Source of the DNA: an uncultured Planctomycetia bacterium
GTDB taxonomy: Bacteria; Omnitrophota; Gorgyraeia; Duberdicusellales; 4484-171
NCBI GenBank assembly: GCA_964629655.1
Contig: CAZVQU010000001.1
Location: 612,056 to 676,055, forward strand
Length of the DNA stretch: 64,000 bases
Direction: 5' to 3'
Made by a program: the position numbers and the translations under genes. The notes under the pieces were generated by a model. That model saw only the letters and a list, made by a program, of their open reading frames with translations. It was not told the DNA's origin and made no database searches. This document shows positions 1 through 64,000 of this stretch, one piece after another; positions within the stretch are counted from its first letter, which is position 1, and every line of letters begins with the position of its first letter.

Positions 1-683
1 ATGCTTCCAGGATTCAACAAGTCTCCTTTTCCTGAGAAGTAGTCAAGGGTAGGAAATTGCCCAAGAGCAGCTATGCAATTGTCTTGGAATCCCAGGCAGA
101 AATAAGTAGCCTTATTCTCTTTATGCCCTTCTTCATCAAAGGAAAGGGTTGGTTTAAGGAATATTCCATACTTATCTAGATGGATACGGTTGAGAAGACT
201 GCTTACATGGCGATGGTCTCTTAAGGTATTTTCACCTCTGCCATAAAGAGGAATTAGAGAAGTCGGGGTTATGTTGATACTTTTTGAGCCCCTGTTGGTT
301 ACCTTAACTGACATTACTTCAACTGCCAAGAGTGAGGGAACAAAATTTAAAATTTCTATATCCAGGGGGCCAGATTTTTTTGTTAGTTTATGATAAAGAA
401 AACCTGCTTCTAGCTTATCATTGTGAGGGTCGGATAGTCTTATTATCTTATTATTTGCCTTTATAAAGAATTCTCGGCGGCAGAGGAGGTTGTTCTTAAC
501 ATCAACTATGCTTGCTGGCGGGGTAAGAAAATGACTATTGTCAGTCTTTATGTCTCCTCCCAAATTAGGGCTTATTGAGCTTAAGAGAGTGCCATCTTTA
601 TTAGTGAGAGGAAAGTAGAGATTATAATCCTGGGGGGCCTCGACAGTAAAAGTCCCTTTGTTATCAATGAATTTATAGATCAT
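1..683 (-). CDS. Hypothetical protein, 5'-truncated by the window edge. The N-terminus weakly resembles the N-terminal domain of GH94-type glycoside phosphorylases.
   Basis: Reverse-strand ATG at 681-683 (cat on + strand) gives an open frame to position 1 with no stop (MIYKFIDNKGTFTVEAPQDYNLYFPLTNKDGTLLSSISPNLGGDIKTD...). The pattern F.D...Y.IT.P.TP...NYLGN / ISN.GGG is loosely matched by eye. It is absent from the ORF track because there is no stop in the window. Confidence 0.35.
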   Translation of the reverse strand, partial: MIYKFIDNKGTFTVEAPQDYNLYFPLTNKDGTLLSSISPNLGGDIKTDNSHFLTPPASIVDVKNNLLCRREFFIKANNKIIRLSDPHNDKLEAGFLYHKLTKKSGPLDIEILNFVPSLLAVEVMSVKVTNRGSKSINITPTSLIPLYGRGENTLRDHRHVSSLLNRIHLDKYGIFLKPTLSFDEEGHKENKATYFCLGFQDNCIAALGQFPTLDYFSGKGDLLNPGS

Positions 684-840
684 TTTTACCTTTAATATAC
701 CTGTATTATTGCATACTTATTGGAATATATTCTACAACAAAACTTAGGTTTTTCCCAAGTATTTTTTAAGCCATCAACGATTCGAGCCTAAGGGGCTTTA
801 AGTTGATTTTTAGATACATCCTGATATAATCTTAAACAGA

Positions 841-1971
841 ATGCGAAAAAGTATATTTTTTCTCCTAATTCTCCTAATTCTTCCGATATCTTCCTTTGCT
901 CAAAAAAAGGTAACTGCTACCCTATTCTACTCTACTCATTGTAAAGTCTGCCATGAGTTAAGAGAAGAATTCTTACCCCAAATAGAGGAAAAATATAAAG
1001 GGAGTCTGGATTGGCAGAAGTTTAATACTGCCGAGGATACCGACAGTTTAAGTTTGCTTATATCATTGAGCGAGCAATTTAATTTAAAACAAGCCCTGGT
1101 TCCCAGTATTCTGGTTGGCGATACTATTTTAGTCGGCAAAAAGGATATCGAGAATGGTCTGGAAGCAGCTATAAGAATAGCTCTAGAGACTAAAAAGAGT
1201 CCGTTATCTTTTCTAAGGACAGATGTAGTGGACTTTTTCAAGAAATTTTCTGTATTTACTGTAATCGGAAATGGTTTAATAGACGGAATAAATCCTTGTG
1301 CTTTTGCGGTAATTGTATTTTTCATATCATTCTTAGGTGTCTATGGCTACAAAAGGAGAGAGATAATTTATGTCGGAACGTTCTATTGCCTGGCAGTATT
1401 TATTACCTACCTTTTAATAGGCCTAGGTTTTTTTAACTTTTTCTACTCCCTTGAGCAGGTTTATTGGATTATAAAAGCTTTCTATTACTTCGTAGCTGCC
1501 TTCTGTTTTTTAATGGCCATAGCTGCCCTTTATGACTACTATAAATTCAAAAAGACTGGCCATTCCCAAGAGGCAATCCTGCAACTGCCAAAATTCTTAA
1601 GAAAAAGAATAAATATTGTTATTGGTTCAAGGATGCGGGAGAAAAAAGGCGGGATATGGGGCTTATGCATTAGCTCCTTTATCGTTGGCTTTCTGGTTTC
1701 TTTATTAGAGGCAGTATGCACAGGGCAGGTTTATCTTCCAACCATTGTTTTTATTTTGAAAAATACTAGCTTAAAGTTAAAGGCAGCTACCTATCTTTTT
1801 CTCTACAATTTCATGTTTATCCTTCCTTTAATAGTTATCTTTCTGCTTTCTTTGGCTGGGGTCAGTTCAGCAAAATTCAACAATTTCTTAAAGAAGAATA
1901 TAGGCCGGATAAAGATTTTAATGGCTTTGGTATTCTTCTGTTTGGGTTTTTTTATATTAGTTTTAAGTTAA
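841..1971 (+). CDS. Thiol:disulfide interchange protein. An N-terminal thioredoxin-like domain is fused to a CcdA/DsbD-type transmembrane domain.
   Basis: Signal peptide, then a CxxC motif (HCKVCH) in a Trx-like fold. This is followed by a polytopic membrane domain carrying the two conserved CcdA cysteines (INPCAF in TM1 and CTGQVY later). Confidence 0.65.
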   Translation: MRKSIFFLLILLILPISSFAQKKVTATLFYSTHCKVCHELREEFLPQIEEKYKGSLDWQKFNTAEDTDSLSLLISLSEQFNLKQALVPSILVGDTILVGKKDIENGLEAAIRIALETKKSPLSFLRTDVVDFFKKFSVFTVIGNGLIDGINPCAFAVIVFFISFLGVYGYKRREIIYVGTFYCLAVFITYLLIGLGFFNFFYSLEQVYWIIKAFYYFVAAFCFLMAIAALYDYYKFKKTGHSQEAILQLPKFLRKRINIVIGSRMREKKGGIWGLCISSFIVGFLVSLLEAVCTGQVYLPTIVFILKNTSLKLKAATYLFLYNFMFILPLIVIFLLSLAGVSSAKFNNFLKKNIGRIKILMALVFFCLGFFILVLS

Positions 1972-1981
1972 ACTTCCCCTG

Positions 1982-3244
1982 ATGAATCTACCTTATTTAG
2001 TCTTTTCTGATAAAAAAGGAAAAATCTATCACCATCCTTATCTAAGGATGAGTGTTTCCTCTTTAGAAAAAGTCAGCCTGCCTAAGGAAACCGAGCTAAT
2101 TAGATTACCTGCAGGAAGTACCCTTTTTTATCTTCCCGAGCGCCAGACGATAGGCTTTAACCCAAAGAAGCAACAGTTCGAAGTATTAGATAAGTTTAAA
2201 GGCAGAGAGGTCTTTGCAGTCTCGGCATTTCCTATTCCGGCATTCTTGCGATTACATAACCCAGCTTGTATAACTACCAGTGCAAAGAAGATACTTCCCC
2301 TTTGGGCTTATGCAGCTTGCGGTTATTACAGGGGTAATTTCTATATAACGGCCAAGAGAATAGATAGAAGAGTTCGCCAGAGCCCCCGGTTCTACGACAA
2401 TAAGTTAATTGGTGAGAGGGTGAGAGCCTTCCTCAGAAAGTATCCCGACAGTCGTCTTTATAGGCATTTGGCTAATTGTGCCCTTAATTATAATTGTTTA
2501 GCAGCAAAGAATCTTTTTCTTCAAAGATGGGAAGCACCTCTGCCTACAGCAAGGTCTTGCAATGCCCGGTGTATTGGTTGTCTTAGCCATCAAGAGTCAG
2601 ATTGTGCATCGTCACATCAGAGAATAAGTTTTAGGCCCAGGGTAGATGAGGTATCGGAAGTCATGGCTAATCATTTGAAAGTAGCACCAGAAGCAATAGT
2701 TAGTTTTGGCCAAGGTTGCGAAGGAGAGCCTCTGCTTGAGAGCGACTTAATCACCAAGAGCATAATAAAGGTAAGAGAGAGCGTCGGCAGAGGTACTATA
2801 AATATAAATACAAATGCTAGTGTTCCCAAAAAAATAGAGATGCTTTGCCGGGCCGGTATGGATTCTTTTCGGGTTAGCCTAAACAGCCCCGATGAGAAAC
2901 TCTACAATCTCTACTTTCGGCCCAAAGGCTATAAGTTTTCAGATCTGGTAAAATCAATAGCAATAGCTAAGAAGTATAAGAAGTTTGTTTCAATAAATTT
3001 ATTTACCTTCCCGGGACTTTCTGATTCGTCCCAGCAGATAAAGTCTTTGGTCAAATTCGTAAAAAATACCGGCATTGATATGATTCAGTGGCGTAACTTA
3101 AATATAGATCCCAACTATTACCTAAAGCATATTCCACACAGGAGACTAAACCCTCAGGGAGTCCTTTGCCTCCTGGATACGATAAAGAGGGAATTCCCTA
3201 GCCTAAAGCATGGCTATTTTAACCTCCCCAAAGAGAGTTTCTGA
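1982..3244 (+). CDS. Radical SAM domain protein with an N-terminal extension of about 150 aa of unknown function
   Basis: CNARCIGC (CxxxCxxC) radical-SAM cluster motif in the middle of the protein. Downstream there is a TIM-barrel-like G-rich region (FGQGCEGEPLL). The start is 11 nt after the preceding gene. Confidence 0.6.
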   Translation: MNLPYLVFSDKKGKIYHHPYLRMSVSSLEKVSLPKETELIRLPAGSTLFYLPERQTIGFNPKKQQFEVLDKFKGREVFAVSAFPIPAFLRLHNPACITTSAKKILPLWAYAACGYYRGNFYITAKRIDRRVRQSPRFYDNKLIGERVRAFLRKYPDSRLYRHLANCALNYNCLAAKNLFLQRWEAPLPTARSCNARCIGCLSHQESDCASSHQRISFRPRVDEVSEVMANHLKVAPEAIVSFGQGCEGEPLLESDLITKSIIKVRESVGRGTININTNASVPKKIEMLCRAGMDSFRVSLNSPDEKLYNLYFRPKGYKFSDLVKSIAIAKKYKKFVSINLFTFPGLSDSSQQIKSLVKFVKNTGIDMIQWRNLNIDPNYYLKHIPHRRLNPQGVLCLLDTIKREFPSLKHGYFNLPKESF

Positions 3245-3283
3245 CCCTTCTAATCTCCCTCTAAAAAATTTTTATTTTTCTCC

Positions 3284-3311
3284 TTGACAAGAGGAAAATG
3301 CGTGGTATATT
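3284..3311 (+). promoter_or_regulatory. Sigma70-like promoter for the sulfur/siroheme operon
   Basis: TTGACA at 3284-3289, a 16-nt spacer, then an extended -10 TGgTATATT ending at 3311. Confidence 0.4.
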
Positions 3312-3438
3312 CTAATTACTAGGGAAGCAATAGAAATAGTAGTAATTGATAAATGGTAATGTTCTGGGGGCTTATTGGGTCTCTATTTTTTTAAAGATAT
3401 TCACTATTAATCTGATAGAAAAGGTAGTATTAATACAT

Positions 3439-3660
3439 ATGGAACATCCTAAAAGATCAGCGGTAAAGGCTTTAACCTGGCGGATTATAGCATTTCTGGT
3501 GACTATAATTGCCGTCTATATCTATAGCCGAGATGTTAAGGAAGCTCTTGTTATAGGAATAAGCGCTAACTTTGTAAAAATATTTTTATATTACATCCAT
3601 GAAAGAATTTGGAATAGAGTTAAATTTGGCAGGGTAAAGATTCCAGAGTATCAGATTTAA
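3439..3660 (+). CDS. DUF2061-family small membrane protein. The ORF track begins at 3346; the ATG at 3439 is the more likely start.
   Basis: KALTWRIIAF...YIHERIWN matches the DUF2061 core, and there are two hydrophobic helices. This family characteristically sits beside PAPS/APS reductase genes. Confidence 0.5.
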   Translation: MEHPKRSAVKALTWRIIAFLVTIIAVYIYSRDVKEALVIGISANFVKIFLYYIHERIWNRVKFGRVKIPEYQI

Positions 3661-3692
3661 AGTTTATTACACAAAGAAAGAGGAGGTTTGAG

Positions 3693-4403
3693 ATGAGTCT
3701 ATTAGGTAAGAGAGAAGACCTAAAAATATTGGTTGAAAAGTTGAATTTTAAGGAGAAGGTTGAGCGTTCCTTAGCCCTTATTGAGGAGGCTTACCAGAAG
3801 TATCGAAATGGTTTAGTTGTCGCTAACAGTCTGGGCAAGGATTCAGTTGTAGTTTGGGATCTCGCCAAGCGGGTTAATCCAAAAATACCGGGGTTCATAG
3901 TAACTACAAGATTTAAACCCAAAGAGACCATCCAATTCATGGATGAAGAGGTAGCAAGATATCCGGAATTAAAGGTGTACAAGAATGATATTGAAATACC
4001 TGATAAGTTGTATGAGACCGATCCCGACCGGTGTTGTGATTTATTAAAGGTCGAACCAGTAAAGCGTGCAGTAGAAGAGTTAAAGGTTACTTGTTGGGTT
4101 ACCGGCCTGCGCTGTACAGAAGGCCGTACCCGTACAGATTATGGAGAGGTTGAAGAGAGGGACAAGGGGTTGATTAAACTGAATCCAATTCTTATTTGGA
4201 AAGAGAGAGAAGTATGGCAGTATTTAGCTCTTTATGGAGTTAAGGTAAATCCTTTGTATGGTGAGGGGTATAGGTCTTTAGGCTGTCAACCCTGCACTAA
4301 GATTACCAATGATGATAACGAGCGGGCTGGACGCTGGATAGGTACTAGTAAGTGTGGCGGAGAGTGTGGAATTCACACTCGGCCTTTAAAGGCAGAAAAG
4401 TAG
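3693..4403 (+). CDS. cysH: Phosphoadenylyl-sulfate / adenylyl-sulfate reductase (thioredoxin-dependent, Fe-S type)
   Basis: PP-loop SLGKDSVV, a CC...CxxC cysteine set (DRCCDLL and GCQPCT) typical of [4Fe-4S] APS reductases, and a C-terminal ECGIH motif. The RBS is AGGAGG. Confidence 0.8.
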   Translation: MSLLGKREDLKILVEKLNFKEKVERSLALIEEAYQKYRNGLVVANSLGKDSVVVWDLAKRVNPKIPGFIVTTRFKPKETIQFMDEEVARYPELKVYKNDIEIPDKLYETDPDRCCDLLKVEPVKRAVEELKVTCWVTGLRCTEGRTRTDYGEVEERDKGLIKLNPILIWKEREVWQYLALYGVKVNPLYGEGYRSLGCQPCTKITNDDNERAGRWIGTSKCGGECGIHTRPLKAEK

Positions 4404-4417
4404 GCAGGGAGGGGGAG

Positions 4418-4891
4418 ATGGATTACCTTCCGATTGCAATAAACCTAAGGAATAAGCGAGTAATCGTGGTTGGCGGCGGAGGAGTTGCTCAGCGTAAGAT
4501 TAAGACTCTTCTGGATGCTAAGGCTTTAGTGGTTATCATCGCCCCAGAGGTAACCTCTAGAATCAGGTTGTTAATCAATAAAGGAACTATTAACTGGAAG
4601 AGCCGCAGAGTACAGGAGTCGGACATAAGAGAGGCTAAGCTGGTTGTCGCTGCTACTGATAGTGAAGAGGTCAACAAAGATATAAGCCGCTGGGCTAGGC
4701 AGTCTAAGATTTTAGTTAACGTTGCCGACAGACAACTAATCAGTGATTTTATTTCACCGGCTCTTTTGCAGCAGCATAAGGCACTTATTGCTGTGTATAC
4801 CGACGGTAGGGACCCGGTGCTCTCGAGAGATCTAAAGAATTATCTGAAGGAGAAGTGGGATGATTTTTTATTGTTTAGGAATAGATCATAA
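4418..4891 (+). CDS. sirC: Precorrin-2 dehydrogenase / sirohydrochlorin ferrochelatase (the siroheme synthase N-terminal-type domain). The track start at 4352 is probably too early.
   Basis: Rossmann motif VIVVGGGGVAQRK near the N-terminus, as in CysG-N and SirC. A GAGGGGGAG RBS sits before the ATG at 4418. Confidence 0.7.
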   Translation: MDYLPIAINLRNKRVIVVGGGGVAQRKIKTLLDAKALVVIIAPEVTSRIRLLINKGTINWKSRRVQESDIREAKLVVAATDSEEVNKDISRWARQSKILVNVADRQLISDFISPALLQQHKALIAVYTDGRDPVLSRDLKNYLKEKWDDFLLFRNRS

Positions 4892-5879
4892 AAGGACAAA
4901 ATTAGAGGTTCGAGAAGTAGTCTCGAGGAAGCGAGATTTAATAGCTCGTTTTTGGCAGAGTCTTAATCAAGCCTCGGCAGTACTGTTTACTTGTAATAGG
5001 GCTGAGTTGTACGGCGTTGCCCCAAACCCGTCCTCTATGGCTAGTGCTGTTAATGCCTTAAGAAGAGAATTCCCAATTCTTTTTAGAGATGCTTATTTAA
5101 GGCAGGGTAAGGAAAGAGTGATTAGGCATGCTTTGGAATTAGCTTCTGGTTTGCATTCGCAAATTCTAGGCGAGCCCCAGATACATCAACAGTTGAGTTC
5201 TTGGGTAAGGCAGAGTTCAGTTTCTCAAGTAATTAAAGATCTCTGGGTTAAGGTTTTGCCCTTGGCCCAGGATATAAGAGCCAAGTTAGGCTTAAGCGCA
5301 GAGGAGACCGACATTGCTGACATTGTCTTAGGTGATTTAGCTTATCATTGTTCGGCTAAACCAAAAGAAATTGTAGTGGTGGGTACCGGTAAGATTGCCG
5401 GGCTTATCGCTGAGGGGAGAATACCCGGGGTTAACTTATGCTTTGTTTCTCGGAAAAGGGAGAGTAAGGCAAAACAACTAGCCAAAGCCTCAGGCGGGAG
5501 AGCTATTTTGTTTGATGATTTGCTTGATGTCCTTACTTCTGCTGATAGCCTAATAAGTGCAACAACTAGCCCTCATTATATATTAGCAAGAGAAGAGCTT
5601 CTAAAAGTTGTTAAAAGGAGAGATAAACTTCTTTATATCTACGATTTGGCCGTGCCTAGAGATATTGAGCCTAAGATAAGAGATATTCAAGGAGTTTCAT
5701 TGCAAAACCTCGATGATTTGGATCTCCTTTTTAAAGAACATAAGAGAAAATTAAGGCATTGTGTCCGGCAAACAGAGCCCCTTATCGAAGAATCAATAAG
5801 AACTATTGAGGAGGAATTTTATGAATCTTCTTATCAGGGCCGGCACCAGGCCGAGCTCATTAGCCTTAAGGCAGGCTGA
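4860..5879 (+). CDS. hemA: Glutamyl-tRNA reductase. It is short: the usual C-terminal dimerisation region is reduced.
   Basis: N-terminal LGIDHKRTKLEVRE (the HemA catalytic motif) and a central NAD(P)-binding VVGTGKIAGL. Confidence 0.8.
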   Translation: MIFYCLGIDHKRTKLEVREVVSRKRDLIARFWQSLNQASAVLFTCNRAELYGVAPNPSSMASAVNALRREFPILFRDAYLRQGKERVIRHALELASGLHSQILGEPQIHQQLSSWVRQSSVSQVIKDLWVKVLPLAQDIRAKLGLSAEETDIADIVLGDLAYHCSAKPKEIVVVGTGKIAGLIAEGRIPGVNLCFVSRKRESKAKQLAKASGGRAILFDDLLDVLTSADSLISATTSPHYILAREELLKVVKRRDKLLYIYDLAVPRDIEPKIRDIQGVSLQNLDDLDLLFKEHKRKLRHCVRQTEPLIEESIRTIEEEFYESSYQGRHQAELISLKAG

Positions 5880-6474
5880 AGAGATTGAACAACGCTTTAA
5901 GGATATTAGCTTTGTTCGGGTTACGATTGAGACAAAAGGGGATAAAGATAAGATAACTTCCTTAACTTTAAGAGAGAATAGTAATTTCTTTACCGATGAG
6001 CTCGAAGAAGCTCTATTAAATAAGGAAATCGATATTGCTATACATAGTGCCAAAGATTTAGAAGAGGATATTCGGCCAGAGTTAATCATAGCGGCAACCA
6101 CTAAGTCGATAAATGAATTTGACTGTTTAGTCTCTCGGGGAAACTTCACCTTGGGTACGCTTCCGGTAAACTCAAAAGTTGGCACCAGTAGTATTAACAG
6201 GCGTAAGGGAATAATAAATTACCGTAACGATTTAATTTGCAAGGATATACGCGGCAACATTGAGGAAAGATTAGCCCAATTAGACCGGGGTGATTTTGAT
6301 GCCATTGTGGTTGCCCAGGCAGCTTTGATAAGATTAGGTTTAGAAGCTTTAAAGTTTCATATTATCCCTTTTGAGATTATTAGACCTCATCCTTTGCAAG
6401 GCCGGCTAGCAATACAGATTTTAAAAGAGAGAGAAGATTTAGCTAATATTTTTAAAGAGTTAGATGGTAAATAA
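5821..6474 (+). CDS. hemC: Porphobilinogen deaminase, domains 1-2 only; the cofactor-binding domain 3 is missing (see findings)
   Basis: IRAGTRPSSLALRQA matches the HemC N-terminus, and the end of domain 1/2 (PLQGRLAIQ) is recognisable. There is an RBS GAGGAGG before the ATG at 5821. The track start at 5806 lies inside hemA. Confidence 0.7.
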   Translation: MNLLIRAGTRPSSLALRQAEEIEQRFKDISFVRVTIETKGDKDKITSLTLRENSNFFTDELEEALLNKEIDIAIHSAKDLEEDIRPELIIAATTKSINEFDCLVSRGNFTLGTLPVNSKVGTSSINRRKGIINYRNDLICKDIRGNIEERLAQLDRGDFDAIVVAQAALIRLGLEALKFHIIPFEIIRPHPLQGRLAIQILKEREDLANIFKELDGK

Positions 6475-7219
6475 AAAAGGTAAAGTATATATAGTAGGGG
6501 CAGGTCCGGGGGACCCGGAATTAATCAGTTTGAAAGGATTAAAAGCTTTAATGCGTGCTGACTGTCTGCTTTATGACTTTCTCTCAGCCCCGGAGTTACT
6601 AGGAGAGGCTAAGTCTTCTTGTGAGAAGATCTGTGTTGGGAAGGCTGATCGATTGCATTTAAAAGAGCAAGACCAGATAAACAAATTGCTATACGAGAAG
6701 TCTCTTGTCTTTGAAAATGTAGTTCGCCTTAAGGGCGGAGATCCGTTCATTTTTAGCCGTGGACACGAAGAGGCAAGATATCTTATTGGTAAGGGTGTAG
6801 AAGTTGAAGTTATTCCCGGGATAACTTCAGCTATCGCCGCAGCCGAAAGCTTTGGCATACCTTTGACTATTAAGAATCGGATATCATCAGTAGCTATACT
6901 AACCGGCAGGAAGAAAGATCCTAAGGCCAAGATTGACGCTCCCTGTTGCGGTACACTTATCTATCTAATGGCTGTTGCTAATATAGCTAATGTTGTTAAA
7001 GCTTTACGCCGGAGTAAAAGAAGCGAGGATACTCCTTGTGCTTTTATAGAGAAAGCAAGCAGAAAGGACTCTCGAGCTGTTTTTGCAACTATTAAGACTA
7101 TAGAGAAAAAGGCTCATAAGTTTAATGTTCGACCGCCAGCAGTGCTAGTTGTCGGCGAAGTGGTAAAAAGGGGTAAGAGAATTCAAGATGAAGGCTCTAG
7201 AGGAAATAAGACTCAATAA
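6464..7219 (+). CDS. cobA: Uroporphyrinogen-III C-methyltransferase (SUMT)
   Basis: VYIVGAGPGDPELISLKGL SAM-binding motif and the tetrapyrrole methylase fold. There is no fused HemD domain. Confidence 0.85.
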   Translation: MVNKKGKVYIVGAGPGDPELISLKGLKALMRADCLLYDFLSAPELLGEAKSSCEKICVGKADRLHLKEQDQINKLLYEKSLVFENVVRLKGGDPFIFSRGHEEARYLIGKGVEVEVIPGITSAIAAAESFGIPLTIKNRISSVAILTGRKKDPKAKIDAPCCGTLIYLMAVANIANVVKALRRSKRSEDTPCAFIEKASRKDSRAVFATIKTIEKKAHKFNVRPPAVLVVGEVVKRGKRIQDEGSRGNKTQ

Positions 7220-8135
7220 GTGGAAGAGTATCTCAGTTAGGAAGCTGATTTACCCTTTGTTTGTAAGGGAGGGTAGAGGAGTGATTGAAGAAATTTCTTC
7301 TATGCCCGGGGTCTATAGATTTTCCCCAGATACTTTAATTAGTGAAGTAGCAAACCTTGAGAAACTAGGCCTTGAATATCTATTGATTTTTGGAATACCT
7401 GAGAATAAAGATTGGCAAGGAAGTTCTGCTCTCAAGAATAGTAATGTTGTCAGTGAGTCAGTACGATTAGTAAAGAAGTGTTTTCCTCAAATTAAAGTCA
7501 TTACTGATATATGCTTATGCGCGTATACTTCTCATGGGCATTGTGGAGTTATCAGAGATGGAGCCAGGGAGATAGATAGTCAGGCTACTCTAGGAGCTAT
7601 CTCTGAGATGGCTTTGTTACATGCTCAAGTCGGCGCAGATTACGTTGCTCCTTCTGCTATGGCTAATACTCAAGTGCAGGCCATAAGGAGAACTTTAGAT
7701 AGCCAAGGTTATCAATATACCAAAATTATGGGATATTCAGCTAAGTTTGCTTCTAATTTTTATGGTCCGTTCAGAGATGTTGCTGACTCAGCTCCTCGGT
7801 TTGGCAACCGGCATGGATACCAGCTTAATTATAGCGATAGCAAAGCTGCACTGTCTAAGGTTGAACAAGATATAAAGGAGGGGGCAGATATTGTTATGGT
7901 GAAGCCGGCTCTTGGATATTTGGATATAGTGAAGAAAGTTAAGAGTGAATTTAGCTATCCTTTGGCAGTTTACAATGTAAGCGGAGAGTATGCTATGGTT
8001 AAGGCTGGAGCTGGGGTCGGGTCTTGGGATGAAAAAGAGATGGTGTTTGAGATTATAAGTTCAATAAAACGGGCTGGTGCAGATTTTATTATTACCTACC
8101 ATGCAAAAGATATAGCGGGATGGTTGAGGAAATAG
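7188..8135 (+). CDS. hemB: Porphobilinogen synthase (ALA dehydratase), zinc type
   Basis: Cys-rich zinc site DICLCAYTSHGHCG and an active-site Lys region. Confidence 0.85.
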   Translation: MKALEEIRLNKWKSISVRKLIYPLFVREGRGVIEEISSMPGVYRFSPDTLISEVANLEKLGLEYLLIFGIPENKDWQGSSALKNSNVVSESVRLVKKCFPQIKVITDICLCAYTSHGHCGVIRDGAREIDSQATLGAISEMALLHAQVGADYVAPSAMANTQVQAIRRTLDSQGYQYTKIMGYSAKFASNFYGPFRDVADSAPRFGNRHGYQLNYSDSKAALSKVEQDIKEGADIVMVKPALGYLDIVKKVKSEFSYPLAVYNVSGEYAMVKAGAGVGSWDEKEMVFEIISSIKRAGADFIITYHAKDIAGWLRK

Positions 8136-8137
8136 GG

Positions 8138-9397
8138 ATGAAAAGAGATACAAAGAATAGAGCACTTTTTGACCGGGCTAAGGAACATCTAGTTGGTGGG
8201 GTAAATAGTCCGGTGCGTTCGTTTAACTATATTGGTGCAGAGCCAATATTAATTAAACAAGGCAAAGGCTCTAGAGTTTTCGACTATGACCGAAATAGTT
8301 ATATTGATTATGTTCTTTCGTTCGGGGCTTTATTCTTAGGCCATGCTCATAAAAGAGTTGTCAAAAGCATAAGGAGAAGAGCAAAAAAAGGCTTTGGATT
8401 TGGGGCTACGAGTTTTGAGGAGATAGAACTGGCAAGATTAATTAGTGAAGCGATTCCAGTTTTGGAGAAAATCCGTTTTGTTAATTCTGGGACTGAAAGT
8501 CTGATGAGTGCAATTCGTTTGGCAAGAGGTTATACCGGCAGAGAAAAAATAGTAAAATTTAACAATGCCTATCACGGACATGCTGATTACCTTTTAACTA
8601 AAGGTGGGTCAGGCTTAGCTACCTTAAATATATCTAGTAGTCAGGGTGTACCCGATGATTTTATAAAACATACAATTGTGTTAGATTGCGCCGATAAGGC
8701 TTTGATAAAGGAGACATTTCAAAAACATGCTCAAGATATAGCCGCAGTCGTTATAGAACCAATAGGCGGAAATTACGGGGTGGTTAGGCCTGATAAAGGT
8801 TTTCTTCAATATTTAAGAGAGATCACCCAAAGATATAAAGCCCTACTCATATTTGATGAGGTTATTACAGGTTTTAGATTTAGATTTGGCTCGGTAGCAG
8901 AAATTTTTGGGGTTTGTCCGGATTTAATTTGTTTGGGGAAGATTATTGGCGGAGGATTACCAATAGGTGCTTTTGGCGGCAAGAGAAACATTATGGATAA
9001 ACTCGCTCCCCTAGGAGAAGTCTACCAAGCATCAACCTTTGCTGGAAATCCGATTGTGATGAAAGCAGGATTTGCTACTCTGAGTGCATTGGCATCGCTT
9101 AAGGATAGGTATAGCTTAGTAGAGCAATTGGCCGGCGAACTCGTATATAGCTTTAAGCAAGTAGCTAAACACCACAATATTGATTTAACAATATCTAGTT
9201 ATCGGACAATGTTCAGCTTAAAGTTTAAACAAAAGAATAAATTCCGTTTGTTTTACAAGAGAATGCTTGAAGAAGGAGTCTATCTTGCTCCTTCGGAATT
9301 TGAGGCGAACTTTTTGTCTTTCGCACACACCAAGAGAGATGTCGAGGAGACAAAACAGGCGGCTAGGAGAGCCTTTAAGAGTATAAGTATATATTAG
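8138..9397 (+). CDS. hemL: Glutamate-1-semialdehyde 2,1-aminomutase
   Basis: LVGGVNSPVRSF N-terminal motif and a class-III aminotransferase fold. The ATG at 8138 is preferred over the track start at 8120. Confidence 0.85.
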   Translation: MKRDTKNRALFDRAKEHLVGGVNSPVRSFNYIGAEPILIKQGKGSRVFDYDRNSYIDYVLSFGALFLGHAHKRVVKSIRRRAKKGFGFGATSFEEIELARLISEAIPVLEKIRFVNSGTESLMSAIRLARGYTGREKIVKFNNAYHGHADYLLTKGGSGLATLNISSSQGVPDDFIKHTIVLDCADKALIKETFQKHAQDIAAVVIEPIGGNYGVVRPDKGFLQYLREITQRYKALLIFDEVITGFRFRFGSVAEIFGVCPDLICLGKIIGGGLPIGAFGGKRNIMDKLAPLGEVYQASTFAGNPIVMKAGFATLSALASLKDRYSLVEQLAGELVYSFKQVAKHHNIDLTISSYRTMFSLKFKQKNKFRLFYKRMLEEGVYLAPSEFEANFLSFAHTKRDVEETKQAARRAFKSISIY

Positions 9398-9415
9398 GTA
9401 AAGAGAGAGGATGAG

Positions 9416-10132
9416 ATGAGTGAGAAAAATATTGACTATGGTGGTTTAAAGAAACGAGGGTTTTTAAGAGAAAGACAAGAAGGCTTCTTTACTCTGAGAA
9501 CACGTGGGCCTTCAGGAAATTATAGCCAGAAGCACTTAGCAGGCTTAGCTAAAATTTCAGAGGACTATGCTCGAGGGTTTGTCCATCTTACGGTTCGTCA
9601 AGGAATCGAGATTCCTTTTATAAAGTTTGAACATATATTAAAAGTTGAGAAAGAAGTAAACCGGCTCGGTGTTAAGTTCGGGACTTCCGGGCTGCGTTTG
9701 AGAGCTACTACTGCCTGTCCGGGCAGCAATTGGTGCAAAAGTGGTCTTGTTGATACCTTTTTTCTTTTTAACCGGATAGAAGAAAAGGGAATCAGTTGTG
9801 GTTTAGAATTGCCGCATAAATTTAAAATTGTTATTTCCGGGTGCCCCAATACTTGTACAAGGGTTCAAGCCTCTGAGATAGGAATTCATGGAGCAGTGGA
9901 TGCAGAGAGTCCGGATAAAAGAATTGGCTATTGTCTATATTTAGGTGGGTGTGGCGGAAAGACTCCGCGTATCGGATTTAAGCTAAGTAAAATTTTTACT
10001 GAAGATGAGGTTCTATCCGTGATTGAGAGGGTAGTTATTTTCTATAAAGAAAATGCTAAGCCACGCCAACGCTTTGCTTTGTTGATTGAGGAGATCGGTA
10101 AGGATAATTTCTTAAAGCAAATAGGCTTTTAA
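9416..10132 (+). CDS. Small siroheme-dependent sulfite/nitrite reductase hemoprotein (low-molecular-weight assimilatory type)
   Basis: Nitrite/sulfite reductase ferredoxin-like half-domain with the siroheme-[4Fe-4S] cysteine motifs TACPGSNWC and SGCPNTC. The RBS is AGAGAGG. Confidence 0.65.
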   Translation: MSEKNIDYGGLKKRGFLRERQEGFFTLRTRGPSGNYSQKHLAGLAKISEDYARGFVHLTVRQGIEIPFIKFEHILKVEKEVNRLGVKFGTSGLRLRATTACPGSNWCKSGLVDTFFLFNRIEEKGISCGLELPHKFKIVISGCPNTCTRVQASEIGIHGAVDAESPDKRIGYCLYLGGCGGKTPRIGFKLSKIFTEDEVLSVIERVVIFYKENAKPRQRFALLIEEIGKDNFLKQIGF

Positions 10133-10160
10133 GACTAAAAAGAATAGATATTATTGCTTC

Positions 10161-10188
10161 TTGACAATTTTTTACTTAGTAATACAAT
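10161..10188 (+). promoter_or_regulatory. Sigma70-like promoter upstream of the Rrf2 regulator gene
   Basis: TTGACA 10161-10166, a 16-nt spacer, TACAAT 10183-10188. Confidence 0.45.
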
Positions 10189-10217
10189 TTGAATACTAAG
10201 ACTATTTAATTAATTGG

Positions 10218-10229
10218 ATTACTAGTAAT
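10218..10229. promoter_or_regulatory. Perfect 12-bp palindrome in the 5' leader of the Rrf2 gene (candidate autoregulatory operator)
   Basis: ATTACTAGTAAT is self-complementary. It is flanked by AATT and lies between the predicted -10 and the RBS GGGAGGAG. Confidence 0.35.
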
Positions 10230-10241
10230 TGGGAGGAGATT

Positions 10242-10682
10242 ATGAAAATTTCAACACGTACCAGATATGGAACAAGATTAATGCTAAGTCTAGCTTTAAA
10301 TTACGGTAAAGGACCATTTTTGTTGAAAGATGTTGCTGAGGGAGAACAGATCTCAGAAAAATATTTAAGCCAGATAATTATACCTTTAAAAGCTAAAGGG
10401 TTGGTGAATTCTTTTCGCGGTGCTCACGGAGGATATACTTTGGCAAAGGTGCCTTCTCAAATAAGTATCAAAGAAATAGTTGAAGCCTTAGAAGGAGGGC
10501 TTAATCTCGTAGGACGGGTCAAAGACGCTTCTTCTTGCAGCCAGGTCTCGATACGGGTTACTCACAATATTTGGAATGAGTTAAGTGAGAAAATGGCTAA
10601 GACGCTTGGTTCAATAACCTTAGATGATTTAGTGAAGGAGTCTAAGGCAAAAGGCAATAGGGTTTTAATGTACAACATCTAA
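10242..10682 (+). CDS. Rrf2-family transcriptional regulator (CymR/IscR-like)
   Basis: N-terminal wHTH TRYGTRLMLSLA...GPFLLKDVAE...ISEKYLSQII and the GGYTLAK motif. It has only two Cys, so it is probably not a cluster-binding IscR. Confidence 0.8.
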   Translation: MKISTRTRYGTRLMLSLALNYGKGPFLLKDVAEGEQISEKYLSQIIIPLKAKGLVNSFRGAHGGYTLAKVPSQISIKEIVEALEGGLNLVGRVKDASSCSQVSIRVTHNIWNELSEKMAKTLGSITLDDLVKESKAKGNRVLMYNI

Positions 10683-10693
10683 TAGGCCATAGC

Positions 10694-10711
10694 TTGTTAA
10701 ATAGTTAACAA
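10694..10711. promoter_or_regulatory. Inverted repeat TTGTTAA-ATAG-TTAACAA immediately upstream of the ThiI-like gene start
   Basis: 7-bp arms with a 4-nt spacer, ending 5 nt before the ATG at 10716. It could be an operator or an RBS-occluding hairpin. Confidence 0.3.
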
Positions 10712-10715
10712 TATA

Positions 10716-11705
10716 ATGAAAGCAATTGCCTTATTCTCCGGTGGACTGGATAGTACCTTAGCGATAAAGACCATTACTGAACAAGGGGTAGATGTTATAG
10801 CCTTGAATTTCTTTACTCCCTTCTGTCGTTGCGAGAGGTCAAAAGGCTGTGGGTCATTAATCAAGGATATGGCTAAGGAGCTTGGCGTAAAGATAAAAAT
10901 GGTTTGTTTAGGCCAGGATTATTTAGATATGATAAAAGACCCCGAACATGGATATGGTAAAAATATCAATCCCTGTATTGATTGTAGAATATTTAAGTTT
11001 AGACGAGCTAAAGGGGTTATGAAAGAAGAAGGGGCATCTTTTGTTATTACCGGGGAGGTCTTAGGACAAAGGCCGATGTCTCAGCATCGCCAGGCTTTGC
11101 GAACAATTGAAACCAAGGCCGGTCTAGAAGGGTTGGTTTTAAGACCTTTGTCGGCAAAGCTTTTTGCTCCTACTATAGCTGAAGAGCAAGGATGGGTAAG
11201 GAGAGAGGATTTACTGGAGATAAGTGGCAGGACTCGGAAGCCTCAGATTCGGTTAGCTTCTCATTGGGGGATAAAGAATTATCCTTGTCCAGCTGGAGGC
11301 TGTCTCTTAACAGATCATCATTTTTGCCAAAGACTAAAGGATCTTCTTAAACACGAAGAAATTAATATTAATAATACCGAGCTTTTAAAACTTGGCAGGC
11401 ATTTTCGCCTGAATCCTAAATTCAAACTAATTGTAGGCAGAGACGAAAAGGAAAACCAGAAGATTTTAAACTTAGCTCAAGAAGGAGATTTTTGCTTTGA
11501 ACCTAAAGATTTGCCAGGACCAACAGGAATCGGCAGGGGCCAACTTGATGAATCTGTAAAGATATTGTCTTCTCGGATAATAGCCCGTTACACTTCTCAA
11601 GAAGAAAAAGTAGATGTATTAGTCAGAACTATTCCCCAGAACCGGGGAGAAACCCTTTCTGTGAAGGCTATCGGCCAAGAGAAGATTAGAGAATACATAA
11701 TCTAA
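10716..11705 (+). CDS. ThiI-like PP-loop ATP pyrophosphatase / sulfurtransferase that lacks a THUMP domain and carries a Cys cluster
   Basis: [11 protein letters not shown]-loop in the first 15 residues. [14 protein letters not shown] and LRPL match the ThiI adenylation domain. Extra cysteines (CRCERSKGC and PCIDC) suggest a sulfide-dependent enzyme with an [Fe-S] cluster. Confidence 0.6.
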
Positions 11706-11730
11706 GCATACAGTGAAAAAGGAGGATAAA

Positions 11731-12642
11731 ATGAACATTGCCGAAAATATCACTCAACTAGTAGGGAATACTCCTTTGGTGAAGCTAGGCAAGCTCAGTG
11801 CCGGGATTGATGCTACCTTAGTAGTCAAACTAGAGTCTTTTAACCCTTGTTCAAGCGTTAAAGACAGAATTGGGTTGGCGATGATAGAAGATGCTGAGAG
11901 GAAGGGAAAGATTAACAAAGATACCGTTATTGTTGAACCGACTAGCGGCAATACCGGGATTGCTTTGGCTTTTGTCTGTGCTCAAAGAGGATATCGATTG
12001 GTTTTAACTATGCCCGAGAGCATGTCTTTGGAGAGAAGAAAACTACTATCCTGGTTTGGTGCCGAGCTAGTTTTGACACCGGCTGAGGGAGGGATGAAAG
12101 GTGCGATTGAAGAGGCCGAGGAGCTTCTTAAAAAGTATCCTAATGCTTTTATGCCCCAACAATTTAAGAACCCGGCTAATCCTAAAATACACCAAGAGGT
12201 TACAGCTGAAGAGATTTGGCGCGATACTAATGGGGAAATTGATATTTTAATCTCCGGTGTTGGTACCGGAGGAACAATTACCGGCGTAGCGGAGGCTCTT
12301 AAGAAAAAGAAGCCTGAGTTTGAAGCAATCGCTTTAGAGCCAGCAAAATCTCCTATTCTCTCTGGCGGTAAACCCGGTTCACACAAGATCCAAGGCATTG
12401 GCGCAGGTTTTGTTCCTGAGGTATTAAGGAGAGATTTAATAGATGAGATAATTTGCATAGAGGATGAAGATGCAATCTCTATGGCTGATCGGATTGCAAA
12501 AGAGGAAGGAATCCTGGTAGGGAATTCTAGCGGAGCAGCAGTCTGGGCCGGTTTAGAAATTGCTAGGCGTCCAGAAAATAAAGGTAAACTTATTGTAGTA
12601 ATCTTACCAGATACAGGGGAGAGATACTTATCTACTTGGTAG
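11731..12642 (+). CDS. cysK: Cysteine synthase (O-acetylserine or O-phosphoserine sulfhydrylase, PLP-dependent). The track start at 11713 is a GTG; the ATG at 11731 follows AAAAGGAGG.
   Basis: [10 protein letters not shown], the SVKDRIG PLP-lysine motif, and the GTGGT glycine loop. Confidence 0.8.
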
Positions 12643-12671
12643 TAAGTAACCCTGTAATATCAAGGAGGTGA

Positions 12672-13889
12672 ATGATGTCTAAGACAATAGCTGAGATTAA
12701 TGAAAAGATTAAGAAAGGGCAGGTGGTTGTTGTCACTGCTGAGGAGATGATAGGAATCGTTAAAGAAAAAGGAGCTAAAGCTGCGGCCGAAGAAGTGGAT
12801 GTAGTAACTACAGCTACCTTTGGCCCAATGTGTTCTTCAGGTGCCTATCTCAACATCGGGCATGCTAAGCCTAAGATAAAGCTAGGTGGGGGAAAGACTA
12901 CCCTAAATAAAATTGATACATATGCGGGTTTTGCTGCAGTTGATCTTTACATTGGAGCAACTGCCCTAGCTGACGATGATCCCAGGAATAAAGTTTTTCC
13001 GGGAAAATTCAAGTATGGCGGTGGGCATGTAATTGAAGATTTAGCAGCCGGGAAAGATATTGTTTTAGAGGGTGCTGCTTATGGGACAGATTGCTATCCA
13101 GGTAAAGAGCTTAAGACACTGATTAACATAAAAGACATCAACGAAGCAGTGCTTTTCAATCCTAGGAATCTGTATCAAAATTACAATATTGCTGTTAACT
13201 TATCTGACAAGACCATTTATACCTATATGGGAACCTTAAGACCAAAGGTAGGCAATGCAAACTATTGTAGTGCTGGACAACTTTCCCCATTTCTTAATGA
13301 CCCTCTTTACAGAACTATTGGTATTGGTACCAAGATATTCTTAGGCGGAGGCATTGGTTATGTTTCTTGGTGGGGAACTCAACATAATCCTGGAGTTAAG
13401 AGAGCTGACAATAAGACTCCTCTTACGCCAGCAGGAACAGCTGCTGTTATTGGTGACTTAAAACAGATGAGCGATAAGTGGCTTAAGGGGGTTAGTTTCT
13501 TAGGGTATGGAGTAACTCTTAGTGTGGGAATTGGTGTACCTATTCCGATACTCGATGAAGAAATGGCTCAGTTTACTGCTGTATCTGATGATCAACTCTC
13601 TGCGAGCATAGTCGATTATAGTAAAGCTTACCCTCAAGGAATTCCTGAATCTTTAGGAAGAGCTACTTATGCGGAACTTAAAACTGGGAAAATAACTGTA
13701 AGAGGAAGAGAAGTTCCTACCGGGGCAATATCAAGCTATCCTAAGGCAAGAGAGATAGCTGATGAACTTAAAACCTGGATTAAGAAAGGCGACTTTCTTT
13801 TGACTGAGCCAGTGGCTGAATTTCCCGGCCCGGATTCGGGATACAAATTTAAACCTTTAAAGGTCAGAGAAGTAAAAGGAGGTAAGTAG
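12672..13889 (+). CDS. COG1900/DUF39-family protein (the methanogen MA1821-type enzyme for sulfide-dependent homocysteine formation)
   Basis: About 400 aa with the characteristic Gly-rich blocks (KLGGGKTTLN, KYGGGHVIEDL, FLGGGIGYVSWWG). The RBS is AAGGAGG. Confidence 0.6.
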   Translation: MMSKTIAEINEKIKKGQVVVVTAEEMIGIVKEKGAKAAAEEVDVVTTATFGPMCSSGAYLNIGHAKPKIKLGGGKTTLNKIDTYAGFAAVDLYIGATALADDDPRNKVFPGKFKYGGGHVIEDLAAGKDIVLEGAAYGTDCYPGKELKTLINIKDINEAVLFNPRNLYQNYNIAVNLSDKTIYTYMGTLRPKVGNANYCSAGQLSPFLNDPLYRTIGIGTKIFLGGGIGYVSWWGTQHNPGVKRADNKTPLTPAGTAAVIGDLKQMSDKWLKGVSFLGYGVTLSVGIGVPIPILDEEMAQFTAVSDDQLSASIVDYSKAYPQGIPESLGRATYAELKTGKITVRGREVPTGAISSYPKAREIADELKTWIKKGDFLLTEPVAEFPGPDSGYKFKPLKVREVKGGK

Positions 13890-13891
13890 TT

Positions 13892-14299
13892 ATGTACTCC
13901 AAAAAAATAGTTCTACACTTTCCTTCCGATCTTGTTAACAAGTCGATAATTTATAGATTATCAAAAGACTTTGATTTAGAGTTCAATATTCTCAAAGCTC
14001 TTGTTAATCCTGACGAGGAAGGATTGATGGTCCTTGAGCTAAAGGGTGAGAAAGATGAGTATACCAGAGCAGTAAAATACCTAGAAAAAGAGAAGGTTAG
14101 AATTCAGACCTTATCTAAAGATGTAATTCGCGATGAAGATAAGTGTGTTGATTGCGGATTATGTGTCGCTGTCTGTCCGGTAGAGGCCTTTGAAGTAGAT
14201 TCTGATTCAAGAAAGATAGAATTCCACGACGATAAGTGTATTGCTTGTGAGATGTGCGTGAAAGTTTGTCCTTACAAGGCTATGGAGGTAAACTTCTAA
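13892..14299 (+). CDS. NIL-domain ferredoxin with 2x[4Fe-4S] (the MA1822-type partner of COG1900)
   Basis: N-terminal NIL-like domain (about 75 aa), then CVDCGLCVAVCP and CIACEMCVKVCP. The start is 3 nt after the previous stop. Confidence 0.6.
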   Translation: MYSKKIVLHFPSDLVNKSIIYRLSKDFDLEFNILKALVNPDEEGLMVLELKGEKDEYTRAVKYLEKEKVRIQTLSKDVIRDEDKCVDCGLCVAVCPVEAFEVDSDSRKIEFHDDKCIACEMCVKVCPYKAMEVNF

Positions 14300-14308
14300 G
14301 CGAAATTT

Positions 14309-14581
14309 ATGGCAGTAATAAGAATACCTTTGTTATTTCAAGAGGCAGTAGGTGGAGCTACCCAATTAGAGGTTAAGGCAGATAATATTAGCGAGTTGAT
14401 TGGTAACTTAACTAATGAATTTCCTGATCTCAAAGAGAAATTCTATGATACCCAAGGGAGTTTAAGTAAGTTTATCAACATCTATGTTAATGGGGAAGAT
14501 TCCCGGTTTTTAGAAGGCGAGAAAACTCACCTCAATGATAGAGATATCATAGATATTATTCTTCCTATTGCCGGAGGGTAG
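14309..14581 (+). CDS. ThiS/MoaD/CysO-family sulfur-carrier protein ending in Gly-Gly
   Basis: 90 aa with a beta-grasp-like composition. The C-terminal ...LPIAGG stop is the hallmark diglycine for adenylation and thiocarboxylation. Confidence 0.6.
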   Translation: MAVIRIPLLFQEAVGGATQLEVKADNISELIGNLTNEFPDLKEKFYDTQGSLSKFINIYVNGEDSRFLEGEKTHLNDRDIIDIILPIAGG

Positions 14582-14596
14582 GAAAGATTAATTAAG

Positions 14597-15379
14597 ATGG
14601 CACTTAGTCAAGAACAACTCACCAGATACCGGCGAAATATAACCATTCCGGCCATAGGCAGCAAGGGTCAAGAAAAGCTTCTTAACTCGAAGGTGTTAAT
14701 TATTGGTACCGGTGGCCTAGGCTCATCTTGTGCCTATTATTTAGCCGCTGCCGGCATTGGAAAGATTGGCCTAGTTGATTTTGATTTGGTAGAATTAGAT
14801 AACTTGCAGAGGCAAATTCTTCATGCAACCAGAGATATTGGAAAGTCGAAGGTTATATCCGCCAAAGATAAGCTTAACAATCTCAATCCCGAGATAGAGA
14901 TTACTCCCCATAAAGTTAAGTTATCTTCTGAGAATATATTAGATATTGTTAAAGACTATTTGTTATTAGTAGAGTGCTCAGATAACTTTTTAACAAAATA
15001 TCTATTAAATGATACCGCTATTCTTACTAAAAAACCATTGTTCTATGCAGCAGTGTTAAGATTTGAGGGTCAAGCTATGACTATTCTTCCCAGGCAGACT
15101 GCCTGTTATCGCTGTCTATTCCCTAAACCACCCTCCGAAAACGAATTCATCTCACCCAAAGATGCCGGGATTCTAGGAGCTGTTGCTGGGACGATAGGGT
15201 TGGTCCAGGCCAACGAAGTCTTAAAATACATTCTAAATATAGGAGAATTATTGACCAATAAGCTCTTAACTTTTGATTCTCTTGCTACAACTTTTAAGAA
15301 AATAAAAGTTCAGCCTAATCCGAGTTGTCCGGTATGCGGCCAAAATCCTACAATAAGAGAGATTACCGGCAGTAAATAA
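14597..15379 (+). CDS. ThiF/MoeB/HesA-family E1-like adenylyltransferase with a zinc CxxC...CxxC motif and no rhodanese domain
   Basis: LIIGTGGLGSSCAYYLAAAGIGKIGLVDFD nucleotide-binding motif, plus ACYRC and SCPVC. Confidence 0.8.
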   Translation: MALSQEQLTRYRRNITIPAIGSKGQEKLLNSKVLIIGTGGLGSSCAYYLAAAGIGKIGLVDFDLVELDNLQRQILHATRDIGKSKVISAKDKLNNLNPEIEITPHKVKLSSENILDIVKDYLLLVECSDNFLTKYLLNDTAILTKKPLFYAAVLRFEGQAMTILPRQTACYRCLFPKPPSENEFISPKDAGILGAVAGTIGLVQANEVLKYILNIGELLTNKLLTFDSLATTFKKIKVQPNPSCPVCGQNPTIREITGSK

Positions 15380-15486
15380 CTCTTCCTGAATGATCAAATA
15401 CAAGGATTGTAAATATATTTAAATCTGGTAGAATATCGCTTGCGTTAGATAGGTAAAGTTAGATAAATTCAAAGTAAGGGGGAGAT

Positions 15487-16272
15487 ATGACCAAGAAGAT
15501 TTTTAGTAGTGTAGGAGAAAAAGAAGTTACCCGGGCAATTGTCGATGAATTTTCAAAGCAGTTCTCAGAGTATACTGAGAGTGATGTAATTATTATTGGT
15601 GCTGGCCCCAGTGGACTTATGGCTGGTAAAGAATTAGCGCTCGCAGGGCTTAAAGTGCTTATTGTCGAGAGAAATAATTACCTTGGCGGCGGTTTCTGGA
15701 TTGGCGGTTATCTTATGAATAAACTTACCGTAAGGGCACCGGCTGAAGAAATTCTAAAAGAGCTGGGAGTTCCTTACAAAGAAACTAATCCCGGGCTTTT
15801 TGTTGCTGATGGCCCCCATGCTTGCTCTAAGCTTATTGCTGCTGCTTGTGATGCCGGGGTTAAAATAGCTAATATGACTGTCTTTGAAGATATTGTCTTA
15901 AGAGAGAAAAATCGTGTAGCTGGCGCAGTAATTAACTGGACTCCGGTTCAAGCCTTACCGCGGCAAATTACCTGCGTTGATCCGGTAGCTATAGAGGGAA
16001 AGATTGTGATTGATGCTACCGGCCATGATGCGATGGTTTGCCAGAAGATGGAAGAAAGAGACCTGCTTAAAACTAGAGGCTATGGAGCAATGTGGGTTGA
16101 GCGCTCTGAGGATTTATTGGTTGAGCATACCGGCGAAGTATCTCCTGGCCTCATAGTCATTGGTATGGCGGTATCGACTATGTATGGGCTTCCTCGAATG
16201 GGCCCTACTTTCGGCGGAATGCTTCTTTCCGGTAAAAGAGGCGCTGAAGTTGTAAAAGAAAAATTAAAGTAG
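15487..16272 (+). CDS. thi4: Thi4-family thiazole synthase. By eye it is the non-suicide, sulfide-dependent type: the yeast catalytic Cys position reads Thr in ...IDATGHDA....
   Basis: FAD-binding [10 protein letters not shown] and the conserved VAGAVINWT...CVDP...IDATGHDA block. The RBS is AAGGGGGAG. Confidence 0.75.
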
Positions 16273-16284
16273 TCTAAGAATAAA

Positions 16285-17103
16285 ATGTCTAGGCGAAGTC
16301 ATCCCGCCAGGGGTACCATTTCTTCTATTTATCTTTATGGGAGTAGTGGCCTGCCAGAGTATAAAGCAGAAGAAATCACCGACTACCTAAAAAACATATA
16401 TCCTAAAGCAAAAACAGAGCAGAGAGGAGATTTCTTCTCCTTCTTGCTTAAAAGTCCGGACTCTCCTGATATTGAGGAGCTTGCCAGAAAAATTACCTGC
16501 TCCCGGGTTCATAGCGTTAGTGAGCAGCTGAAAGAGTTTTCACCCCTTCCCTTAGAGATTGAATATGAGAAAAAAAGGCTTTTGGGGAATAAACAACTAA
16601 AGGGTGTAATCTACGATGGTTTTCATTTACAAAAAATCTGCAGAGAGCTTCTTGGCTTAAAGGAATTTAAACCTTCATCCTGCCATATAATATTTACCAA
16701 CCAGCTATTAGCTAGTTTCGATAGCAATGATCGGCGCTATCATGTCAGAGTCGGTATCTATGGCCGGCCTAATATCATCTCTGTTCCGGGATTAGTAGAA
16801 GCTTTAGCTAAGCCTAAGGAGTACTACATAAAGATGCAGATGGGTGAGGATACCTTGACCTTAAGTCAGGAATTTAAAGGAGAGATTATCGAGTATGAAG
16901 ATACCCGGATTACAGAATTATTAAAAGGTTATTGCCTTCAAGCCCTTTTCTATCACTTGACCGGAGATCCTTTTTGCTCCGATAAAAAATGCCGCCTTTA
17001 TAATGCTCATTGGCAAAAGGAAGCAATCGAAGCCCAGATAGAGGCTGAGTATGAATTTTGCCTCAAGCATGCTGAGATTACTTCACAGTGGAAAAATAGA
17101 TAA
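16285..17103 (+). CDS. Hypothetical protein with conserved Cys/His (possible metal site). It weakly resembles archaemetzincin-type CX4C motifs.
   Basis: 272 aa, no TM segments. Cys/His-containing motifs are CHIIF, H(V)RVGIYGRP and FYHLTGDPFCSDKKCRLYNAHW. It sits between thi4 and the csoR promoter. Confidence 0.35.
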   Translation: MSRRSHPARGTISSIYLYGSSGLPEYKAEEITDYLKNIYPKAKTEQRGDFFSFLLKSPDSPDIEELARKITCSRVHSVSEQLKEFSPLPLEIEYEKKRLLGNKQLKGVIYDGFHLQKICRELLGLKEFKPSSCHIIFTNQLLASFDSNDRRYHVRVGIYGRPNIISVPGLVEALAKPKEYYIKMQMGEDTLTLSQEFKGEIIEYEDTRITELLKGYCLQALFYHLTGDPFCSDKKCRLYNAHWQKEAIEAQIEAEYEFCLKHAEITSQWKNR

Positions 17104-17145
17104 TAAATACAAGGTATTTCTAAGACGGAAAAGATTACTTTTATC

Positions 17146-17176
17146 TTGACATACCCTAGGGGGGTATGGTATAAAT
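17146..17176 (+). promoter_or_regulatory. Promoter with an embedded CsoR-type operator (GC-rich inverted repeat ATACCC-TAGG-GGGGTAT)
   Basis: TTGACA 17146-17151 overlaps ATACCCTAGGGGGGTATGG, and TATAAAT at 17170-17176 is the -10. The repeat arms ATACCC and GGGTAT are reverse complements. It lies 58 nt upstream of csoR. Confidence 0.55.
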
Positions 17177-17233
17177 GGTTTAGGGATAATAGAGATATAA
17201 CAAGGGTATTGGTTTTAAAATACGAGGTGATAA

Positions 17234-17515
17234 ATGGCGCATAAAACAACTCATAGTGAAAATTTGATTGCTCTGCGAAGAATTGAGGGCCAGATTAAAG
17301 GTATCCAGAAAATGGTTGAAGAAAAGAAATATTGTATAGATATCGTCAATCAGGTTCATGCTTCAATAAGTGCTCTTCGCCGAGTAGCTGAGAAAATTCT
17401 CTCTAAACATATGGAACATTGCGTAGTAGATGCCATAAAGGGGAAATCAGAGTCGCAAAGAAAAGAAAAGATAGATGAGGTAATGAGTGTAATAAGAAAA
17501 ATACATAAGATATGA
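17234..17515 (+). CDS. csoR: CsoR/RcnR/FrmR-family metal-sensing transcriptional repressor
   Basis: 93 aa, all-helical. Conserved Cys (KYCIDI) and the H-x-x-x-C pair (HMEHC) sit at CsoR Cu(I)-ligand positions. The RBS is GAGGTG. Confidence 0.75.
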   Translation: MAHKTTHSENLIALRRIEGQIKGIQKMVEEKKYCIDIVNQVHASISALRRVAEKILSKHMEHCVVDAIKGKSESQRKEKIDEVMSVIRKIHKI

Positions 17516-18528
17516 GAGTAGCTAAAACAATTTTTATCTTGACCTTTATTTTAAGCCTAACAGTTCTACATAACGAAATAAAAGCAGGCTCTCTTTACAA
17601 GGAAATAAATATTATTGGTGGTTATTCCGATCTCAACAAATCGGTTGGTAAGGATAATAGGTCATTAAAGAATTCAATTGGCTTTGAGTATTATGATAAG
17701 TTTTCTGACCAATACGGAGATTATTTAACTGCCGATCTTCAAGTGAGATTAGCTTATGATTCTTTAAAGAATTCCAATGATGCCTGGGCTCTTGAGGTTC
17801 ACAATGCTTTTCTAGATTACAAATTAGGCTTAGGTAAGGCTTTACGTGTAGGGCATTTTGATCCCTCATTTGGGCTTGAACCGGTTCTGGATACGCACGG
17901 TACTTTATTCCAGACCTTAGCTCGCAAGAACATTGGTTTTAAAAAAGATTGGGGCACTGGCATAAGAGGTATTCTTGGTGAGTTTGACTATGAACTTTCT
18001 GCTCAAATTGGCTCGGGGATGGGTATTGAGAGAAAAGACGGAAGTTTTTTGCTCAGTAGCAGGCTCGGGACAGCCCAGGATAGAGATTTTCAATACGGGA
18101 TATCTTTGCTCTATGGTGAAGTGCTTGCCAGTAACGAAACAAAGACTATTCCGGCCCCGGAGCTTATCTCAAACCAGGCTATTCTTAAGAAGAGGATAGG
18201 TTTAGATGGCCAATATTCATCCGGCCCTTATCTACTAAAGGGAGAGTTAGTTTATGGCCAGGATTCCAACGATGATATTCTGGGATCGCTCCTTGAGGTT
18301 GATTACGTTCCTCGGTCTATTCAAGAGTTAGAATTTAAACTGCAAGGTCAGTTTTTCTCAAAAGATTTAGGAAATTCTAATCTTCAAGATATAATTGTTG
18401 GCGCTGGATTGGGCTACAAGCTTAATTCTGACCTTACTCTACGGTTAGCTTATTTTCATGATTTTCGCTCATCAAGCGTAGATAAGGATAGGCAGGTGCT
18501 TTTGCAAGTATACTATTATGGGCTTTAA
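17512..18528 (+). CDS. Putative outer-membrane beta-barrel protein (porin-like)
   Basis: Signal peptide, alternating amphipathic beta-strand pattern with many Y/G/D/N, and a C-terminal aromatic end ...VYYYGL. It overlaps the csoR stop by 4 nt. Confidence 0.45.
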   Translation: MRVAKTIFILTFILSLTVLHNEIKAGSLYKEINIIGGYSDLNKSVGKDNRSLKNSIGFEYYDKFSDQYGDYLTADLQVRLAYDSLKNSNDAWALEVHNAFLDYKLGLGKALRVGHFDPSFGLEPVLDTHGTLFQTLARKNIGFKKDWGTGIRGILGEFDYELSAQIGSGMGIERKDGSFLLSSRLGTAQDRDFQYGISLLYGEVLASNETKTIPAPELISNQAILKKRIGLDGQYSSGPYLLKGELVYGQDSNDDILGSLLEVDYVPRSIQELEFKLQGQFFSKDLGNSNLQDIIVGAGLGYKLNSDLTLRLAYFHDFRSSSVDKDRQVLLQVYYYGL

Positions 18529-18529
18529 G

Positions 18530-19213
18530 ATGAGAAAATTTATTTTAAGTTTAATGCTGTGTTTTTTATCAACTTTTGCTTACTCTGATGATGCGTCTGC
18601 AGCAGTTGGCTGTACCTTAAACGACCCGGATCGTGATGTAATCCGTATTTTCCCAGAATCTACCGGTTATCGAACTGATTTTATAAGCATAAAGGAGAAG
18701 GGTGGGGAGATTTTAGCAGAAGAAATAGAAAAGAAGCTCGGCGATAAACTAGATTCTGCTTATGAGTCTTTAGATGTGCCTTATTCTTACTATACCATTC
18801 TTAAAGGCATGGAGGTCATTGGCTACATTCATGGTGTTAACCAGAAAGGAACTTTTGGAGGAATACAGATTATCTTAGCCAGTGATTTAGAGGGTAAGAT
18901 AATAAATCTTTATTATCAGAAGATATCTTCTCCTGAGGCCAGTAAATTTAGAAACAAAAGATTTGTTGACCAGTTCACAGGACTAACACTGGCAGATTTC
19001 TATCGTCATGATGCTTTAGGGGGTAACGAATATTCTTATGACAAAATAGCAGAAATCAAAGATCCAAGCGAAAACAGCAATCAAGATTTTAAAGCCACCT
19101 TAAGAGGCATAAAGAAGAATTTAATCTTACTTGATGAGTTTATATTAAATAGTAAGTATGATCAGGATTATAACAAGATTAATAAAGGAGGTAATAATGA
19201 GAGTGATGATTAG
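18530..19213 (+). CDS. Secreted protein with an FMN-binding-like domain (similar to the NosR/RnfG/NqrC periplasmic domain). The flavinylation motif is not evident.
   Basis: Signal peptide MRKFILSLMLCFLSTFAYS. The core GVNQKGTFGGIQIILASDLEGKIINLYY...FVDQFTG fits an FMN_bind domain. The track start at 18518 precedes the porin stop. Confidence 0.4.
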   Translation: MRKFILSLMLCFLSTFAYSDDASAAVGCTLNDPDRDVIRIFPESTGYRTDFISIKEKGGEILAEEIEKKLGDKLDSAYESLDVPYSYYTILKGMEVIGYIHGVNQKGTFGGIQIILASDLEGKIINLYYQKISSPEASKFRNKRFVDQFTGLTLADFYRHDALGGNEYSYDKIAEIKDPSENSNQDFKATLRGIKKNLILLDEFILNSKYDQDYNKINKGGNNESDD

Positions 19214-19568
19214 CATTTCAGTATGTCTATTGATTATTTTCACCGGAGCATTAATAAGTGGGTGTGGCCGCTTAGAAGAGTATGGAGAAAGAATCTCCAA
19301 TCAAGAAATCACAAAAATTAGTGATATTCTCAAGAAACCAAAGAGTTATGACCAGAAAACACTTATTATTGAGGGCAAGATCATGGTTGAATGTCCTGCT
19401 GGCTGTTGGTTTACTTTAAGAGATGACTCAGGAGTTATCTATGTTGACCTTGGGCCTTCAGGGTTTGCCATAGCTCAGCATACAGGAGATGAGGTTTTAG
19501 TCGTTGGAGAGATTGTAGATAAGAAACCAAATCCAATAATGATCGGAAAAGGGGTGAAGATAAAATGA
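19197..19568 (+). CDS. Small lipoprotein, OB-fold-like, with a CxxGC motif
   Basis: AGGAGG RBS, then an ATG at 19197. There is a lipobox LISGC. The motif ECPAGCWF is followed by beta-rich sequence. The track start at 19158 is upstream of the RBS. Confidence 0.45.
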   Translation: MRVMISISVCLLIIFTGALISGCGRLEEYGERISNQEITKISDILKKPKSYDQKTLIIEGKIMVECPAGCWFTLRDDSGVIYVDLGPSGFAIAQHTGDEVLVVGEIVDKKPNPIMIGKGVKIK

Positions 19569-20749
19569 AATTAGCAATATTAGCCTTTAAGAATCTCAAA
19601 AGAAAAAAGATTCGTTCTTTCCTGACCATAGGAGGAGTTGCTATTGCTGTGGCGGTGTTAGTGAGCCTGATGGGTTTCAATCTTGGCTATCAAAAAGCTC
19701 TAGGCAGTGATATTGATAAGATGGGATATCAGCTCTTAGTTACTGCCAAAGGGTGTCCTTATGAGGCTGCAACGTTAATGTTAAAGGGCGGCGGCGGGTT
19801 ACGCTACATGGAAGAGGATGTATACAATAAGATTGTCCAAGATAGCCGTATAGACAAAGTCACTCCTCAATTAATATACACTGTCTTTGATCCTCAAAGA
19901 AGCGAAGGCCAAGGTGGCTTTGCGATGTACATGGGGATTTTAGATTCTTATCTGGAGTTAAAACCTTGGACTAAATTTAAGAGTGGCCGATGGTTTTCTG
20001 GTGAGGATGTTGAAGAGGTTGTTATGGGCTATGAGGCTGCCGAGGTTGAACAACGTTTGGTTGGTGATAAAATTTTCATTCCAGGCATTGATAGAGTTCT
20101 TAAAGTCGTAGGTATATTTGATAGAACCGGCACCCAAGATGACGGAGTGATATTTTTACCTCTAGCAACTTCACAAAGGATATTTAACCTTCCTGCTAAA
20201 TTAACTGGAATTGGCATAAAGTTAAAAGACATAAGAAAATTAGCAGAGTTTGAAGAAGATTTGTATGATGAGCCAGGCATCCAGGTAATCAGCATGGCTC
20301 AAGTAAGGGGAACAATTCTTAATCTCATATCTTCGGCAAAGATTTTAGTAAACTCAGTAGCGGTAATAGCTATTTTTATAGCAATAATCGGAGTAATAAA
20401 TACTATCCTAATGTCTGTATTTGAGCGAACTCAAGAAATTGGCGTAATGAAAGCTATTGGTGCTTCCAAGCTAGATATTTTTCAAATTATCTGGATCGAA
20501 ACAACTCTTATTTGTGTCTTAGGCGGGGTTGCCGGCAGCCTCGTAGCTATTTTAGGCGGAAACGTAATTGAGCACATATTAAAACAAATCTTGCCTTATG
20601 CTCCTAGTGGGAAGTTAGTGCTTATTACTCCAAATCTTCTCCTAGCCTCATTCCTCGGGGCTATTATTTTGGGATTGATCTCAGGGATTTACCCGGCAGC
20701 TCGGGCAGCATCAATGAGACCGATTGAGGCAATCAGGCGCGGAGGATAA
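19565..20749 (+). CDS. ABC transporter permease of the FtsX/MacB/LolCE family
   Basis: TM1, then a periplasmic domain of about 220 aa, then three C-terminal TM helices with the conserved FtsX region (LMSVFERTQEIGVMKAIGAS). Confidence 0.8.
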   Translation: MKLAILAFKNLKRKKIRSFLTIGGVAIAVAVLVSLMGFNLGYQKALGSDIDKMGYQLLVTAKGCPYEAATLMLKGGGGLRYMEEDVYNKIVQDSRIDKVTPQLIYTVFDPQRSEGQGGFAMYMGILDSYLELKPWTKFKSGRWFSGEDVEEVVMGYEAAEVEQRLVGDKIFIPGIDRVLKVVGIFDRTGTQDDGVIFLPLATSQRIFNLPAKLTGIGIKLKDIRKLAEFEEDLYDEPGIQVISMAQVRGTILNLISSAKILVNSVAVIAIFIAIIGVINTILMSVFERTQEIGVMKAIGASKLDIFQIIWIETTLICVLGGVAGSLVAILGGNVIEHILKQILPYAPSGKLVLITPNLLLASFLGAIILGLISGIYPAARAASMRPIEAIRRGG

Positions 20750-20752
20750 AAT

Positions 20753-21445
20753 ATGAGTGAGTGTATAGTAAGAGGGAAAAAACTAAAAAAAATATATAGG
20801 CTTCCAGCTGAGGACATTGTTGCCTTGAAAGGAATAGACTTTGAAATCCAAAAGGGTGAGTTTGTGGCTGTTATTGGTCCTTCTGGTGCTGGCAAAACTA
20901 CGCTTCTTAATCTCATCGGGTGCTTAGACGGAGTCTCTTCAGGTAATTTAGAGGTCTTAGGATATGATTTATCTAAAGCCAAAGAGAAACATTTGCCTAA
21001 AATACGGAGGAAGAATATCGGGTTTATATTCCAGGAATTCTATTTAATTCCTTCTTTAACTGCTTTGGAGAACGTAGAGCTTTCTTTGCATTTTTCTAGG
21101 CTACCTAAAGAGAACGGCAGAGCAACAGAGATTTTGAAAAGTGTCGGATTGGGAAAACGAATTAACCATTTTCCTAGAGAGCTTTCCGGAGGCGAGATGC
21201 AAAGAGTTGCGATTGCCAGAGCTTTAATTACTTCTCCAGAGATACTTTTAGCTGATGAACCCACAGGAAATTTAGATACTAGAAACACTCAAGGAATTTT
21301 TAGCCTTTTCAGAGAGCTAAATCAAACTGAGGGCATAACTATAGTAGTAGCAACCCATAATATTAAGTTTGGTTATCAATCCGATAAGGTTATCCATTTA
21401 GTTGATGGTAATATTGACAGAGAAGAGAGGATAAAGCATGGATAA
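20753..21445 (+). CDS. ABC transporter ATP-binding protein (MacB/LolD type)
   Basis: Walker A GPSGAGKTT, signature LSGGEMQRV, Walker B LLADEPTG, H-loop ATHN. Confidence 0.85.
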   Translation: MSECIVRGKKLKKIYRLPAEDIVALKGIDFEIQKGEFVAVIGPSGAGKTTLLNLIGCLDGVSSGNLEVLGYDLSKAKEKHLPKIRRKNIGFIFQEFYLIPSLTALENVELSLHFSRLPKENGRATEILKSVGLGKRINHFPRELSGGEMQRVAIARALITSPEILLADEPTGNLDTRNTQGIFSLFRELNQTEGITIVVATHNIKFGYQSDKVIHLVDGNIDREERIKHG

Positions 21446-22130
21446 AGCTATTGAGGCTATCAATTTAAAGAAATACTACACTCGGGGTTCAGAACTGGTT
21501 AAGGCTCTTGATGGAGTTAACATTGCCATAAGAAAAGGTGAAATTATCTCGATAGTCGGGCCGTCTGGCTCAGGTAAGACGACTTTACTTAATTTGGTCA
21601 GCTGTCTGGATCTGCCAACTGACGGAAATATAAAGATAAACGGAGAGGATATTACTAAATTTAAAGAGTCGCAGCTAATTGAAATCAGGCGAAAAAACTT
21701 AGGCTTTATTTTTCAACAGTTCCATCTTATACTTACCTTAACAGTTAGAGAGAACGTAGAGTTACCGTTAATTTTTGCTAAGAAAAATATAAATGCAAAG
21801 AAGATTTCTCAAACCTTAGAAAGAGTCGGGTTAAAAGGGAAAGAAAACCTCAGAGTTGATACCTTAAATGGAGGGGACAAGCAGAGAGTAGCTATTGCCC
21901 GTGCCCTTGTGAATGATCCCAAGATCCTTATTGCCGATGAGCCTACTGGAGAGCTGGAGACAGAAGTCCGCAACTCTATTTTAGATCTTTTTAGAAAGTT
22001 AGCCCAGTCAGGTTTAGCGATTGTTGTTGCGACTCATGATCTAGAGCTTGCTGAGGCCGCGGAGAGAATAATCTATCTTCAGGATGGTAAAATAGTATCA
22101 AAGTCTGAATCAAGCCTGTACTTTAGTTAA
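21438..22130 (+). CDS. Second ABC transporter ATP-binding protein, with a variant signature motif
   Basis: Walker A GPSGSGKTT, signature LNGGDKQRV (Ser to Asn), Walker B ILIADEPTGELE. It overlaps the upstream ATPase by 8 nt. Confidence 0.8.
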   Translation: MDKAIEAINLKKYYTRGSELVKALDGVNIAIRKGEIISIVGPSGSGKTTLLNLVSCLDLPTDGNIKINGEDITKFKESQLIEIRRKNLGFIFQQFHLILTLTVRENVELPLIFAKKNINAKKISQTLERVGLKGKENLRVDTLNGGDKQRVAIARALVNDPKILIADEPTGELETEVRNSILDLFRKLAQSGLAIVVATHDLELAEAAERIIYLQDGKIVSKSESSLYFS

Positions 22131-22138
22131 AGGAGAAA

Positions 22139-23113
22139 ATGAAAAGAGCAGAGAGAGACGCAGATTGTATAATCCTCAAGGAATTAAAGGATAATGATGG
22201 TTATACTTCCGGAGAAGAGTTAGCCAACAAGCTAAAGATTAGCCGTCAGGCTTTATGGAAGCATATTGGCAAGCTTACTGATAAAGGTTATGACATTGTA
22301 GCCATTCCTCATCTAGGGTATAAGCTTATTTCCTGTCCTGATAAATTTTATCCTTGGGAAATTCAATATAATTTAAACACTCATTTTATCGGCAAAGAGA
22401 TTCACCATCAGGAGATAATAGATTCTACTCAAGATTTCACTTGGCAATTAGGGTTGAAAGGGGCAGCAGAGGGCACAGTAGTATTTGCCGAGACCCAGAA
22501 AAAGGGGAGAGGTCGTATCCAGAGGCAGTGGATTTCTCCGCGAGGAGGAATTTATTTCTCACTACTCCTAAAGCCTTACTTTCTTTCTATCCAGGAGGTT
22601 CCTCAAATCACTCTCCTTATTGCTTTAGGTTGTCTGCGCGGTATAAAAAAAGCAACCGGTGTAGAGTGTTCAGTGAAATGGCCTAATGATATTTATCTTA
22701 AAGGAAAAAAGTTAGGCGGAATACTTTGTGAAATGAATGCTGAGGCTGATAGAATTCATTTTGTAGTAGCAGGCCTAGGTATTAATATTAACTCTAAAGA
22801 CCTGCCTCTTCAGGCCACTTCCTTATTCCTAAATTTAAAGAAGAAAGTGTCACGGGTAGAGATTGCTAAAAGAATACTTGAAGAAATAGAAGTTTGCTAT
22901 CGACAGGCCCAAGGTGAAGGATTTTCTAATTTGCTTAAAGAATGGAGTCGATTTTGTTCTCTCTGGGGCAAACGGATAAAAGTAAAGGTTTTTAACAAAC
23001 GGATAGAGGGTGAAGCTGCCGGAATAGATGAGAAAGGATATCTACTCCTGCGTAAAGACAATGGCCTGGTAGAGAAAGTTTCTGCCGGCGACGTTACAAA
23101 ACTTGCTCTCTGA
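22139..23113 (+). CDS. birA: Bifunctional biotin-[acetyl-CoA-carboxylase] ligase / biotin operon repressor
   Basis: N-terminal HTH (SGEELANKLKISRQALWKHI), a BPL catalytic domain with the GRGRxxxxW-like motif KKGRGRIQRQW, and a C-terminal SH3-like tail. Confidence 0.8.
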   Translation: MKRAERDADCIILKELKDNDGYTSGEELANKLKISRQALWKHIGKLTDKGYDIVAIPHLGYKLISCPDKFYPWEIQYNLNTHFIGKEIHHQEIIDSTQDFTWQLGLKGAAEGTVVFAETQKKGRGRIQRQWISPRGGIYFSLLLKPYFLSIQEVPQITLLIALGCLRGIKKATGVECSVKWPNDIYLKGKKLGGILCEMNAEADRIHFVVAGLGININSKDLPLQATSLFLNLKKKVSRVEIAKRILEEIEVCYRQAQGEGFSNLLKEWSRFCSLWGKRIKVKVFNKRIEGEAAGIDEKGYLLLRKDNGLVEKVSAGDVTKLAL

Positions 23114-23152
23114 AATTCCTAGCTCGGGAAGGTTGAGTTTTAAGGAGATTTA

Positions 23153-23590
23153 GTGAAAAAAGCAATAAGCTGCGTTATCGTACTTTTCATATTGTTTGGT
23201 GGATCGCAAGCATTTAGCGAATCAGGACCAAGAATTAAACTTAGTGAAGAATATTGGGATTTCGGCCAATTAAAAGAGCCAGAGATAGCTGAGAAAGTAT
23301 TTTTGGTAGAAAATACCGGGGATCGGGATTTGGTAATCAAGACTATTCTTACGACTTGCGGGTGCGTTACTACAGAAATTTCTTCAAACAACATTGGCCC
23401 TCAAAGCAGTGAAGAGTTAAAGGCGATTTACAATACAAAAGGGAAATCTTTTGGCAGGGACAGTAAGGATATTTATGTTGTTTCTAATGATTTATTCAAT
23501 CCCAGGATGAGAATCACGATTGAGGCAACGATTATATCGGACGAGGATTACTCTAGGCAAGATTTGTTAGAAAAAGGAGGAAGAAAATGA
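23153..23590 (+). CDS. Secreted DUF1573-domain protein
   Basis: GTG start after AAGGAG, and a signal peptide. The DUF1573 motif is VENTGDRDLVIKTILTTCGCVT. Confidence 0.5.
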   Translation: MKKAISCVIVLFILFGGSQAFSESGPRIKLSEEYWDFGQLKEPEIAEKVFLVENTGDRDLVIKTILTTCGCVTTEISSNNIGPQSSEELKAIYNTKGKSFGRDSKDIYVVSNDLFNPRMRITIEATIISDEDYSRQDLLEKGGRK

Positions 23591-24273
23591 TTAGGGCGGT
23601 AAAAATTATTATTATTTCACTTATTGTATTTTCTAATAGCATTGCTTTTGCTGATATTAAAGAAGATATTTATTCGAAATTAAAATGCTGCAGTTGCCCC
23701 AAGCTATTTGCATCTTGTTCTTGTAGGCACTCTAAAGAGATAAAAGCATATATCGATACTTTTCCGGAGAAAGCCTTAAGCCAAGAAGAGATCCTCGTAA
23801 AAATAGCAAAGAAATTTGGCTTAGATACCATCGTTGACCCGGAATCAAGAAAGCTAGTTGAGAAAGAATTGATAGCTGAGGTTGGGGAAAAACGACCAGA
23901 GATCTTCATCGATCCTACCCGATACAACTTAGGAGAAGTTAGTAAAGCCAGTGGGGAATTAAGGGTCGAGGTAAAATTACAAAATAAGGGTAGGAGGAAA
24001 TTGAAGATAACCGATTTAAAGCCATCGTGCCCTTGCACTACGGTTAAATTGAAAAAAAAGAAATACATCAGCCCTGCTTTTGGGACCAAAGGCGCAAAAC
24101 CAGGCTGGGCGGTAAGCATAAGACCCAAAGAAGTAGGAGAGCTGATTATAATTGTCGACCTCAATCATGCCAGTATCGATTTGGGAGGGATGCTAAGAAC
24201 GATTGAGGTTAAAAGTAATGACCCCTTGAAACCCTCAATTAAGATAGAATTAGAAGCTCAAATAATAGAGTAA
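23587..24273 (+). CDS. Secreted protein with an N-terminal Cys-rich stretch and a C-terminal DUF1573 domain
   Basis: Signal peptide, then CCSCPKLFASCSCRH, later LQNKGRRKLKITDLKPSCPCTT. The RBS is AAAGGAGG. Confidence 0.5.
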   Translation: MIRAVKIIIISLIVFSNSIAFADIKEDIYSKLKCCSCPKLFASCSCRHSKEIKAYIDTFPEKALSQEEILVKIAKKFGLDTIVDPESRKLVEKELIAEVGEKRPEIFIDPTRYNLGEVSKASGELRVEVKLQNKGRRKLKITDLKPSCPCTTVKLKKKKYISPAFGTKGAKPGWAVSIRPKEVGELIIIVDLNHASIDLGGMLRTIEVKSNDPLKPSIKIELEAQIIE

Positions 24274-24325
24274 CCATTAGAGCAATCTAAAAGCCTGCAT
24301 GTGAGTTGAATCTTTCCTTTTGAAA

Positions 24326-24357
24326 TTGTAAACCTTTAGTGTTAAAATGGGTGACAA
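24326..24357. promoter_or_regulatory. Candidate BirA operator (bioO): TTGTAAACC half-site with a degenerate partner GGTGACAA
   Basis: TTGTAAACC at 24326-24334 equals the left half-site of E. coli bioO. About 15 nt downstream, GGTGACAA approximates GGTTTACAA. It sits directly at the bioB start. Confidence 0.35.
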
Positions 24358-25265
24358 TGGAGATAAAATCTTTATTAAACCTACCAATACCGGAGTTACT
24401 CTCTTTAGCCAATAAGACTCGAAAAGACTATTTAGGCTCTAAGCTAGAATTATGTAGCATTATAAATGCTAAATCCGGTTATTGTAACCAAGATTGTAAG
24501 TTCTGTGCTCAGTCAACTCATCACTCCGCTGATATAGCTACCTATCCTTTAAAAAGAAAAGAAGAAATTCTAAAGGCTGCCAGGAAGGCAAAGGATATTG
24601 GAGCTGAGAAGTTTGGTATTGTAACCAGTGGAAACTGTTTAGAGGCTAAAGAGCTAGAGGAAATAATTTTAGCAATTTCCGAGATAAAAAAAGAAATCGG
24701 TATTATTGTCTGCGCTTCTCTAGGAGCCTTAAAGGAGGATGAGCTAAAGAGATTAAGAGAAGCCGGCCTCACCCGTTATCATCATAATATTGAAACCTCG
24801 CCACGATTTTACAAACAAATTGTTTCAACTCATGATTTTAGTCAGAGAATCGACACAGTAAGAGCTGCCAAAGCAGCCGGCTTAGAGGTCTGTAGCGGCG
24901 GTATAATCGGTATCGGTGAGACTTGGCAAGATAGAATTGATATGGCTCATACTTTGAAAAGGCTAGATGTAGATTCAGTGCCGATAAACATTCTGGTTCC
25001 GATAAAAGGAACTTCCCTAGAGAATTTAAAGCCGATTTCCTGCAATGATGTTATTAGAACTTTATGTATTTTTAGAGTAATTTTAAAAGATAAACTTATA
25101 AAGATAGCAGCCGGAAGAGAGAGCGCTTTAGGAGATTTCCAAGGTCTAGGTTTTATGGCCGGAGCCAATGGAATGCTTATTGGAGGCTATTTAACTGTTA
25201 AGGGAAGGGAACTTGAAGCTGACTATAAGCTTATAGAAGAAGTAAAAAAATTATGGGACGAATAG
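24357..25265 (+). CDS. bioB: Biotin synthase
   Basis: Radical SAM YCNQDCKFC, plus downstream Cys for the [2Fe-2S] cluster. The ATG at 24357 (MEIKSLLN) is preferred over the track's GTG at 24339. Confidence 0.9.
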   Translation: MEIKSLLNLPIPELLSLANKTRKDYLGSKLELCSIINAKSGYCNQDCKFCAQSTHHSADIATYPLKRKEEILKAARKAKDIGAEKFGIVTSGNCLEAKELEEIILAISEIKKEIGIIVCASLGALKEDELKRLREAGLTRYHHNIETSPRFYKQIVSTHDFSQRIDTVRAAKAAGLEVCSGGIIGIGETWQDRIDMAHTLKRLDVDSVPINILVPIKGTSLENLKPISCNDVIRTLCIFRVILKDKLIKIAAGRESALGDFQGLGFMAGANGMLIGGYLTVKGRELEADYKLIEEVKKLWDE

Positions 25266-26413
25266 AAGAATTCTTAAAGATAAGGAAACAAGATAATCTG
25301 TTAAGAGTCTTAAAGCCGGCGACTTCCCGGGGCCAGGGATTAAGGTCCTCAGATGGCAGAGAGTATATTGATTTATCTTCTAATGATTACTTAGGTTTTT
25401 CAACTGATCCTAAATTAAAGGCAGCTGCAAAATATTGGATAGATAAATTAGGCGTAGGCTCATCAGCTTCCAGGCTTTTAAGCGGAGATTCAGATATTTA
25501 CCACGAACTAGAAGAAAAAACAGCTCAATTTAAAGGTAAAGAAAGAGCCTTAATTTTTAACTCCGGTTATCAGGCTAATGTCGGTATAATTAGTGCTTTT
25601 TGTCACAGAGGCGATGTTATCTTTTCCGATAAGCTAAACCATGCCAGCATAATTGACGGAATAGTCTTGTCTCGGGCTAAACCTTTGCGTTTTTTACATA
25701 ATGACCTAAACCACCTAGAGCAATTATTAAAGGAGCAGAGACATAAGTTTAAGGAAGCATTGATAATAACCGAGAGCGTATTTAGTATGGATGGCGATAA
25801 GCCGGCATTAGGAGAATTAGTTAACTTGAGGAAAAAATACAATTGTAGATTAATCGTAGATGAGGCTCATGCTACCGGGATATTTGGTAAGAACGGAGCC
25901 GGTGTAGCTGAAGAAGAGGGAGTAGTTAAAGAAGTAGACTTAATAATGGGTACATTTAGCAAGGCTTTGGGAAGTTTTGGCGGTTATGTTGCTTGTTCAA
26001 AAGTTTTAGTTGATTACCTAATAAACACAGCTAGAAGTTTTATATACTCTACAGCTCTTCCACCTTCGGTAATTGCAACTAATTTAGCTAGCTTAGAATT
26101 AGTAGAAGAGGAACCGCAGCGCAGAAGAGGCCTTATTAGTAATGCTGATTATTTTCGCAAGAATTTAAAAGAAGCAGGATTTAAAGTAAAAGGGTCATCC
26201 CAGATAGTGCCGGTGATTGTCTCCGATAATCAGAGAGTAGTCAAGGCTAGCAAAGAGCTGCAGAGAAAAGGTTACTGGGCTCTCCCGATACGTCCACCGA
26301 CTGTGCCCCAAGGAGAATCTCGGTTAAGGTTTTCATTAACTCACCATCATTCAAGAGAAATATTAGGGAAACTAGTTAAAGACTTATGCAAAACCCGAGT
26401 TTTAAATATTTAG
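25253..26413 (+). CDS. bioF: 8-amino-7-oxononanoate synthase
   Basis: Class-II aminotransferase; the PLP-Lys region is GTFSKALGSFGG. Confidence 0.85.
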   Translation: MGRIEEFLKIRKQDNLLRVLKPATSRGQGLRSSDGREYIDLSSNDYLGFSTDPKLKAAAKYWIDKLGVGSSASRLLSGDSDIYHELEEKTAQFKGKERALIFNSGYQANVGIISAFCHRGDVIFSDKLNHASIIDGIVLSRAKPLRFLHNDLNHLEQLLKEQRHKFKEALIITESVFSMDGDKPALGELVNLRKKYNCRLIVDEAHATGIFGKNGAGVAEEEGVVKEVDLIMGTFSKALGSFGGYVACSKVLVDYLINTARSFIYSTALPPSVIATNLASLELVEEEPQRRRGLISNADYFRKNLKEAGFKVKGSSQIVPVIVSDNQRVVKASKELQRKGYWALPIRPPTVPQGESRLRFSLTHHHSREILGKLVKDLCKTRVLNI

Positions 26414-27069
26414 ACCGGGGCCAGAAGAAAACTATTCTGCTTATCCCGGGTTGGGCCACTGACTGCAGGATTTTTGATTCACTGAATCTGAAATTTAATT
26501 ATTTACTACCCCTTGATTTTTTCCCCCTTACCTTTGAGAATAGCGTTCTTAATACTTTGGAGGAGAAGGGGATAGAGAAGATTTCTCTATTAGGCTGGTC
26601 CTTAGGTGGATTCCTGGCAGCTGAGTTTGCCTCAAAGCATCCTAAGCTAGTCGAAGAGCTAGTCTTAGTAAGCATAAGGAAGAAGTATAAAAAGGAGGAT
26701 ATAGAGGAAATAGGAGAACTTCTTAAAAAGAGCAAGAAGGGTTATCTTTACAAGTTCTATGGGCAGTGTTTCTCGAAAAAGACAAGCTTAAGCTGGTTTA
26801 AGAAAAACTTACTTAAAAGTTATTGTGAGAGGTTCGATTTAGAATATTTACTCAAGACCTTAGATTATCTAGAGAAATCTTGGATAAATACTCAAGAGTT
26901 ATCCGGGATAGGAAGAATAAAGATTATCCACGGAGAGAATGATAAAATAGCGCCTGTTGATGAAGCTAGAGAAGTTAAGGAAGCTATAGCAGGTGCTGAG
27001 TTAATAACTATTAAAGATTGCGGCCATATTCCTTTTTTAGAAGAGGATTTAGGTAAGTATATATGGTAA
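26386..27069 (+). CDS. bioH: Alpha/beta-hydrolase, BioH-like pimeloyl-ACP methyl ester esterase
   Basis: Nucleophile elbow GWSLGG, and an Asp/His near the C-terminus (GENDK...CGHIPF). Its position between bioF and bioC supports the call. Confidence 0.6.
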   Translation: MQNPSFKYLDRGQKKTILLIPGWATDCRIFDSLNLKFNYLLPLDFFPLTFENSVLNTLEEKGIEKISLLGWSLGGFLAAEFASKHPKLVEELVLVSIRKKYKKEDIEEIGELLKKSKKGYLYKFYGQCFSKKTSLSWFKKNLLKSYCERFDLEYLLKTLDYLEKSWINTQELSGIGRIKIIHGENDKIAPVDEAREVKEAIAGAELITIKDCGHIPFLEEDLGKYIW

Positions 27070-27830
27070 ATAAAAGAGTAATAGAAGAAAATTTCTCAAA
27101 GCATGCCCGGGATTATGATCAGCACTCAAGAATTCAGAATCTCTGTGCTTCTATGCTTATTAAGGAAGTTAATGCTAATGGTTTCTCAAGTATTTTAGAT
27201 ATTGGCTGTGGGACCGGAAATTACACTAGGCTTCTTAAGAGTAGATTTCCCCAGGCTAAGATAAAAGCCGTAGATATATCAGCTGAGATGATTAAAGTTG
27301 CCAAGGAGAAGCTTGGGTCCGAAGACGTAGAATTCATTGTTGCTGATGCCGAAAGCCTTAGTCTAGAGGAAGAGTTTGATCTGATAAGTTCTAATGCCAG
27401 TTTCCAGTGGTTTGGGGATTTGAAATCAGATTTAACGAGATACAAACAAGCTCTTAGTAAGGGAGGTTTTATTTTATTCTCTACCTTTGGCCCGGAGACT
27501 TTTTTCCAGCTGCATAGCTGTCTGGAGGAGTTTCTCGGTAAGCCTCTTTCGATAAGCGCCAGTAATTTTTTAAAAAGAGAAGAGGTAGAGACTATATTAA
27601 AAGGTATTTTTTCCGAGGTCGTAGTAAAAGAAGAGATTTACAATCAAAATTATAATTCATTATTAGAATTACTAGAAAGCTTAAGGTGCACCGGGACAAG
27701 AGGCGATGGTTTAAGAGGGGAAATCTTCTGGACTCCTCGAAGGATAGCCTCAATAGAGAAGATTTACAGGGAGAGGTTTAAAAATATAGTGGCTACTTAT
27801 CAGATGTTTTTTTGTCGAGGTAGAGTATGA
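27063..27830 (+). CDS. bioC: Malonyl-ACP O-methyltransferase
   Basis: SAM-binding ILDIGCGTGNYT, and its position in the bio operon. Confidence 0.75.
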   Translation: MVNKRVIEENFSKHARDYDQHSRIQNLCASMLIKEVNANGFSSILDIGCGTGNYTRLLKSRFPQAKIKAVDISAEMIKVAKEKLGSEDVEFIVADAESLSLEEEFDLISSNASFQWFGDLKSDLTRYKQALSKGGFILFSTFGPETFFQLHSCLEEFLGKPLSISASNFLKREEVETILKGIFSEVVVKEEIYNQNYNSLLELLESLRCTGTRGDGLRGEIFWTPRRIASIEKIYRERFKNIVATYQMFFCRGRV

Positions 27831-28522
27831 GAGGGATTTTTGTTACCGGAACAGATACCGGGGTAGGTAAGACGATTGTAACCGGTTTATTGGCCAAGTT
27901 TCTAAATGATAAGGGTTATAGAGTCATAACTCAAAAGTGGGTTGAGACCGGTTCAATAGGCTTTTCTAAAGATGTCAGCCTTCATTTAAAGTTGGCTGAT
28001 AAGAGGAAGAAAGAGTTTAAGAATTATCTCTCGGATATTTCTCCCTATACTTTTAAATTTCCGTCTTCTCCTCATCTTGCTTCAAGCCTGGAGAGGAGAA
28101 AGATAAGCACAGAAAGGATAAAAAAAAGTTTTGGGTCCTTACAAAAAACTTTTGACTTTGTAATGGTTGAAGGAATAGGAGGGGCCTTAGTTCCCTTGAA
28201 TAGGAGAAAATTAGTAATAGATGTAGCTAAAGAATTAAATCTCCCAGCGTTAGTTGTAGTTGGCAATAAGTTAGGGGCGATTAATCACACTCTTCTGACC
28301 ATAGAAGCTCTTAAAGCTAGAAAGATGAGAATAGTCGGAGTTGTATTCAATAATTTAAACGATAATAAAGAAAATAATATAATCTTAAAAGATAACCCTA
28401 AGATAATAGAGGTAATAAGCGGCCAGAAGTCTTCGGGAAGTTTGCTCTGGACTAAAGATACAGATAGATTGTGTAAAAGTTTTAAGAAAATAGGTAAAAA
28501 GATATTATCTAATTTAAAATAA
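27827..28522 (+). CDS. bioD: ATP-dependent dethiobiotin synthetase
   Basis: N-terminal P-loop GIFVTGTDTGVGKT. Confidence 0.85.
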   Translation: MRGIFVTGTDTGVGKTIVTGLLAKFLNDKGYRVITQKWVETGSIGFSKDVSLHLKLADKRKKEFKNYLSDISPYTFKFPSSPHLASSLERRKISTERIKKSFGSLQKTFDFVMVEGIGGALVPLNRRKLVIDVAKELNLPALVVVGNKLGAINHTLLTIEALKARKMRIVGVVFNNLNDNKENNIILKDNPKIIEVISGQKSSGSLLWTKDTDRLCKSFKKIGKKILSNLK

Positions 28523-28532
28523 ATATTGAAGA

Positions 28533-29873
28533 ATGGATAAGTGGATTAGAAAAGATCTAAAATACATTTGGCATCCTTACACTCAGGCTAAGGACTGTGA
28601 GAAGTTTCCTCCGATTCTAATTGAGAGAGCAAAGGGAATAAAACTCTATGATAACAAGGGAAATTGTTACTATGATACTATATCCAGCTGGTGGTGTAAT
28701 ATCCACGGCCATAACCACCCAAAGATAAACAAGGCTATTAGCACTCAGCTAAATTCCTTTGAACACGTCTTATTTGCCGGTTTCACCCATAAGCCGGCAA
28801 TTAAATTAGCCGAGCAATTGGTTGCAATTATCCCGAATAATTTAACTAAAGTCTTCTTCTCTGACAATGGCTCAACAGCAGTTGAAGTGGCATTGAAGAT
28901 GTCATTTCAATATTGGCAGAATATTGGAAAAAACAAAAAGACAAAATTCCTATCTTTAGATTCTGGTTATCATGGTGATACCATCGGAGCGATGAGCGTA
29001 AGCGGAGTGGATTTATTTAATAAGACCTTCTCACCTCTTTTCTTTAAGAGTTTTAAAGCTGCTTCGCCTTATTGCTATCGGTGTCCGGTAGGAAAAGATA
29101 AATCTACTTGTAGCATCGAGTGCATAAACTCCTTAGAAACTATACTAAGAAAAAGGAGCAAAGAAATTGCTGCTTTGATTTTAGAACCAATGGTTATGGC
29201 TGCCGGGGGTATGATTATTTATCCTGCCGAGTATCTTAACAAGGCTGCTGGATTAGCTAAGAAGTATAATATTCATTTAATTTTGGATGAAGTAGCCAGT
29301 GGTTTTGGACGGACCGGAAAGATGTTTGCCTGTGAGCATGCAAAGGTAAAGCCAGATTTTATCTGCCTTTCAAAAGGAATAACCTCAGGCTATCTTCCCT
29401 TTGCAGCAACCTTAACCACCAATAAAATCTACAATCTGTTTTATGGAGATTATGAAAAAAGAAAGACTTTCTATCATGGCCATACTTATACGGCTAATCC
29501 TATTTCCTGTGCAGCAGCTTTAGCCAGTTTGAAGGTATACAGTCAGGAGAATACTTTAAAAAAGATTAATAAGCTTATTCCCGAATTTCACAAAAGGCTG
29601 GAAGCTTTTAAAGGCCTGCCTTTAGTCGGTGATGTAAGATGTATAGGCATGGTCGGAGCAACAGAGCTGGTAAAGAATAAGAAGACAAAAGAACCTTTTG
29701 GCCTAAAAAATAGAATAGGATTAAAAGTTTACCAAAGAGGCTTGGAGCAGGGGCTTATTTTGCGTCCCCTAGGTAGTATTGTCTATTTTTTTCTACCCCT
29801 ATGTATAAAAAAGGGCCAGATCATTGAGGTCCTAGATAAGACCTACCGGATTATTAAGAGTTTAAGAAAATAG
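28533..29873 (+). CDS. bioA: Adenosylmethionine-8-amino-7-oxononanoate aminotransferase
   Basis: Class-III aminotransferase; WHPYTQ N-terminus and the ILDEVASGFGRTGKMFA PLP-Lys motif. Confidence 0.85.
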   Translation: MDKWIRKDLKYIWHPYTQAKDCEKFPPILIERAKGIKLYDNKGNCYYDTISSWWCNIHGHNHPKINKAISTQLNSFEHVLFAGFTHKPAIKLAEQLVAIIPNNLTKVFFSDNGSTAVEVALKMSFQYWQNIGKNKKTKFLSLDSGYHGDTIGAMSVSGVDLFNKTFSPLFFKSFKAASPYCYRCPVGKDKSTCSIECINSLETILRKRSKEIAALILEPMVMAAGGMIIYPAEYLNKAAGLAKKYNIHLILDEVASGFGRTGKMFACEHAKVKPDFICLSKGITSGYLPFAATLTTNKIYNLFYGDYEKRKTFYHGHTYTANPISCAAALASLKVYSQENTLKKINKLIPEFHKRLEAFKGLPLVGDVRCIGMVGATELVKNKKTKEPFGLKNRIGLKVYQRGLEQGLILRPLGSIVYFFLPLCIKKGQIIEVLDKTYRIIKSLRK

Positions 29874-29874
29874 G

Positions 29875-29918
29875 TTGACAGAAGCTAGATTTTAGCTATA
29901 ATTGATTTTGAATTTCAA
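29875..29918 (+). promoter_or_regulatory. fur promoter (TTGACA, 16-nt spacer, TATAAT) overlapping a candidate Fur box TTGAATTTCAA
   Basis: TTGACA 29875-29880 and TATAAT 29897-29902. The AT-rich near-palindrome TTGAATTTCAA at 29908-29918 recurs upstream of feoB. Confidence 0.4.
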
Positions 29919-29935
29919 TATCAATAGGAGGGAAT

Positions 29936-30385
29936 ATGTTAGAAGAAAGAACCATACTTATCTACTTTTTAAGGCAAAAGGGGTTAAAGCTTACCCGGCA
30001 GAGAGAAGAGATTCTAGAGGCTTTTCTTAATATCGAAGAGCACCTTAGCACCGAAGATCTTTACAAAGTTGCCAAACGTAAAAACCCCAGCATTGGCCAT
30101 GCCACAGTCTTTCGAACCTTAAAGCTTCTAATTGAGGCTGGTATAGCTAAGGAGGTATATTTAGGTGATAGGAGGGTACAGTTTGAACATGCACATGGGC
30201 ATCGGCACCATGATCATTTAGTCTGTCAATCTTGTTCAAAACTAATAGAGACTGCAGACTCTGAGATTGAGAGGCTGCAAGATGATCTATGTAAGAAATT
30301 TGATTTTACCCCGATGAGCCACAGGCTTCAGATATTTGGAGTATGCAAAGAGTGCAGGGGGAGGGGGAAAAGTAAGGGAGAATAA
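29936..30385 (+). CDS. fur: Ferric uptake regulator family protein
   Basis: wHTH plus an HxHxxH metal site (HAHGHRHHDH) and the CxxC pairs CQSC and CKEC. Confidence 0.8.
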   Translation: MLEERTILIYFLRQKGLKLTRQREEILEAFLNIEEHLSTEDLYKVAKRKNPSIGHATVFRTLKLLIEAGIAKEVYLGDRRVQFEHAHGHRHHDHLVCQSCSKLIETADSEIERLQDDLCKKFDFTPMSHRLQIFGVCKECRGRGKSKGE

Positions 30386-30412
30386 GGATATTTTTTTAAA
30401 GTATAACTGAAA

Positions 30413-30423
30413 TTGAATTTCAA
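30413..30423. promoter_or_regulatory. Second copy of the TTGAATTTCAA motif (candidate Fur box) upstream of feoB
   Basis: Exact 11-mer shared with 29908-29918, embedded in AAATTGAATTTCAAAAT, 30 nt upstream of the feoB ATG. Confidence 0.3.
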
Positions 30424-30452
30424 AATCAAGAAGGGGTAAGAGGTAAGGATTA

Positions 30453-32417
30453 ATGAGTCTAGCAAAAGTTGTCATTGTTGGTGCACCCAACGTAGGCAAA
30501 TCTTCAATTTTTAATAATTTGAGCGGCCGTTATGCTACGGTTTCAAATTACCCCGGGACTACGGTTGAGCTTTTCAAAGCAAATATAAATATAGGCAGTA
30601 GACAGTTTCAGTTGATAGATACTCCGGGAATGTATTCTTTTCTCCCTTTAAGCGAAGAAGAGAGAATCGCCAGGCTTATCTTGTTTAAAGATAACCCTGA
30701 GCTGGTTATTCATGTTGGGGCTGCAAAGGACCTGGAGAGAACTCTGCCTTTAACCTTACAGCTTATTGAGGCTGGTCTTCCGGTTATTTTAGTATTAAAT
30801 ATTATCGATGAGGCTAGCAAAGCCGGTATATCTATTGATATTGAGAAGTTAGAGAAAACCTTAGGAATCCCGGTTGTTGCTACAGTTTCGGTAAGGGGTG
30901 AGGGCATAAGAGAACTGAAGAAAAAAATAGAACAAGTTTTAAGCTCAAAGGAATCAGCATTACCCATAAAGAAAGAGCCGTTGGTCAAATACACTCCGCC
31001 TATCGAAGAAGCTATTAAAAGAATAAATCAAGAACTAGGGGGAAGCTATTCTCTAGATAAGAATATCTTAAGCTTGCTATTATTAGAGGGCGATAGAGAA
31101 ATTTATGAGCTAGTTAAGGAAAAGCAGGACCGAGAAAATTTAGAAGAGATAGAAAGGATAAGGAATCGGGCTAGGGAAAAGTCATCTCAACCGATAGAAT
31201 ATTCAATCAATCTGGCTTTGAGAAGAAGGACCGAGACGATTATCAGGAACGTAGTAAGAGAGAAGAAGAGAAAAACCAGGAATATCTCACGTGTTTTAGG
31301 AGAGCTAACCTTAAGGCCTGTTGTTGGAATACCTTTGCTGGGCTGCTTTCTTTATTTTGGTATATATAAATTAGTTGGAGAGTTCGGCGCCGGAGTCTGT
31401 GTAGATTTTTTGGAGACCAAGGTATTTGGAAACTATATTAATCCTTTTTTTGTCTCTATTTTTGATAAATTAATACCTTTTGAGTGGATTAAATCACTTT
31501 TTGTCGGAGAATACGGAATAATCACCCTAGGTATTCGTTATGCTATTGCTATTGTTCTTCCTATTGTCGGAATATTCTTTTTTGTGTTTAGTTTTGCTGA
31601 AGATACCGGTTATCTGCCGCGGGTAGGAGCTATGATGGATAGAATGTTTAAAAAAATTGGCTTAAGCGGAAGAGCTGTTATTCCTATCGTTTTAGGATTA
31701 GGCTGTGATACTATGGCTACGATGGTAACTCGAATTCTGCCGACTAAGCGAGAAAGAATAATTGCTACTCTCCTGCTCTCATTGAGTGTTCCTTGTTCGG
31801 CCCAGTTAGGGGTTATAATCGCTGTACTTTCAAAGCAACCCGGAGCATTAGCTCTATGGTTTTTAGTTATTCCAGCAGTATTTGCAACCACCGGGTTTTT
31901 TCTTAATAAGGTTTTAAAAGGAAAGCGCCCAACGTTTCATATTGAACTTCCTCCTTTGCGTATGCCTCGGATAAGCAATATTTTTACCAAGACCTACACT
32001 AGGTTAAAGTGGTATTTTCAAGAAGTATTGCCGATATTTATCTGGGCTAGCGTATTAATTTGGCTTGGTAAAATCACTAAAGTTTTTGATTTTATAATTT
32101 CAATGTTAGCTTATCCGGTAAGGCTCATCGGTTTGCCCTTAGAGATGGCTAAAATTTTCTTATTCGGCTTTTTCAGAAGAGACTACGGTGCTGCCGGACT
32201 TTATGACTTGGAAAAACAAGGGCTGCTTTCAGGCCGGGAAATAATCGTTGCCGCAGTAGTTCTAACTCTTTTTCTGCCTTGTATCGCCCAGTTCTTAATG
32301 AATATAAAGGAAAGGGGTATTAAATTTGCCATGGGTATAGCAGTCTTTATTTTATTTTTTTCTTTTTCAATAGGATTTATTTTAAATAAAATATTAGTAA
32401 TTTGGGGGGTGAATTGA
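30453..32417 (+). CDS. feoB: Ferrous iron transport protein B
   Basis: N-terminal G domain GAPNVGKSS, DTPG and NIID motifs, and a large polytopic C-terminal domain with gate motifs. Confidence 0.9.
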   Translation: MSLAKVVIVGAPNVGKSSIFNNLSGRYATVSNYPGTTVELFKANINIGSRQFQLIDTPGMYSFLPLSEEERIARLILFKDNPELVIHVGAAKDLERTLPLTLQLIEAGLPVILVLNIIDEASKAGISIDIEKLEKTLGIPVVATVSVRGEGIRELKKKIEQVLSSKESALPIKKEPLVKYTPPIEEAIKRINQELGGSYSLDKNILSLLLLEGDREIYELVKEKQDRENLEEIERIRNRAREKSSQPIEYSINLALRRRTETIIRNVVREKKRKTRNISRVLGELTLRPVVGIPLLGCFLYFGIYKLVGEFGAGVCVDFLETKVFGNYINPFFVSIFDKLIPFEWIKSLFVGEYGIITLGIRYAIAIVLPIVGIFFFVFSFAEDTGYLPRVGAMMDRMFKKIGLSGRAVIPIVLGLGCDTMATMVTRILPTKRERIIATLLLSLSVPCSAQLGVIIAVLSKQPGALALWFLVIPAVFATTGFFLNKVLKGKRPTFHIELPPLRMPRISNIFTKTYTRLKWYFQEVLPIFIWASVLIWLGKITKVFDFIISMLAYPVRLIGLPLEMAKIFLFGFFRRDYGAAGLYDLEKQGLLSGREIIVAAVVLTLFLPCIAQFLMNIKERGIKFAMGIAVFILFFSFSIGFILNKILVIWGVN

Positions 32418-32418
32418 A

Positions 32419-33066
32419 ATGCATAAATTATCAGATGCCGAGGAGGAGATATTAGAATCTCTATGGATTGAGATTGAAGAGAAGAAGGAAAGACCTAGTA
32501 CTCGGGTCTTAAAGGATGAGCCAGCCTTTAAGGAATTAGTAGAGAAGGGGTTAATTGACATAAATAAGAGTGACTTTTTCACTAAAGAAGGATTAAAAGA
32601 AGCCAGAGGCTGTGTCCGGCGGCATCGTTTAGCTGAAAGGCTTGTTGCTGATGTATTGGACGTAAGGGACCCTTTAATGCATGAGGCAAGCTGTAAGCTT
32701 GAGCACGGCTTGCACTATGGCTTAGAAGATAATGTTTGCACTCTTCTTGGACATCCTAAGGTTTGCCCTCATGGTAAAAGCATACCGGCTGGAGCTTGCT
32801 GCCGGAGTTTTGAAAAGATTCCCAAGAGATTAATTGTTACCTTGCACAATATGGCTGCCGGCGATAGCGGTAAGATAAGCTATATAAATACTCACGATAG
32901 TGAAATCTTAAAAAAGCTAATCTCAATGGGCATTCTCCCCGGAAATAAGATAAAATTACTTCACCGTTTTCCGTCATTTGTATTTGAAATGGATAACTCC
33001 TCTTTTGCTGTTGATAAAGATTTAGCTGAGAATATTCATGTTCTTCTATTAAAAGGGGAAAAATAA
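32419..33066 (+). CDS. DtxR/MntR-family metal-dependent repressor with a C-terminal FeoA/SH3-like domain
   Basis: RRHRLAERLVADVL...HEASCKLEH...CPHGKSIP matches the DtxR metal-binding/dimerisation core. The C-terminal GDSGKISYI...GILPGNKIKLL is FeoA-like. The gene starts 1 nt after the feoB stop. Confidence 0.6.
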   Translation: MHKLSDAEEEILESLWIEIEEKKERPSTRVLKDEPAFKELVEKGLIDINKSDFFTKEGLKEARGCVRRHRLAERLVADVLDVRDPLMHEASCKLEHGLHYGLEDNVCTLLGHPKVCPHGKSIPAGACCRSFEKIPKRLIVTLHNMAAGDSGKISYINTHDSEILKKLISMGILPGNKIKLLHRFPSFVFEMDNSSFAVDKDLAENIHVLLLKGEK

Positions 33067-33083
33067 GTAAAGAGGAGGGTTTT

Positions 33084-33482
33084 ATGAACCAGAAGGTAGA
33101 GGTAAAATTCTTAAGCAAAGATAAATTTGAAGTTAGAGCAGTATCTTCAGCAACTACAATCTATGTTGATAAAAAAGAGCCTGATAGTATTCCCTCCGGG
33201 CCAAATCCTTTAGAACTTTTTCTCTCATCGTTGGCTTCCTGCACTGGAGTTTTTGCTAAAAAGTACTTAGAACGCCACAATTTAGAGTTTAAAGAGTTAA
33301 GAGTAGAGGCCCAAGCAGAGTTTACCACGCAGGCTCCGATGAGATTAACTAAGATAAAGGCCAAGGTTCATACTGACGCCGATTTAGGAGATAAGAGAGA
33401 AGTTTTTCTAAGATTCATCGAGGGCTGCCCGATTCACAATACCGTTCTTTACACTAGCAAGATAGATATCGAATTAAGCTAG
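33084..33482 (+). CDS. OsmC/Ohr-family peroxiredoxin-like protein
   Basis: GPNPLELFLSSLASCTG motif with the catalytic Cys. The RBS is AGAGGAGGG. Confidence 0.8.
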   Translation: MNQKVEVKFLSKDKFEVRAVSSATTIYVDKKEPDSIPSGPNPLELFLSSLASCTGVFAKKYLERHNLEFKELRVEAQAEFTTQAPMRLTKIKAKVHTDADLGDKREVFLRFIEGCPIHNTVLYTSKIDIELS

Positions 33483-34331
33483 CAGAGTTGAGCCGTCACA
33501 ATTAGCAGTATTTAAACTATTAAATCCTTCCCGGCAGCTAGAGAATTTTAACTTCTCGCTAAGGGCGATTTCTCTTACCTTATTTATTAAATCTTTCCTT
33601 AAAGTTTGCGGCAGATAAGTATAGCCACCAATTTTTTCTCCTTGCTTAAGATAAAGCTTCTGCCATAATTCTTTATATTCGGGGAAAGCAACAACCATTC
33701 TTTTAAAGTTATCAGGCTTTACCTTATAAGTAGAGGCAATGACTTGTTTTGCTCCTGCTATTTTGATTTTTCTTATTGAGTCTTTAATTTCTTCGGTATT
33801 TAAGGGGTAAATTAAAGGATCAAGCCGAACAGCTACCGGTAGATATGAAGCGAGCTCCCTAACTGCTTTTAATCTTTCTTGAGGGGAGCAAGAGCGAGGT
33901 TCTAATTTTCTTGCTAATTCTTTATCTAGGGTAGTAAGGGAAATACTGGCTACTATTTTTTTAAAACTTTTTAATATATCTAAATCCCTTAAGATCAGAG
34001 AGGACTTTGTGACAATATTTATGCTCAGATCATGTTTTCCCATTATCTTTAAAGCAGCTCGAGTTAAGCCTAGCTCTTCCTCGAGGGGAAGATAAGGGTC
34101 AGAAGAGTTAGCCATGGCGATGAGAGAATCTTTAGGGATTTTATCGATTTCCTTCTCCAGCCTTTTTAAAAAGTCTTTTTTCTCGCGTGGTTGGTAAAAG
34201 TCTCTTATATATGATGAAGCATAGCAGTAGAGGCAATTGTGAGAACAACCAGTATAGGCTGATAAGCTATATTTAGCCGGGCAGGTACATAGATTGCCTT
34301 TCCAAGGGTCAAATCTGGTAATTAAGCTCAT
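33474..34331 (-). CDS. Radical SAM protein of the SPL / DNA-photolyase-like family
   Basis: GCSHNCLYC (CxxxCxxC) near the N-terminus and the family-typical length and composition. Convergent with osmC; the two overlap by 9 nt. Confidence 0.6.
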   Translation of the reverse strand: MSLITRFDPWKGNLCTCPAKYSLSAYTGCSHNCLYCYASSYIRDFYQPREKKDFLKRLEKEIDKIPKDSLIAMANSSDPYLPLEEELGLTRAALKIMGKHDLSINIVTKSSLILRDLDILKSFKKIVASISLTTLDKELARKLEPRSCSPQERLKAVRELASYLPVAVRLDPLIYPLNTEEIKDSIRKIKIAGAKQVIASTYKVKPDNFKRMVVAFPEYKELWQKLYLKQGEKIGGYTYLPQTLRKDLINKVREIALSEKLKFSSCREGFNSLNTANCDGSTLLA

Positions 34332-34426
34332 ATCTTATCTTATTTTAGGTAAACAGAAGGGCAAGTCAATGATTTCCTAGAATTTGAATTTTGTGCTATA
34401 ATTAGGCAAAGAAAAGGAGGTGGGTT

Positions 34427-34786
34427 GTGATAGCTAAGATCATTGGAACCATTTGGGTTATCTGGGGTATTTTAATTCTTGTTAAACCGGAAATTTTACA
34501 GAAGAAGTTGCAGACAAAAGGGCTCAAAAAGCTAAAAAAGAACCTATTTTTACTGACATTATTTCTTTCAATCACTTTGATTATAGCCTCTTTTAAGGCC
34601 GAGGGTTTATTGCCCAAGGTATTGCTAGTTTTGGGTATTATAGGTATATTTAAGGCTTTCATTTTTCTTAAATCTAAAGCTTCTGATAAGCTGATAGCCT
34701 TCTCAAGCAACCTTTCTTTAACTGTTTATCGCCTCGCAGGGGCAGTTTATATTGCTATTGGCTTTAGTATAATGAAATTTCTCTAA
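34427..34786 (+). CDS. Small integral membrane protein (three predicted TM helices); GTG start
   Basis: AAGGAGG RBS 7 nt before the GTG at 34427, with hydrophobic helices. The antisense ORF 34402-34710 is rejected. Confidence 0.4.
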   Translation: MIAKIIGTIWVIWGILILVKPEILQKKLQTKGLKKLKKNLFLLTLFLSITLIIASFKAEGLLPKVLLVLGIIGIFKAFIFLKSKASDKLIAFSSNLSLTVYRLAGAVYIAIGFSIMKFL

Positions 34787-34868
34787 AATTTCACTATCCA
34801 GATTTAGCCTTTTTATCTAAAGCTATTTGTGGTATCATAAAATTTACCTAAAATAGGTATTTTAGCGT

Positions 34869-36485
34869 ATGAGTAGCAAATATTCTTTTAAATCTGTGAT
34901 TTTCGACCTCGACGGCGTGATTACCAAGACTGCCCTTGTTCATGCAGCAGCCTGGAAAGAGGCTTTTGATCAGTATTTACGCTTAAGAGAGTCAAGAGAC
35001 AAAGAGCCTTTCGCTGAGTTTACTCACCAAGATGACTATCTTCCCTATGTTGATGGAAAACCTCGCTACAAAGGGGTAAAGAGCTTTCTAGAGTCAAGAA
35101 ACATCAATATTCCTTATGGTGAGCCAACTGATTCTCCGGATGCCGAGACTATTTGCGGCATAGGGAATAATAAGAATGCAAAGTTTTGTCAGGTCTTAAA
35201 AGCTAAGGGAGTTGAGGTTTATCCTTCAACTATTGAATTAATCAAAGAATTAGAGGCTTCAGGGGTAAAAATAGGAGTAGCTTCTTCTTCAAAAAACTGC
35301 AAAGAGATTTTAGAAGTTGCTGAAATTGAAAATTTCTTCAAAACAAGAGTAGATGGTGTAGTCTCAGTACAACTGGGCCTTAAGGGAAAACCCGAAGGAG
35401 ATATCTTTACAACAGCAGCTTTTAATCTTGGAACTATACCAGCTGAGTCGATAGTTGTTGAAGACGCGTCTTCAGGGGTAGCAGCCGGGCGTAATGGCGG
35501 GTTTGGCTTAGTCATCGGTCTAGCTAGAGAGAAGAATCAGAAAGAATTACTCGAGAATGGAGCCGATTTAGTAGTTACTGACCTATCAGAGATAAACTTA
35601 GAGTTAATCGAGCAGTGGTTTCATAAGAAGCCGAGAGATTTACTCCAAAATTGGGACAAGCAGAGTGAGAGAATAGAGTCTTTAGAGGGCAAAGAGAAAG
35701 AAACCGGAGCAATTATTAACCCTTCTTATCTGGGTAGCGGAAAATCTTACCTCTTTAGCGGAAAAAAAATAGTTTTCTTCCTGGATTATGATGGAACTCT
35801 AACACCGATAGTTTCCCGTCCCGAGCTAGCAGTGATTTCTAGCCAGATGCAGGATATGATAAAGAAATTATCCCAAAAATATACTACTGCGATTGTAAGC
35901 GGGAGAATGAGAGAGGATGTTGAGAAGCTTGTCGGTATTCAAGGATTAATCTATGCCGGAAGCCACGGCTTTGATATCAAGGGTCCACAAGTTACGATGG
36001 TGCAGCCACAGGCTAAAGAAACTATACCGTTAGTTTCTAAGATAATTGAAAGGTTAAAAAAAGAATTATCTAATCTTGAGGGCTTGATAATAGAGGAGAA
36101 GAAATTTAGCGTAGCTGTGCATTATCGTCTGGTCGAGAGAGAAGAAATCCCGGCAATAAAGACTTTAGTTGGCGGGTTGATCCAAGAGAATAAGTCTTTA
36201 CGTTTGATGAAGGGGAAAAAAGTCTTTGAGATCCTTCCAGCTATAGATTGGAATAAAGGTAAGGCTGTAAAGTGGGTAATGAATGCCTTAGGGATTAACT
36301 GGGAAGATTTTTCTGTAATTTATATAGGAGATGACACAACCGACGAGGATGCTTTCAGAGTAGTTGCTACTCGCGGAATGAGTATTTTGGTTTCGGATAA
36401 ACCCAAAGCTTCGGCGGCTGATTTTGTGTTGTCTTCGCCAAAACAAGTAAAGGAATTATTTGAAAGAGTCCTCACAACTACTTAA
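34869..36485 (+). CDS. Fusion protein: beta-phosphoglucomutase (HAD) N-terminal domain plus trehalose-6-phosphate phosphatase (OtsB-like) C-terminal domain
   Basis: N-terminal domain: FDLDGVIT, KIGVASSSKN, VEDASSGVAAG (beta-PGM motifs I-III). C-terminal domain: FFLDYDGTLTPIV and GDDTTDEDAF (OtsB motifs). Confidence 0.8.
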   Translation: MSSKYSFKSVIFDLDGVITKTALVHAAAWKEAFDQYLRLRESRDKEPFAEFTHQDDYLPYVDGKPRYKGVKSFLESRNINIPYGEPTDSPDAETICGIGNNKNAKFCQVLKAKGVEVYPSTIELIKELEASGVKIGVASSSKNCKEILEVAEIENFFKTRVDGVVSVQLGLKGKPEGDIFTTAAFNLGTIPAESIVVEDASSGVAAGRNGGFGLVIGLAREKNQKELLENGADLVVTDLSEINLELIEQWFHKKPRDLLQNWDKQSERIESLEGKEKETGAIINPSYLGSGKSYLFSGKKIVFFLDYDGTLTPIVSRPELAVISSQMQDMIKKLSQKYTTAIVSGRMREDVEKLVGIQGLIYAGSHGFDIKGPQVTMVQPQAKETIPLVSKIIERLKKELSNLEGLIIEEKKFSVAVHYRLVEREEIPAIKTLVGGLIQENKSLRLMKGKKVFEILPAIDWNKGKAVKWVMNALGINWEDFSVIYIGDDTTDEDAFRVVATRGMSILVSDKPKASAADFVLSSPKQVKELFERVLTTT

Positions 36486-38913
36486 AAGTACTAATATCGA
36501 AACTTCACCTCCTTGGGCAATAGTCTATGAGAGGTTTGAGCCGGCCGAGGAAGCTTTAAGGGAAGCGCTCTGCACATTAGGTAATGGTTACTTTGCAACC
36601 CGAGGCGCTGTCTCTGAATCAGTAGCTTCCAAGATCCACTATCCGGGAACCTATATTGCTGGGCTCTACAATCGCCTGGCAACTCACATAGCCGGCAGGA
36701 CAGTTGTTAACGAAGATATGGTGAATTGTCCTAATTGGATCTTTTTAACCTTTAAGATCGGCGATAGTGAGTGGTTTTATCCTTCAATGACCAGAATACT
36801 CTCCTTTAAGCAGAAACTTGATATGCGAAAAGGCATATTAAGTAGAAAAATCCGTTTTCAGAATCGAAAAGGGCATAAGACTTTTGTTGAGATGAATAGG
36901 ATTGTGCATATGGATAATCCTCATTGCGGGGCTTTTGAATATATTATTATTCCTGAAAATTACAATGAGTGGATTACTGTGAGGACAATGCTCGATGGCA
37001 CTGTACTTAATACCGGTGTAGAGAGGTATCGTCAGCTTAACTCTAAGCATTGGAAAGCTTCCTCTTTGGGTAGCTTTGAGAGAAACGGAATATTTCTTTC
37101 AATGAAAACTAGCCGCTCAAAGATTGAAGTTGCCGAGGCTGCCAAGACTCGGGTTTTTGCTTCTGAGAGAGAGATAAAGCCTGGTATCCGGCATCTTATG
37201 AAAGGTAAAGAGAGAATTGGTCAAGAGTTTAAATTTTTTGCCCGAGCAAGATCATCCTATCGAATTGAGAAAATAGTTTCAATTTATACCTCTAAGGATG
37301 AAGATGCCAGCGATCCGGTTTCAAGCTCAATTGCCTCTCTAAGGAAGCCACAGCGTTTTAAAAAACTACTTAAGACTCATCAGAAGAGGTGGGAGGAACT
37401 TTGGAAGAAGTTTGACATAAAAATCGAAGGCCATACCTTTTCACAGCGGATACTACGTTTTCATATCTTTCATCTCCTTCAAACTGCTTCTTTGCACAAT
37501 GTGAAGATTGACGCCGGCCTTCCGGCTCGAGGTTTGCATGGTGAAGCTTATCGTGGGCACATATTCTGGGATGAAATTTTTGCCATGCATTTGTATGATT
37601 TACACCTCCCTGATATTACCAAGGCCCTACTTCTTTATCGCTATAGGCGTCTTCCTAAAGCTAGAGAATATGCCAAGGAAGAAGGCTATAAGGGTGCGAT
37701 GTTTCCTTGGCAGAGTGGTTCTTCAGGCAAGGAAGAGACCCAAACAGTTCACTTAAACCCTCTTTCCGGTGAGTGGGGTCCTGACTATAGCCATCGCCAG
37801 AGGCATATTTCTTTTGCTATTTGCTACAATACTTGGCAGCATTGGAAGAGAACCGGTGATTTCGGCTTTTTAGTCCGTTATGGAGCTGAGATGATTCTTT
37901 CGATTGCCCGTTTTTGGGGAAGCTTGGTAAGGTACGACTCAAGTGAGGGAAGGTATTACACCAAGGGCGTTATGGGTCCGGATGAGTTTCATGAAAAGCT
38001 TCCCGGTTCATCGAGGCCAGGGTTAAAAGATAATGCTTATACTAATTTTATGGTTACTTGGACCTTGCTTAAAGCCCAAGAAGTTATTCGTCTTTTGCCC
38101 GAAGGCGGTAAGAGGCGGATTATGAAGAAGCTAAAGTTGGAGCAGAAAGAGCTTGCACGATGGGATAGGATTGCACATAAGATGAAGATAATAATAAACG
38201 ATAAAGGTATTATAAGCCAATTTGACGGTTATTTTGATTTAAAAGAATTAGATTGGCAGGGTTACAAGAGTGAATATGAGAATATCCAGAGGCTGGATAG
38301 GATTCTAAAGGCTGAAGGTGAATCACCGGATGCTTACAAGGTTTCAAAGCAGGCTGATCTACTAATGATATTTTACCTTCTGCCTCTTTTTGAGATAGAA
38401 GCTATTTTTAAAAGATTAGGTTATAATCTTGACAAAGATACTCTAAGAAAGAATTATAATTATTATGTCAGAAGAACTTCTCATGGCTCAACGATGAGCA
38501 AGGTTACTCATTGTTTTATTGCTCAAGCTTTAGGTAAGCCGAAAAGAGCCTGGGAGGGATTTCTGGATGTTCTTGAGTCAGACATTTATGATACCCAAGG
38601 TGGGACCACGCCTGAGGGCATTCATGTCGGAGTTATGGGTGGTTCTATTGATGTAGTCATAAGGGGTTTTGCCGGGGTGCGTATTGCTGAGGATAGAATT
38701 ATTGTTGAACCCAGGCTGCCCTTGAAGTGGCGTAGCATGAAATTCGGGTTTGTCTATAAAGGAATATGGATCTCGTTAATAATTACTAAACGCCAGGTAT
38801 CAGTCTTGGTCCAAGGCCAAATTACTATCCCGATAGAAATCAATGGTAAGGCCTATTATCCTCTCCTAGATAAGGTTTTAAAGGTTCCTTTCCGGAGAAA
38901 ACGCGTCAAATAA
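36460..38913 (+). CDS. Glycoside hydrolase family 65 disaccharide phosphorylase (trehalose / trehalose-6-P / kojibiose phosphorylase type); TTG start
   Basis: LGNGYFATRG N-terminal motif, YRGHIFWDE, the catalytic-acid region GVMGPDEFHE, and a C-terminal beta-sandwich. Confidence 0.8.
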   Translation: MKESSQLLKSTNIETSPPWAIVYERFEPAEEALREALCTLGNGYFATRGAVSESVASKIHYPGTYIAGLYNRLATHIAGRTVVNEDMVNCPNWIFLTFKIGDSEWFYPSMTRILSFKQKLDMRKGILSRKIRFQNRKGHKTFVEMNRIVHMDNPHCGAFEYIIIPENYNEWITVRTMLDGTVLNTGVERYRQLNSKHWKASSLGSFERNGIFLSMKTSRSKIEVAEAAKTRVFASEREIKPGIRHLMKGKERIGQEFKFFARARSSYRIEKIVSIYTSKDEDASDPVSSSIASLRKPQRFKKLLKTHQKRWEELWKKFDIKIEGHTFSQRILRFHIFHLLQTASLHNVKIDAGLPARGLHGEAYRGHIFWDEIFAMHLYDLHLPDITKALLLYRYRRLPKAREYAKEEGYKGAMFPWQSGSSGKEETQTVHLNPLSGEWGPDYSHRQRHISFAICYNTWQHWKRTGDFGFLVRYGAEMILSIARFWGSLVRYDSSEGRYYTKGVMGPDEFHEKLPGSSRPGLKDNAYTNFMVTWTLLKAQEVIRLLPEGGKRRIMKKLKLEQKELARWDRIAHKMKIIINDKGIISQFDGYFDLKELDWQGYKSEYENIQRLDRILKAEGESPDAYKVSKQADLLMIFYLLPLFEIEAIFKRLGYNLDKDTLRKNYNYYVRRTSHGSTMSKVTHCFIAQALGKPKRAWEGFLDVLESDIYDTQGGTTPEGIHVGVMGGSIDVVIRGFAGVRIAEDRIIVEPRLPLKWRSMKFGFVYKGIWISLIITKRQVSVLVQGQITIPIEINGKAYYPLLDKVLKVPFRRKRVK

Positions 38914-39015
38914 TCCTTTTTTAACTATTTTTTTCGCTTTTGGAAGATTTTTCTTTATGCTATAATAAGGCTTCAAAATTCTATATAGGTATATTATATA
39001 AAAGATAGGTTAAGA

Positions 39016-39666
39016 GTGGCTAAAGTGTCTAAAAAAATAGGTTGGGAGATAGCAAAGACAATTTCCTTTCCGATACTTCTTTTTCTGCTATTTTTAAGCG
39101 CTTATGCATTTTACAAACTAAGAGTAGCGTCTTATGTATCGGTCGAACTACAGGAAGATTTAAAAAAGTATCTTCTGACCATAGTGATTATTATAATAGG
39201 TTTTATTATCAAAAGGGTTATTGCCGGAGTCTCAACCTGGTATAAGGAGAATATTGCTTCTAAGACAGCTAGTAGTCTGGATGATCAGTTAATTCCTATC
39301 GCCAGACGACTATTAAAAGTTGCGGTTTGGATTGTCGTTCTTTTAATTATCCTGCCTCTTTACGGAATCGATATAAGTGCCTTAATTACTGCCTTAGGAG
39401 TAAGTTCTTTAGCGATTGCCTTGGCTGCCAAAGATACCATTGCCAATATTATTTCCGGGTTTATGATTATGATTGACAGGCCTTTTAGGATAGGTGATAG
39501 AGTTAAGATTCCTTCAGGAGAAGTGGTCGATGTTTTAGAAATCGGAGTAAGGCGTTCAAAGTTTTTATCCCAAGATAAAGCGATAGTAATTGTACCTAAT
39601 TTAGAGTTAAGCAAAAGCAAAATCATCAACTATACTTACGGAGAAGAGAGGAATGCCAAAGACTAA
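39016..39666 (+). CDS. Small-conductance mechanosensitive channel (MscS family); GTG start
   Basis: N-terminal TM helices, then the conserved MscS beta-domain (IISGFMIMIDRPFRIGDRVKI...GEVVDV). Confidence 0.7.
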   Translation: MAKVSKKIGWEIAKTISFPILLFLLFLSAYAFYKLRVASYVSVELQEDLKKYLLTIVIIIIGFIIKRVIAGVSTWYKENIASKTASSLDDQLIPIARRLLKVAVWIVVLLIILPLYGIDISALITALGVSSLAIALAAKDTIANIISGFMIMIDRPFRIGDRVKIPSGEVVDVLEIGVRRSKFLSQDKAIVIVPNLELSKSKIINYTYGEERNAKD

Positions 39667-41986
39667 AGATATCTATTCTAACTATATCAATGATGAGCTC
39701 TGGTTGATAAAGGAGACCGGGTGGGCAAAGGAGTCTCAGAGTGTGAAAGAGTCCCAGTTCTCTTTGGGTAATGGCTATTTAGGCACAAGAGGTATTTATG
39801 AGGAGATACCTTATGATTGCGCACCGGGAACTTATATCGCTGGGATTTATGACAAGATGGCTTCTCAGGTCTCTGAAATGGTCAATTTTCCCAATCCAAT
39901 TAACTTTAAGTTTGCTGTTGGGGGTGAGAAGCTTGGCTTAATCGCTATGGATACAATTGACCATAAGAGAATTCTTAATATGAAAAAGGCTGTGTTAGCA
40001 AGGCATACTATATATAAAGATAGCAAAAATAGATGCTATGATTACCAGTCAGCAAGATTCATTTCCCGACACGATAAAAATATAGGAGTTATGCAAATAG
40101 CATTAACCCCTTTAGATTCTGCCTGCGTATTGGATGTAAATACTGGTATCGATACTTCTGTTTCTAATGTTGGAGTTTTAACCGAGGGCCGGAAAAAGCA
40201 TTTTCGTATCAAGGAGCTAGGCCAGTATAAGGGGGCTGGTTTTCTTATTCAGGAAACCTTTGAGAAAAAATACACGGTAGTATATTGGGCCGGGTTTTAT
40301 TATCATATCAATAATAAAAAAGTATTGCCTAAGGATAATATATTTAGTCTTAAACTTAAGAAGAACCAGACAGTGGTGTTCACTAAGGTATTTTGTATAA
40401 AACATTACCCTTCCAAAGGCAGTCACGCAGCTCAAAAAAGAGATGCTTTTAATATATTCCACAAGTCTTTTAAGAGTGATTTTTCAACCCTTCTTAAAAA
40501 CCATATTGATGCCTGGGATAAACTATGGAAGAGGGCCGATGTTGTTATTGAGGGGACAGCTAATATTCAGCAGAATATGCGTTTCAATATATATCATATG
40601 CTCACCTGCCTTCATTGCGATAATGGGTTTTCAAGTATTGGTGCAAGAACCTTAAGTGGCGAAGGATATCGGGGACACATATTTTGGGATGCAGAGATTT
40701 TTCTCCTGCCGTTTTATCTCTTTACTTTTCCTAAAGCAGCAAAGAATATGCTTCTCTATCGCTACCAAAGGTTAGAAGAATCAAGAAAAATCGCTAAAGG
40801 GAATGGCTATAAAGGTGTGCAGTTTGCCTGGGAGTCAGCCGGTACCGGGGAAGAAGAGACTCCAACCTGGGCTATAGATATTGACCGGACAATTATCAAG
40901 ATACATACCCATAAGATGGAGCACCATTTAACTGCTGATATTGCTTATGCTATTAACAAGTATTATATAGCTACTGGTGATGATAAATTTATGCAAGATG
41001 CTGGATATGAAATGCTTATAGAGACAGCAAGATTCTGGGCTTCACGGGTTAAGTATAATAAGAAGAAGGATAAGTATGAGATCAAACAGGTTATTGGCCC
41101 GGATGAGTTTCACGTTGCCGTAGATAATAATGCTTTTACCAATATGATGGCTAAGTGGAATTTATTATTGGTAGTTAAGATGCTGGAGAGGCTAAAGAAA
41201 AAAGCTAAAGTTTACAATAAGATAAGTAAAAAATTAGATTTAAAAGATAAGGAAATAAAGTCCTGGAAGAGAATCGCTTCCAAGATAATTACTCGGATGA
41301 ATAAGAAGAATATCATTGAACAGTCTGATGGTTTTTTTAAATTAAAAAAAGTCGCTCTTAATAGAACCGATGAGAACGGTATTCCGCTTATACCTTCAAA
41401 GATAAGAGCAAAGGATTTAGGCAAGACTCAGATAGTAAAGCAGGCCGATGTTTTAATGCTTATTTATCTACTTGGTGATATATTCAGTGCAAAGACAAAA
41501 CTTGCTAACTATGATTTTTATATCTCTCGTACAGTACATAAGTCTTCTCTAAGTGCTCCGATGCATGCTTTCATTGCTTCTGAGGTTGGAGATTTACAGA
41601 GGGCCTATAGTCTTTTTAATGTTGCTATGCGCACAGATATAAGTAATCTTTACGGAAATACTGCCGAGGGAGTCCATGCTGCATCTTTGGGAGGTACCTG
41701 GCAGGCTCTGGTTTTTGGTTTTGGTGGGGTTGTTATTAGGAATAGTGAATTATTTATAAATCCTCGCATGCCCCGTTCTTGGCGTAAGCTTAAGTTTTCT
41801 TTAAGTTGGCGAGACAGCTTAATCAAATTGCAAGTAACTAACGATATCATAAAGATAAAAGTATCTTGCTCTAAGCACAAAAAGACAAAAATAGGCATAT
41901 TTGATAAGTTGAGGATTATCAAAACCAACAAAATTCATACTTTCAAAAGGCATATTCATGGAGCGGTGAAGGAGGCGTATTACTAA
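39653..41986 (+). CDS. Second GH65-family disaccharide phosphorylase
   Basis: LGNGYLGTRG, YRGHIFWDAE and QVIGPDEFH motifs. About 30% identical by eye to the upstream GH65. Confidence 0.8.
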   Translation: MPKTKDIYSNYINDELWLIKETGWAKESQSVKESQFSLGNGYLGTRGIYEEIPYDCAPGTYIAGIYDKMASQVSEMVNFPNPINFKFAVGGEKLGLIAMDTIDHKRILNMKKAVLARHTIYKDSKNRCYDYQSARFISRHDKNIGVMQIALTPLDSACVLDVNTGIDTSVSNVGVLTEGRKKHFRIKELGQYKGAGFLIQETFEKKYTVVYWAGFYYHINNKKVLPKDNIFSLKLKKNQTVVFTKVFCIKHYPSKGSHAAQKRDAFNIFHKSFKSDFSTLLKNHIDAWDKLWKRADVVIEGTANIQQNMRFNIYHMLTCLHCDNGFSSIGARTLSGEGYRGHIFWDAEIFLLPFYLFTFPKAAKNMLLYRYQRLEESRKIAKGNGYKGVQFAWESAGTGEEETPTWAIDIDRTIIKIHTHKMEHHLTADIAYAINKYYIATGDDKFMQDAGYEMLIETARFWASRVKYNKKKDKYEIKQVIGPDEFHVAVDNNAFTNMMAKWNLLLVVKMLERLKKKAKVYNKISKKLDLKDKEIKSWKRIASKIITRMNKKNIIEQSDGFFKLKKVALNRTDENGIPLIPSKIRAKDLGKTQIVKQADVLMLIYLLGDIFSAKTKLANYDFYISRTVHKSSLSAPMHAFIASEVGDLQRAYSLFNVAMRTDISNLYGNTAEGVHAASLGGTWQALVFGFGGVVIRNSELFINPRMPRSWRKLKFSLSWRDSLIKLQVTNDIIKIKVSCSKHKKTKIGIFDKLRIIKTNKIHTFKRHIHGAVKEAYY

Positions 41987-43182
41987 TGGGGACAAATAGT
42001 CTCAGTATCGCTCATTTTCACTGGGGATTCCCTCCGATAATTGGTGGAGTAGAGACTCATCTTACTATACTCTTACCCCAACTAGTGAAGTTAGGCCATA
42101 AGGTCAGCTTACTTACTGGTTCAATAGAAGGCTCTAAAGCGAGGTCTAAATATGAGGGGGCCCAGATTTACCGGACTCCGATTATGGATTTAAACTGGCT
42201 CTACAAACGGGGCTTAAGTGGTTTGGAAGAAGAGATCAAGAAAACTTTTGCTTCTTTTCTAGAGGATAGCCGTCCTGACATTGTTCATGTTCACAATATG
42301 CATTATTTTAGTCAAATTCATGTCAAGACCTTGGAGGGCCTGAGCAAGAAAAGAGGAATTCCCTTTGTTCTTACTGCCCATAATGTTTGGGATGACATCC
42401 TTTTTCTGGAGCTGACCCATAGGATAGATTGGTCCCAGATTATTGCTGTAAGCCACTTTATAAAAAAGGAAATTATCGGTATCGGCATAGATGATAAGAA
42501 GATTACTGTTGTTCACCATGGGGTAGATCAGGATAGGTTTACTCCCGGAGTAGATACAAAAGCAATATTAGCTAAGTATCCGCAACTTAAGGGTAAGAAA
42601 GTAATATTCCATCCGGCCCGGATTGGTTTAGCTAAAGGTTGTGATTTTAGCATTAAAGCTATGAACATAGTGAGACAGAAGAATCCTGATGCTTTGTTGG
42701 TTCTGGCCGGATCGAAAAACATTATTGATTGGGGAGGCAGCCAACAGAAAGACATTGCTTATTTGGTAGATTTGATAAAACACTTTGATATGGATGATAG
42801 TGTTTTGATAGATATGTATACCCTAGATGAGGTAAAGGAACTATATGAGGTAAGCGATATTTGTCTCTACCCTTCTTCTGCGCCTGAACCTTTCGGGTTA
42901 ACTATGCTTGAGGCTATGTCTATGGCTAAGCCGATGATCGTTACCAATATGGGGGGAATGCCCGAAATTATTAAGCATGGGATTAACGGCTTTGTTGTCC
43001 CGGTTAGGGATTTTGAGGCTATGGCAGGAAAGGTATGCCAATTGTTAGAGGATACAAAATTAAAAGAAAGGTTTGGCTATACCGGAAGACAAATGGTTGA
43101 GTCACAGTATACTAAAGAAAAAGTGACCGAGGAGACCCTGGGGGTTTATAAAAAAGTGATGAGTAGCAAAATAAGGAGTTAG
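41986..43182 (+). CDS. GT4-family (GT-B) glycosyltransferase
   Basis: N-terminal GGVETH, and a C-terminal EPFGLTMLEAMSMAKPMIVTNMGG...E motif (the GT4 E-x7-E region). The start overlaps the upstream stop. Confidence 0.75.
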   Translation: MGTNSLSIAHFHWGFPPIIGGVETHLTILLPQLVKLGHKVSLLTGSIEGSKARSKYEGAQIYRTPIMDLNWLYKRGLSGLEEEIKKTFASFLEDSRPDIVHVHNMHYFSQIHVKTLEGLSKKRGIPFVLTAHNVWDDILFLELTHRIDWSQIIAVSHFIKKEIIGIGIDDKKITVVHHGVDQDRFTPGVDTKAILAKYPQLKGKKVIFHPARIGLAKGCDFSIKAMNIVRQKNPDALLVLAGSKNIIDWGGSQQKDIAYLVDLIKHFDMDDSVLIDMYTLDEVKELYEVSDICLYPSSAPEPFGLTMLEAMSMAKPMIVTNMGGMPEIIKHGINGFVVPVRDFEAMAGKVCQLLEDTKLKERFGYTGRQMVESQYTKEKVTEETLGVYKKVMSSKIRS

Positions 43183-43183
43183 A

Positions 43184-45067
43184 GTGACTAAAGATTATTC
43201 CAATTTTTTAAAGGGGAAATTAAGTAAGGAGAGTTTTGAGAAGCTTTTGGCTTTAGAAAATTCTAAGGTTATTGACTTTGTTGGAGAGTATGTGGAGCTT
43301 TGTAACCCGGATTCAGTTTTTATCCGCACAGATACTCTTGCCGATTCAACTTACCTAAGAGAAAAGGCTAAGGCTTTGAGTGAAGAGAAGAGTTTAAAAA
43401 TCCAAGGCCACACAATTCATTTTGATAGCCCGCTTGATCAGGCCCGAGATAAAAAGAATACCAAGTATCTTGTCTCTAAAGACCTAAAGGCTCAAAGCTA
43501 TTTAAATAGTCTTGATTATGACCAGGGGACGGCTGAGGTAAGAGGGATATTAAAGGATATCATGAAGGGCAAAGAGATGTTTGTGTGTTTCTTCTGTTTA
43601 GGCCCGGTTGATTCTGACTTTTCGATTTTAGCAGTGCAGATTACTGACTCCTCTTATGTAGTCCACTCCGAGGATATCCTTTATCGACCAGGCTATGAGC
43701 AGTTGAAGAAAAACAAAGGCCAGGGAGAATTTTTTTCGTTTGTGCATTCGGCCGGAGTTTTAGAGAATAATGTAAGTAAAAATGTAGATAAACGAAGAGT
43801 GTATATTGACTTGGAGAATAATTTAGTCTATAGCGTAAATACTCAATACGCCGGTAATACCGTAGGTTTGAAAAAACTTTCCCTAAGGCTTGCCATAAAA
43901 AAGGCTTACCAGGAAGGCTGGCTTGCTGAGCATATGTTCGTAATGAATGTTGCAAGAGAAGACGGAAAAAAGGCTTATTTTTGCGGAGCTTATCCCAGCA
44001 TGTGTGGTAAGACTTCTACAGCTATGCTTCAGGGCGAATCAATTATCGGAGATGATATAGCTTATTTGCGAGCCAAAGACGGCAAAGCTTATGCTGTAAA
44101 CGTAGAGAGGGGTATTTTTGGTATTATCAAAGATGTAAATCCTAAAGATGATCCAGTGCTGTTTGAATCTTTGACTAAGCAAGGAGAGGTTATCTTTTCT
44201 AATATTTTAATCGATGAAGACAAGGAAGTCTTCTGGATTGGCAAGAGCAAGGAAGTCCCTCCCAGAGGGATCAATTATGCTGGAGCCTGGAGACCGGGGC
44301 AAACTAACGCCGAAGGCGGGGAAATTACGCCATCGCATAAGAATGCTCGTTACACTATAAGATTAAAAGATTTAAAGAATGTAGACGAGAATTTAGAAAA
44401 ACCCCAAGGGGTTGAGGTCAAAGGGCTAGTTTACGGTGGAAGAGATTCTGACACCTCTGTTCCCGTAGAACAAGCTTTATCTTGGCAGCAGGGGATTATT
44501 ACTAAAGCAGCAAGCCTAGAGTCAGAGACAACAGCTGCTACTTTAGGCAAGGAAGGAGTAAGAGTCTTTAACCCTATGGCTAATATGGATTTTTTATCCA
44601 TTCCTCTGGGAAAATATATAGAGGCAAATTTAGGATTTGCCGAAAAACTAACCGAGGAGCCTCTGATATTTTCAGCCAACTACTTCTTAAGAAATAAGAA
44701 TGGTGAGTTTTTAAATGGAATTCAAGATAAACGGGTTTGGCTTAAGTGGATGAGATTGCGATCCGAAAGCTCGGTAAAGGCGTTAATAAGCCCGACAGGA
44801 TTAATACCCGAATATCGAGATTTAAAGAAACTGTTCAAAGAGATTCTAGATAAAGATTATAGTGAAGCTGAATATGTTGAGCAGTTTACCATAAGAATAC
44901 CAGAGAATCTGGCAAAGATAGAGAGAATTAAAAGTATCTATAAAAAATTAGAGGGAATCCCTTCTGGGCTTTTTACTGAATTAGATGCTCAAAGTGAGCG
45001 CTTAAAAGAAGCTCAAAAGGGAAATGGAGATTATATTAATCCTACAAATTTATCTTGTGAGGTGTAG
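43184..45067 (+). CDS. pckG: Phosphoenolpyruvate carboxykinase (GTP-dependent); GTG start
   Basis: Kinase-1a motif [17 protein letters not shown], and the size and overall pattern of GTP-PEPCK. Confidence 0.75.
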
Positions 45068-45069
45068 CT

Positions 45070-45951
45070 ATGAGTAATGATTTAGGACCGAGGAGTTTAA
45101 AACTGTTTAAAAAAGGAAAAGTGAGGAATGTTTATAATTTAGGAGAGCAATTGTTAATGGTTGCTACTGACAGGATATCTTGTTTTGACTCTGTTTTAGC
45201 TACCCCGATTCCTGATAAAGGGAAAATTCTAACTCAAGTTTCCTTATTTTGGTTTTCATTCTTAAAAGACACAGTAGAAAACCATCTTATCTCAACAAGC
45301 CTAGAAGATCTACCCGATTCGGTCGAAGATAAGAATAAGTTAGAAGGGCGCTTTATGATTACTAAGAAGTGCGAGGTTATACCTTTTGAGTGTGTAGTTA
45401 GAGGTTATCTTTCTGGTTCAGGGTGGAAAGAATACAAAGCTAAACAAAGCGTTTGTGGGATAGAGTTGCCGGCTGGTTTAAAAGAGTCAAGTAAATTAGC
45501 CGAGCCTATCTTTACCCCGGCCACTAAAGCTGAAACCGGGCATGATGAGAATGTAAGTTTTGATTATATGAAGAATTCGATAGGAGAAGATTTAGCTAAC
45601 AGGGTAAGAGACACCAGCATTGCTATTTACAACAAGGCTGCCGAATATGCCCAAAGTAAAGGCGTGATTATTGCTGATACCAAGTTTGAATTTGGTATTT
45701 ATGGCGATACATTCATCTTAATTGATGAAGTTTTAACTCCCGATTCGTCTCGTTTCTGGCCCAAGGATGATTATGAACCTGGAAGGCCACAGGCAAGTTT
45801 TGATAAACAATTCGTTCGTGATTATCTAGAAATTTCCGGTTGGGATAAGACCCCTCCTGCTCCTGTCTTACCCGATGGGGTAGTATCTAAGACTCAAGAG
45901 AAGTACAAGCAAGTTTTGAAGATGCTTACTGGTAGTGATTTCGCCGAATAG
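45070..45951 (+). CDS. purC: Phosphoribosylaminoimidazole-succinocarboxamide synthase
   Basis: GKVRNVY...[19 protein letters not shown] synthetase motifs. Confidence 0.85.
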
Positions 45952-46039
45952 TATTGACAATTGCCAGATATATAGTATTTTATAGTATCATCTTATATTT
46001 ATTAATATTACCAAGAGTTAAGTAAAAAAAGCAGGAATA

Positions 46040-46831
46040 ATGGAGATAGTAGTCTGCATAAAACAAGTCCCCGGTACCACAGATGTAAAGATTAACCCTG
46101 AGACTAATACCTTAATAAGGGAAGGGGTTGAGTCTATCATTAATCCTTTTGATATGTATGCTATCGAGGAAGCAGTAAGATTAAAAGAGCGTTTCGGCGG
46201 TCATGTATCAGTTATTACTATGGGGCCACCTCAAGCCGAGGCTGCTTTAAGAGAGGCTATTTCTTTGGGTATAGATTCAGCAATCCACCTTTGCGATAGA
46301 GCCTTTGCCGGCTCAGATACCTGGGCTACAAGTTTAATCTTAGCTAAAGCTATTGAGAAAATCAATAATTGTGATTTAGTAATTTGTGGCAAACAAGCCT
46401 CAGATGGAGATACTGCTCAGGTAGGCCCAGGTATAGCTACTCACCTCAATCTGCCTCAGGCTACTTATGTTCGCAGAGTAGACTCTGTACATCTTGACAC
46501 TGCCCCTAAAATTATGGTGGTAGAGAGATTGCTTGAGGAAGGTTATGAATTAATAGAGCTTGGACTGCCAGCACTGATTACAGTAGTAAAAGAAATAAAT
46601 GAACCAAGATTACCCTCACTAAGAGGGAAGATGAGTTCGAGAAAGGCTGAAATTGCTCTTTGGGGTAATAAGGATTTGGGTTTGTCTGAAAATCAGATCG
46701 GCCTGAATGGTTCGCCTACTCAAGTAGTTAAGATATTCACACCACCCCACAAAGAGGGTGGAAAGACTTTCCAGGGAGAACCTCAGGAAATAGTAGACAA
46801 ACTATTTGAAGAGATAAAAGATATACTATGA
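46040..46831 (+). CDS. etfB: Electron transfer flavoprotein beta subunit
   Basis: MEIVVCIKQVPGT N-terminus, as in EtfB/FixA. Confidence 0.8.
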   Translation: MEIVVCIKQVPGTTDVKINPETNTLIREGVESIINPFDMYAIEEAVRLKERFGGHVSVITMGPPQAEAALREAISLGIDSAIHLCDRAFAGSDTWATSLILAKAIEKINNCDLVICGKQASDGDTAQVGPGIATHLNLPQATYVRRVDSVHLDTAPKIMVVERLLEEGYELIELGLPALITVVKEINEPRLPSLRGKMSSRKAEIALWGNKDLGLSENQIGLNGSPTQVVKIFTPPHKEGGKTFQGEPQEIVDKLFEEIKDIL

Positions 46832-48021
46832 GTGGCATAAAAATAATTTTAGATAAGTGTGTTGGCTGTGGCCTTTGCCTTAAAGCTTGTCCTCTGGCAG
46901 CTATAGAGCTAAAAGAGATGAAGGCGATAATTGATTTAGATAAGTGCAATCTCTGTGGTGCTTGTATAGAGAGTTGTACTTTTAAGGCTATCAAAATTGA
47001 ACGCAAGGCAATAGTACAAGATGATATATCAAGCTACAAAGGCGTCTGGGTGTTTGCTGAGCAAAGAGATGGCATTATTGCTTCAGTAGTATTTGAGCTT
47101 CTGGCAAAGGCAAAAGAGTTAGCTGGAGATCTTAATACTTATGTTGGAGCAGTATTCCTTGGTTCGGGGATATCAGATAAAGCCGAAGAGTTGATCCATC
47201 GTGGGGCTGATAAGGTATTTGTTGTTGATTCACCAGTGCTGGAGCACTATATTGCTGAGAATTATACCAAAGCTATATCAGGGCTAATTGGAAAACATAA
47301 GCCCGAGATTTTCTTAGCCGGAGCTACTACTACCGGAAGAAGCTTGGTTTCAAGAATAGCTGTAAATATTTATACCGGCCTAACCGCTGATTGCACCGGT
47401 TTAGATATTGATAAAGAGAAGAAAATTCTGATCCAGACTCGTCCGGCCTTTGGTGGTAATATTATGGCTCAGATCATATCTCCAAACTATAGGCCTCAGA
47501 TGGCGACAGTCCGGCATAAGGTAATGCCTGAGGCTAGCGCCGATACCTCAAGAAAGGGTGAAATTATTCAAGAGAGTTTTGATCAGAACTTGCAGGATAA
47601 AAGGATAAAATTTTTGGATTTTATAAAGGAAGCTATTTCTACTGTAAATTTATCTGAAGCTGATATAATTGTTTCTGGCGGCCGAGGCTTGGGTGAAGGA
47701 AAGAATTTTGCTTTGATAGAAGAGTTGGCAGAATGCTTAGGCGCTGCCGTAGGTTCTTCAAGAGCTAGCGTAGATGCCGGCTGGATACCTTATTCTCATC
47801 AGGTCGGACAGACCGGACGAACTGTATGTCCCAAGATATATATTGCTTGCGGCATATCCGGTCAAATTCAACACTTAGTTGGCATGCAATCATCAAAGAC
47901 AATCATTGCTATCAATAAGGATCCTGATGCTCCGATATTTAAAGTTGCAGATTACAGTATTGTTGGAGATCTTTTTAAAATTATTCCCCTCTTAATCAAG
48001 AAACTAAAAGAGGGCCAATAA
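46828..48021 (+). CDS. etfA: Electron transfer flavoprotein alpha subunit with an N-terminal 2x[4Fe-4S] ferredoxin domain (FixB-like)
   Basis: CVGCGLCLKACP and CNLCGACIESC, then the EtfA FAD-binding domain (...ACGISGQIQHLVGM). Confidence 0.8.
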   Translation: MSGIKIILDKCVGCGLCLKACPLAAIELKEMKAIIDLDKCNLCGACIESCTFKAIKIERKAIVQDDISSYKGVWVFAEQRDGIIASVVFELLAKAKELAGDLNTYVGAVFLGSGISDKAEELIHRGADKVFVVDSPVLEHYIAENYTKAISGLIGKHKPEIFLAGATTTGRSLVSRIAVNIYTGLTADCTGLDIDKEKKILIQTRPAFGGNIMAQIISPNYRPQMATVRHKVMPEASADTSRKGEIIQESFDQNLQDKRIKFLDFIKEAISTVNLSEADIIVSGGRGLGEGKNFALIEELAECLGAAVGSSRASVDAGWIPYSHQVGQTGRTVCPKIYIACGISGQIQHLVGMQSSKTIIAINKDPDAPIFKVADYSIVGDLFKIIPLLIKKLKEGQ

Positions 48022-48042
48022 GGTTCGTTTTAAAACAGCTGT

Positions 48043-51000
48043 ATGTATTTAAAAGAATTAGAAATTTTTGGTTTCAAATCCTTCCCTGAAAAGACTTCTC
48101 TTAAATTTGAGTCAGGAATAACCGCAGTAGTGGGCCCCAATGGTTGTGGTAAATCCAATGTATTTGATGCTGTTAAGTGGGCTTTAGGAGAGCAGAGTCC
48201 TAAGTCTTTGCGGGGCACGAAGATGGAGGATATCATTTTTAACGGCACTGAGCGTCAGTCTCCATTAAATTATGCGGAAGTTGGTTTAACTTTTTGCAAC
48301 GAGGATAAGTATTTGCCTATAGATTATAAGGAAGTATCAGTTGCCCGCCGTCTTTATCGCTCCGGTGAGAGCCAATACTTTATAAATAAAAATATAGTCA
48401 GGTTAAAAGATGTTCAAGAGCTGTTCATGGGAACCGGTATCGGAGAAGCTACTTATTCTTTTGTTGAGCAGGGCAAGATCGAAATCTTCCTAAGCTATAA
48501 GCCTGAAGACAAGCGGTTAATATTTGATGAGGCTAGCGGAATAGTAAAGTATAAGGAGAGAAAGAGAGAGACTTTACGCCGGTTGGCTGAAGCTGATGAA
48601 AACTTACTCCGCTTGGAAGATATTCTTTTTGAAGTAAGAAGACAAATACGTTATCTCGACAGGCAGGTCGCTAAAGCAAAGAAATATAAGCAAGTTCAGG
48701 AAAATCTTGTTGAAGTTGAGAAGAAAATCGCTTCTGTTCAATTTTTAGAGTTAGAAGGAAAAATCGGTAAACTCAACCAGGAATTAAGTCTTTTTGAAGA
48801 TAAAGAAAAGGGTAAGGAGGCTCAGCTGCAGGAGGTTAGTAACCGTTGGGAGGAGTTAAACCATCAGCTAAGGCTCCTAAGAAACAAACTGGAAGAAGCC
48901 GCAACCGACATAGTCTCTTTGAACGGTAGAATAGAAAGTTCTGACAGTCATATTAATGTTGATCAACAGAGAATAAGGGAGTTAGAGCAACGAGGTGCTA
49001 ATCTTGAAATGGCCCGTACTAATCTTAACCAGAGATTGCGGTTGCAAGAGCAGAGGAGCCAGGAAGAAGCAGTACGGATGCAAGCTATTAAAGCAGATTT
49101 GGAAGAATTAGAGAAGAGCGTTGAGAGGAAGTTTCAGGAAAAAGAGAGCATTAAGGCAGAAGTAGATAGTGCCAAACGGGAAGTTAATGAGGCCAAGACA
49201 AAGGTATTGGATTTAGAGAGCAAAAGAGTCCAATTTCAAAATACTCTTATTGAAACTCAGACTAAATCAGCTTCTTTAACCAATAGAAAGAAGAGATTGC
49301 TTCTAGATAAGGCCAAGTTGGATACCTTGTTAACAGAGAATAAGGATAATCTAGGATTAGTCAGCGAAGAATCCAAGAAAGTCGAGGATGAGTTAAAAGT
49401 CTTACAGGAAGCAAGAAGCGGCCTAGCCCAAAAAGAAAAAGAATTGGCTGCCTCGATAGAAGATTTACGGTCGAAATTAGTAGACAAAGAGAAAGAACTT
49501 TTAGAGTTAAGAGCTTCCTATGATTTTCTAAAAGATTTAAAGATAAAATATGAAACTTTTTCAGTCCAGAAGAAAGTTACTGTTATCTTTGATGAAGAGC
49601 CAAAAAATATCAATAAGTTAGTTGCTTCTTTGCAGGATGTAGAGTTTAAAAAAGATGGTCGAGGGTTTATCGCCCAGATAGAAGCTAAGGTCGTTTCTTT
49701 TGAAGAGAAGCAATTAGAAGACAAAATCGCTCTTACCGAAAGCCAAATTGAAGGAATAAAGCAAGAGCAAGAAAGCCTAGGCCGGCAGAAAGCTGAGCTT
49801 AGCAAAGATCTTGCAAGTGAAAATACTCAAATTGAAGAGGTAAGGGTAAAAGTACAGCAGAGTTCCCAAGAGAAGGATGGCTTGGCTCGAGAGGTTGAGC
49901 GTCTGGAAGAAGAATCAGAACTTCTCGCTCAGGAAGAAAAGTCTACCCTTGATGATGTTGAGGATTGTGAAAAAAAGCAGAAAGAAATCGAGGATGAATT
50001 AGCGCTTTATCAGGGGAATTTAGATGCGGCCAATGAGAGCTTATCCGTTGCTCATGAAGTTATAACCAACGGTTTAGAGAGAATAAAGAATATAGACCTT
50101 GAGTCAACCCGTGACATTGCTCAGAAGCAATCCTTGCATAAGGAGAGCGAAGCTTTAGAGTCTAAAGTCACACTCTTTCAGGATGAGATAAATAACATTA
50201 AACGTAATTTAGAAGGAGTTGATAAAGAAGGAGAGGAAGGGAAGCTCAAGATTAGCTCTTTCAATAGCCAGATTGAGAGCTTAAAGGCAAAAATAGAGGA
50301 AGATAAGCTCAAAATAGAGGAGCGGATAAAAGGAAAGCAAGGTTTAGAGGAAGAGGAGATATCTTCAAATAAGGATATTGATAAGGTTAAAGAAGATATC
50401 CAAGGCCTGGAGAAAGAAGCCCAAGCCTTACGTGACTCTGCTTATAATAAGAAATTAGAGATTCAAAGTTTAGAATATGAGAAGGAGAAGGTGAGAGATT
50501 ATCTGCGTCAGGTTTATCAGGTTGAGTTTGATGCTCAAGGTCAGCCCGAAGTTCAAGAAGACATAAATACTCTTTCAACCGAGAAAGAAAAGTTACAAAA
50601 ACGGGTTAGGTCTTTGGGTGAGGTTAACCTGGTAGCTATCGAGGAGTTTGAAGAGCTCAAAAAACGTGAACAGTTTTTAGATAGCCAGAAGCAAGATCTA
50701 ATTATCTCCAAAGAGAGCCTAAAGAAAGCAATTTCAAAGATTAACCGTACCTCACGAGAACTCTTCCTAGATACTTTTGGCAAAATAGAACAGGAGTTCA
50801 AGAAGAATTTCAGGTTCTTATTTAATGGCGGTAGAGCCAATCTTATTCTTATTGATAGAGATAATATTTTAGAGTCAGGGGTTGAGATTGAAGTTCAACC
50901 CCCGGGAAAGAAATTGCAGAATGTTTCTCTTCTTTCAGGAGGAGAAAAATCCCTAACAGCCATAGCTTTAATTTTTGCCATTTTTACGGTAAGACCGTCT

Positions 51001-51225
51001 CCTTTATGCGTTCTTGATGAAATAGATGCTCCTTTAGACGAGGCTAATGTTGATAGGTTTAATCATCTCTTAAAGGAATTTGCTTCTTATTCCCAGTTTA
51101 TTTTAATTACCCACAATAAGAAGACTATGAGTAATGCTGATGTCTTGTATGGTGTTACTATGCAGGAGAAGGGTATTTCTAAATTAGTATCAGTAAAGTT
51201 TGCCGCTGAAAAAATTCCTTCCTAA
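48043..51225 (+). CDS. smc: Chromosome segregation protein SMC
   Basis: N-terminal LEIFGFKSF...VVGPNGCGKSN Walker A, long coiled coils with a hinge, and a C-terminal LSGGEKSLTA signature plus Walker B LDEIDAPLDE. Confidence 0.85.
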   Translation: MYLKELEIFGFKSFPEKTSLKFESGITAVVGPNGCGKSNVFDAVKWALGEQSPKSLRGTKMEDIIFNGTERQSPLNYAEVGLTFCNEDKYLPIDYKEVSVARRLYRSGESQYFINKNIVRLKDVQELFMGTGIGEATYSFVEQGKIEIFLSYKPEDKRLIFDEASGIVKYKERKRETLRRLAEADENLLRLEDILFEVRRQIRYLDRQVAKAKKYKQVQENLVEVEKKIASVQFLELEGKIGKLNQELSLFEDKEKGKEAQLQEVSNRWEELNHQLRLLRNKLEEAATDIVSLNGRIESSDSHINVDQQRIRELEQRGANLEMARTNLNQRLRLQEQRSQEEAVRMQAIKADLEELEKSVERKFQEKESIKAEVDSAKREVNEAKTKVLDLESKRVQFQNTLIETQTKSASLTNRKKRLLLDKAKLDTLLTENKDNLGLVSEESKKVEDELKVLQEARSGLAQKEKELAASIEDLRSKLVDKEKELLELRASYDFLKDLKIKYETFSVQKKVTVIFDEEPKNINKLVASLQDVEFKKDGRGFIAQIEAKVVSFEEKQLEDKIALTESQIEGIKQEQESLGRQKAELSKDLASENTQIEEVRVKVQQSSQEKDGLAREVERLEEESELLAQEEKSTLDDVEDCEKKQKEIEDELALYQGNLDAANESLSVAHEVITNGLERIKNIDLESTRDIAQKQSLHKESEALESKVTLFQDEINNIKRNLEGVDKEGEEGKLKISSFNSQIESLKAKIEEDKLKIEERIKGKQGLEEEEISSNKDIDKVKEDIQGLEKEAQALRDSAYNKKLEIQSLEYEKEKVRDYLRQVYQVEFDAQGQPEVQEDINTLSTEKEKLQKRVRSLGEVNLVAIEEFEELKKREQFLDSQKQDLIISKESLKKAISKINRTSRELFLDTFGKIEQEFKKNFRFLFNGGRANLILIDRDNILESGVEIEVQPPGKKLQNVSLLSGGEKSLTAIALIFAIFTVRPSPLCVLDEIDAPLDEANVDRFNHLLKEFASYSQFILITHNKKTMSNADVLYGVTMQEKGISKLVSVKFAAEKIPS

Positions 51226-51233
51226 ACTCTTTT

Positions 51234-52382
51234 TTAAATAAGAACTACTCTATTTTTTCCTCTTTTCTTGGCCTTGTATAAGGCTTGGTCGGCTTTTTCA
51301 ATCAAGATTTTTTTATTCGGCGAGTCTTCGGGGTAGGAAGCAATTCCGATACTAATAGTAAATTTGCTTCTCAGGATTCTTTTATTTTCTACCGATTTTC
51401 TTATTCTTTCACCGAGTAAGGCCGCTTCTTCTTTATTATTGGCCGGTAAGATAAGTGCGAATTCCTCTCCGCCATAACGGCAGATAATATCGATTTTGCG
51501 GCAATTCTCCCTAAAGACTTCTGCTATTCTTTTTAAAGCTTCATCACCTTGGGTATGGCCGCGGGTATCATTAAATTTTTTGAAATCATCAATATCAATC
51601 ATCATTAATGATAAGGCAAGAGAGGTTGTGTTCGATTTGGCTATTTCTTCATCTAGGCGATATTGAAAGTATCCGTAGTTCCAAAGAGAGGTCAAAGGAT
51701 CAGTGTGAGATCGGGTTAAGGTACTTTCAAAACTCTGGGAGTTTTCTAAAGCCCCTTGAGCCTGTTCCATAAACATAGTAAAGATTTTTATGTCGTCACC
51801 GCTTATAGGGTTTTTAGTGATATAGTTATCTACTACTACCACTCCGGTAGGTTTGCCTTTTATCCAGAGAGAAAAGATAAGGAATTCTCCAAGATCCAGA
51901 CTTTTTACTAAAGAATCATTCTTTAGCTTTCTTTCATTACCTTTAACCCAGGCAACATCTTTTTTATAGAGGGTATCAAAAATTAATCCTCCTTTTTTGT
52001 TTAAAGGAAAGGACAAGGACTTAACCAGTTCCATAAATTTTGGTTTTTCTTTGTTTTCTTTTATATGGTTATAATTGGCGATTAAGTCATAGAGGTTCTT
52101 TTTTTCTTCTTCAATGTTATGCCAGATTTGGGTTGCTTCCTGGCTGTCCATCGGGCCAATACCCATAAAACCGTTTATCTTTTTACCTTTTTCATCGACA
52201 AAGAAAATAACTGCTCGGTTGAATCTTAAGCCCTCATTGGCAGTTAAGCCGGTTAAGATAATATAAGTTATTTCATCAAGTCGCAGGGTTGTCCGCATTG
52301 CCTTGGTCAGTTCATAGAAGACATATAGCTGGGAGCGGGCTTTTTCTAACTCTTCTTTGAGTTTGCTTATTTCTTTATTCAT
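51234..52382 (-). CDS. GAF-domain diguanylate cyclase (GGDEF)
   Basis: N-terminal GAF-like region, and a C-terminal GGDEF domain with RYGGEEF and an RxxD-like I-site region. Confidence 0.8.
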   Translation of the reverse strand: MNKEISKLKEELEKARSQLYVFYELTKAMRTTLRLDEITYIILTGLTANEGLRFNRAVIFFVDEKGKKINGFMGIGPMDSQEATQIWHNIEEEKKNLYDLIANYNHIKENKEKPKFMELVKSLSFPLNKKGGLIFDTLYKKDVAWVKGNERKLKNDSLVKSLDLGEFLIFSLWIKGKPTGVVVVDNYITKNPISGDDIKIFTMFMEQAQGALENSQSFESTLTRSHTDPLTSLWNYGYFQYRLDEEIAKSNTTSLALSLMMIDIDDFKKFNDTRGHTQGDEALKRIAEVFRENCRKIDIICRYGGEEFALILPANNKEEAALLGERIRKSVENKRILRSKFTISIGIASYPEDSPNKKILIEKADQALYKAKKRGKNRVVLI

Positions 52383-52589
52383 CCTAAGCTATTAAATAGC
52401 ATATTTATTAACAAAAGTCAAACTCCGATTGAGGCCAGGCCTCACCCCTGAATGTAACCGTTTTCAAAACACTCCCTAGATAGCCTAAAATCCTTACTTT
52501 TATATGTTATATTTATATGGTATCCATCCTATGGGGATAGGTTGGGAAATCCGAGACAAAATTTTGAGAATCCGATAATTAGGGATAAA

Positions 52590-52742
52590 ATGCTGCTATA
52601 TTTAGCAAAACGAAGAGCTAATGTACATTTTAAGCTGATTTTAGCCATTGTGGCTATAGCTTTTGTTATTGCTATTCTTTCAGCTCATCTTCCTAAGTCA
52701 ACAATTACTGATAGTAAGATAAGACCTATAGTTCAGCTTTGA
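52590..52742 (+). CDS. Possible small single-pass membrane protein (low confidence)
   Basis: ORF with a hydrophobic helix ILAIVAIAFVIAILSA; its stop overlaps the next gene's start. The track's TTG start at 52542 lacks an RBS. Confidence 0.2.
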   Translation: MLLYLAKRRANVHFKLILAIVAIAFVIAILSAHLPKSTITDSKIRPIVQL

Positions 52743-52747
52743 GCTAT

Positions 52748-54982
52748 ATGCCTGGGCCTACAGAGCTCATTAATACAACCTCAGATTTTAACCTTCCAAC
52801 CTTAAAAGGAATACAAGTCTATCCTGACAATCCTTTTAAATTTGACTTTATTATCGATGAAGAAGATACGAAGTTTAGCCAGGATAAAATTAAGCAGGAA
52901 TCAACTAAGCTAATTAACTACTTTCTAGCTTCAATAACCATACCTGAAGAGGACTTGTGGGTTAATTTAAGCCCTTATGAGCAAGACAAGATAATCCCCA
53001 AAGAATTAGGCCTAACTAATATGGGAAAAGACTTGTTAGGAGAAGATTATATCCTGAAGCAACTACTTGCTTCATTAACCTATCCCCAGAGCCCTCTGGG
53101 TAAGCGCTTCTGGAAAAAGGTTTACCAGAGGGCTCAACAATTATTCGGGACCACCAAAATTCCTATAAATACCTTTAACAAAATCTGGATAGTGCCGGAT
53201 AAGGCCCTAATCCATGAAGACGATAATAGGGCTTTTATCAAACAAGCAAATCTTAAAGTAATGCTTGAGGAGGATTATCTTTCCTTTGAGAACAGGCAGC
53301 CGGTAACAGATAGCGGAGAAAAGATAGCAGGAGATATCGAATTAAGCGAAGAAGACGAAAAAGGCATTAATAACTTTTCCTTATCGATAATGAGAGAAAT
53401 AGTCCTTCCGGTAATAGAAGAAGAGGTGAATAACGGCGAAAACTTCGCACATCTTCGTCAAATATATCATTCTCTTATTTTGGCTACTTGGTTCAAACAA
53501 AGGCTTAAGCAAAGCTTGTTTAATAGAATCTACATCGATAAGAAGAAGATAAAAGGCATAGACACAAGCGATCCGCAAATTAAAGAAAAAATCTACAACC
53601 AATACGTCCAAGCCTTTAAAAAGGGCGTATATAATTATATCCAGAAAGACTACGATCCTTCTTCAGGTAAGTATATCAGTAGAAAATACTATTCCGGAGG
53701 TTTTGACGGAACCGCAGTAAGTTCGGCGATTACCACTTCTAAATTGCCCAGGGACTTTTCATTAGAGATAATAACCAGTTCTCCGCTAAAAATGGAAATA
53801 GAGTTAGAGCCTTTTGGGGGCAGTTCGGGCGGAGTCGGTATAGGCGAAGGTATAGGAGGAACGGGCAGAGGTGAAGGTCCGGGCGTTGGCGGCGGGCAGA
53901 TAAAAATAGAAGAACTTGAGAAAGAAAATCTTGCTTCTTCGGCGATGGAGGACAAAAACTTGGCTTCCACCCAGCCTTTTACTTATTCAGACTGGCAGAA
54001 TATCCTTTCACAGCACGGTCTTCAAAAAGCAAATATAGAGCATGTTAAAAGAAATGTAAGGGCGGTGGAATACTTTGCGGAACAAGAAGGATTAGATGAC
54101 ATCGACAAAGAGATACTTGAGGCTGCTCTTTGGTTGCATGATATATCCAAAGATAATCCCCTTGAAGACTATATTCCTGAAAACGAAAAATTAGCAAGCA
54201 CGCTAAGATTATTAGTGCATCATTTGGAAGGTGCTGATATCGCAGGAGAAATACTTGCGCAGAATGGTTACGATGAAGAATTTGTGAAACAAGTTAAAAA
54301 CATCATCGTTAAGCACATGGGCCCACTTCAGGGGTCTATTCCTTTTGGTGATAGAAGCGTAGGATTTATGGAGTTGACTCGTTTAGTACACTCAGAGAAT
54401 ATTGGAAAAGCACTCAATGAATCAAGCGTAGCAAGAAAGGGGAAACTCTTGGAATATATAGCTCAACTTAAAAAAGGATTTCCCCAACCAAAAGAGGAAA
54501 GAGAAGATAAAAAAGGAGAAGATAAATTGGCGAGAATAGCCCGTGATATAGACCTTCTTGATTTAGCAGCAGATGGAATAACTAAAGTAGTACATCTGCG
54601 TCAGACTGATTCAGGGTTCTTTAAAAATGGGAGACCAGAAACCATAAAGGAATCATTTGATTCTGCACTGGAGAGCGCAGAATCTGTCCGTAAAAACTTA
54701 TACGCAAATAGCGCAGGACAGATAATAGAAGAGTTAGTCAAGCGTATAGGGAAGTTCAAAAGAGAAGCAGAAAAAGTTTTCATTTCCTTAGAAGAAAGAT
54801 TCCCGGTGGAAGCAAAACCTTCAGAAGAAATATTCAACCGTCGGTCAGAAGAGTCTAAAAAATTATATGATGGGTATGTAAAAAAGAATGAAGTTAGGTA
54901 TGATGGGATATTAAAGATCGGGAAATTCGCTTCTTCGGCGGTGGAAAATCAAAACGTACTTTATTATCGGTTCAGGAGTTGA
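52748..54982 (+). CDS. Large multidomain protein: an unrecognised N-terminal domain (about 350 aa), a Gly-rich linker, and a C-terminal HD-superfamily phosphohydrolase domain
   Basis: HD motifs ALWLHDISKD and VHHLEGADIAGE, plus KHMGP, in the C-terminal third. The linker is FGGSSGGVGIGEGIGGTGRGEGPGVGGGQ. The N-terminal region had no match I could recognise. Confidence 0.5.
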   Translation: MPGPTELINTTSDFNLPTLKGIQVYPDNPFKFDFIIDEEDTKFSQDKIKQESTKLINYFLASITIPEEDLWVNLSPYEQDKIIPKELGLTNMGKDLLGEDYILKQLLASLTYPQSPLGKRFWKKVYQRAQQLFGTTKIPINTFNKIWIVPDKALIHEDDNRAFIKQANLKVMLEEDYLSFENRQPVTDSGEKIAGDIELSEEDEKGINNFSLSIMREIVLPVIEEEVNNGENFAHLRQIYHSLILATWFKQRLKQSLFNRIYIDKKKIKGIDTSDPQIKEKIYNQYVQAFKKGVYNYIQKDYDPSSGKYISRKYYSGGFDGTAVSSAITTSKLPRDFSLEIITSSPLKMEIELEPFGGSSGGVGIGEGIGGTGRGEGPGVGGGQIKIEELEKENLASSAMEDKNLASTQPFTYSDWQNILSQHGLQKANIEHVKRNVRAVEYFAEQEGLDDIDKEILEAALWLHDISKDNPLEDYIPENEKLASTLRLLVHHLEGADIAGEILAQNGYDEEFVKQVKNIIVKHMGPLQGSIPFGDRSVGFMELTRLVHSENIGKALNESSVARKGKLLEYIAQLKKGFPQPKEEREDKKGEDKLARIARDIDLLDLAADGITKVVHLRQTDSGFFKNGRPETIKESFDSALESAESVRKNLYANSAGQIIEELVKRIGKFKREAEKVFISLEERFPVEAKPSEEIFNRRSEESKKLYDGYVKKNEVRYDGILKIGKFASSAVENQNVLYYRFRS

Positions 54983-56172
54983 AGATTGAAGATGTTATGC
55001 CAAGAGGAGGCTCTATTGACAAAGACTATTTTGAGGCCATAAAGGATGTCTTGAGAAGACGTGGCTATATCCTGACCGGAATTCTTAACTTACCGGGAGG
55101 GTCGGTTGATAAGGGATTAACCGGAAATCAAGCCGATGTATTTAGGGGAGTTAAGACTGCCGAAGGCCAAATAGCAGAAAAGGTTGTGGTTAAGATTGAT
55201 CCTGCTTGGAGATCTCCGGATAGAGATGTTCTCACGACTGGTAACTATTCAAGGGAGGTTGGAGAACATTATGGAGAATTATCAAATGGCCAAAAACGCT
55301 ATTTGCAAGATTCAGAAAAGTTTATTAATATTCAAATGGCAGATAATATAACCATCGTAGTTGATGGGCACACGATAAATTTAGCTGTTCAAGTCATAGA
55401 TGAATGGGATGGGGAAGAGATAGCGAACTATTTAGAAAAACACGATAATTTATCAAGCGATTTTGTTCCAACTTTATTAAGCGAATTTTCTGGACTTTTT
55501 CAGGTGGTGGGCGATTTAATTAATTCGGGGATGTCCTATGGTGATTTCTTAGGAGCAGAAAGGCTTCGAAATGTTCTTGTGAATGATAAAGGAGAAACTA
55601 TTGTTATTGATTTAGATTTAATAACAGACGTAGATAGTGCCCCTGATTTTTGGCGCGATAAGCTTCGAATGAGTACTTTAAGAGGTCTAATAAAAGCAAT
55701 AGCAAATACATTGGAAACTATTCAAGAAAGTAAAGTAGAGGGCAAGGATGCGAAGAGCATATTAAATAAGGCAATAAGAACATTAGAACTTGAGCATTCA
55801 CGCGTGGAGTCTAATTTTCGTTACGTCGTAGATGATAGAAAACCCTTTGTAGATAAAACTAGAGAACTTGCTGAGTTCATGGCAGGTATTGCCCAGCAAT
55901 ATGAAGGATCTGCCTCTTCGGCAATAGCAGAGGCGAAGCAAGGCTTAACATTCACAGAACGTGACTGGGAGAAAGGCGGGATTGATTTGAATCCTGACAA
56001 TATGGATATGGAAATAAGAGGGCAGGGAGCGAGTAGCCCGATTATGGATATCCCTTTTGATATTCAAAATTTTCAGGGCTTTACCTTCCAAATTATCAGG
56101 ATAGAGCCGATTAAAGACTTGAGCAATCTATTCGGAGTTCCTCAGGAAAAAGAAGTTAGTTCCTTACCTTAG
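54979..56172 (+). CDS. Hypothetical protein with a protein-kinase-like motif arrangement (atypical kinase or pseudokinase). It is translationally coupled to the HD-domain gene.
   Basis: Gly-rich loop LPGGSVDKG, then VVVKI (a VAIK-like Lys), RNVLVNDKG (catalytic-loop-like) and TIVIDLDLITD (DFG-like). A 4-nt ATGA overlap joins it to the upstream gene. Confidence 0.4.
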   Translation: MKIEDVMPRGGSIDKDYFEAIKDVLRRRGYILTGILNLPGGSVDKGLTGNQADVFRGVKTAEGQIAEKVVVKIDPAWRSPDRDVLTTGNYSREVGEHYGELSNGQKRYLQDSEKFINIQMADNITIVVDGHTINLAVQVIDEWDGEEIANYLEKHDNLSSDFVPTLLSEFSGLFQVVGDLINSGMSYGDFLGAERLRNVLVNDKGETIVIDLDLITDVDSAPDFWRDKLRMSTLRGLIKAIANTLETIQESKVEGKDAKSILNKAIRTLELEHSRVESNFRYVVDDRKPFVDKTRELAEFMAGIAQQYEGSASSAIAEAKQGLTFTERDWEKGGIDLNPDNMDMEIRGQGASSPIMDIPFDIQNFQGFTFQIIRIEPIKDLSNLFGVPQEKEVSSLP

Positions 56173-56241
56173 ATTTGTAACTATCTTTAACAAAGGCTTT
56201 GAACACTTTAACTTTTGTCATTATCTGGTAAAATAACCGAG

Positions 56242-57282
56242 ATGATTAAGGATATTTTTAACGTTTCTCAGTATGATTTCCAAACCCCTAAGAGCTTAAT
56301 AGCCCAAGAGCCGGCTAGCCCCAGAGATAGTTGCCGGCTTCTTGTTTTAGACCGCAAGAATTCTTCTTTAGAGACAAGGGTTTTTAGAGATATAGTCGAT
56401 TACCTTAAAGGAGGGGATATCCTTGTTTTAAACAATACCAAGGTAATTAGAGCTAAGCTTTTAGCCAGAAGAAGTAGTGGAGCTAAGATAGAGATATTGT
56501 TGCTTGCTGAGTTGGAAAAGGGGATTTGGGAGGCTTTAGTCAGGCCGGGAAAACGGGCGAGAGTAGGTGAGACTATTAGCTTTGAACCAGAGAATTGTAA
56601 AGCCAAAATTGTTAACAAAACTCCTAGCGGTTCAAGAATTCTAGATTTCAGGCCCTTAGATGTAGATAATTTTATCTCTAAAGTAGGAGCAGTACCCCTT
56701 CCGCCCTATATAAAAAAGGAAATTCAGGATCCTGGTGACTACCAGACTGTTTATGCCAAGCGTAAAGGCGCAGTGGCTGCGCCTACGGCAGGCTTACACT
56801 TTACCCCTGAGTTAATAAAAACAATAGAAGAAAAAGGTGTAAAGGTGCTTTTCATAACTCTTCACTGCAGTTTAGCTACTTTTCGTCCGGTAAAGTGCGA
56901 GGATATCCGCAATCATCAAATAGAGTCAGAGTGGGTAGAGGTTGGCCCTTTAGTTGCTAAAAGCATAAACAAGGCTAAGAAAAACCAACAGAGAATAATT
57001 GCCGTAGGAACAACTGCAGTTAGGTCTTTGGAGTCAGCGGTTTCTTCAGGCGAAAGCTCTCTGGTTAAGGCTTTTTGCGGCCCAACCAATCTTTATATTA
57101 CTCCTGGTTATAAATTCAAAGTGGTCGACGCTCTTATTACTAATTTCCATACTCCTTCTTCTACTAACCTCATCTTGGTTTCGTCTTTTGCTAAGCCTTC
57201 CCTGATAAGGCAAAGCTATGCTTACGCTAAGGGTGAAAAATTCCGCTTTTACAGCTTTGGTGACGCCATGTTGATCCTCTAA
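56242..57282 (+). CDS. queA: S-adenosylmethionine:tRNA ribosyltransferase-isomerase
   Basis: YDFQTPKSLIAQEP...RDSCRLLVLD N-terminal motif. The ATG at 56242 is preferred over the track start at 56215. Confidence 0.85.
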   Translation: MIKDIFNVSQYDFQTPKSLIAQEPASPRDSCRLLVLDRKNSSLETRVFRDIVDYLKGGDILVLNNTKVIRAKLLARRSSGAKIEILLLAELEKGIWEALVRPGKRARVGETISFEPENCKAKIVNKTPSGSRILDFRPLDVDNFISKVGAVPLPPYIKKEIQDPGDYQTVYAKRKGAVAAPTAGLHFTPELIKTIEEKGVKVLFITLHCSLATFRPVKCEDIRNHQIESEWVEVGPLVAKSINKAKKNQQRIIAVGTTAVRSLESAVSSGESSLVKAFCGPTNLYITPGYKFKVVDALITNFHTPSSTNLILVSSFAKPSLIRQSYAYAKGEKFRFYSFGDAMLIL

Positions 57283-57341
57283 ATTTACCTAACATATTTA
57301 ATATCAAAGAGTTGTAGAAAATAAAAAAAATGGCTGTTTTC

Positions 57342-57370
57342 TTGACGAGCTGCTCTGTTTCAATTATAAT
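57342..57370 (+). promoter_or_regulatory. Sigma70-like promoter upstream of the EF-G paralog
   Basis: TTGACG 57342-57347, a 17-nt spacer, TATAAT 57365-57370. AAAGGAG RBS before the ATG at 57395. Confidence 0.45.
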
Positions 57371-57394
57371 AAAAACTTAAATAAAGGAGCTGCC

Positions 57395-59401
57395 ATGCAG
57401 AGTGATGTAATGAAAAAAAGGACTTTTCTTGTTTGTGGTCATGCCCAATCCGGTAAAACTTCCCTTAGTGAATCCATCCTCTTTAAATCTAAAGCTATTT
57501 CCCGCCTAGGCAAAGTAGACAATGAAACTTCTACTAGCGATTATGAAGATGACGAAAAAAGAAGAAAGAGTTCGATTAATTTATCGGTCTTAGGAGCTGA
57601 CTATAAGGGAAATTCTTTACAATTCATCGATACCCCGGGATATCTTGACTTTATCGGAGAGTTGATAACTAGTGTTCAAGCTGTAGATTTTGCTATTATC
57701 GTGGTCGATGCTATAGAGGGAGTTGGGGTAGGAACAGAGAAAGCCTGGAATATTCTAAAGGAAAAGAATATACCTTGCTTATTTTTTATTAATAAGCTTG
57801 ATAAGGAGAATACTGACTATAAGAAAACTTTAGATGATATAAGAACAAATTTAACTAAGAATGCTGTGAACATGGGCCTTGTCGACGGAAAAAATGTAGT
57901 TAATATTTTAAAAAATAAAGACAAAGATGCTTCAGCTTACAGCAAGATCGTAGAGATGGCTGCTGAAAGCGATGATGCCTTGGTAGAGAAATATCTAGAG
58001 ACCGGAGAATTATCAGAGGCAGAATTTATTCCGGCCCTTAAAAAAGCTATTCTTAATTCTGGAGTTTTTCCGGTAGTCGGGGGAATAGCTACCCAAGAAG
58101 CAGGTGTTGATTGCCTTCTTGATTTGATTGTTGATATTATGCCCTCAGTAGGCGAATCCTTACCTCGGCAGGCTAAGGATAAAGCCTCTCAAGACATAAG
58201 TATTGAGCCTAAGATAGAGGCTCCTTTTTCAGCCCAGGTCTTTAAGACTGTTATTGATCCTTTTGTCGGCCAGCTTACTATTTTTAGAGTATTTTCCGGT
58301 AAGTTGAGCTCTAATAGTGAGTTCTTTAATGCTACTAAGGGCTCAAAAGAGAAGTTTGGCCAGATTTATTTTCTACAAGGCAAGCAGCAGGTAGCCCAGG
58401 AAGCAGTTTCTGCCGGGGATATCGGCGCAGTGGCGAAATTAAAAAGTGCTAAAACTCAGGATACCATTTGTGTATCTTCCCGAGTTGTGGAGTTTCCCAA
58501 GCTGGAGTTTCCTTCTCCGGCTTATTCGGCATCGGTTAAGCCTAAGACCCGTCAGGATGAAGATAAAATATCTTCGGCCTTGCAGCGCCTAACCAGTGAA
58601 GATCCTACTTGCAGCACGTCTCTTGATGCTCAGACTAAAGAGCTTATCATATCCGGTATGGGCGAGTTACATATTAAGGTAATCATCGACAGGATGAAGA
58701 GAAAATATAATGCTAACGTAGAATTAGGTACACCTAAAGTTCCCTACCTTGAAACTCTCACCAAATCAATTCAGGTTTCTTACAAGCATAAAAAACAAAC
58801 CGGAGGCCGTGGCCAGTATGGGGATGTGTCCATAGAAGTAGAACCTTTAGAGAGAGGAAAAAAATTCGAATTCGTTAATAAGATTGTCGGCGGAGCAATC
58901 CCCCGTAATTTTATTCCTTCTGTAGAAAAAGGCTTGCATAGAGCAATGAGCGAAGGATTTATAGCCGGGTATCCAATGGCAGATATACGGGTAACGCTTT
59001 TCGACGGCTCTTACCATCCGGTAGATTCTTCGGATATGGCCTTTCAAATTGCCGCGTCTCATGCTTTAAAGAAAGCTTTTGAGCAAACTGGCGGTGTGTT
59101 GCTGGAGCCGGTTATGAATGTAGAAATAGTTGCCCCTGAAGAAGTTATGGGGCAAATTACCGGAGATATAAATAGCCGGCGAGGTCGGGTGATGGGAATA
59201 GAAGCTAAGGGTAAGAATGAAGTTGTTAAAGCCAGGATTCCTTTAGCCGAGATGTTTAAATATGCTTCAGACCTGCGTTCAGTTACTGGCGGACGAGGCA
59301 GCTATTCAATGAGTTTTTCTAATTATGATATTGTTCCGGCTCGGATTGCTCAAGGGATTGCCGAGAAAGCAAAGCAAGCCAAGCAGGAGAAACATGCCTA
59401 A
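57395..59401 (+). CDS. Elongation factor G-like translational GTPase (EF-G paralog)
   Basis: G1 GHAQSGKTS, G3 DTPGYLDF, G4 NKLD, and EF-G domains II-V. It is 668 aa, slightly shorter than canonical EF-G. Confidence 0.8.
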   Translation: MQSDVMKKRTFLVCGHAQSGKTSLSESILFKSKAISRLGKVDNETSTSDYEDDEKRRKSSINLSVLGADYKGNSLQFIDTPGYLDFIGELITSVQAVDFAIIVVDAIEGVGVGTEKAWNILKEKNIPCLFFINKLDKENTDYKKTLDDIRTNLTKNAVNMGLVDGKNVVNILKNKDKDASAYSKIVEMAAESDDALVEKYLETGELSEAEFIPALKKAILNSGVFPVVGGIATQEAGVDCLLDLIVDIMPSVGESLPRQAKDKASQDISIEPKIEAPFSAQVFKTVIDPFVGQLTIFRVFSGKLSSNSEFFNATKGSKEKFGQIYFLQGKQQVAQEAVSAGDIGAVAKLKSAKTQDTICVSSRVVEFPKLEFPSPAYSASVKPKTRQDEDKISSALQRLTSEDPTCSTSLDAQTKELIISGMGELHIKVIIDRMKRKYNANVELGTPKVPYLETLTKSIQVSYKHKKQTGGRGQYGDVSIEVEPLERGKKFEFVNKIVGGAIPRNFIPSVEKGLHRAMSEGFIAGYPMADIRVTLFDGSYHPVDSSDMAFQIAASHALKKAFEQTGGVLLEPVMNVEIVAPEEVMGQITGDINSRRGRVMGIEAKGKNEVVKARIPLAEMFKYASDLRSVTGGRGSYSMSFSNYDIVPARIAQGIAEKAKQAKQEKHA

Positions 59402-60090
59402 TGAAAATATTTAATCTTGGCCTTGAGATTGAGCCGGGTAAACATGAATATAGACTTGAGGCGGTGGAAAAATTAGTTGAGAAGTTCTCTCCTAAAAAAA
59501 TATCTCCTTACTCGGTTGAATTTATTGACAGTGAGCCTGAAAGCGCTGATGCGATTGTATTTGATCTTAGCAAAAAATTAGACCTTATCCTAATTGATTT
59601 AGAGAAAATAGAGAAGAGACTCTTAAGGGCCGAAGATGAAGCTGAAAAAGTTCTTCTCACTAAGGCACAAAAATTTCTAGAAGAAGAAAAGCTGCTTTTT
59701 GATATTGAGTTTATCCCTGGTGAGGTAGAGACCTTTAAGCTGTTGCAGCTAGTTACTTTCAAACCGTCCTTAGGGGTAGATAAGGTTAGTGATATTGATG
59801 AGCTGATAGGGAAGGTCATTGATAAATCTGACACACTTTTGTTTTTTACCGCCGGCAAAAAGGAAGTTCATGTTTGGAGTATAAAGAAGGGCGAAAATAT
59901 CCTAGAAGCTGCCGGTAAAATCCATAGCGATTTAAAACGGGGGTTTATAAAAGGCGAAATCACTAATTGCAAGGATTTAGATAGTTTTTTTAATATGGCT
60001 GAAGCCCGCTCACGGGGATTCTCAAAAATAGTCGATAGAGATTATATTGTCCAAGAGGGAGATATAATTGATATAAGGTTTAATGTTTAA
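59401..60090 (+). CDS. YchF/OLA1-like protein lacking a functional GTPase P-loop (degenerate G domain). The coiled-coil and TGS-like C-terminus are retained.
   Basis: The C-terminus (LLFFTAGKKEVHVWSIKKGENILEAAGKIHSDLKRGFIKGEI ... DYIVQEGDIIDIRFNV) aligns closely with the YchF TGS domain. The N-terminus reads MKIFNLGLEIEPGKH instead of GLPNVGKST. Confidence 0.6.
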   Translation: MKIFNLGLEIEPGKHEYRLEAVEKLVEKFSPKKISPYSVEFIDSEPESADAIVFDLSKKLDLILIDLEKIEKRLLRAEDEAEKVLLTKAQKFLEEEKLLFDIEFIPGEVETFKLLQLVTFKPSLGVDKVSDIDELIGKVIDKSDTLLFFTAGKKEVHVWSIKKGENILEAAGKIHSDLKRGFIKGEITNCKDLDSFFNMAEARSRGFSKIVDRDYIVQEGDIIDIRFNV

Positions 60091-60092
60091 GT

Positions 60093-61607
60093 ATGTTAAA
60101 AATTAGAAGAGCCTTAATAAGTGTTTGGGATAAAAAAGGAATAGCTGATTTTGCTAAGAAGTTAGCTGAGCTCGGTATTGAGATAGTTTCTACCGGGAAA
60201 ACCGCTACCCTTCTGCGTAGAGCCGGAGTCTCAGTCAAAGATGTCGCGACTTTGACTTCTTTCCCTGAGATACTTTCAGGGAGAGTGAAGACCCTCCACC
60301 CTAAGGTATTCGGAGGTATCCTGGCTAATAAGAAACATCCTTTACATATGGAAGAGATAAGAGGCTTAGGTATCCAGCCGATGGATATGGTAGTGGTTAA
60401 TCTTTATCCTTTTGTTGAGAAGGCAAAAGAGAAGTTAAGTTGGGATGAAATGATAGAATATATAGATATTGGCGGGCCGTCAATAATAAGAGCTGCAGCC
60501 AAGAACTTCAAAAACATTGCTTGTATTAGTGATTCACGACAATATAAGTTGATTTTAGGAGAGCTTCAGAAGAATAAAGGATTTGTGTCCGAGCAAACTT
60601 TAAAAGGTTTAGCCGAGAATGCTTTTTATACTACCAAAGAGTATGATAATGCTATTCATAATTACTTTAAGGGTAAGGACGTCTTTAGCTGGAATCTAGA
60701 AGAAGCCCACTCCTTGCGTTATGGAGAAAATCCTCACCAGAAGGGTGCTTTATTCAAGGTGGTTGATTTTAATAACGTAAAATTTAAACAATTCCAGGGC
60801 AAAGCTTTATCCTATAATAATTTCCTTGATTTAGATACAGCTATGCAGCAGGCAAAAGAGTTCAATGAACCAGCAGCTGTTATCGTTAAACATGCTTCTA
60901 TTTGCGGAGTAGGGGCTGATAAGAAATTAGTTTCAGCCTATAAGAAAGCATACCAGGCTGATAAGATCTCCAGTTTTGGAGGAGTCATTGCTTTAAATAA
61001 AAAGGTAGATAGAGAGACCGCTAGCCAAATCTTAAAGAGTGAATTTAAAGAGTGCGTCATTGCTGTCTCTTATTCCAAAGAAGCCTTGAAGATTTTCTCA
61101 GCTAAGAAGAACCTGCGAGTTCTCGAGGCTGATTTTACTCAAAAGGCAGGCTCTAAAGATATAAAGACTACAATTTTCGGTTATCTTGTTCAGGGCCGGG
61201 ATTCTTTGACCTTGGATAAAAGTAACTTAAAGGTGGTAACTCGCAGGAAGCCTACTCAACGCGAACTCAAAGACCTGATATTTGCTTGGAAGATAGCTAA
61301 GTGGGTAAAGTCTAATGCTATTGTTGTAGCTAAGAATAATTCTGTTTTGGGTATTGGAGGAGGCCAGCCTTCAAGAGTTGGAGCAGTAAAGATAGCTTTA
61401 AGCAAAGCTAAAACATCTCCGCGTTTGGCAGTATTAGCTTCTGATGGATTTTTTCCTAAAGAAGACTCGATAAAGGTTGCTTACAAAAAAGGAATTAAAG
61501 CTATAATCCAGCCCGGAGGTTCGATAAAGGACAAGGATATTATAGAAGCATGTGATAAGCTAGGTATAAGTATGGTTTTCACAGGCATCCGTCACTTCCG
61601 CCACTAA
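60093..61607 (+). CDS. purH: Bifunctional AICAR transformylase / IMP cyclohydrolase
   Basis: MGS-like N-terminus (RALISVWDKKGI) and a C-terminal AICARFT domain. Confidence 0.9.
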   Translation: MLKIRRALISVWDKKGIADFAKKLAELGIEIVSTGKTATLLRRAGVSVKDVATLTSFPEILSGRVKTLHPKVFGGILANKKHPLHMEEIRGLGIQPMDMVVVNLYPFVEKAKEKLSWDEMIEYIDIGGPSIIRAAAKNFKNIACISDSRQYKLILGELQKNKGFVSEQTLKGLAENAFYTTKEYDNAIHNYFKGKDVFSWNLEEAHSLRYGENPHQKGALFKVVDFNNVKFKQFQGKALSYNNFLDLDTAMQQAKEFNEPAAVIVKHASICGVGADKKLVSAYKKAYQADKISSFGGVIALNKKVDRETASQILKSEFKECVIAVSYSKEALKIFSAKKNLRVLEADFTQKAGSKDIKTTIFGYLVQGRDSLTLDKSNLKVVTRRKPTQRELKDLIFAWKIAKWVKSNAIVVAKNNSVLGIGGGQPSRVGAVKIALSKAKTSPRLAVLASDGFFPKEDSIKVAYKKGIKAIIQPGGSIKDKDIIEACDKLGISMVFTGIRHFRH

Positions 61608-61643
61608 ATTTTTCTTTCCCCCAAGTTTACTCACAAGAGGGAT

Positions 61644-62990
61644 ATGATTGATAAATACCAAAAAGCAAAAGGTTATTTAGATTCTTTTCTGGATTACGAG
61701 AAGATTTCCTACTTTCCCTACAAGCGTTCTTTCAATTTAGAAAGAATGCGCATTTTGCTTAAGCATCTAAAGATTCCCTATCAGGAGCTAAAAGTAATTC
61801 ATATCGCTGGTACAAAGGGTAAGGGTTCCACCGCTCACTTCCTAGCTTATTTACTTGCTGCCTCTGGCTTTAGAGCAGGACTGTTTACTTCACCGCATCT
61901 TTTTAATTTCAGGGAAAGAATTCAGATAGTTGAAAATTTAGAGTCTAAAGCCCAAAGCAGTTTGATTTCTAAGAAAGATCTCTGCAAGATTGTTGAAGAA
62001 TTCAGATCTGGCCTAAAGAATTTAGAAACCTTGGCTCAAAATTTAGGCCAGGTAACTTTCTTCGAACTCCTTACTGCTGTTGCCTTTAAGTATTTCCTCC
62101 AGAAGCGTCTAGACTTTGTTATTTTAGAGAGCGGTTTAGGCGGAAGATTAGATTCTACCAACGTGGTTAATCCCTTAGTCAGCATAATCACTCATATCGG
62201 CTATGATCATACTGATAAATTAGGAAAAAAGTTGGCTGAGATTGCTAACGAAAAAGCAGGGATTATAAAGAGAAATACACCTGTAATATGTTCAGTGCAG
62301 CGGCCGTCTTGCCTGGAGGCGATTAAGAATAAATGTAAGAGTAAGGGTGCTCGGCTCCTTCTTCTTGGGCGAGATTTCAAAACCGAGAATATAAGGTTTA
62401 AACAGGAGCATACTTTTTTTAATTTTAGATTCAATAGCTTTGCTTTGGGAGATTTAAAAATTAATCTTAAAGGAGAGCGTCAGGTTGAGAATGCATCTTT
62501 AGCCTTAGCCGCAATCTCCCTTTTAGAGACCAAAGGGATAGTAAGAAAAAAAATAGACTATAAAGGCGGGCTTAAGGCATCTCGTATTCCGGGAAGATTT
62601 GAGGTTGTAAAGAAATCTCCTTTGACTATTGTCGATATTGCTCATAATGTTTCTTCATTCAAAGCTTTAAGGAATAGCCTAGGCAGATACTTTCCGCAAA
62701 AGAAGATTATTTTAATATTTGCCTGTTCTCAAGATAAAGATGCTAAGAATATGCTTAAGGAAATAGACTATTCTTACCTTATCCTTACTCATTTTAATAA
62801 TCCTCGGTCTCAGGAGCCTCTAAAACTTGTAAGAATGGTTAGGCCCGAGAAGGTTTGCCTGGCTGGAAATATAGGAGAAGCTTTGAAGCAGGCTAGGCAA
62901 AAGTATAAACACAATTCGGCTATTGTTATTAGTGGTTCTTTATTCTTGGTAAGTGAGGCTATCGAGCTCTTACGATTACAAGGCAATTAA
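61644..62990 (+). CDS. folC: Folylpolyglutamate synthase / dihydrofolate synthase
   Basis: Mur-ligase P-loop IHIAGTKGKGST, plus the central and C-terminal Mur ligase domains. Confidence 0.85.
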   Translation: MIDKYQKAKGYLDSFLDYEKISYFPYKRSFNLERMRILLKHLKIPYQELKVIHIAGTKGKGSTAHFLAYLLAASGFRAGLFTSPHLFNFRERIQIVENLESKAQSSLISKKDLCKIVEEFRSGLKNLETLAQNLGQVTFFELLTAVAFKYFLQKRLDFVILESGLGGRLDSTNVVNPLVSIITHIGYDHTDKLGKKLAEIANEKAGIIKRNTPVICSVQRPSCLEAIKNKCKSKGARLLLLGRDFKTENIRFKQEHTFFNFRFNSFALGDLKINLKGERQVENASLALAAISLLETKGIVRKKIDYKGGLKASRIPGRFEVVKKSPLTIVDIAHNVSSFKALRNSLGRYFPQKKIILIFACSQDKDAKNMLKEIDYSYLILTHFNNPRSQEPLKLVRMVRPEKVCLAGNIGEALKQARQKYKHNSAIVISGSLFLVSEAIELLRLQGN

Positions 62991-63038
62991 ACAAAAGAGA
63001 CTGGATTTTTTAGTAATTACCTATAAAATACTCTTACT

Positions 63039-64000
63039 ATGAGTGAATTTAGATTAAAGGATTACAAGTTAGGGGATACCATTGCTGCTATTGCTACTTT
63101 TCCCGGAAAATCTGCTTTAGGAGTAGTTAAGGTTTCCGGCCTCAAGGCATTGGCAATCGCATCTAAGATATTTAAGCCCCAGAGAAAGAAGAATATTAGG
63201 CAGGTAAAGACCCATACTCTTCACTATGGATGGATTGTAGATAAGCCTAAAATTTGTTTGGCAAAGCCTCGGTGTAGGCAGACCCCGGCGGGGAAGGAAA
63301 AAACAGTAGATGAGGTTCTATTAAGTGTTATGCGCAAGCCTTCCACTTACACTAAAGAAGATGTTATTGAAATCTCTTCTCACGGAGGAGTAGCAGTATT
63401 AAATAAGATTTTAGAGTTAGTATTAAAGCAAGGGGCTCGGCTGGCTCTACCCGGTGAGTTTACTTACCGGGCTTTGCTCGGGGGAAGAATTGACCTTCTC
63501 CAAGCCGAGAGCATTCGAGGAATCGTTGATGCTAAGAGCGAAAATGCCCTTGCTTTGGCTTCTTCGCAATTAAGAGGCCAAGCAACTTTAAAGCTAAAGC
63601 AATTAAAGAGTGAGTTAAAAGAATTGTTCGTTCAAACTGAGAGTGTGATAAATTTCCCTGAGGATGATGTTGATATTTCTTCTTTGAACTTAGAGATGAG
63701 AGTAGAAGCCCTGGCTAAGGAAGTAGATGATCTTACCGAAGGCAGCCGGGAAGCAGAGATTATGCGTGAGGGGTTTAAATGTGTTATTTGCGGTAAGGCT
63801 AATGTCGGCAAATCTACCCTGTTTAATCGGCTGCTTAAAGAAGAGAGAGTTATAGTTAGTAGATTTTCCGGCACTACCCGTGATGTTGTTGAAGAGACTA
63901 TAAATATAAGGGGAGTTCCTTTGCGGATTTACGATACTGCCGGAATCATTGAACCCAAAGATTTAATCACTAAGAAAGCTTTAAAAAAGGCCTTAAGAAT
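63039..64000 (+). CDS. mnmE: tRNA modification GTPase MnmE, 3'-truncated by the window end
   Basis: The N-terminal domain ([15 protein letters not shown]...ISSHGG), a helical domain, and the G domain start ([22 protein letters not shown]). The frame is open to the window edge. Confidence 0.85.

Follow-up and report, generated by a model that had tools for sequence, protein, structure and literature searches.

A mutase-like/trehalose-6-phosphate phosphatase fusion gene overlapping a GH65 phosphorylase gene: a candidate nucleotide-sugar-independent route to trehalose

In the 64-kb stretch of DNA analysed here (the window), a gene encoding a beta-phosphoglucomutase (beta-PGM)-like domain fused to an OtsB-type trehalose-6-phosphate (Tre6P) phosphatase (T6PP) domain overlaps a gene for a GH65 enzyme with the signature of a Tre6P phosphorylase. 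We propose, with confidence evenly balanced between yes and no, that the two overlapping genes form a self-contained module of three activities, leading from glucose phosphates to trehalose without a nucleotide sugar. What the analysis establishes for this locus is the identity of the domains, the conservation of their catalytic residues, the specificity signature of the GH65 enzyme and the linkage of the genes.

Trehalose is of major importance as a stress protectant and, for mycobacteria, as a precursor of the cell wall, and its biosynthetic routes are targets for drugs and engineering. If the proposal is true, a cheap route bypassing OtsA would be open to many uncultured bacteria and, through OtsB1, possibly to dormant M. 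tuberculosis; current labels, which call the fusion just 'otsB' and its partner just 'GH65', would be hiding it. In addition, a 'new-to-nature' design of Tre6P synthesis would have a natural counterpart, and OtsB1, uncharacterised for over twenty years, would gain a concrete function. If it is false, nothing sets the locus apart within a large annotated family.

Results and Discussion

Architecture of the fusion protein

The fusion gene is a forward-strand open reading frame of 538 codons with an ATG start and zero internal stops; its stop codon occupies positions 36483-36485, and the GH65 gene is read in a different frame (Table 1). All five motifs quoted in an earlier note, which had described a beta-PGM and a T6PP joined in a single polypeptide, were located in the 538-aa protein. 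Pfam assigned aa 8-211 to HAD_2/Hydrolase and aa 304-523 to Trehalose_PPase, and the AlphaFold2 model of the protein showed a mean pLDDT of 90.1 and a pTM of 0.79, with pLDDT falling to 63-82 only at aa ~261-300 and staying at ~90 elsewhere. The domain boundary prediction that the note had called for, based on Pfam and AlphaFold2, yielded a HAD-IA domain at aa ~1-254 and a T6PP domain at aa ~299-538. The linker, previously put at about 60 aa, is nearer ~45 aa (aa ~255-298), as judged from the pLDDT dip; no other part of the family is so poorly conserved or so variable in length (columns 290-345 of alignment A1 are rich in gaps).

Table 1. Features of the locus, in positions of the window
Feature	Position	Strand	Basis
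Promoter-like site TTTATA-16-TATAAT, ~95 nt 5' of the start codon, weak	34746..34773	+	Consensus scan, 10/12 matches
Fusion gene, 538-aa bifunctional protein (beta-PGM-like HAD-IA + OtsB-type T6P phosphatase)	34869..36485 (stop codon included)	+	ORF list, Pfam, NCBIfam, identical public protein P0001
N-terminal domain, aa 1-254, HAD-IA beta-phosphoglucomutase-like	34869..35630	+	8h5s (Rv3400) match, L. lactis residue matches
Motif FDLDGVIT, aa 12-19	34902..34925	+
Motif KIGVASSSKN, aa 134-143	35268..35297	+
Motif VEDASSGVAAG, aa 197-207	35457..35489	+
Inter-domain linker, aa ~255-298	35631..35762	+	AF2 pLDDT dip, gap-rich alignment columns
C-terminal domain, aa 299-538, HAD-IIB trehalose-6-phosphate phosphatase (OtsB family)	35763..36482	+	TIGR00685, OtsB2 match, invariant residues
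Motif FLDYDGTLTPIV, aa 304-315	35778..35813	+
Motif GDDTTDEDAF, aa 487-496	36327..36356	+
26-nt overlap, fusion gene end / GH65 start (TTG, AAGGA before it)	36460..36485	+	Read directly from sequence
GH65 phosphorylase, trehalose-6-phosphate-phosphorylase type, predicted partner of the fusion	36460..38913	+	Pfam GH65 N, m, C domains; 9lb6 match; specificity positions
MscS-type mechanosensitive channel, 216 aa	39016..39666	+	Pfam MS_channel_1st, MS_channel_2nd; NCBIfam MscS models all below cut-off
Second GH65, kojibiose-phosphorylase type	39653..41986	+	593 bits to CsKP 3wiq; EEAP and WET motifs
GT4 glycosyltransferase	41986..43182	+	Pfam Glycos_transf_1, Glyco_transf_4; no NCBIfam cut-off reached

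That two separate genes had been merged by a sequencing or assembly error, the condition under which the note would have withdrawn its claim, can be ruled out, and we give this explanation practically no credence. The frame is unbroken through the open reading frame, a 100 %-identical public protein (P0001) is found on 6 contigs, and the best 120 homologues nearly all have the same two-domain architecture. Moreover, clustering at 50 % identity leaves more than 100 divergent representatives that span both domains in full, RefSeq annotates the architecture in cultured isolates, and the AlphaFold2 model is confident over both domains. The single-polypeptide fusion is therefore real.

The N-terminal domain

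The N-terminal half matched M. tuberculosis Rv3400 (PDB 8h5s, identified as Rv3400 through Foldseek) with an E value of 1e-54 and 189-191 bits over aa 8-242, compared with just 72-86 bits for the beta-PGMs of L. lactis and B. subtilis; no paper on 8h5s was found in the literature. A cap insertion of ~30 aa is common to this domain and Rv3400 and absent from L. lactis beta-PGM. Against the curated models, the domain scored 102.8 bits with the beta-PGM equivalog TIGR01990 (cut-off 189.4) and narrowly missed the subfamily model TIGR02009 (145.1 bits, cut-off 153.35), a shortfall that coincides with the cap insertion. Because both cut-offs are missed, we infer, rather than assign, a beta-PGM identity.

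At the level of single residues, D13, D15, T21, H25, G63, R66, K102, S139, S141, K142, N143, K174, E198 and D199 correspond to D8, D10, T16, H20, G46, R49, K76, S114, S116, K117, N118, K145, E169 and D170 of L. lactis beta-PGM, respectively. The nucleophile, the acid/base, the hinge Thr, the His-Lys pair and the Mg ligands are retained, and R66, S141, K142 and N143 make up the distal-phosphate site. The sole exception among the catalytic and distal-phosphate residues checked is L. lactis K45, which aligns with D62 and has no equivalent here. Nearly all relatives checked retain the catalytic residues, whatever their phylum or fusion type, with D13, D15, H25, K102, K174 and E198 at least 90 % conserved among 24 diverse members; some family members (P0234, P0255 and P0268, and locus L047) have a degenerate site. 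The beta-PGM label of the earlier note holds as far as the catalytic residues go, nearly every one being kept, and fails at the curated cut-offs.

These observations also bear on the reading that the N-terminal domain is no mutase. On this view it would remove phosphate from sugar phosphates, or would serve chiefly in structure or oligomerisation, like its counterpart in mycobacterial OtsB2; the whole protein would simply be a long OtsB, and its linkage to GH65 would reflect general trehalose/Tre6P metabolism. We regard this as improbable. A purely structural domain would not retain catalytic residues, and those of this domain, together with the distal-phosphate R/S/K(R)/N and the Mg residues, persist in more than 15 phyla and in almost every fusion architecture checked; in addition, a distal phosphate site is a requirement of a bisphosphate-using mutase. 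The missed cut-offs, the lacking K45 equivalent and the degenerate members point the other way, as do the Ala at the K117 position of Rv3400, the closest solved relative, the S-A that stands for the Mg ligands E-D in OtsB2, and the fact that HAD-IA relatives within TIGR02009 (PGMB-YQAB subfamily) include plain phosphatases. Finally, HAD-IA + GH65 fusions without a T6PP domain exist (P0263), as would be expected if a beta-PGM is paired with a phosphorylase that produces beta-G1P. We therefore favour a mutase, predicted to interconvert beta-G1P and G6P.

The C-terminal domain

The C-terminal half scored 183.3 bits with the equivalog model TIGR00685 (NCBIfam, cut-off 68.05) and 178.5 bits with PF02358 (Pfam, cut-off 27), and it matched the catalytic domain of M. 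tuberculosis OtsB2 with an E value of 1e-44 and 156 bits. Both HAD motifs, I (DxDGT) and IV (GDDxTDE), are present. Across 24 diverse family members D306, D308, D489, T491 and D492 are invariant, and D488 is invariant or at least 90 % conserved. Using the model (pLDDT 90) as query, Foldseek returned a probability of 1.00 to 5gvx, 1u02, 5dxl, 6qj6 and 6upb. In conclusion, the domain belongs to the OtsB family, in agreement with the earlier note, and is a predicted Tre6P phosphatase; the domain matches of both halves are far beyond chance.

The overlapping GH65 gene

The GH65 gene encodes 817 aa with all three GH65 Pfam domains, and no canonical start other than the TTG at 36460 was found ahead of its conserved W19. 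The resulting overlap suggests translational coupling of the two genes.

The published motif of Tre6P phosphorylases, DQGQDE at CsKP positions 64, 392, 394, 402, 416 and 585 (De Beul 2021), reads D-Q-G-Q-(D/W)-E in this protein. Specifically, HMMER and a MAFFT alignment of 53 sequences agree in matching D64, Q392, G394, Q402 and E585, position 416 is alignment-dependent (D by HMMER, W by MAFFT), and position 585 shifts too when three sequences are aligned with MAFFT. These residues cannot be reconciled with the TP (TRIGPP), KP (EEAPxx), MP (KV[MF]NES) and oligoNP motifs. Loop lengths were judged by Table 3 of the GH65 review, whose pattern of long loops 3 and 7 and a short loop 11 fits kojibiose phosphorylase (KP) too: loop 3 pairs with the long loop of CsKP with no net gap, loop 7 exceeds that of CsKP by 4 residues and loop 11 is similar to that of CsKP, so that the lengths fit a Tre6P phosphorylase or KP and not a trehalose phosphorylase (TP).

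The -1 subsite residues W343, D344, K596 and Q597 are present, and so are the R, Y, S-T and H of the phosphate site and the catalytic Glu (reference residues K/R330, Y337, S631-S/T632, H675 and E483). Since the phosphate-binding residues are there, the enzyme is predicted to be a phosphorylase and not a hydrolase. The best PDB match, 9lb6 (491 bits), is termed 'hydrolase' by its depositors, which counts against a phosphorylase-based pathway; no paper on 9lb6 was found in the literature, and the best plasmid match to it is only 43 % identical.

Other identities of the partner were considered and set aside. A trehalose phosphorylase (TreP) would carry the TP motif TRIGPP/WRA and short loops, which are absent; the WET and EEAP of a kojibiose phosphorylase are missing; and a hydrolase, as in the PDB name of 9lb6, is disfavoured by the intact phosphate-binding site. 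A Caldithrix enzyme with the DQGQDE motif forms Tre6P from beta-G1P and G6P; characterised Tre6P phosphorylases include APF18594.1 of Caldithrix abyssi and CAJ75349.1 of Ca. Kuenenia. In conclusion, the GH65 protein matches the signature of a Tre6P phosphorylase robustly at 5 of 6 positions, and this is its predicted specificity.

Gene neighbourhood

The MscS gene is also linked to the module in another Omnitrophota locus (L002), where the GT4 gene beside the KP-type GH65 is conserved as part of the same gene set. The second GH65 protein is 33 % identical to the first. An OsmC gene lies upstream of the cluster that contains the MscS channel, and we counted this osmotic-stress context in favour of a trehalose pathway. 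Neither a GT20 gene nor a second beta-PGM was found in the 64-kb window. In the promoter and terminator scan, site counts in the region were not above shuffled expectation.

Distribution of the family and linkage to GH65

The search for the same fusion in other genomes, also suggested by the earlier note, returned thousands of homologues with the two-domain architecture, spread over more than 15 phyla. The family is neither new nor rare: it is large and already in databases as "otsB/trehalose-phosphatase". What is new is the gene context of fusion and GH65 with its T6P-phosphorylase signature, the fusion sequence itself being known.

Linkage was surveyed, over flanks of up to 10 kb, in the best-scoring 80 of at least 589 loci, a choice that biases the estimate towards close relatives. 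Within this sample, 51 of the 54 species-representative loci that could be evaluated had a GH65 gene downstream of the full fusion or fused to it, in the order HAD-IA, T6PP, GH65 that is found, co-directionally, at our locus. The split form, to which our locus belongs, is the commoner one: the GH65 gene was immediately downstream in 39 of the 54 loci and fused in frame, with the same GH65 type, in 12, so that in other lineages the three domains with their predicted activities sit on one polypeptide. By comparison, T6PP-only genes accompanied the same GH65 type in 2 of 17 cases (Fisher p = 1e-10 vs fusion loci) and pair with OtsA/GT20 instead.

Independent Rosetta-stone support for the pathway comes from a Polyangiaceae protein that combines the same HAD-IA + GH65 with a T6PP domain of another family (PF18572/PF21141). 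In addition, a stand-alone two-gene cassette occurs on plasmids of two cultured bacteria, Indioceanicola profundi (a conjugative plasmid; fusion WP_318658559.1, GH65 WP_119681809.1) and Legionella lytica (fusion WP_252582657.1, GH65 WP_252582656.1), and no OtsA was found near either cassette. No description of the natural module was found in the open-access literature on Rv3400/Rv3401, on OtsB1 + GH65 or on TrePP + T6PP + beta-PGM, which is weak evidence, and no biochemical test of any family member was found in the literature.

A proposed route to trehalose

In the proposed route, the N-terminal beta-PGM-like domain would interconvert G6P and beta-G1P (step 1), the GH65 enzyme, working as Tre6P phosphorylase in the thermodynamically favoured synthetic direction, would turn beta-G1P + G6P into Tre6P + Pi (step 2), and the OtsB-type C-terminal domain would irreversibly convert Tre6P to trehalose + Pi (step 3), driving the pathway onward. 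The net reaction would be 2 G6P -> trehalose + 2 Pi, and in this window the nearby KP-type GH65 is a possible alternative or extra source of beta-G1P. Fusing the first and last enzymes, in a gene that overlaps the GH65 gene, would fix both stoichiometry and co-expression. The placement of the two HAD domains on either side of a GH65 step, as the earlier note had it, is coherent with the adjacent gene's T6P-phosphorylase signature and with the 51/54 linkage among the best 80 of at least 589 loci. The substrate channelling that it read into the fusion needs a further partner: the fused domains would catalyse the non-consecutive steps 1 and 3, so any channelling would require GH65 in the complex. 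We infer the mutase activity of the N-terminal domain, the direction of flux and the product.

Published chemistry speaks for feasibility. Tre6P formation by TrePP is reported to be nearly irreversible, with a Keq of ~760 (PMC13121652), MP + beta-PGM + TrePP gave Tre6P in one pot (PMC11442529), and L. lactis has been engineered with trePP, pgmB and otsB (Carvalho 2011, as listed in PMC6942593). Other reports count against the synthetic reading: GH65 members usually act in breakdown (GH65 review), the L. lactis TrePP + beta-PGM pair is catabolic (PMC12125463), and a delta-otsB1 M. tuberculosis strain has no obvious phenotype, OtsB2 still being essential (PMC11046441).

The same enzymes could, alternatively, serve as a valve for Tre6P turnover. 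Here OtsA would make Tre6P elsewhere, the C-terminal domain would release trehalose, and GH65 with the beta-PGM domain would phosphorolyse excess Tre6P to two G6P, limiting its build-up; the beta-PGM would act after GH65, and GH65 flux would be catabolic. To our knowledge, the only natural pairing of TrePP with beta-PGM whose physiology has been characterised is that of L. lactis, and this precedent, like the usual role of GH65 enzymes in vivo, is one of breakdown. The equilibrium of beta-PGM favours G6P, so beta-G1P would be scarce, which tells against the synthetic pathway. Of 55 fusion loci (best 80 of at least 589), 8 have OtsA, which a valve presupposes, no more than 6 kb away, among them Bacteroidales operons of the form fusion-GH65-OtsA-OtsB, and one protein joins OtsA to HAD-IA and T6PP (P0165); these cases indicate that the two-domain phosphatase can serve the classical pathway too, a point against a new route. 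However, no OtsA is nearby in the other 47 of these 55 loci, in the 64-kb window or by the plasmid cassettes. With OtsA, moreover, a valve would be a futile cycle wasting NDP-glucose, the TrePP equilibrium favours Tre6P synthesis, and it is not obvious what a phosphatase and a mutase with rival claims on one metabolite would gain from being fused. We consider a valve unlikely and prefer the synthetic route.

A broader claim falls, in our estimate, a little short of even: that the module is a natural nucleotide-sugar-independent trehalose pathway standing beside OtsAB, TreYZ, TreS, TreT and TreP, present in more than 15 bacterial phyla, mobile as a two-gene plasmid cassette, and the function of the OtsB1-type Mycobacteriales triple fusions.

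Comparison with known systems

The Mycobacteriales triple fusions (~1,300 aa, e.g. Nocardia transvalensis WP_040754421.1) carry HAD-IA, T6PP and GH65 in the same order, with both HAD active sites retained and a GH65 signature S/D-Q-G-Q..E as here, a comparison that rests on Nocardia, Mycolicibacterium and Mycobacterium MAGs and not on the Rv2006 sequence. At our locus, in contrast, GH65 is a separate gene with a 26-nt overlap. M. tuberculosis OtsB1 (Rv2006, 1,327 aa), which we take to have the triple-fusion architecture, is probably one of them; OtsB1 is DosR-regulated.

Among solved structures, only M. tuberculosis OtsB2 (Rv3372; 5gvx) aligns over both domains (Foldseek, 31 % identity in 425 columns). 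Its N-terminal domain, of which aa 87-160 still align to aa 178-251 of the fusion protein, is truncated and has its Mg-binding E-D replaced by S-A, and is therefore a degenerate relic, whereas the site of the fusion protein is intact; the partner of OtsB2 is OtsA, not GH65. The stand-alone, beta-PGM-like Rv3400 is 43-45 % identical to our N-terminal domain over its whole length, cap insertion included; it differs in having no phosphatase fusion and an Ala at the distal-phosphate Lys (K142 here, K117 in L. lactis). Its gene presumably adjoins the GH65 gene Rv3401. The engineered L. lactis strain of Carvalho 2011 is said to have accumulated trehalose.

The natural L. lactis pair, TrePP (GH65, EC 2.4.1.216) and PgmB, belongs to the same enzyme families, and converts Tre6P + Pi to beta-G1P + G6P and then beta-G1P to G6P. 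That pair is catabolic, fed by a trehalose PTS and without a T6P phosphatase, whereas here the phosphatase is fused to the mutase, an arrangement that is sensible only if Tre6P is a trehalose precursor. In the engineered and in-vitro routes (L. lactis trePP + pgmB + otsB, Carvalho 2011; MP + beta-PGM + TrePP in one pot, Taguchi 2020; MP + TrePP + PPGK, 2026), the same three activities run synthetically, and their chemistry and thermodynamics have been shown workable. These routes are man-made, and the 2026 paper terms its own TrePP-based, coenzyme-free pathway 'new-to-nature' (PMC13121652); our locus would represent their counterpart in nature, widespread and leading on to free trehalose. With OtsA-OtsB (TPS/TPP), finally, the module has the last step and the phosphatase family in common; there, Tre6P comes from UDP- or ADP-glucose via a GT20 enzyme, whereas here it would come from beta-G1P via an inverting GH65 phosphorylase.

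Architecture and catalytic residues of the fusion protein

The fusion gene is a single ATG-initiated ORF of 538 aa with zero internal stops, in line with the continuous frame described in the earlier note, and the five motifs quoted there were located at aa 12-19, 134-143, 197-207, 304-315 and 487-496. Pfam searches placed a HAD-IA domain (HAD_2/Hydrolase) at aa 8-211 and a Trehalose_PPase domain at aa 304-523 (178 bits), and the NCBIfam model of trehalose-6-phosphate phosphatase (T6PP), TIGR00685, scored 183 bits (cut-off 68), supporting the proposed OtsB nature of the C-terminal domain. An AlphaFold2 model, for which 24 diverse relatives served as input alignment, was confident (mean pLDDT 90.1, pTM 0.79) and displayed two folded domains with a lower-confidence segment between them; because of this segment, the linker is placed at aa ~255-298, i.e. 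~45 aa instead of the ~60 aa initially estimated.

The C-domain aligns with the catalytic domain of M. tuberculosis OtsB2 (156 bits), and an alignment of 24 family members shows no variation at its catalytic residues D306, D308, D489, T491 and D492. Among solved structures, the N-domain is nearest to M. tuberculosis Rv3400 (PDB 8h5s; 189 bits, 43-45 % identity), with which it has in common a cap insertion of ~30 aa, whereas L. lactis beta-phosphoglucomutase (beta-PGM) is much more distant (~78 bits). Mapping on the L. lactis enzyme showed that the N-domain keeps the nucleophile and the acid/base residue (D13 and D15), the hinge Thr (T21), the His-Lys pair (H25, K102), G63, R66 and K174, the distal-phosphate site (S139, S141, K142, N143) and the Mg ligands (E198, D199), K45 being the only mapped residue without a counterpart. 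The kept residues are invariant or at least 90 % conserved across the fusion family and are also present in triple fusions and in fusions with OtsA, adenylate kinase or GH65; a few divergent members lack them. At the distal-phosphate Lys, the fusion reads SSSKN and L. lactis beta-PGM SASKN, while Rv3400, deposited under the name beta-phosphoglucomutase, has Ala (SSSAN).

The identification of the N-domain as a beta-PGM is supported by the mutase-type residues, except K45, and not by the NCBIfam family models, whose cut-offs are missed narrowly for TIGR02009 (145.1 against 153.35) and widely for TIGR01990 (102.8 against 189.4). These sub-threshold scores, the missing K45 and the existence of degenerate relatives could also be read as the signs of a phosphatase or of a structural domain. 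This reading is contradicted by the conservation of the full mutase-type site, distal-phosphate residues included, and we consider it improbable; a mutase is the reading we favour.

Distribution of the fusion

The fusion occurs in other genomes, a check proposed in the earlier note: an identical protein is found in public data on six contigs of up to 762 kb, and nearly all of the 120 best homologues, the named ones being 'trehalose-phosphatase' from Candidatus Omnitrophota, have the two-domain architecture. These names make an Omnitrophota genome the most likely origin of the window. Among 1.84 billion cluster representatives, 2,232 matched the fusion at E < 1e-30; of the 150 best-scoring ones, over 100 were full-length proteins (490-560 aa, 32-61 % identity). 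A frameshift or assembly artefact is excluded by the continuous frame, the identical protein on six contigs and the full-length homologues. The top match of the representative search, P0025 (871 aa), has three tandem beta-PGM-like HAD-IA domains and a weak DUF6280 match, without a T6PP domain.

Among species-representative genomes, the fusion was found in Omnitrophota, Elusimicrobia, Alpha-, Gamma- and Deltaproteobacteria, Latescibacterota, Binatia, Synergistota, Bacteroidota, Nitrospirota, Cyanobacteria, Planctomycetota, Gemmatimonadota, Actinomycetota and Chlamydiales, as well as in some archaeal-labelled MAGs. Its RefSeq label is 'otsB' in cultured isolates of Indioceanicola profundi, Croceicoccus marinus and Legionella lytica. 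As a sequence, the fusion adds one more member to a large family that is already annotated and has well-known relatives in mycobacteria. A full bacterial-type module of fusion and GH65 was observed in a 'Pacearchaeota' MAG (L005, fusion 55 % identical to the window protein) and in a Methanomicrobia MAG (L049), reflecting either horizontal transfer or a binning error.

Specificity of the partner GH65

The partner GH65 (817 aa) contains all three GH65 domains, and its top solved relative is PDB 9lb6 (491 bits), followed by the kojibiose phosphorylase (KP) 3wiq (402 bits). At six specificity positions (64, 392, 394, 402, 416 and 585 in the numbering of CsKP, the KP of 3wiq; De Beul et al. 2021, PMC8537180), DQGQDE denotes trehalose-6-phosphate (Tre6P) phosphorylase (TrePP), TRIGPP trehalose phosphorylase (TP), EEAPxx KP and KV[MF]NES maltose phosphorylase (MP), and formation of Tre6P from beta-G1P and G6P was confirmed for a Caldithrix abyssi enzyme with DQGQDE (PMC8537180). 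For the partner GH65, a HMMER alignment with CsKP gave D, Q, G, Q, D, E, a MAFFT alignment of 53 sequences gave D, Q, G, Q, W, E, and a MAFFT alignment of three sequences displaced both position 416 and position 585; therefore, five positions are robust in the two main alignments, the loop positions being alignment-dependent. The WET, WRA and MVI motifs are absent from this protein, and its loops (long 3, long 7, short 11) follow the TrePP/KP pattern, not that of TP.

Since the phosphate-binding R/Y/S-T/H residues and the catalytic acid are present, the partner GH65 is predicted to be a phosphorylase rather than a hydrolase. The DQGQDE positions are also those of 9lb6, despite the deposition of 9lb6/9lb7 as 'trehalose-6-phosphate hydrolase'; for the phosphate site of 9lb6, the reading from the alignment covered the Ser-Thr pair, and our literature search found no paper describing 9lb6. 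The same specificity motif is present in 35 of 51 partner GH65s of other loci, the other 16 deviating at one to three of the six positions; those of Mycobacteriales have S at position 64.

Linkage of the fusion to GH65 genes

Linkage was assayed by tblastn of the window N-domain, C-domain and GH65, together with a GT20 domain, against 80 species-representative loci, which are the best of at least 589, so that the estimate is skewed towards the query's relatives. The full fusion was present in 55 loci: a GH65 of the same strand follows directly in 39 and the ORF runs on into GH65 in 12, while one locus is cut by the contig end, one has GH65 upstream on the opposite strand and two lack it. By comparison, the 18 T6PP-only loci have an adjacent GH65 in two cases and GT20/OtsA in nine (Fisher test, p = 1.1e-10 for GH65 and p = 0.004 for GT20). 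In the window, the GH65 gene has a TTG start codon with AAGGA ahead of it and shares 26 nt with the end of the fusion gene, with no other canonical start before its conserved W19.

Other fusions point in two directions. P0245 (Polyangiaceae MBN2193295.1, 1070 aa), in which T6PP_N and T6PP_C (PF18572/PF21141) are fused to HAD-IA and GH65, appears to be an independent fusion of the three activities via a different T6PP family and, with T6PP-less HAD-IA–GH65 fusions such as P0263 (1057 aa), provides independent support for the linkage. P0165 (990 aa), consisting of OtsA (GT20), HAD-IA and T6PP, argues the other way. P0175 (700 aa) joins adenylate kinase to HAD-IA and T6PP; HAD active-site residues are intact in P0165, P0175 and P0263.

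The P0165 architecture, the OtsA genes of 8 of the 55 full-fusion loci and a precedent in L. lactis support a rival reading as a valve, in which Tre6P made by OtsA either loses its phosphate or is phosphorolysed to G6P again. Such a valve amounts to a futile cycle and is at odds with the OtsA-less cassettes, and we regard it as unlikely, favouring trehalose synthesis by the module. Isolated two-gene cassettes of fusion ('otsB') and GH65 were observed on large plasmids of Indioceanicola profundi (NZ_CP030129.1, 6911-11004; conjugative) and Legionella lytica (NZ_CP071528.1, 6995-10910), with a 4-nt overlap or a 1-nt gap between the genes and no OtsA found nearby; this arrangement suggests a horizontally mobile, self-sufficient unit.

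Gene neighbourhood in the window

Features around the fusion gene (window positions)
Feature	Coordinates	Strand	Remarks
FeoB and FeoA/iron-repressor gene			farther upstream of the fusion
OsmC-like protein	33084..33482	+	upstream of the fusion
Radical-SAM protein	33474..34331	-	upstream of the fusion, divergent; weak DUF1848 match
Fusion	34869..36485	+	
Partner GH65	36460..38913	+	
MscS-type mechanosensitive channel	39016..39666		216 aa; next after partner GH65
Second GH65	39653..41986		KP signature: 593 bits to 3wiq, EEAP and WET motifs
GT4 glycosyltransferase	41986..43182		specificity unassigned
PEPCK			after GT4

Neither a GT20 nor a second beta-PGM was found in the 64-kb window. The fused N-domain is the sole beta-PGM available there to both GH65 enzymes, and beta-G1P released by the KP-type GH65 could therefore feed Tre6P synthesis directly. 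Another Omnitrophota locus (L002, 1076-10157) contains these genes rearranged and joined by a stand-alone beta-PGM, in the order MscS, beta-PGM, KP-type GH65, GT4, fusion, TrePP-type GH65. The MscS channel and OsmC are circumstantial indications of a compatible-solute role. An MscS-like gene directly upstream of OtsA-OtsB, in archaeal MAGs of Methanocellales (L056, 3598-6720) and Hadesarchaea (L057, 439-3500), echoes the association of an MscS channel with trehalose genes in the window. Every 2-kb bin of positions 1-64000 has a positive GC skew (cumulative 5.2) and nearly all large ORFs at 23.5-48 kb lie on the + strand, which fits a leading-strand stretch of one replichore; G+C is ~39 %.

A putative trehalose route and its comparison with known systems

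From the conserved residues and gene linkage, we infer a route in which the N-domain would convert G6P to beta-G1P, the partner GH65 would form Tre6P and Pi from beta-G1P and G6P, and the C-domain would release trehalose and Pi from Tre6P. Since hydrolysis by the phosphatase is irreversible, trehalose would be the sole end product for which the three activities are all used one after another; for catabolism the phosphatase would be a hindrance, and a local Tre6P source is absent. The earlier note, which had the two domains acting around a GH65 step and suggested substrate channelling, is confirmed in its observation and partly supported in its interpretation; in the proposed route the fused domains would take the first and the last step, which are not consecutive. 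The value of the locus lies in this inferred function, directly testable in cultured organisms.

An engineered L. lactis strain reportedly accumulated trehalose. The strain carried trePP, pgmB and otsB (Carvalho 2011, as cited in PMC6942593), Tre6P has been obtained in one pot from MP, beta-PGM and TrePP (PMC11442529), and its formation by TrePP is described as nearly irreversible (Keq ~760; PMC13121652); the chemistry of the proposed route is feasible. TrePP is given only as a Tre6P-degrading route in a 2025 review (PMC12125463), GH65 members typically act in breakdown (2024 GH65 review), and we found no paper describing the natural module in the open-access literature.

The HAD-IA–Trehalose_PPase–GH65 architecture also occurs in single proteins of ~1,300-1,340 aa, among them Nocardia transvalensis WP_040754421.1 ('trehalose-phosphatase / alpha,alpha-trehalase'), and in-frame triple fusions were seen in loci of Mycolicibacterium, Mycobacterium, Nocardia and Antrihabitans. 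Our analysis covered relatives of M. tuberculosis Rv2006, which itself presumably has these three domains. Rv2006 (OtsB1; 1,327 aa) is of unknown function (PMC11046441) and is reported to be under DosR control and 'yet to be biochemically characterized' (bioRxiv 2024.11.12.623260), and the predicted three-activity module may bear on it.

The essential M. tuberculosis OtsB2 (PDB 5gvx) matches the fusion in two stretches, with OtsB2 residues 87-160 aligning with fusion aa 178-251, the C-terminal part of the beta-PGM-like domain (34.5 bits); here, the Mg-binding E-D of the fusion is replaced by S-A. Foldseek aligned OtsB2 with the fusion across both domains (425 columns). On account of the partial alignment, the E-D to S-A change and the structural match, the N-domain of OtsB2 seems to be a degenerate remnant of the beta-PGM-like domain, derived from an ancestral beta-PGM–T6PP fusion.
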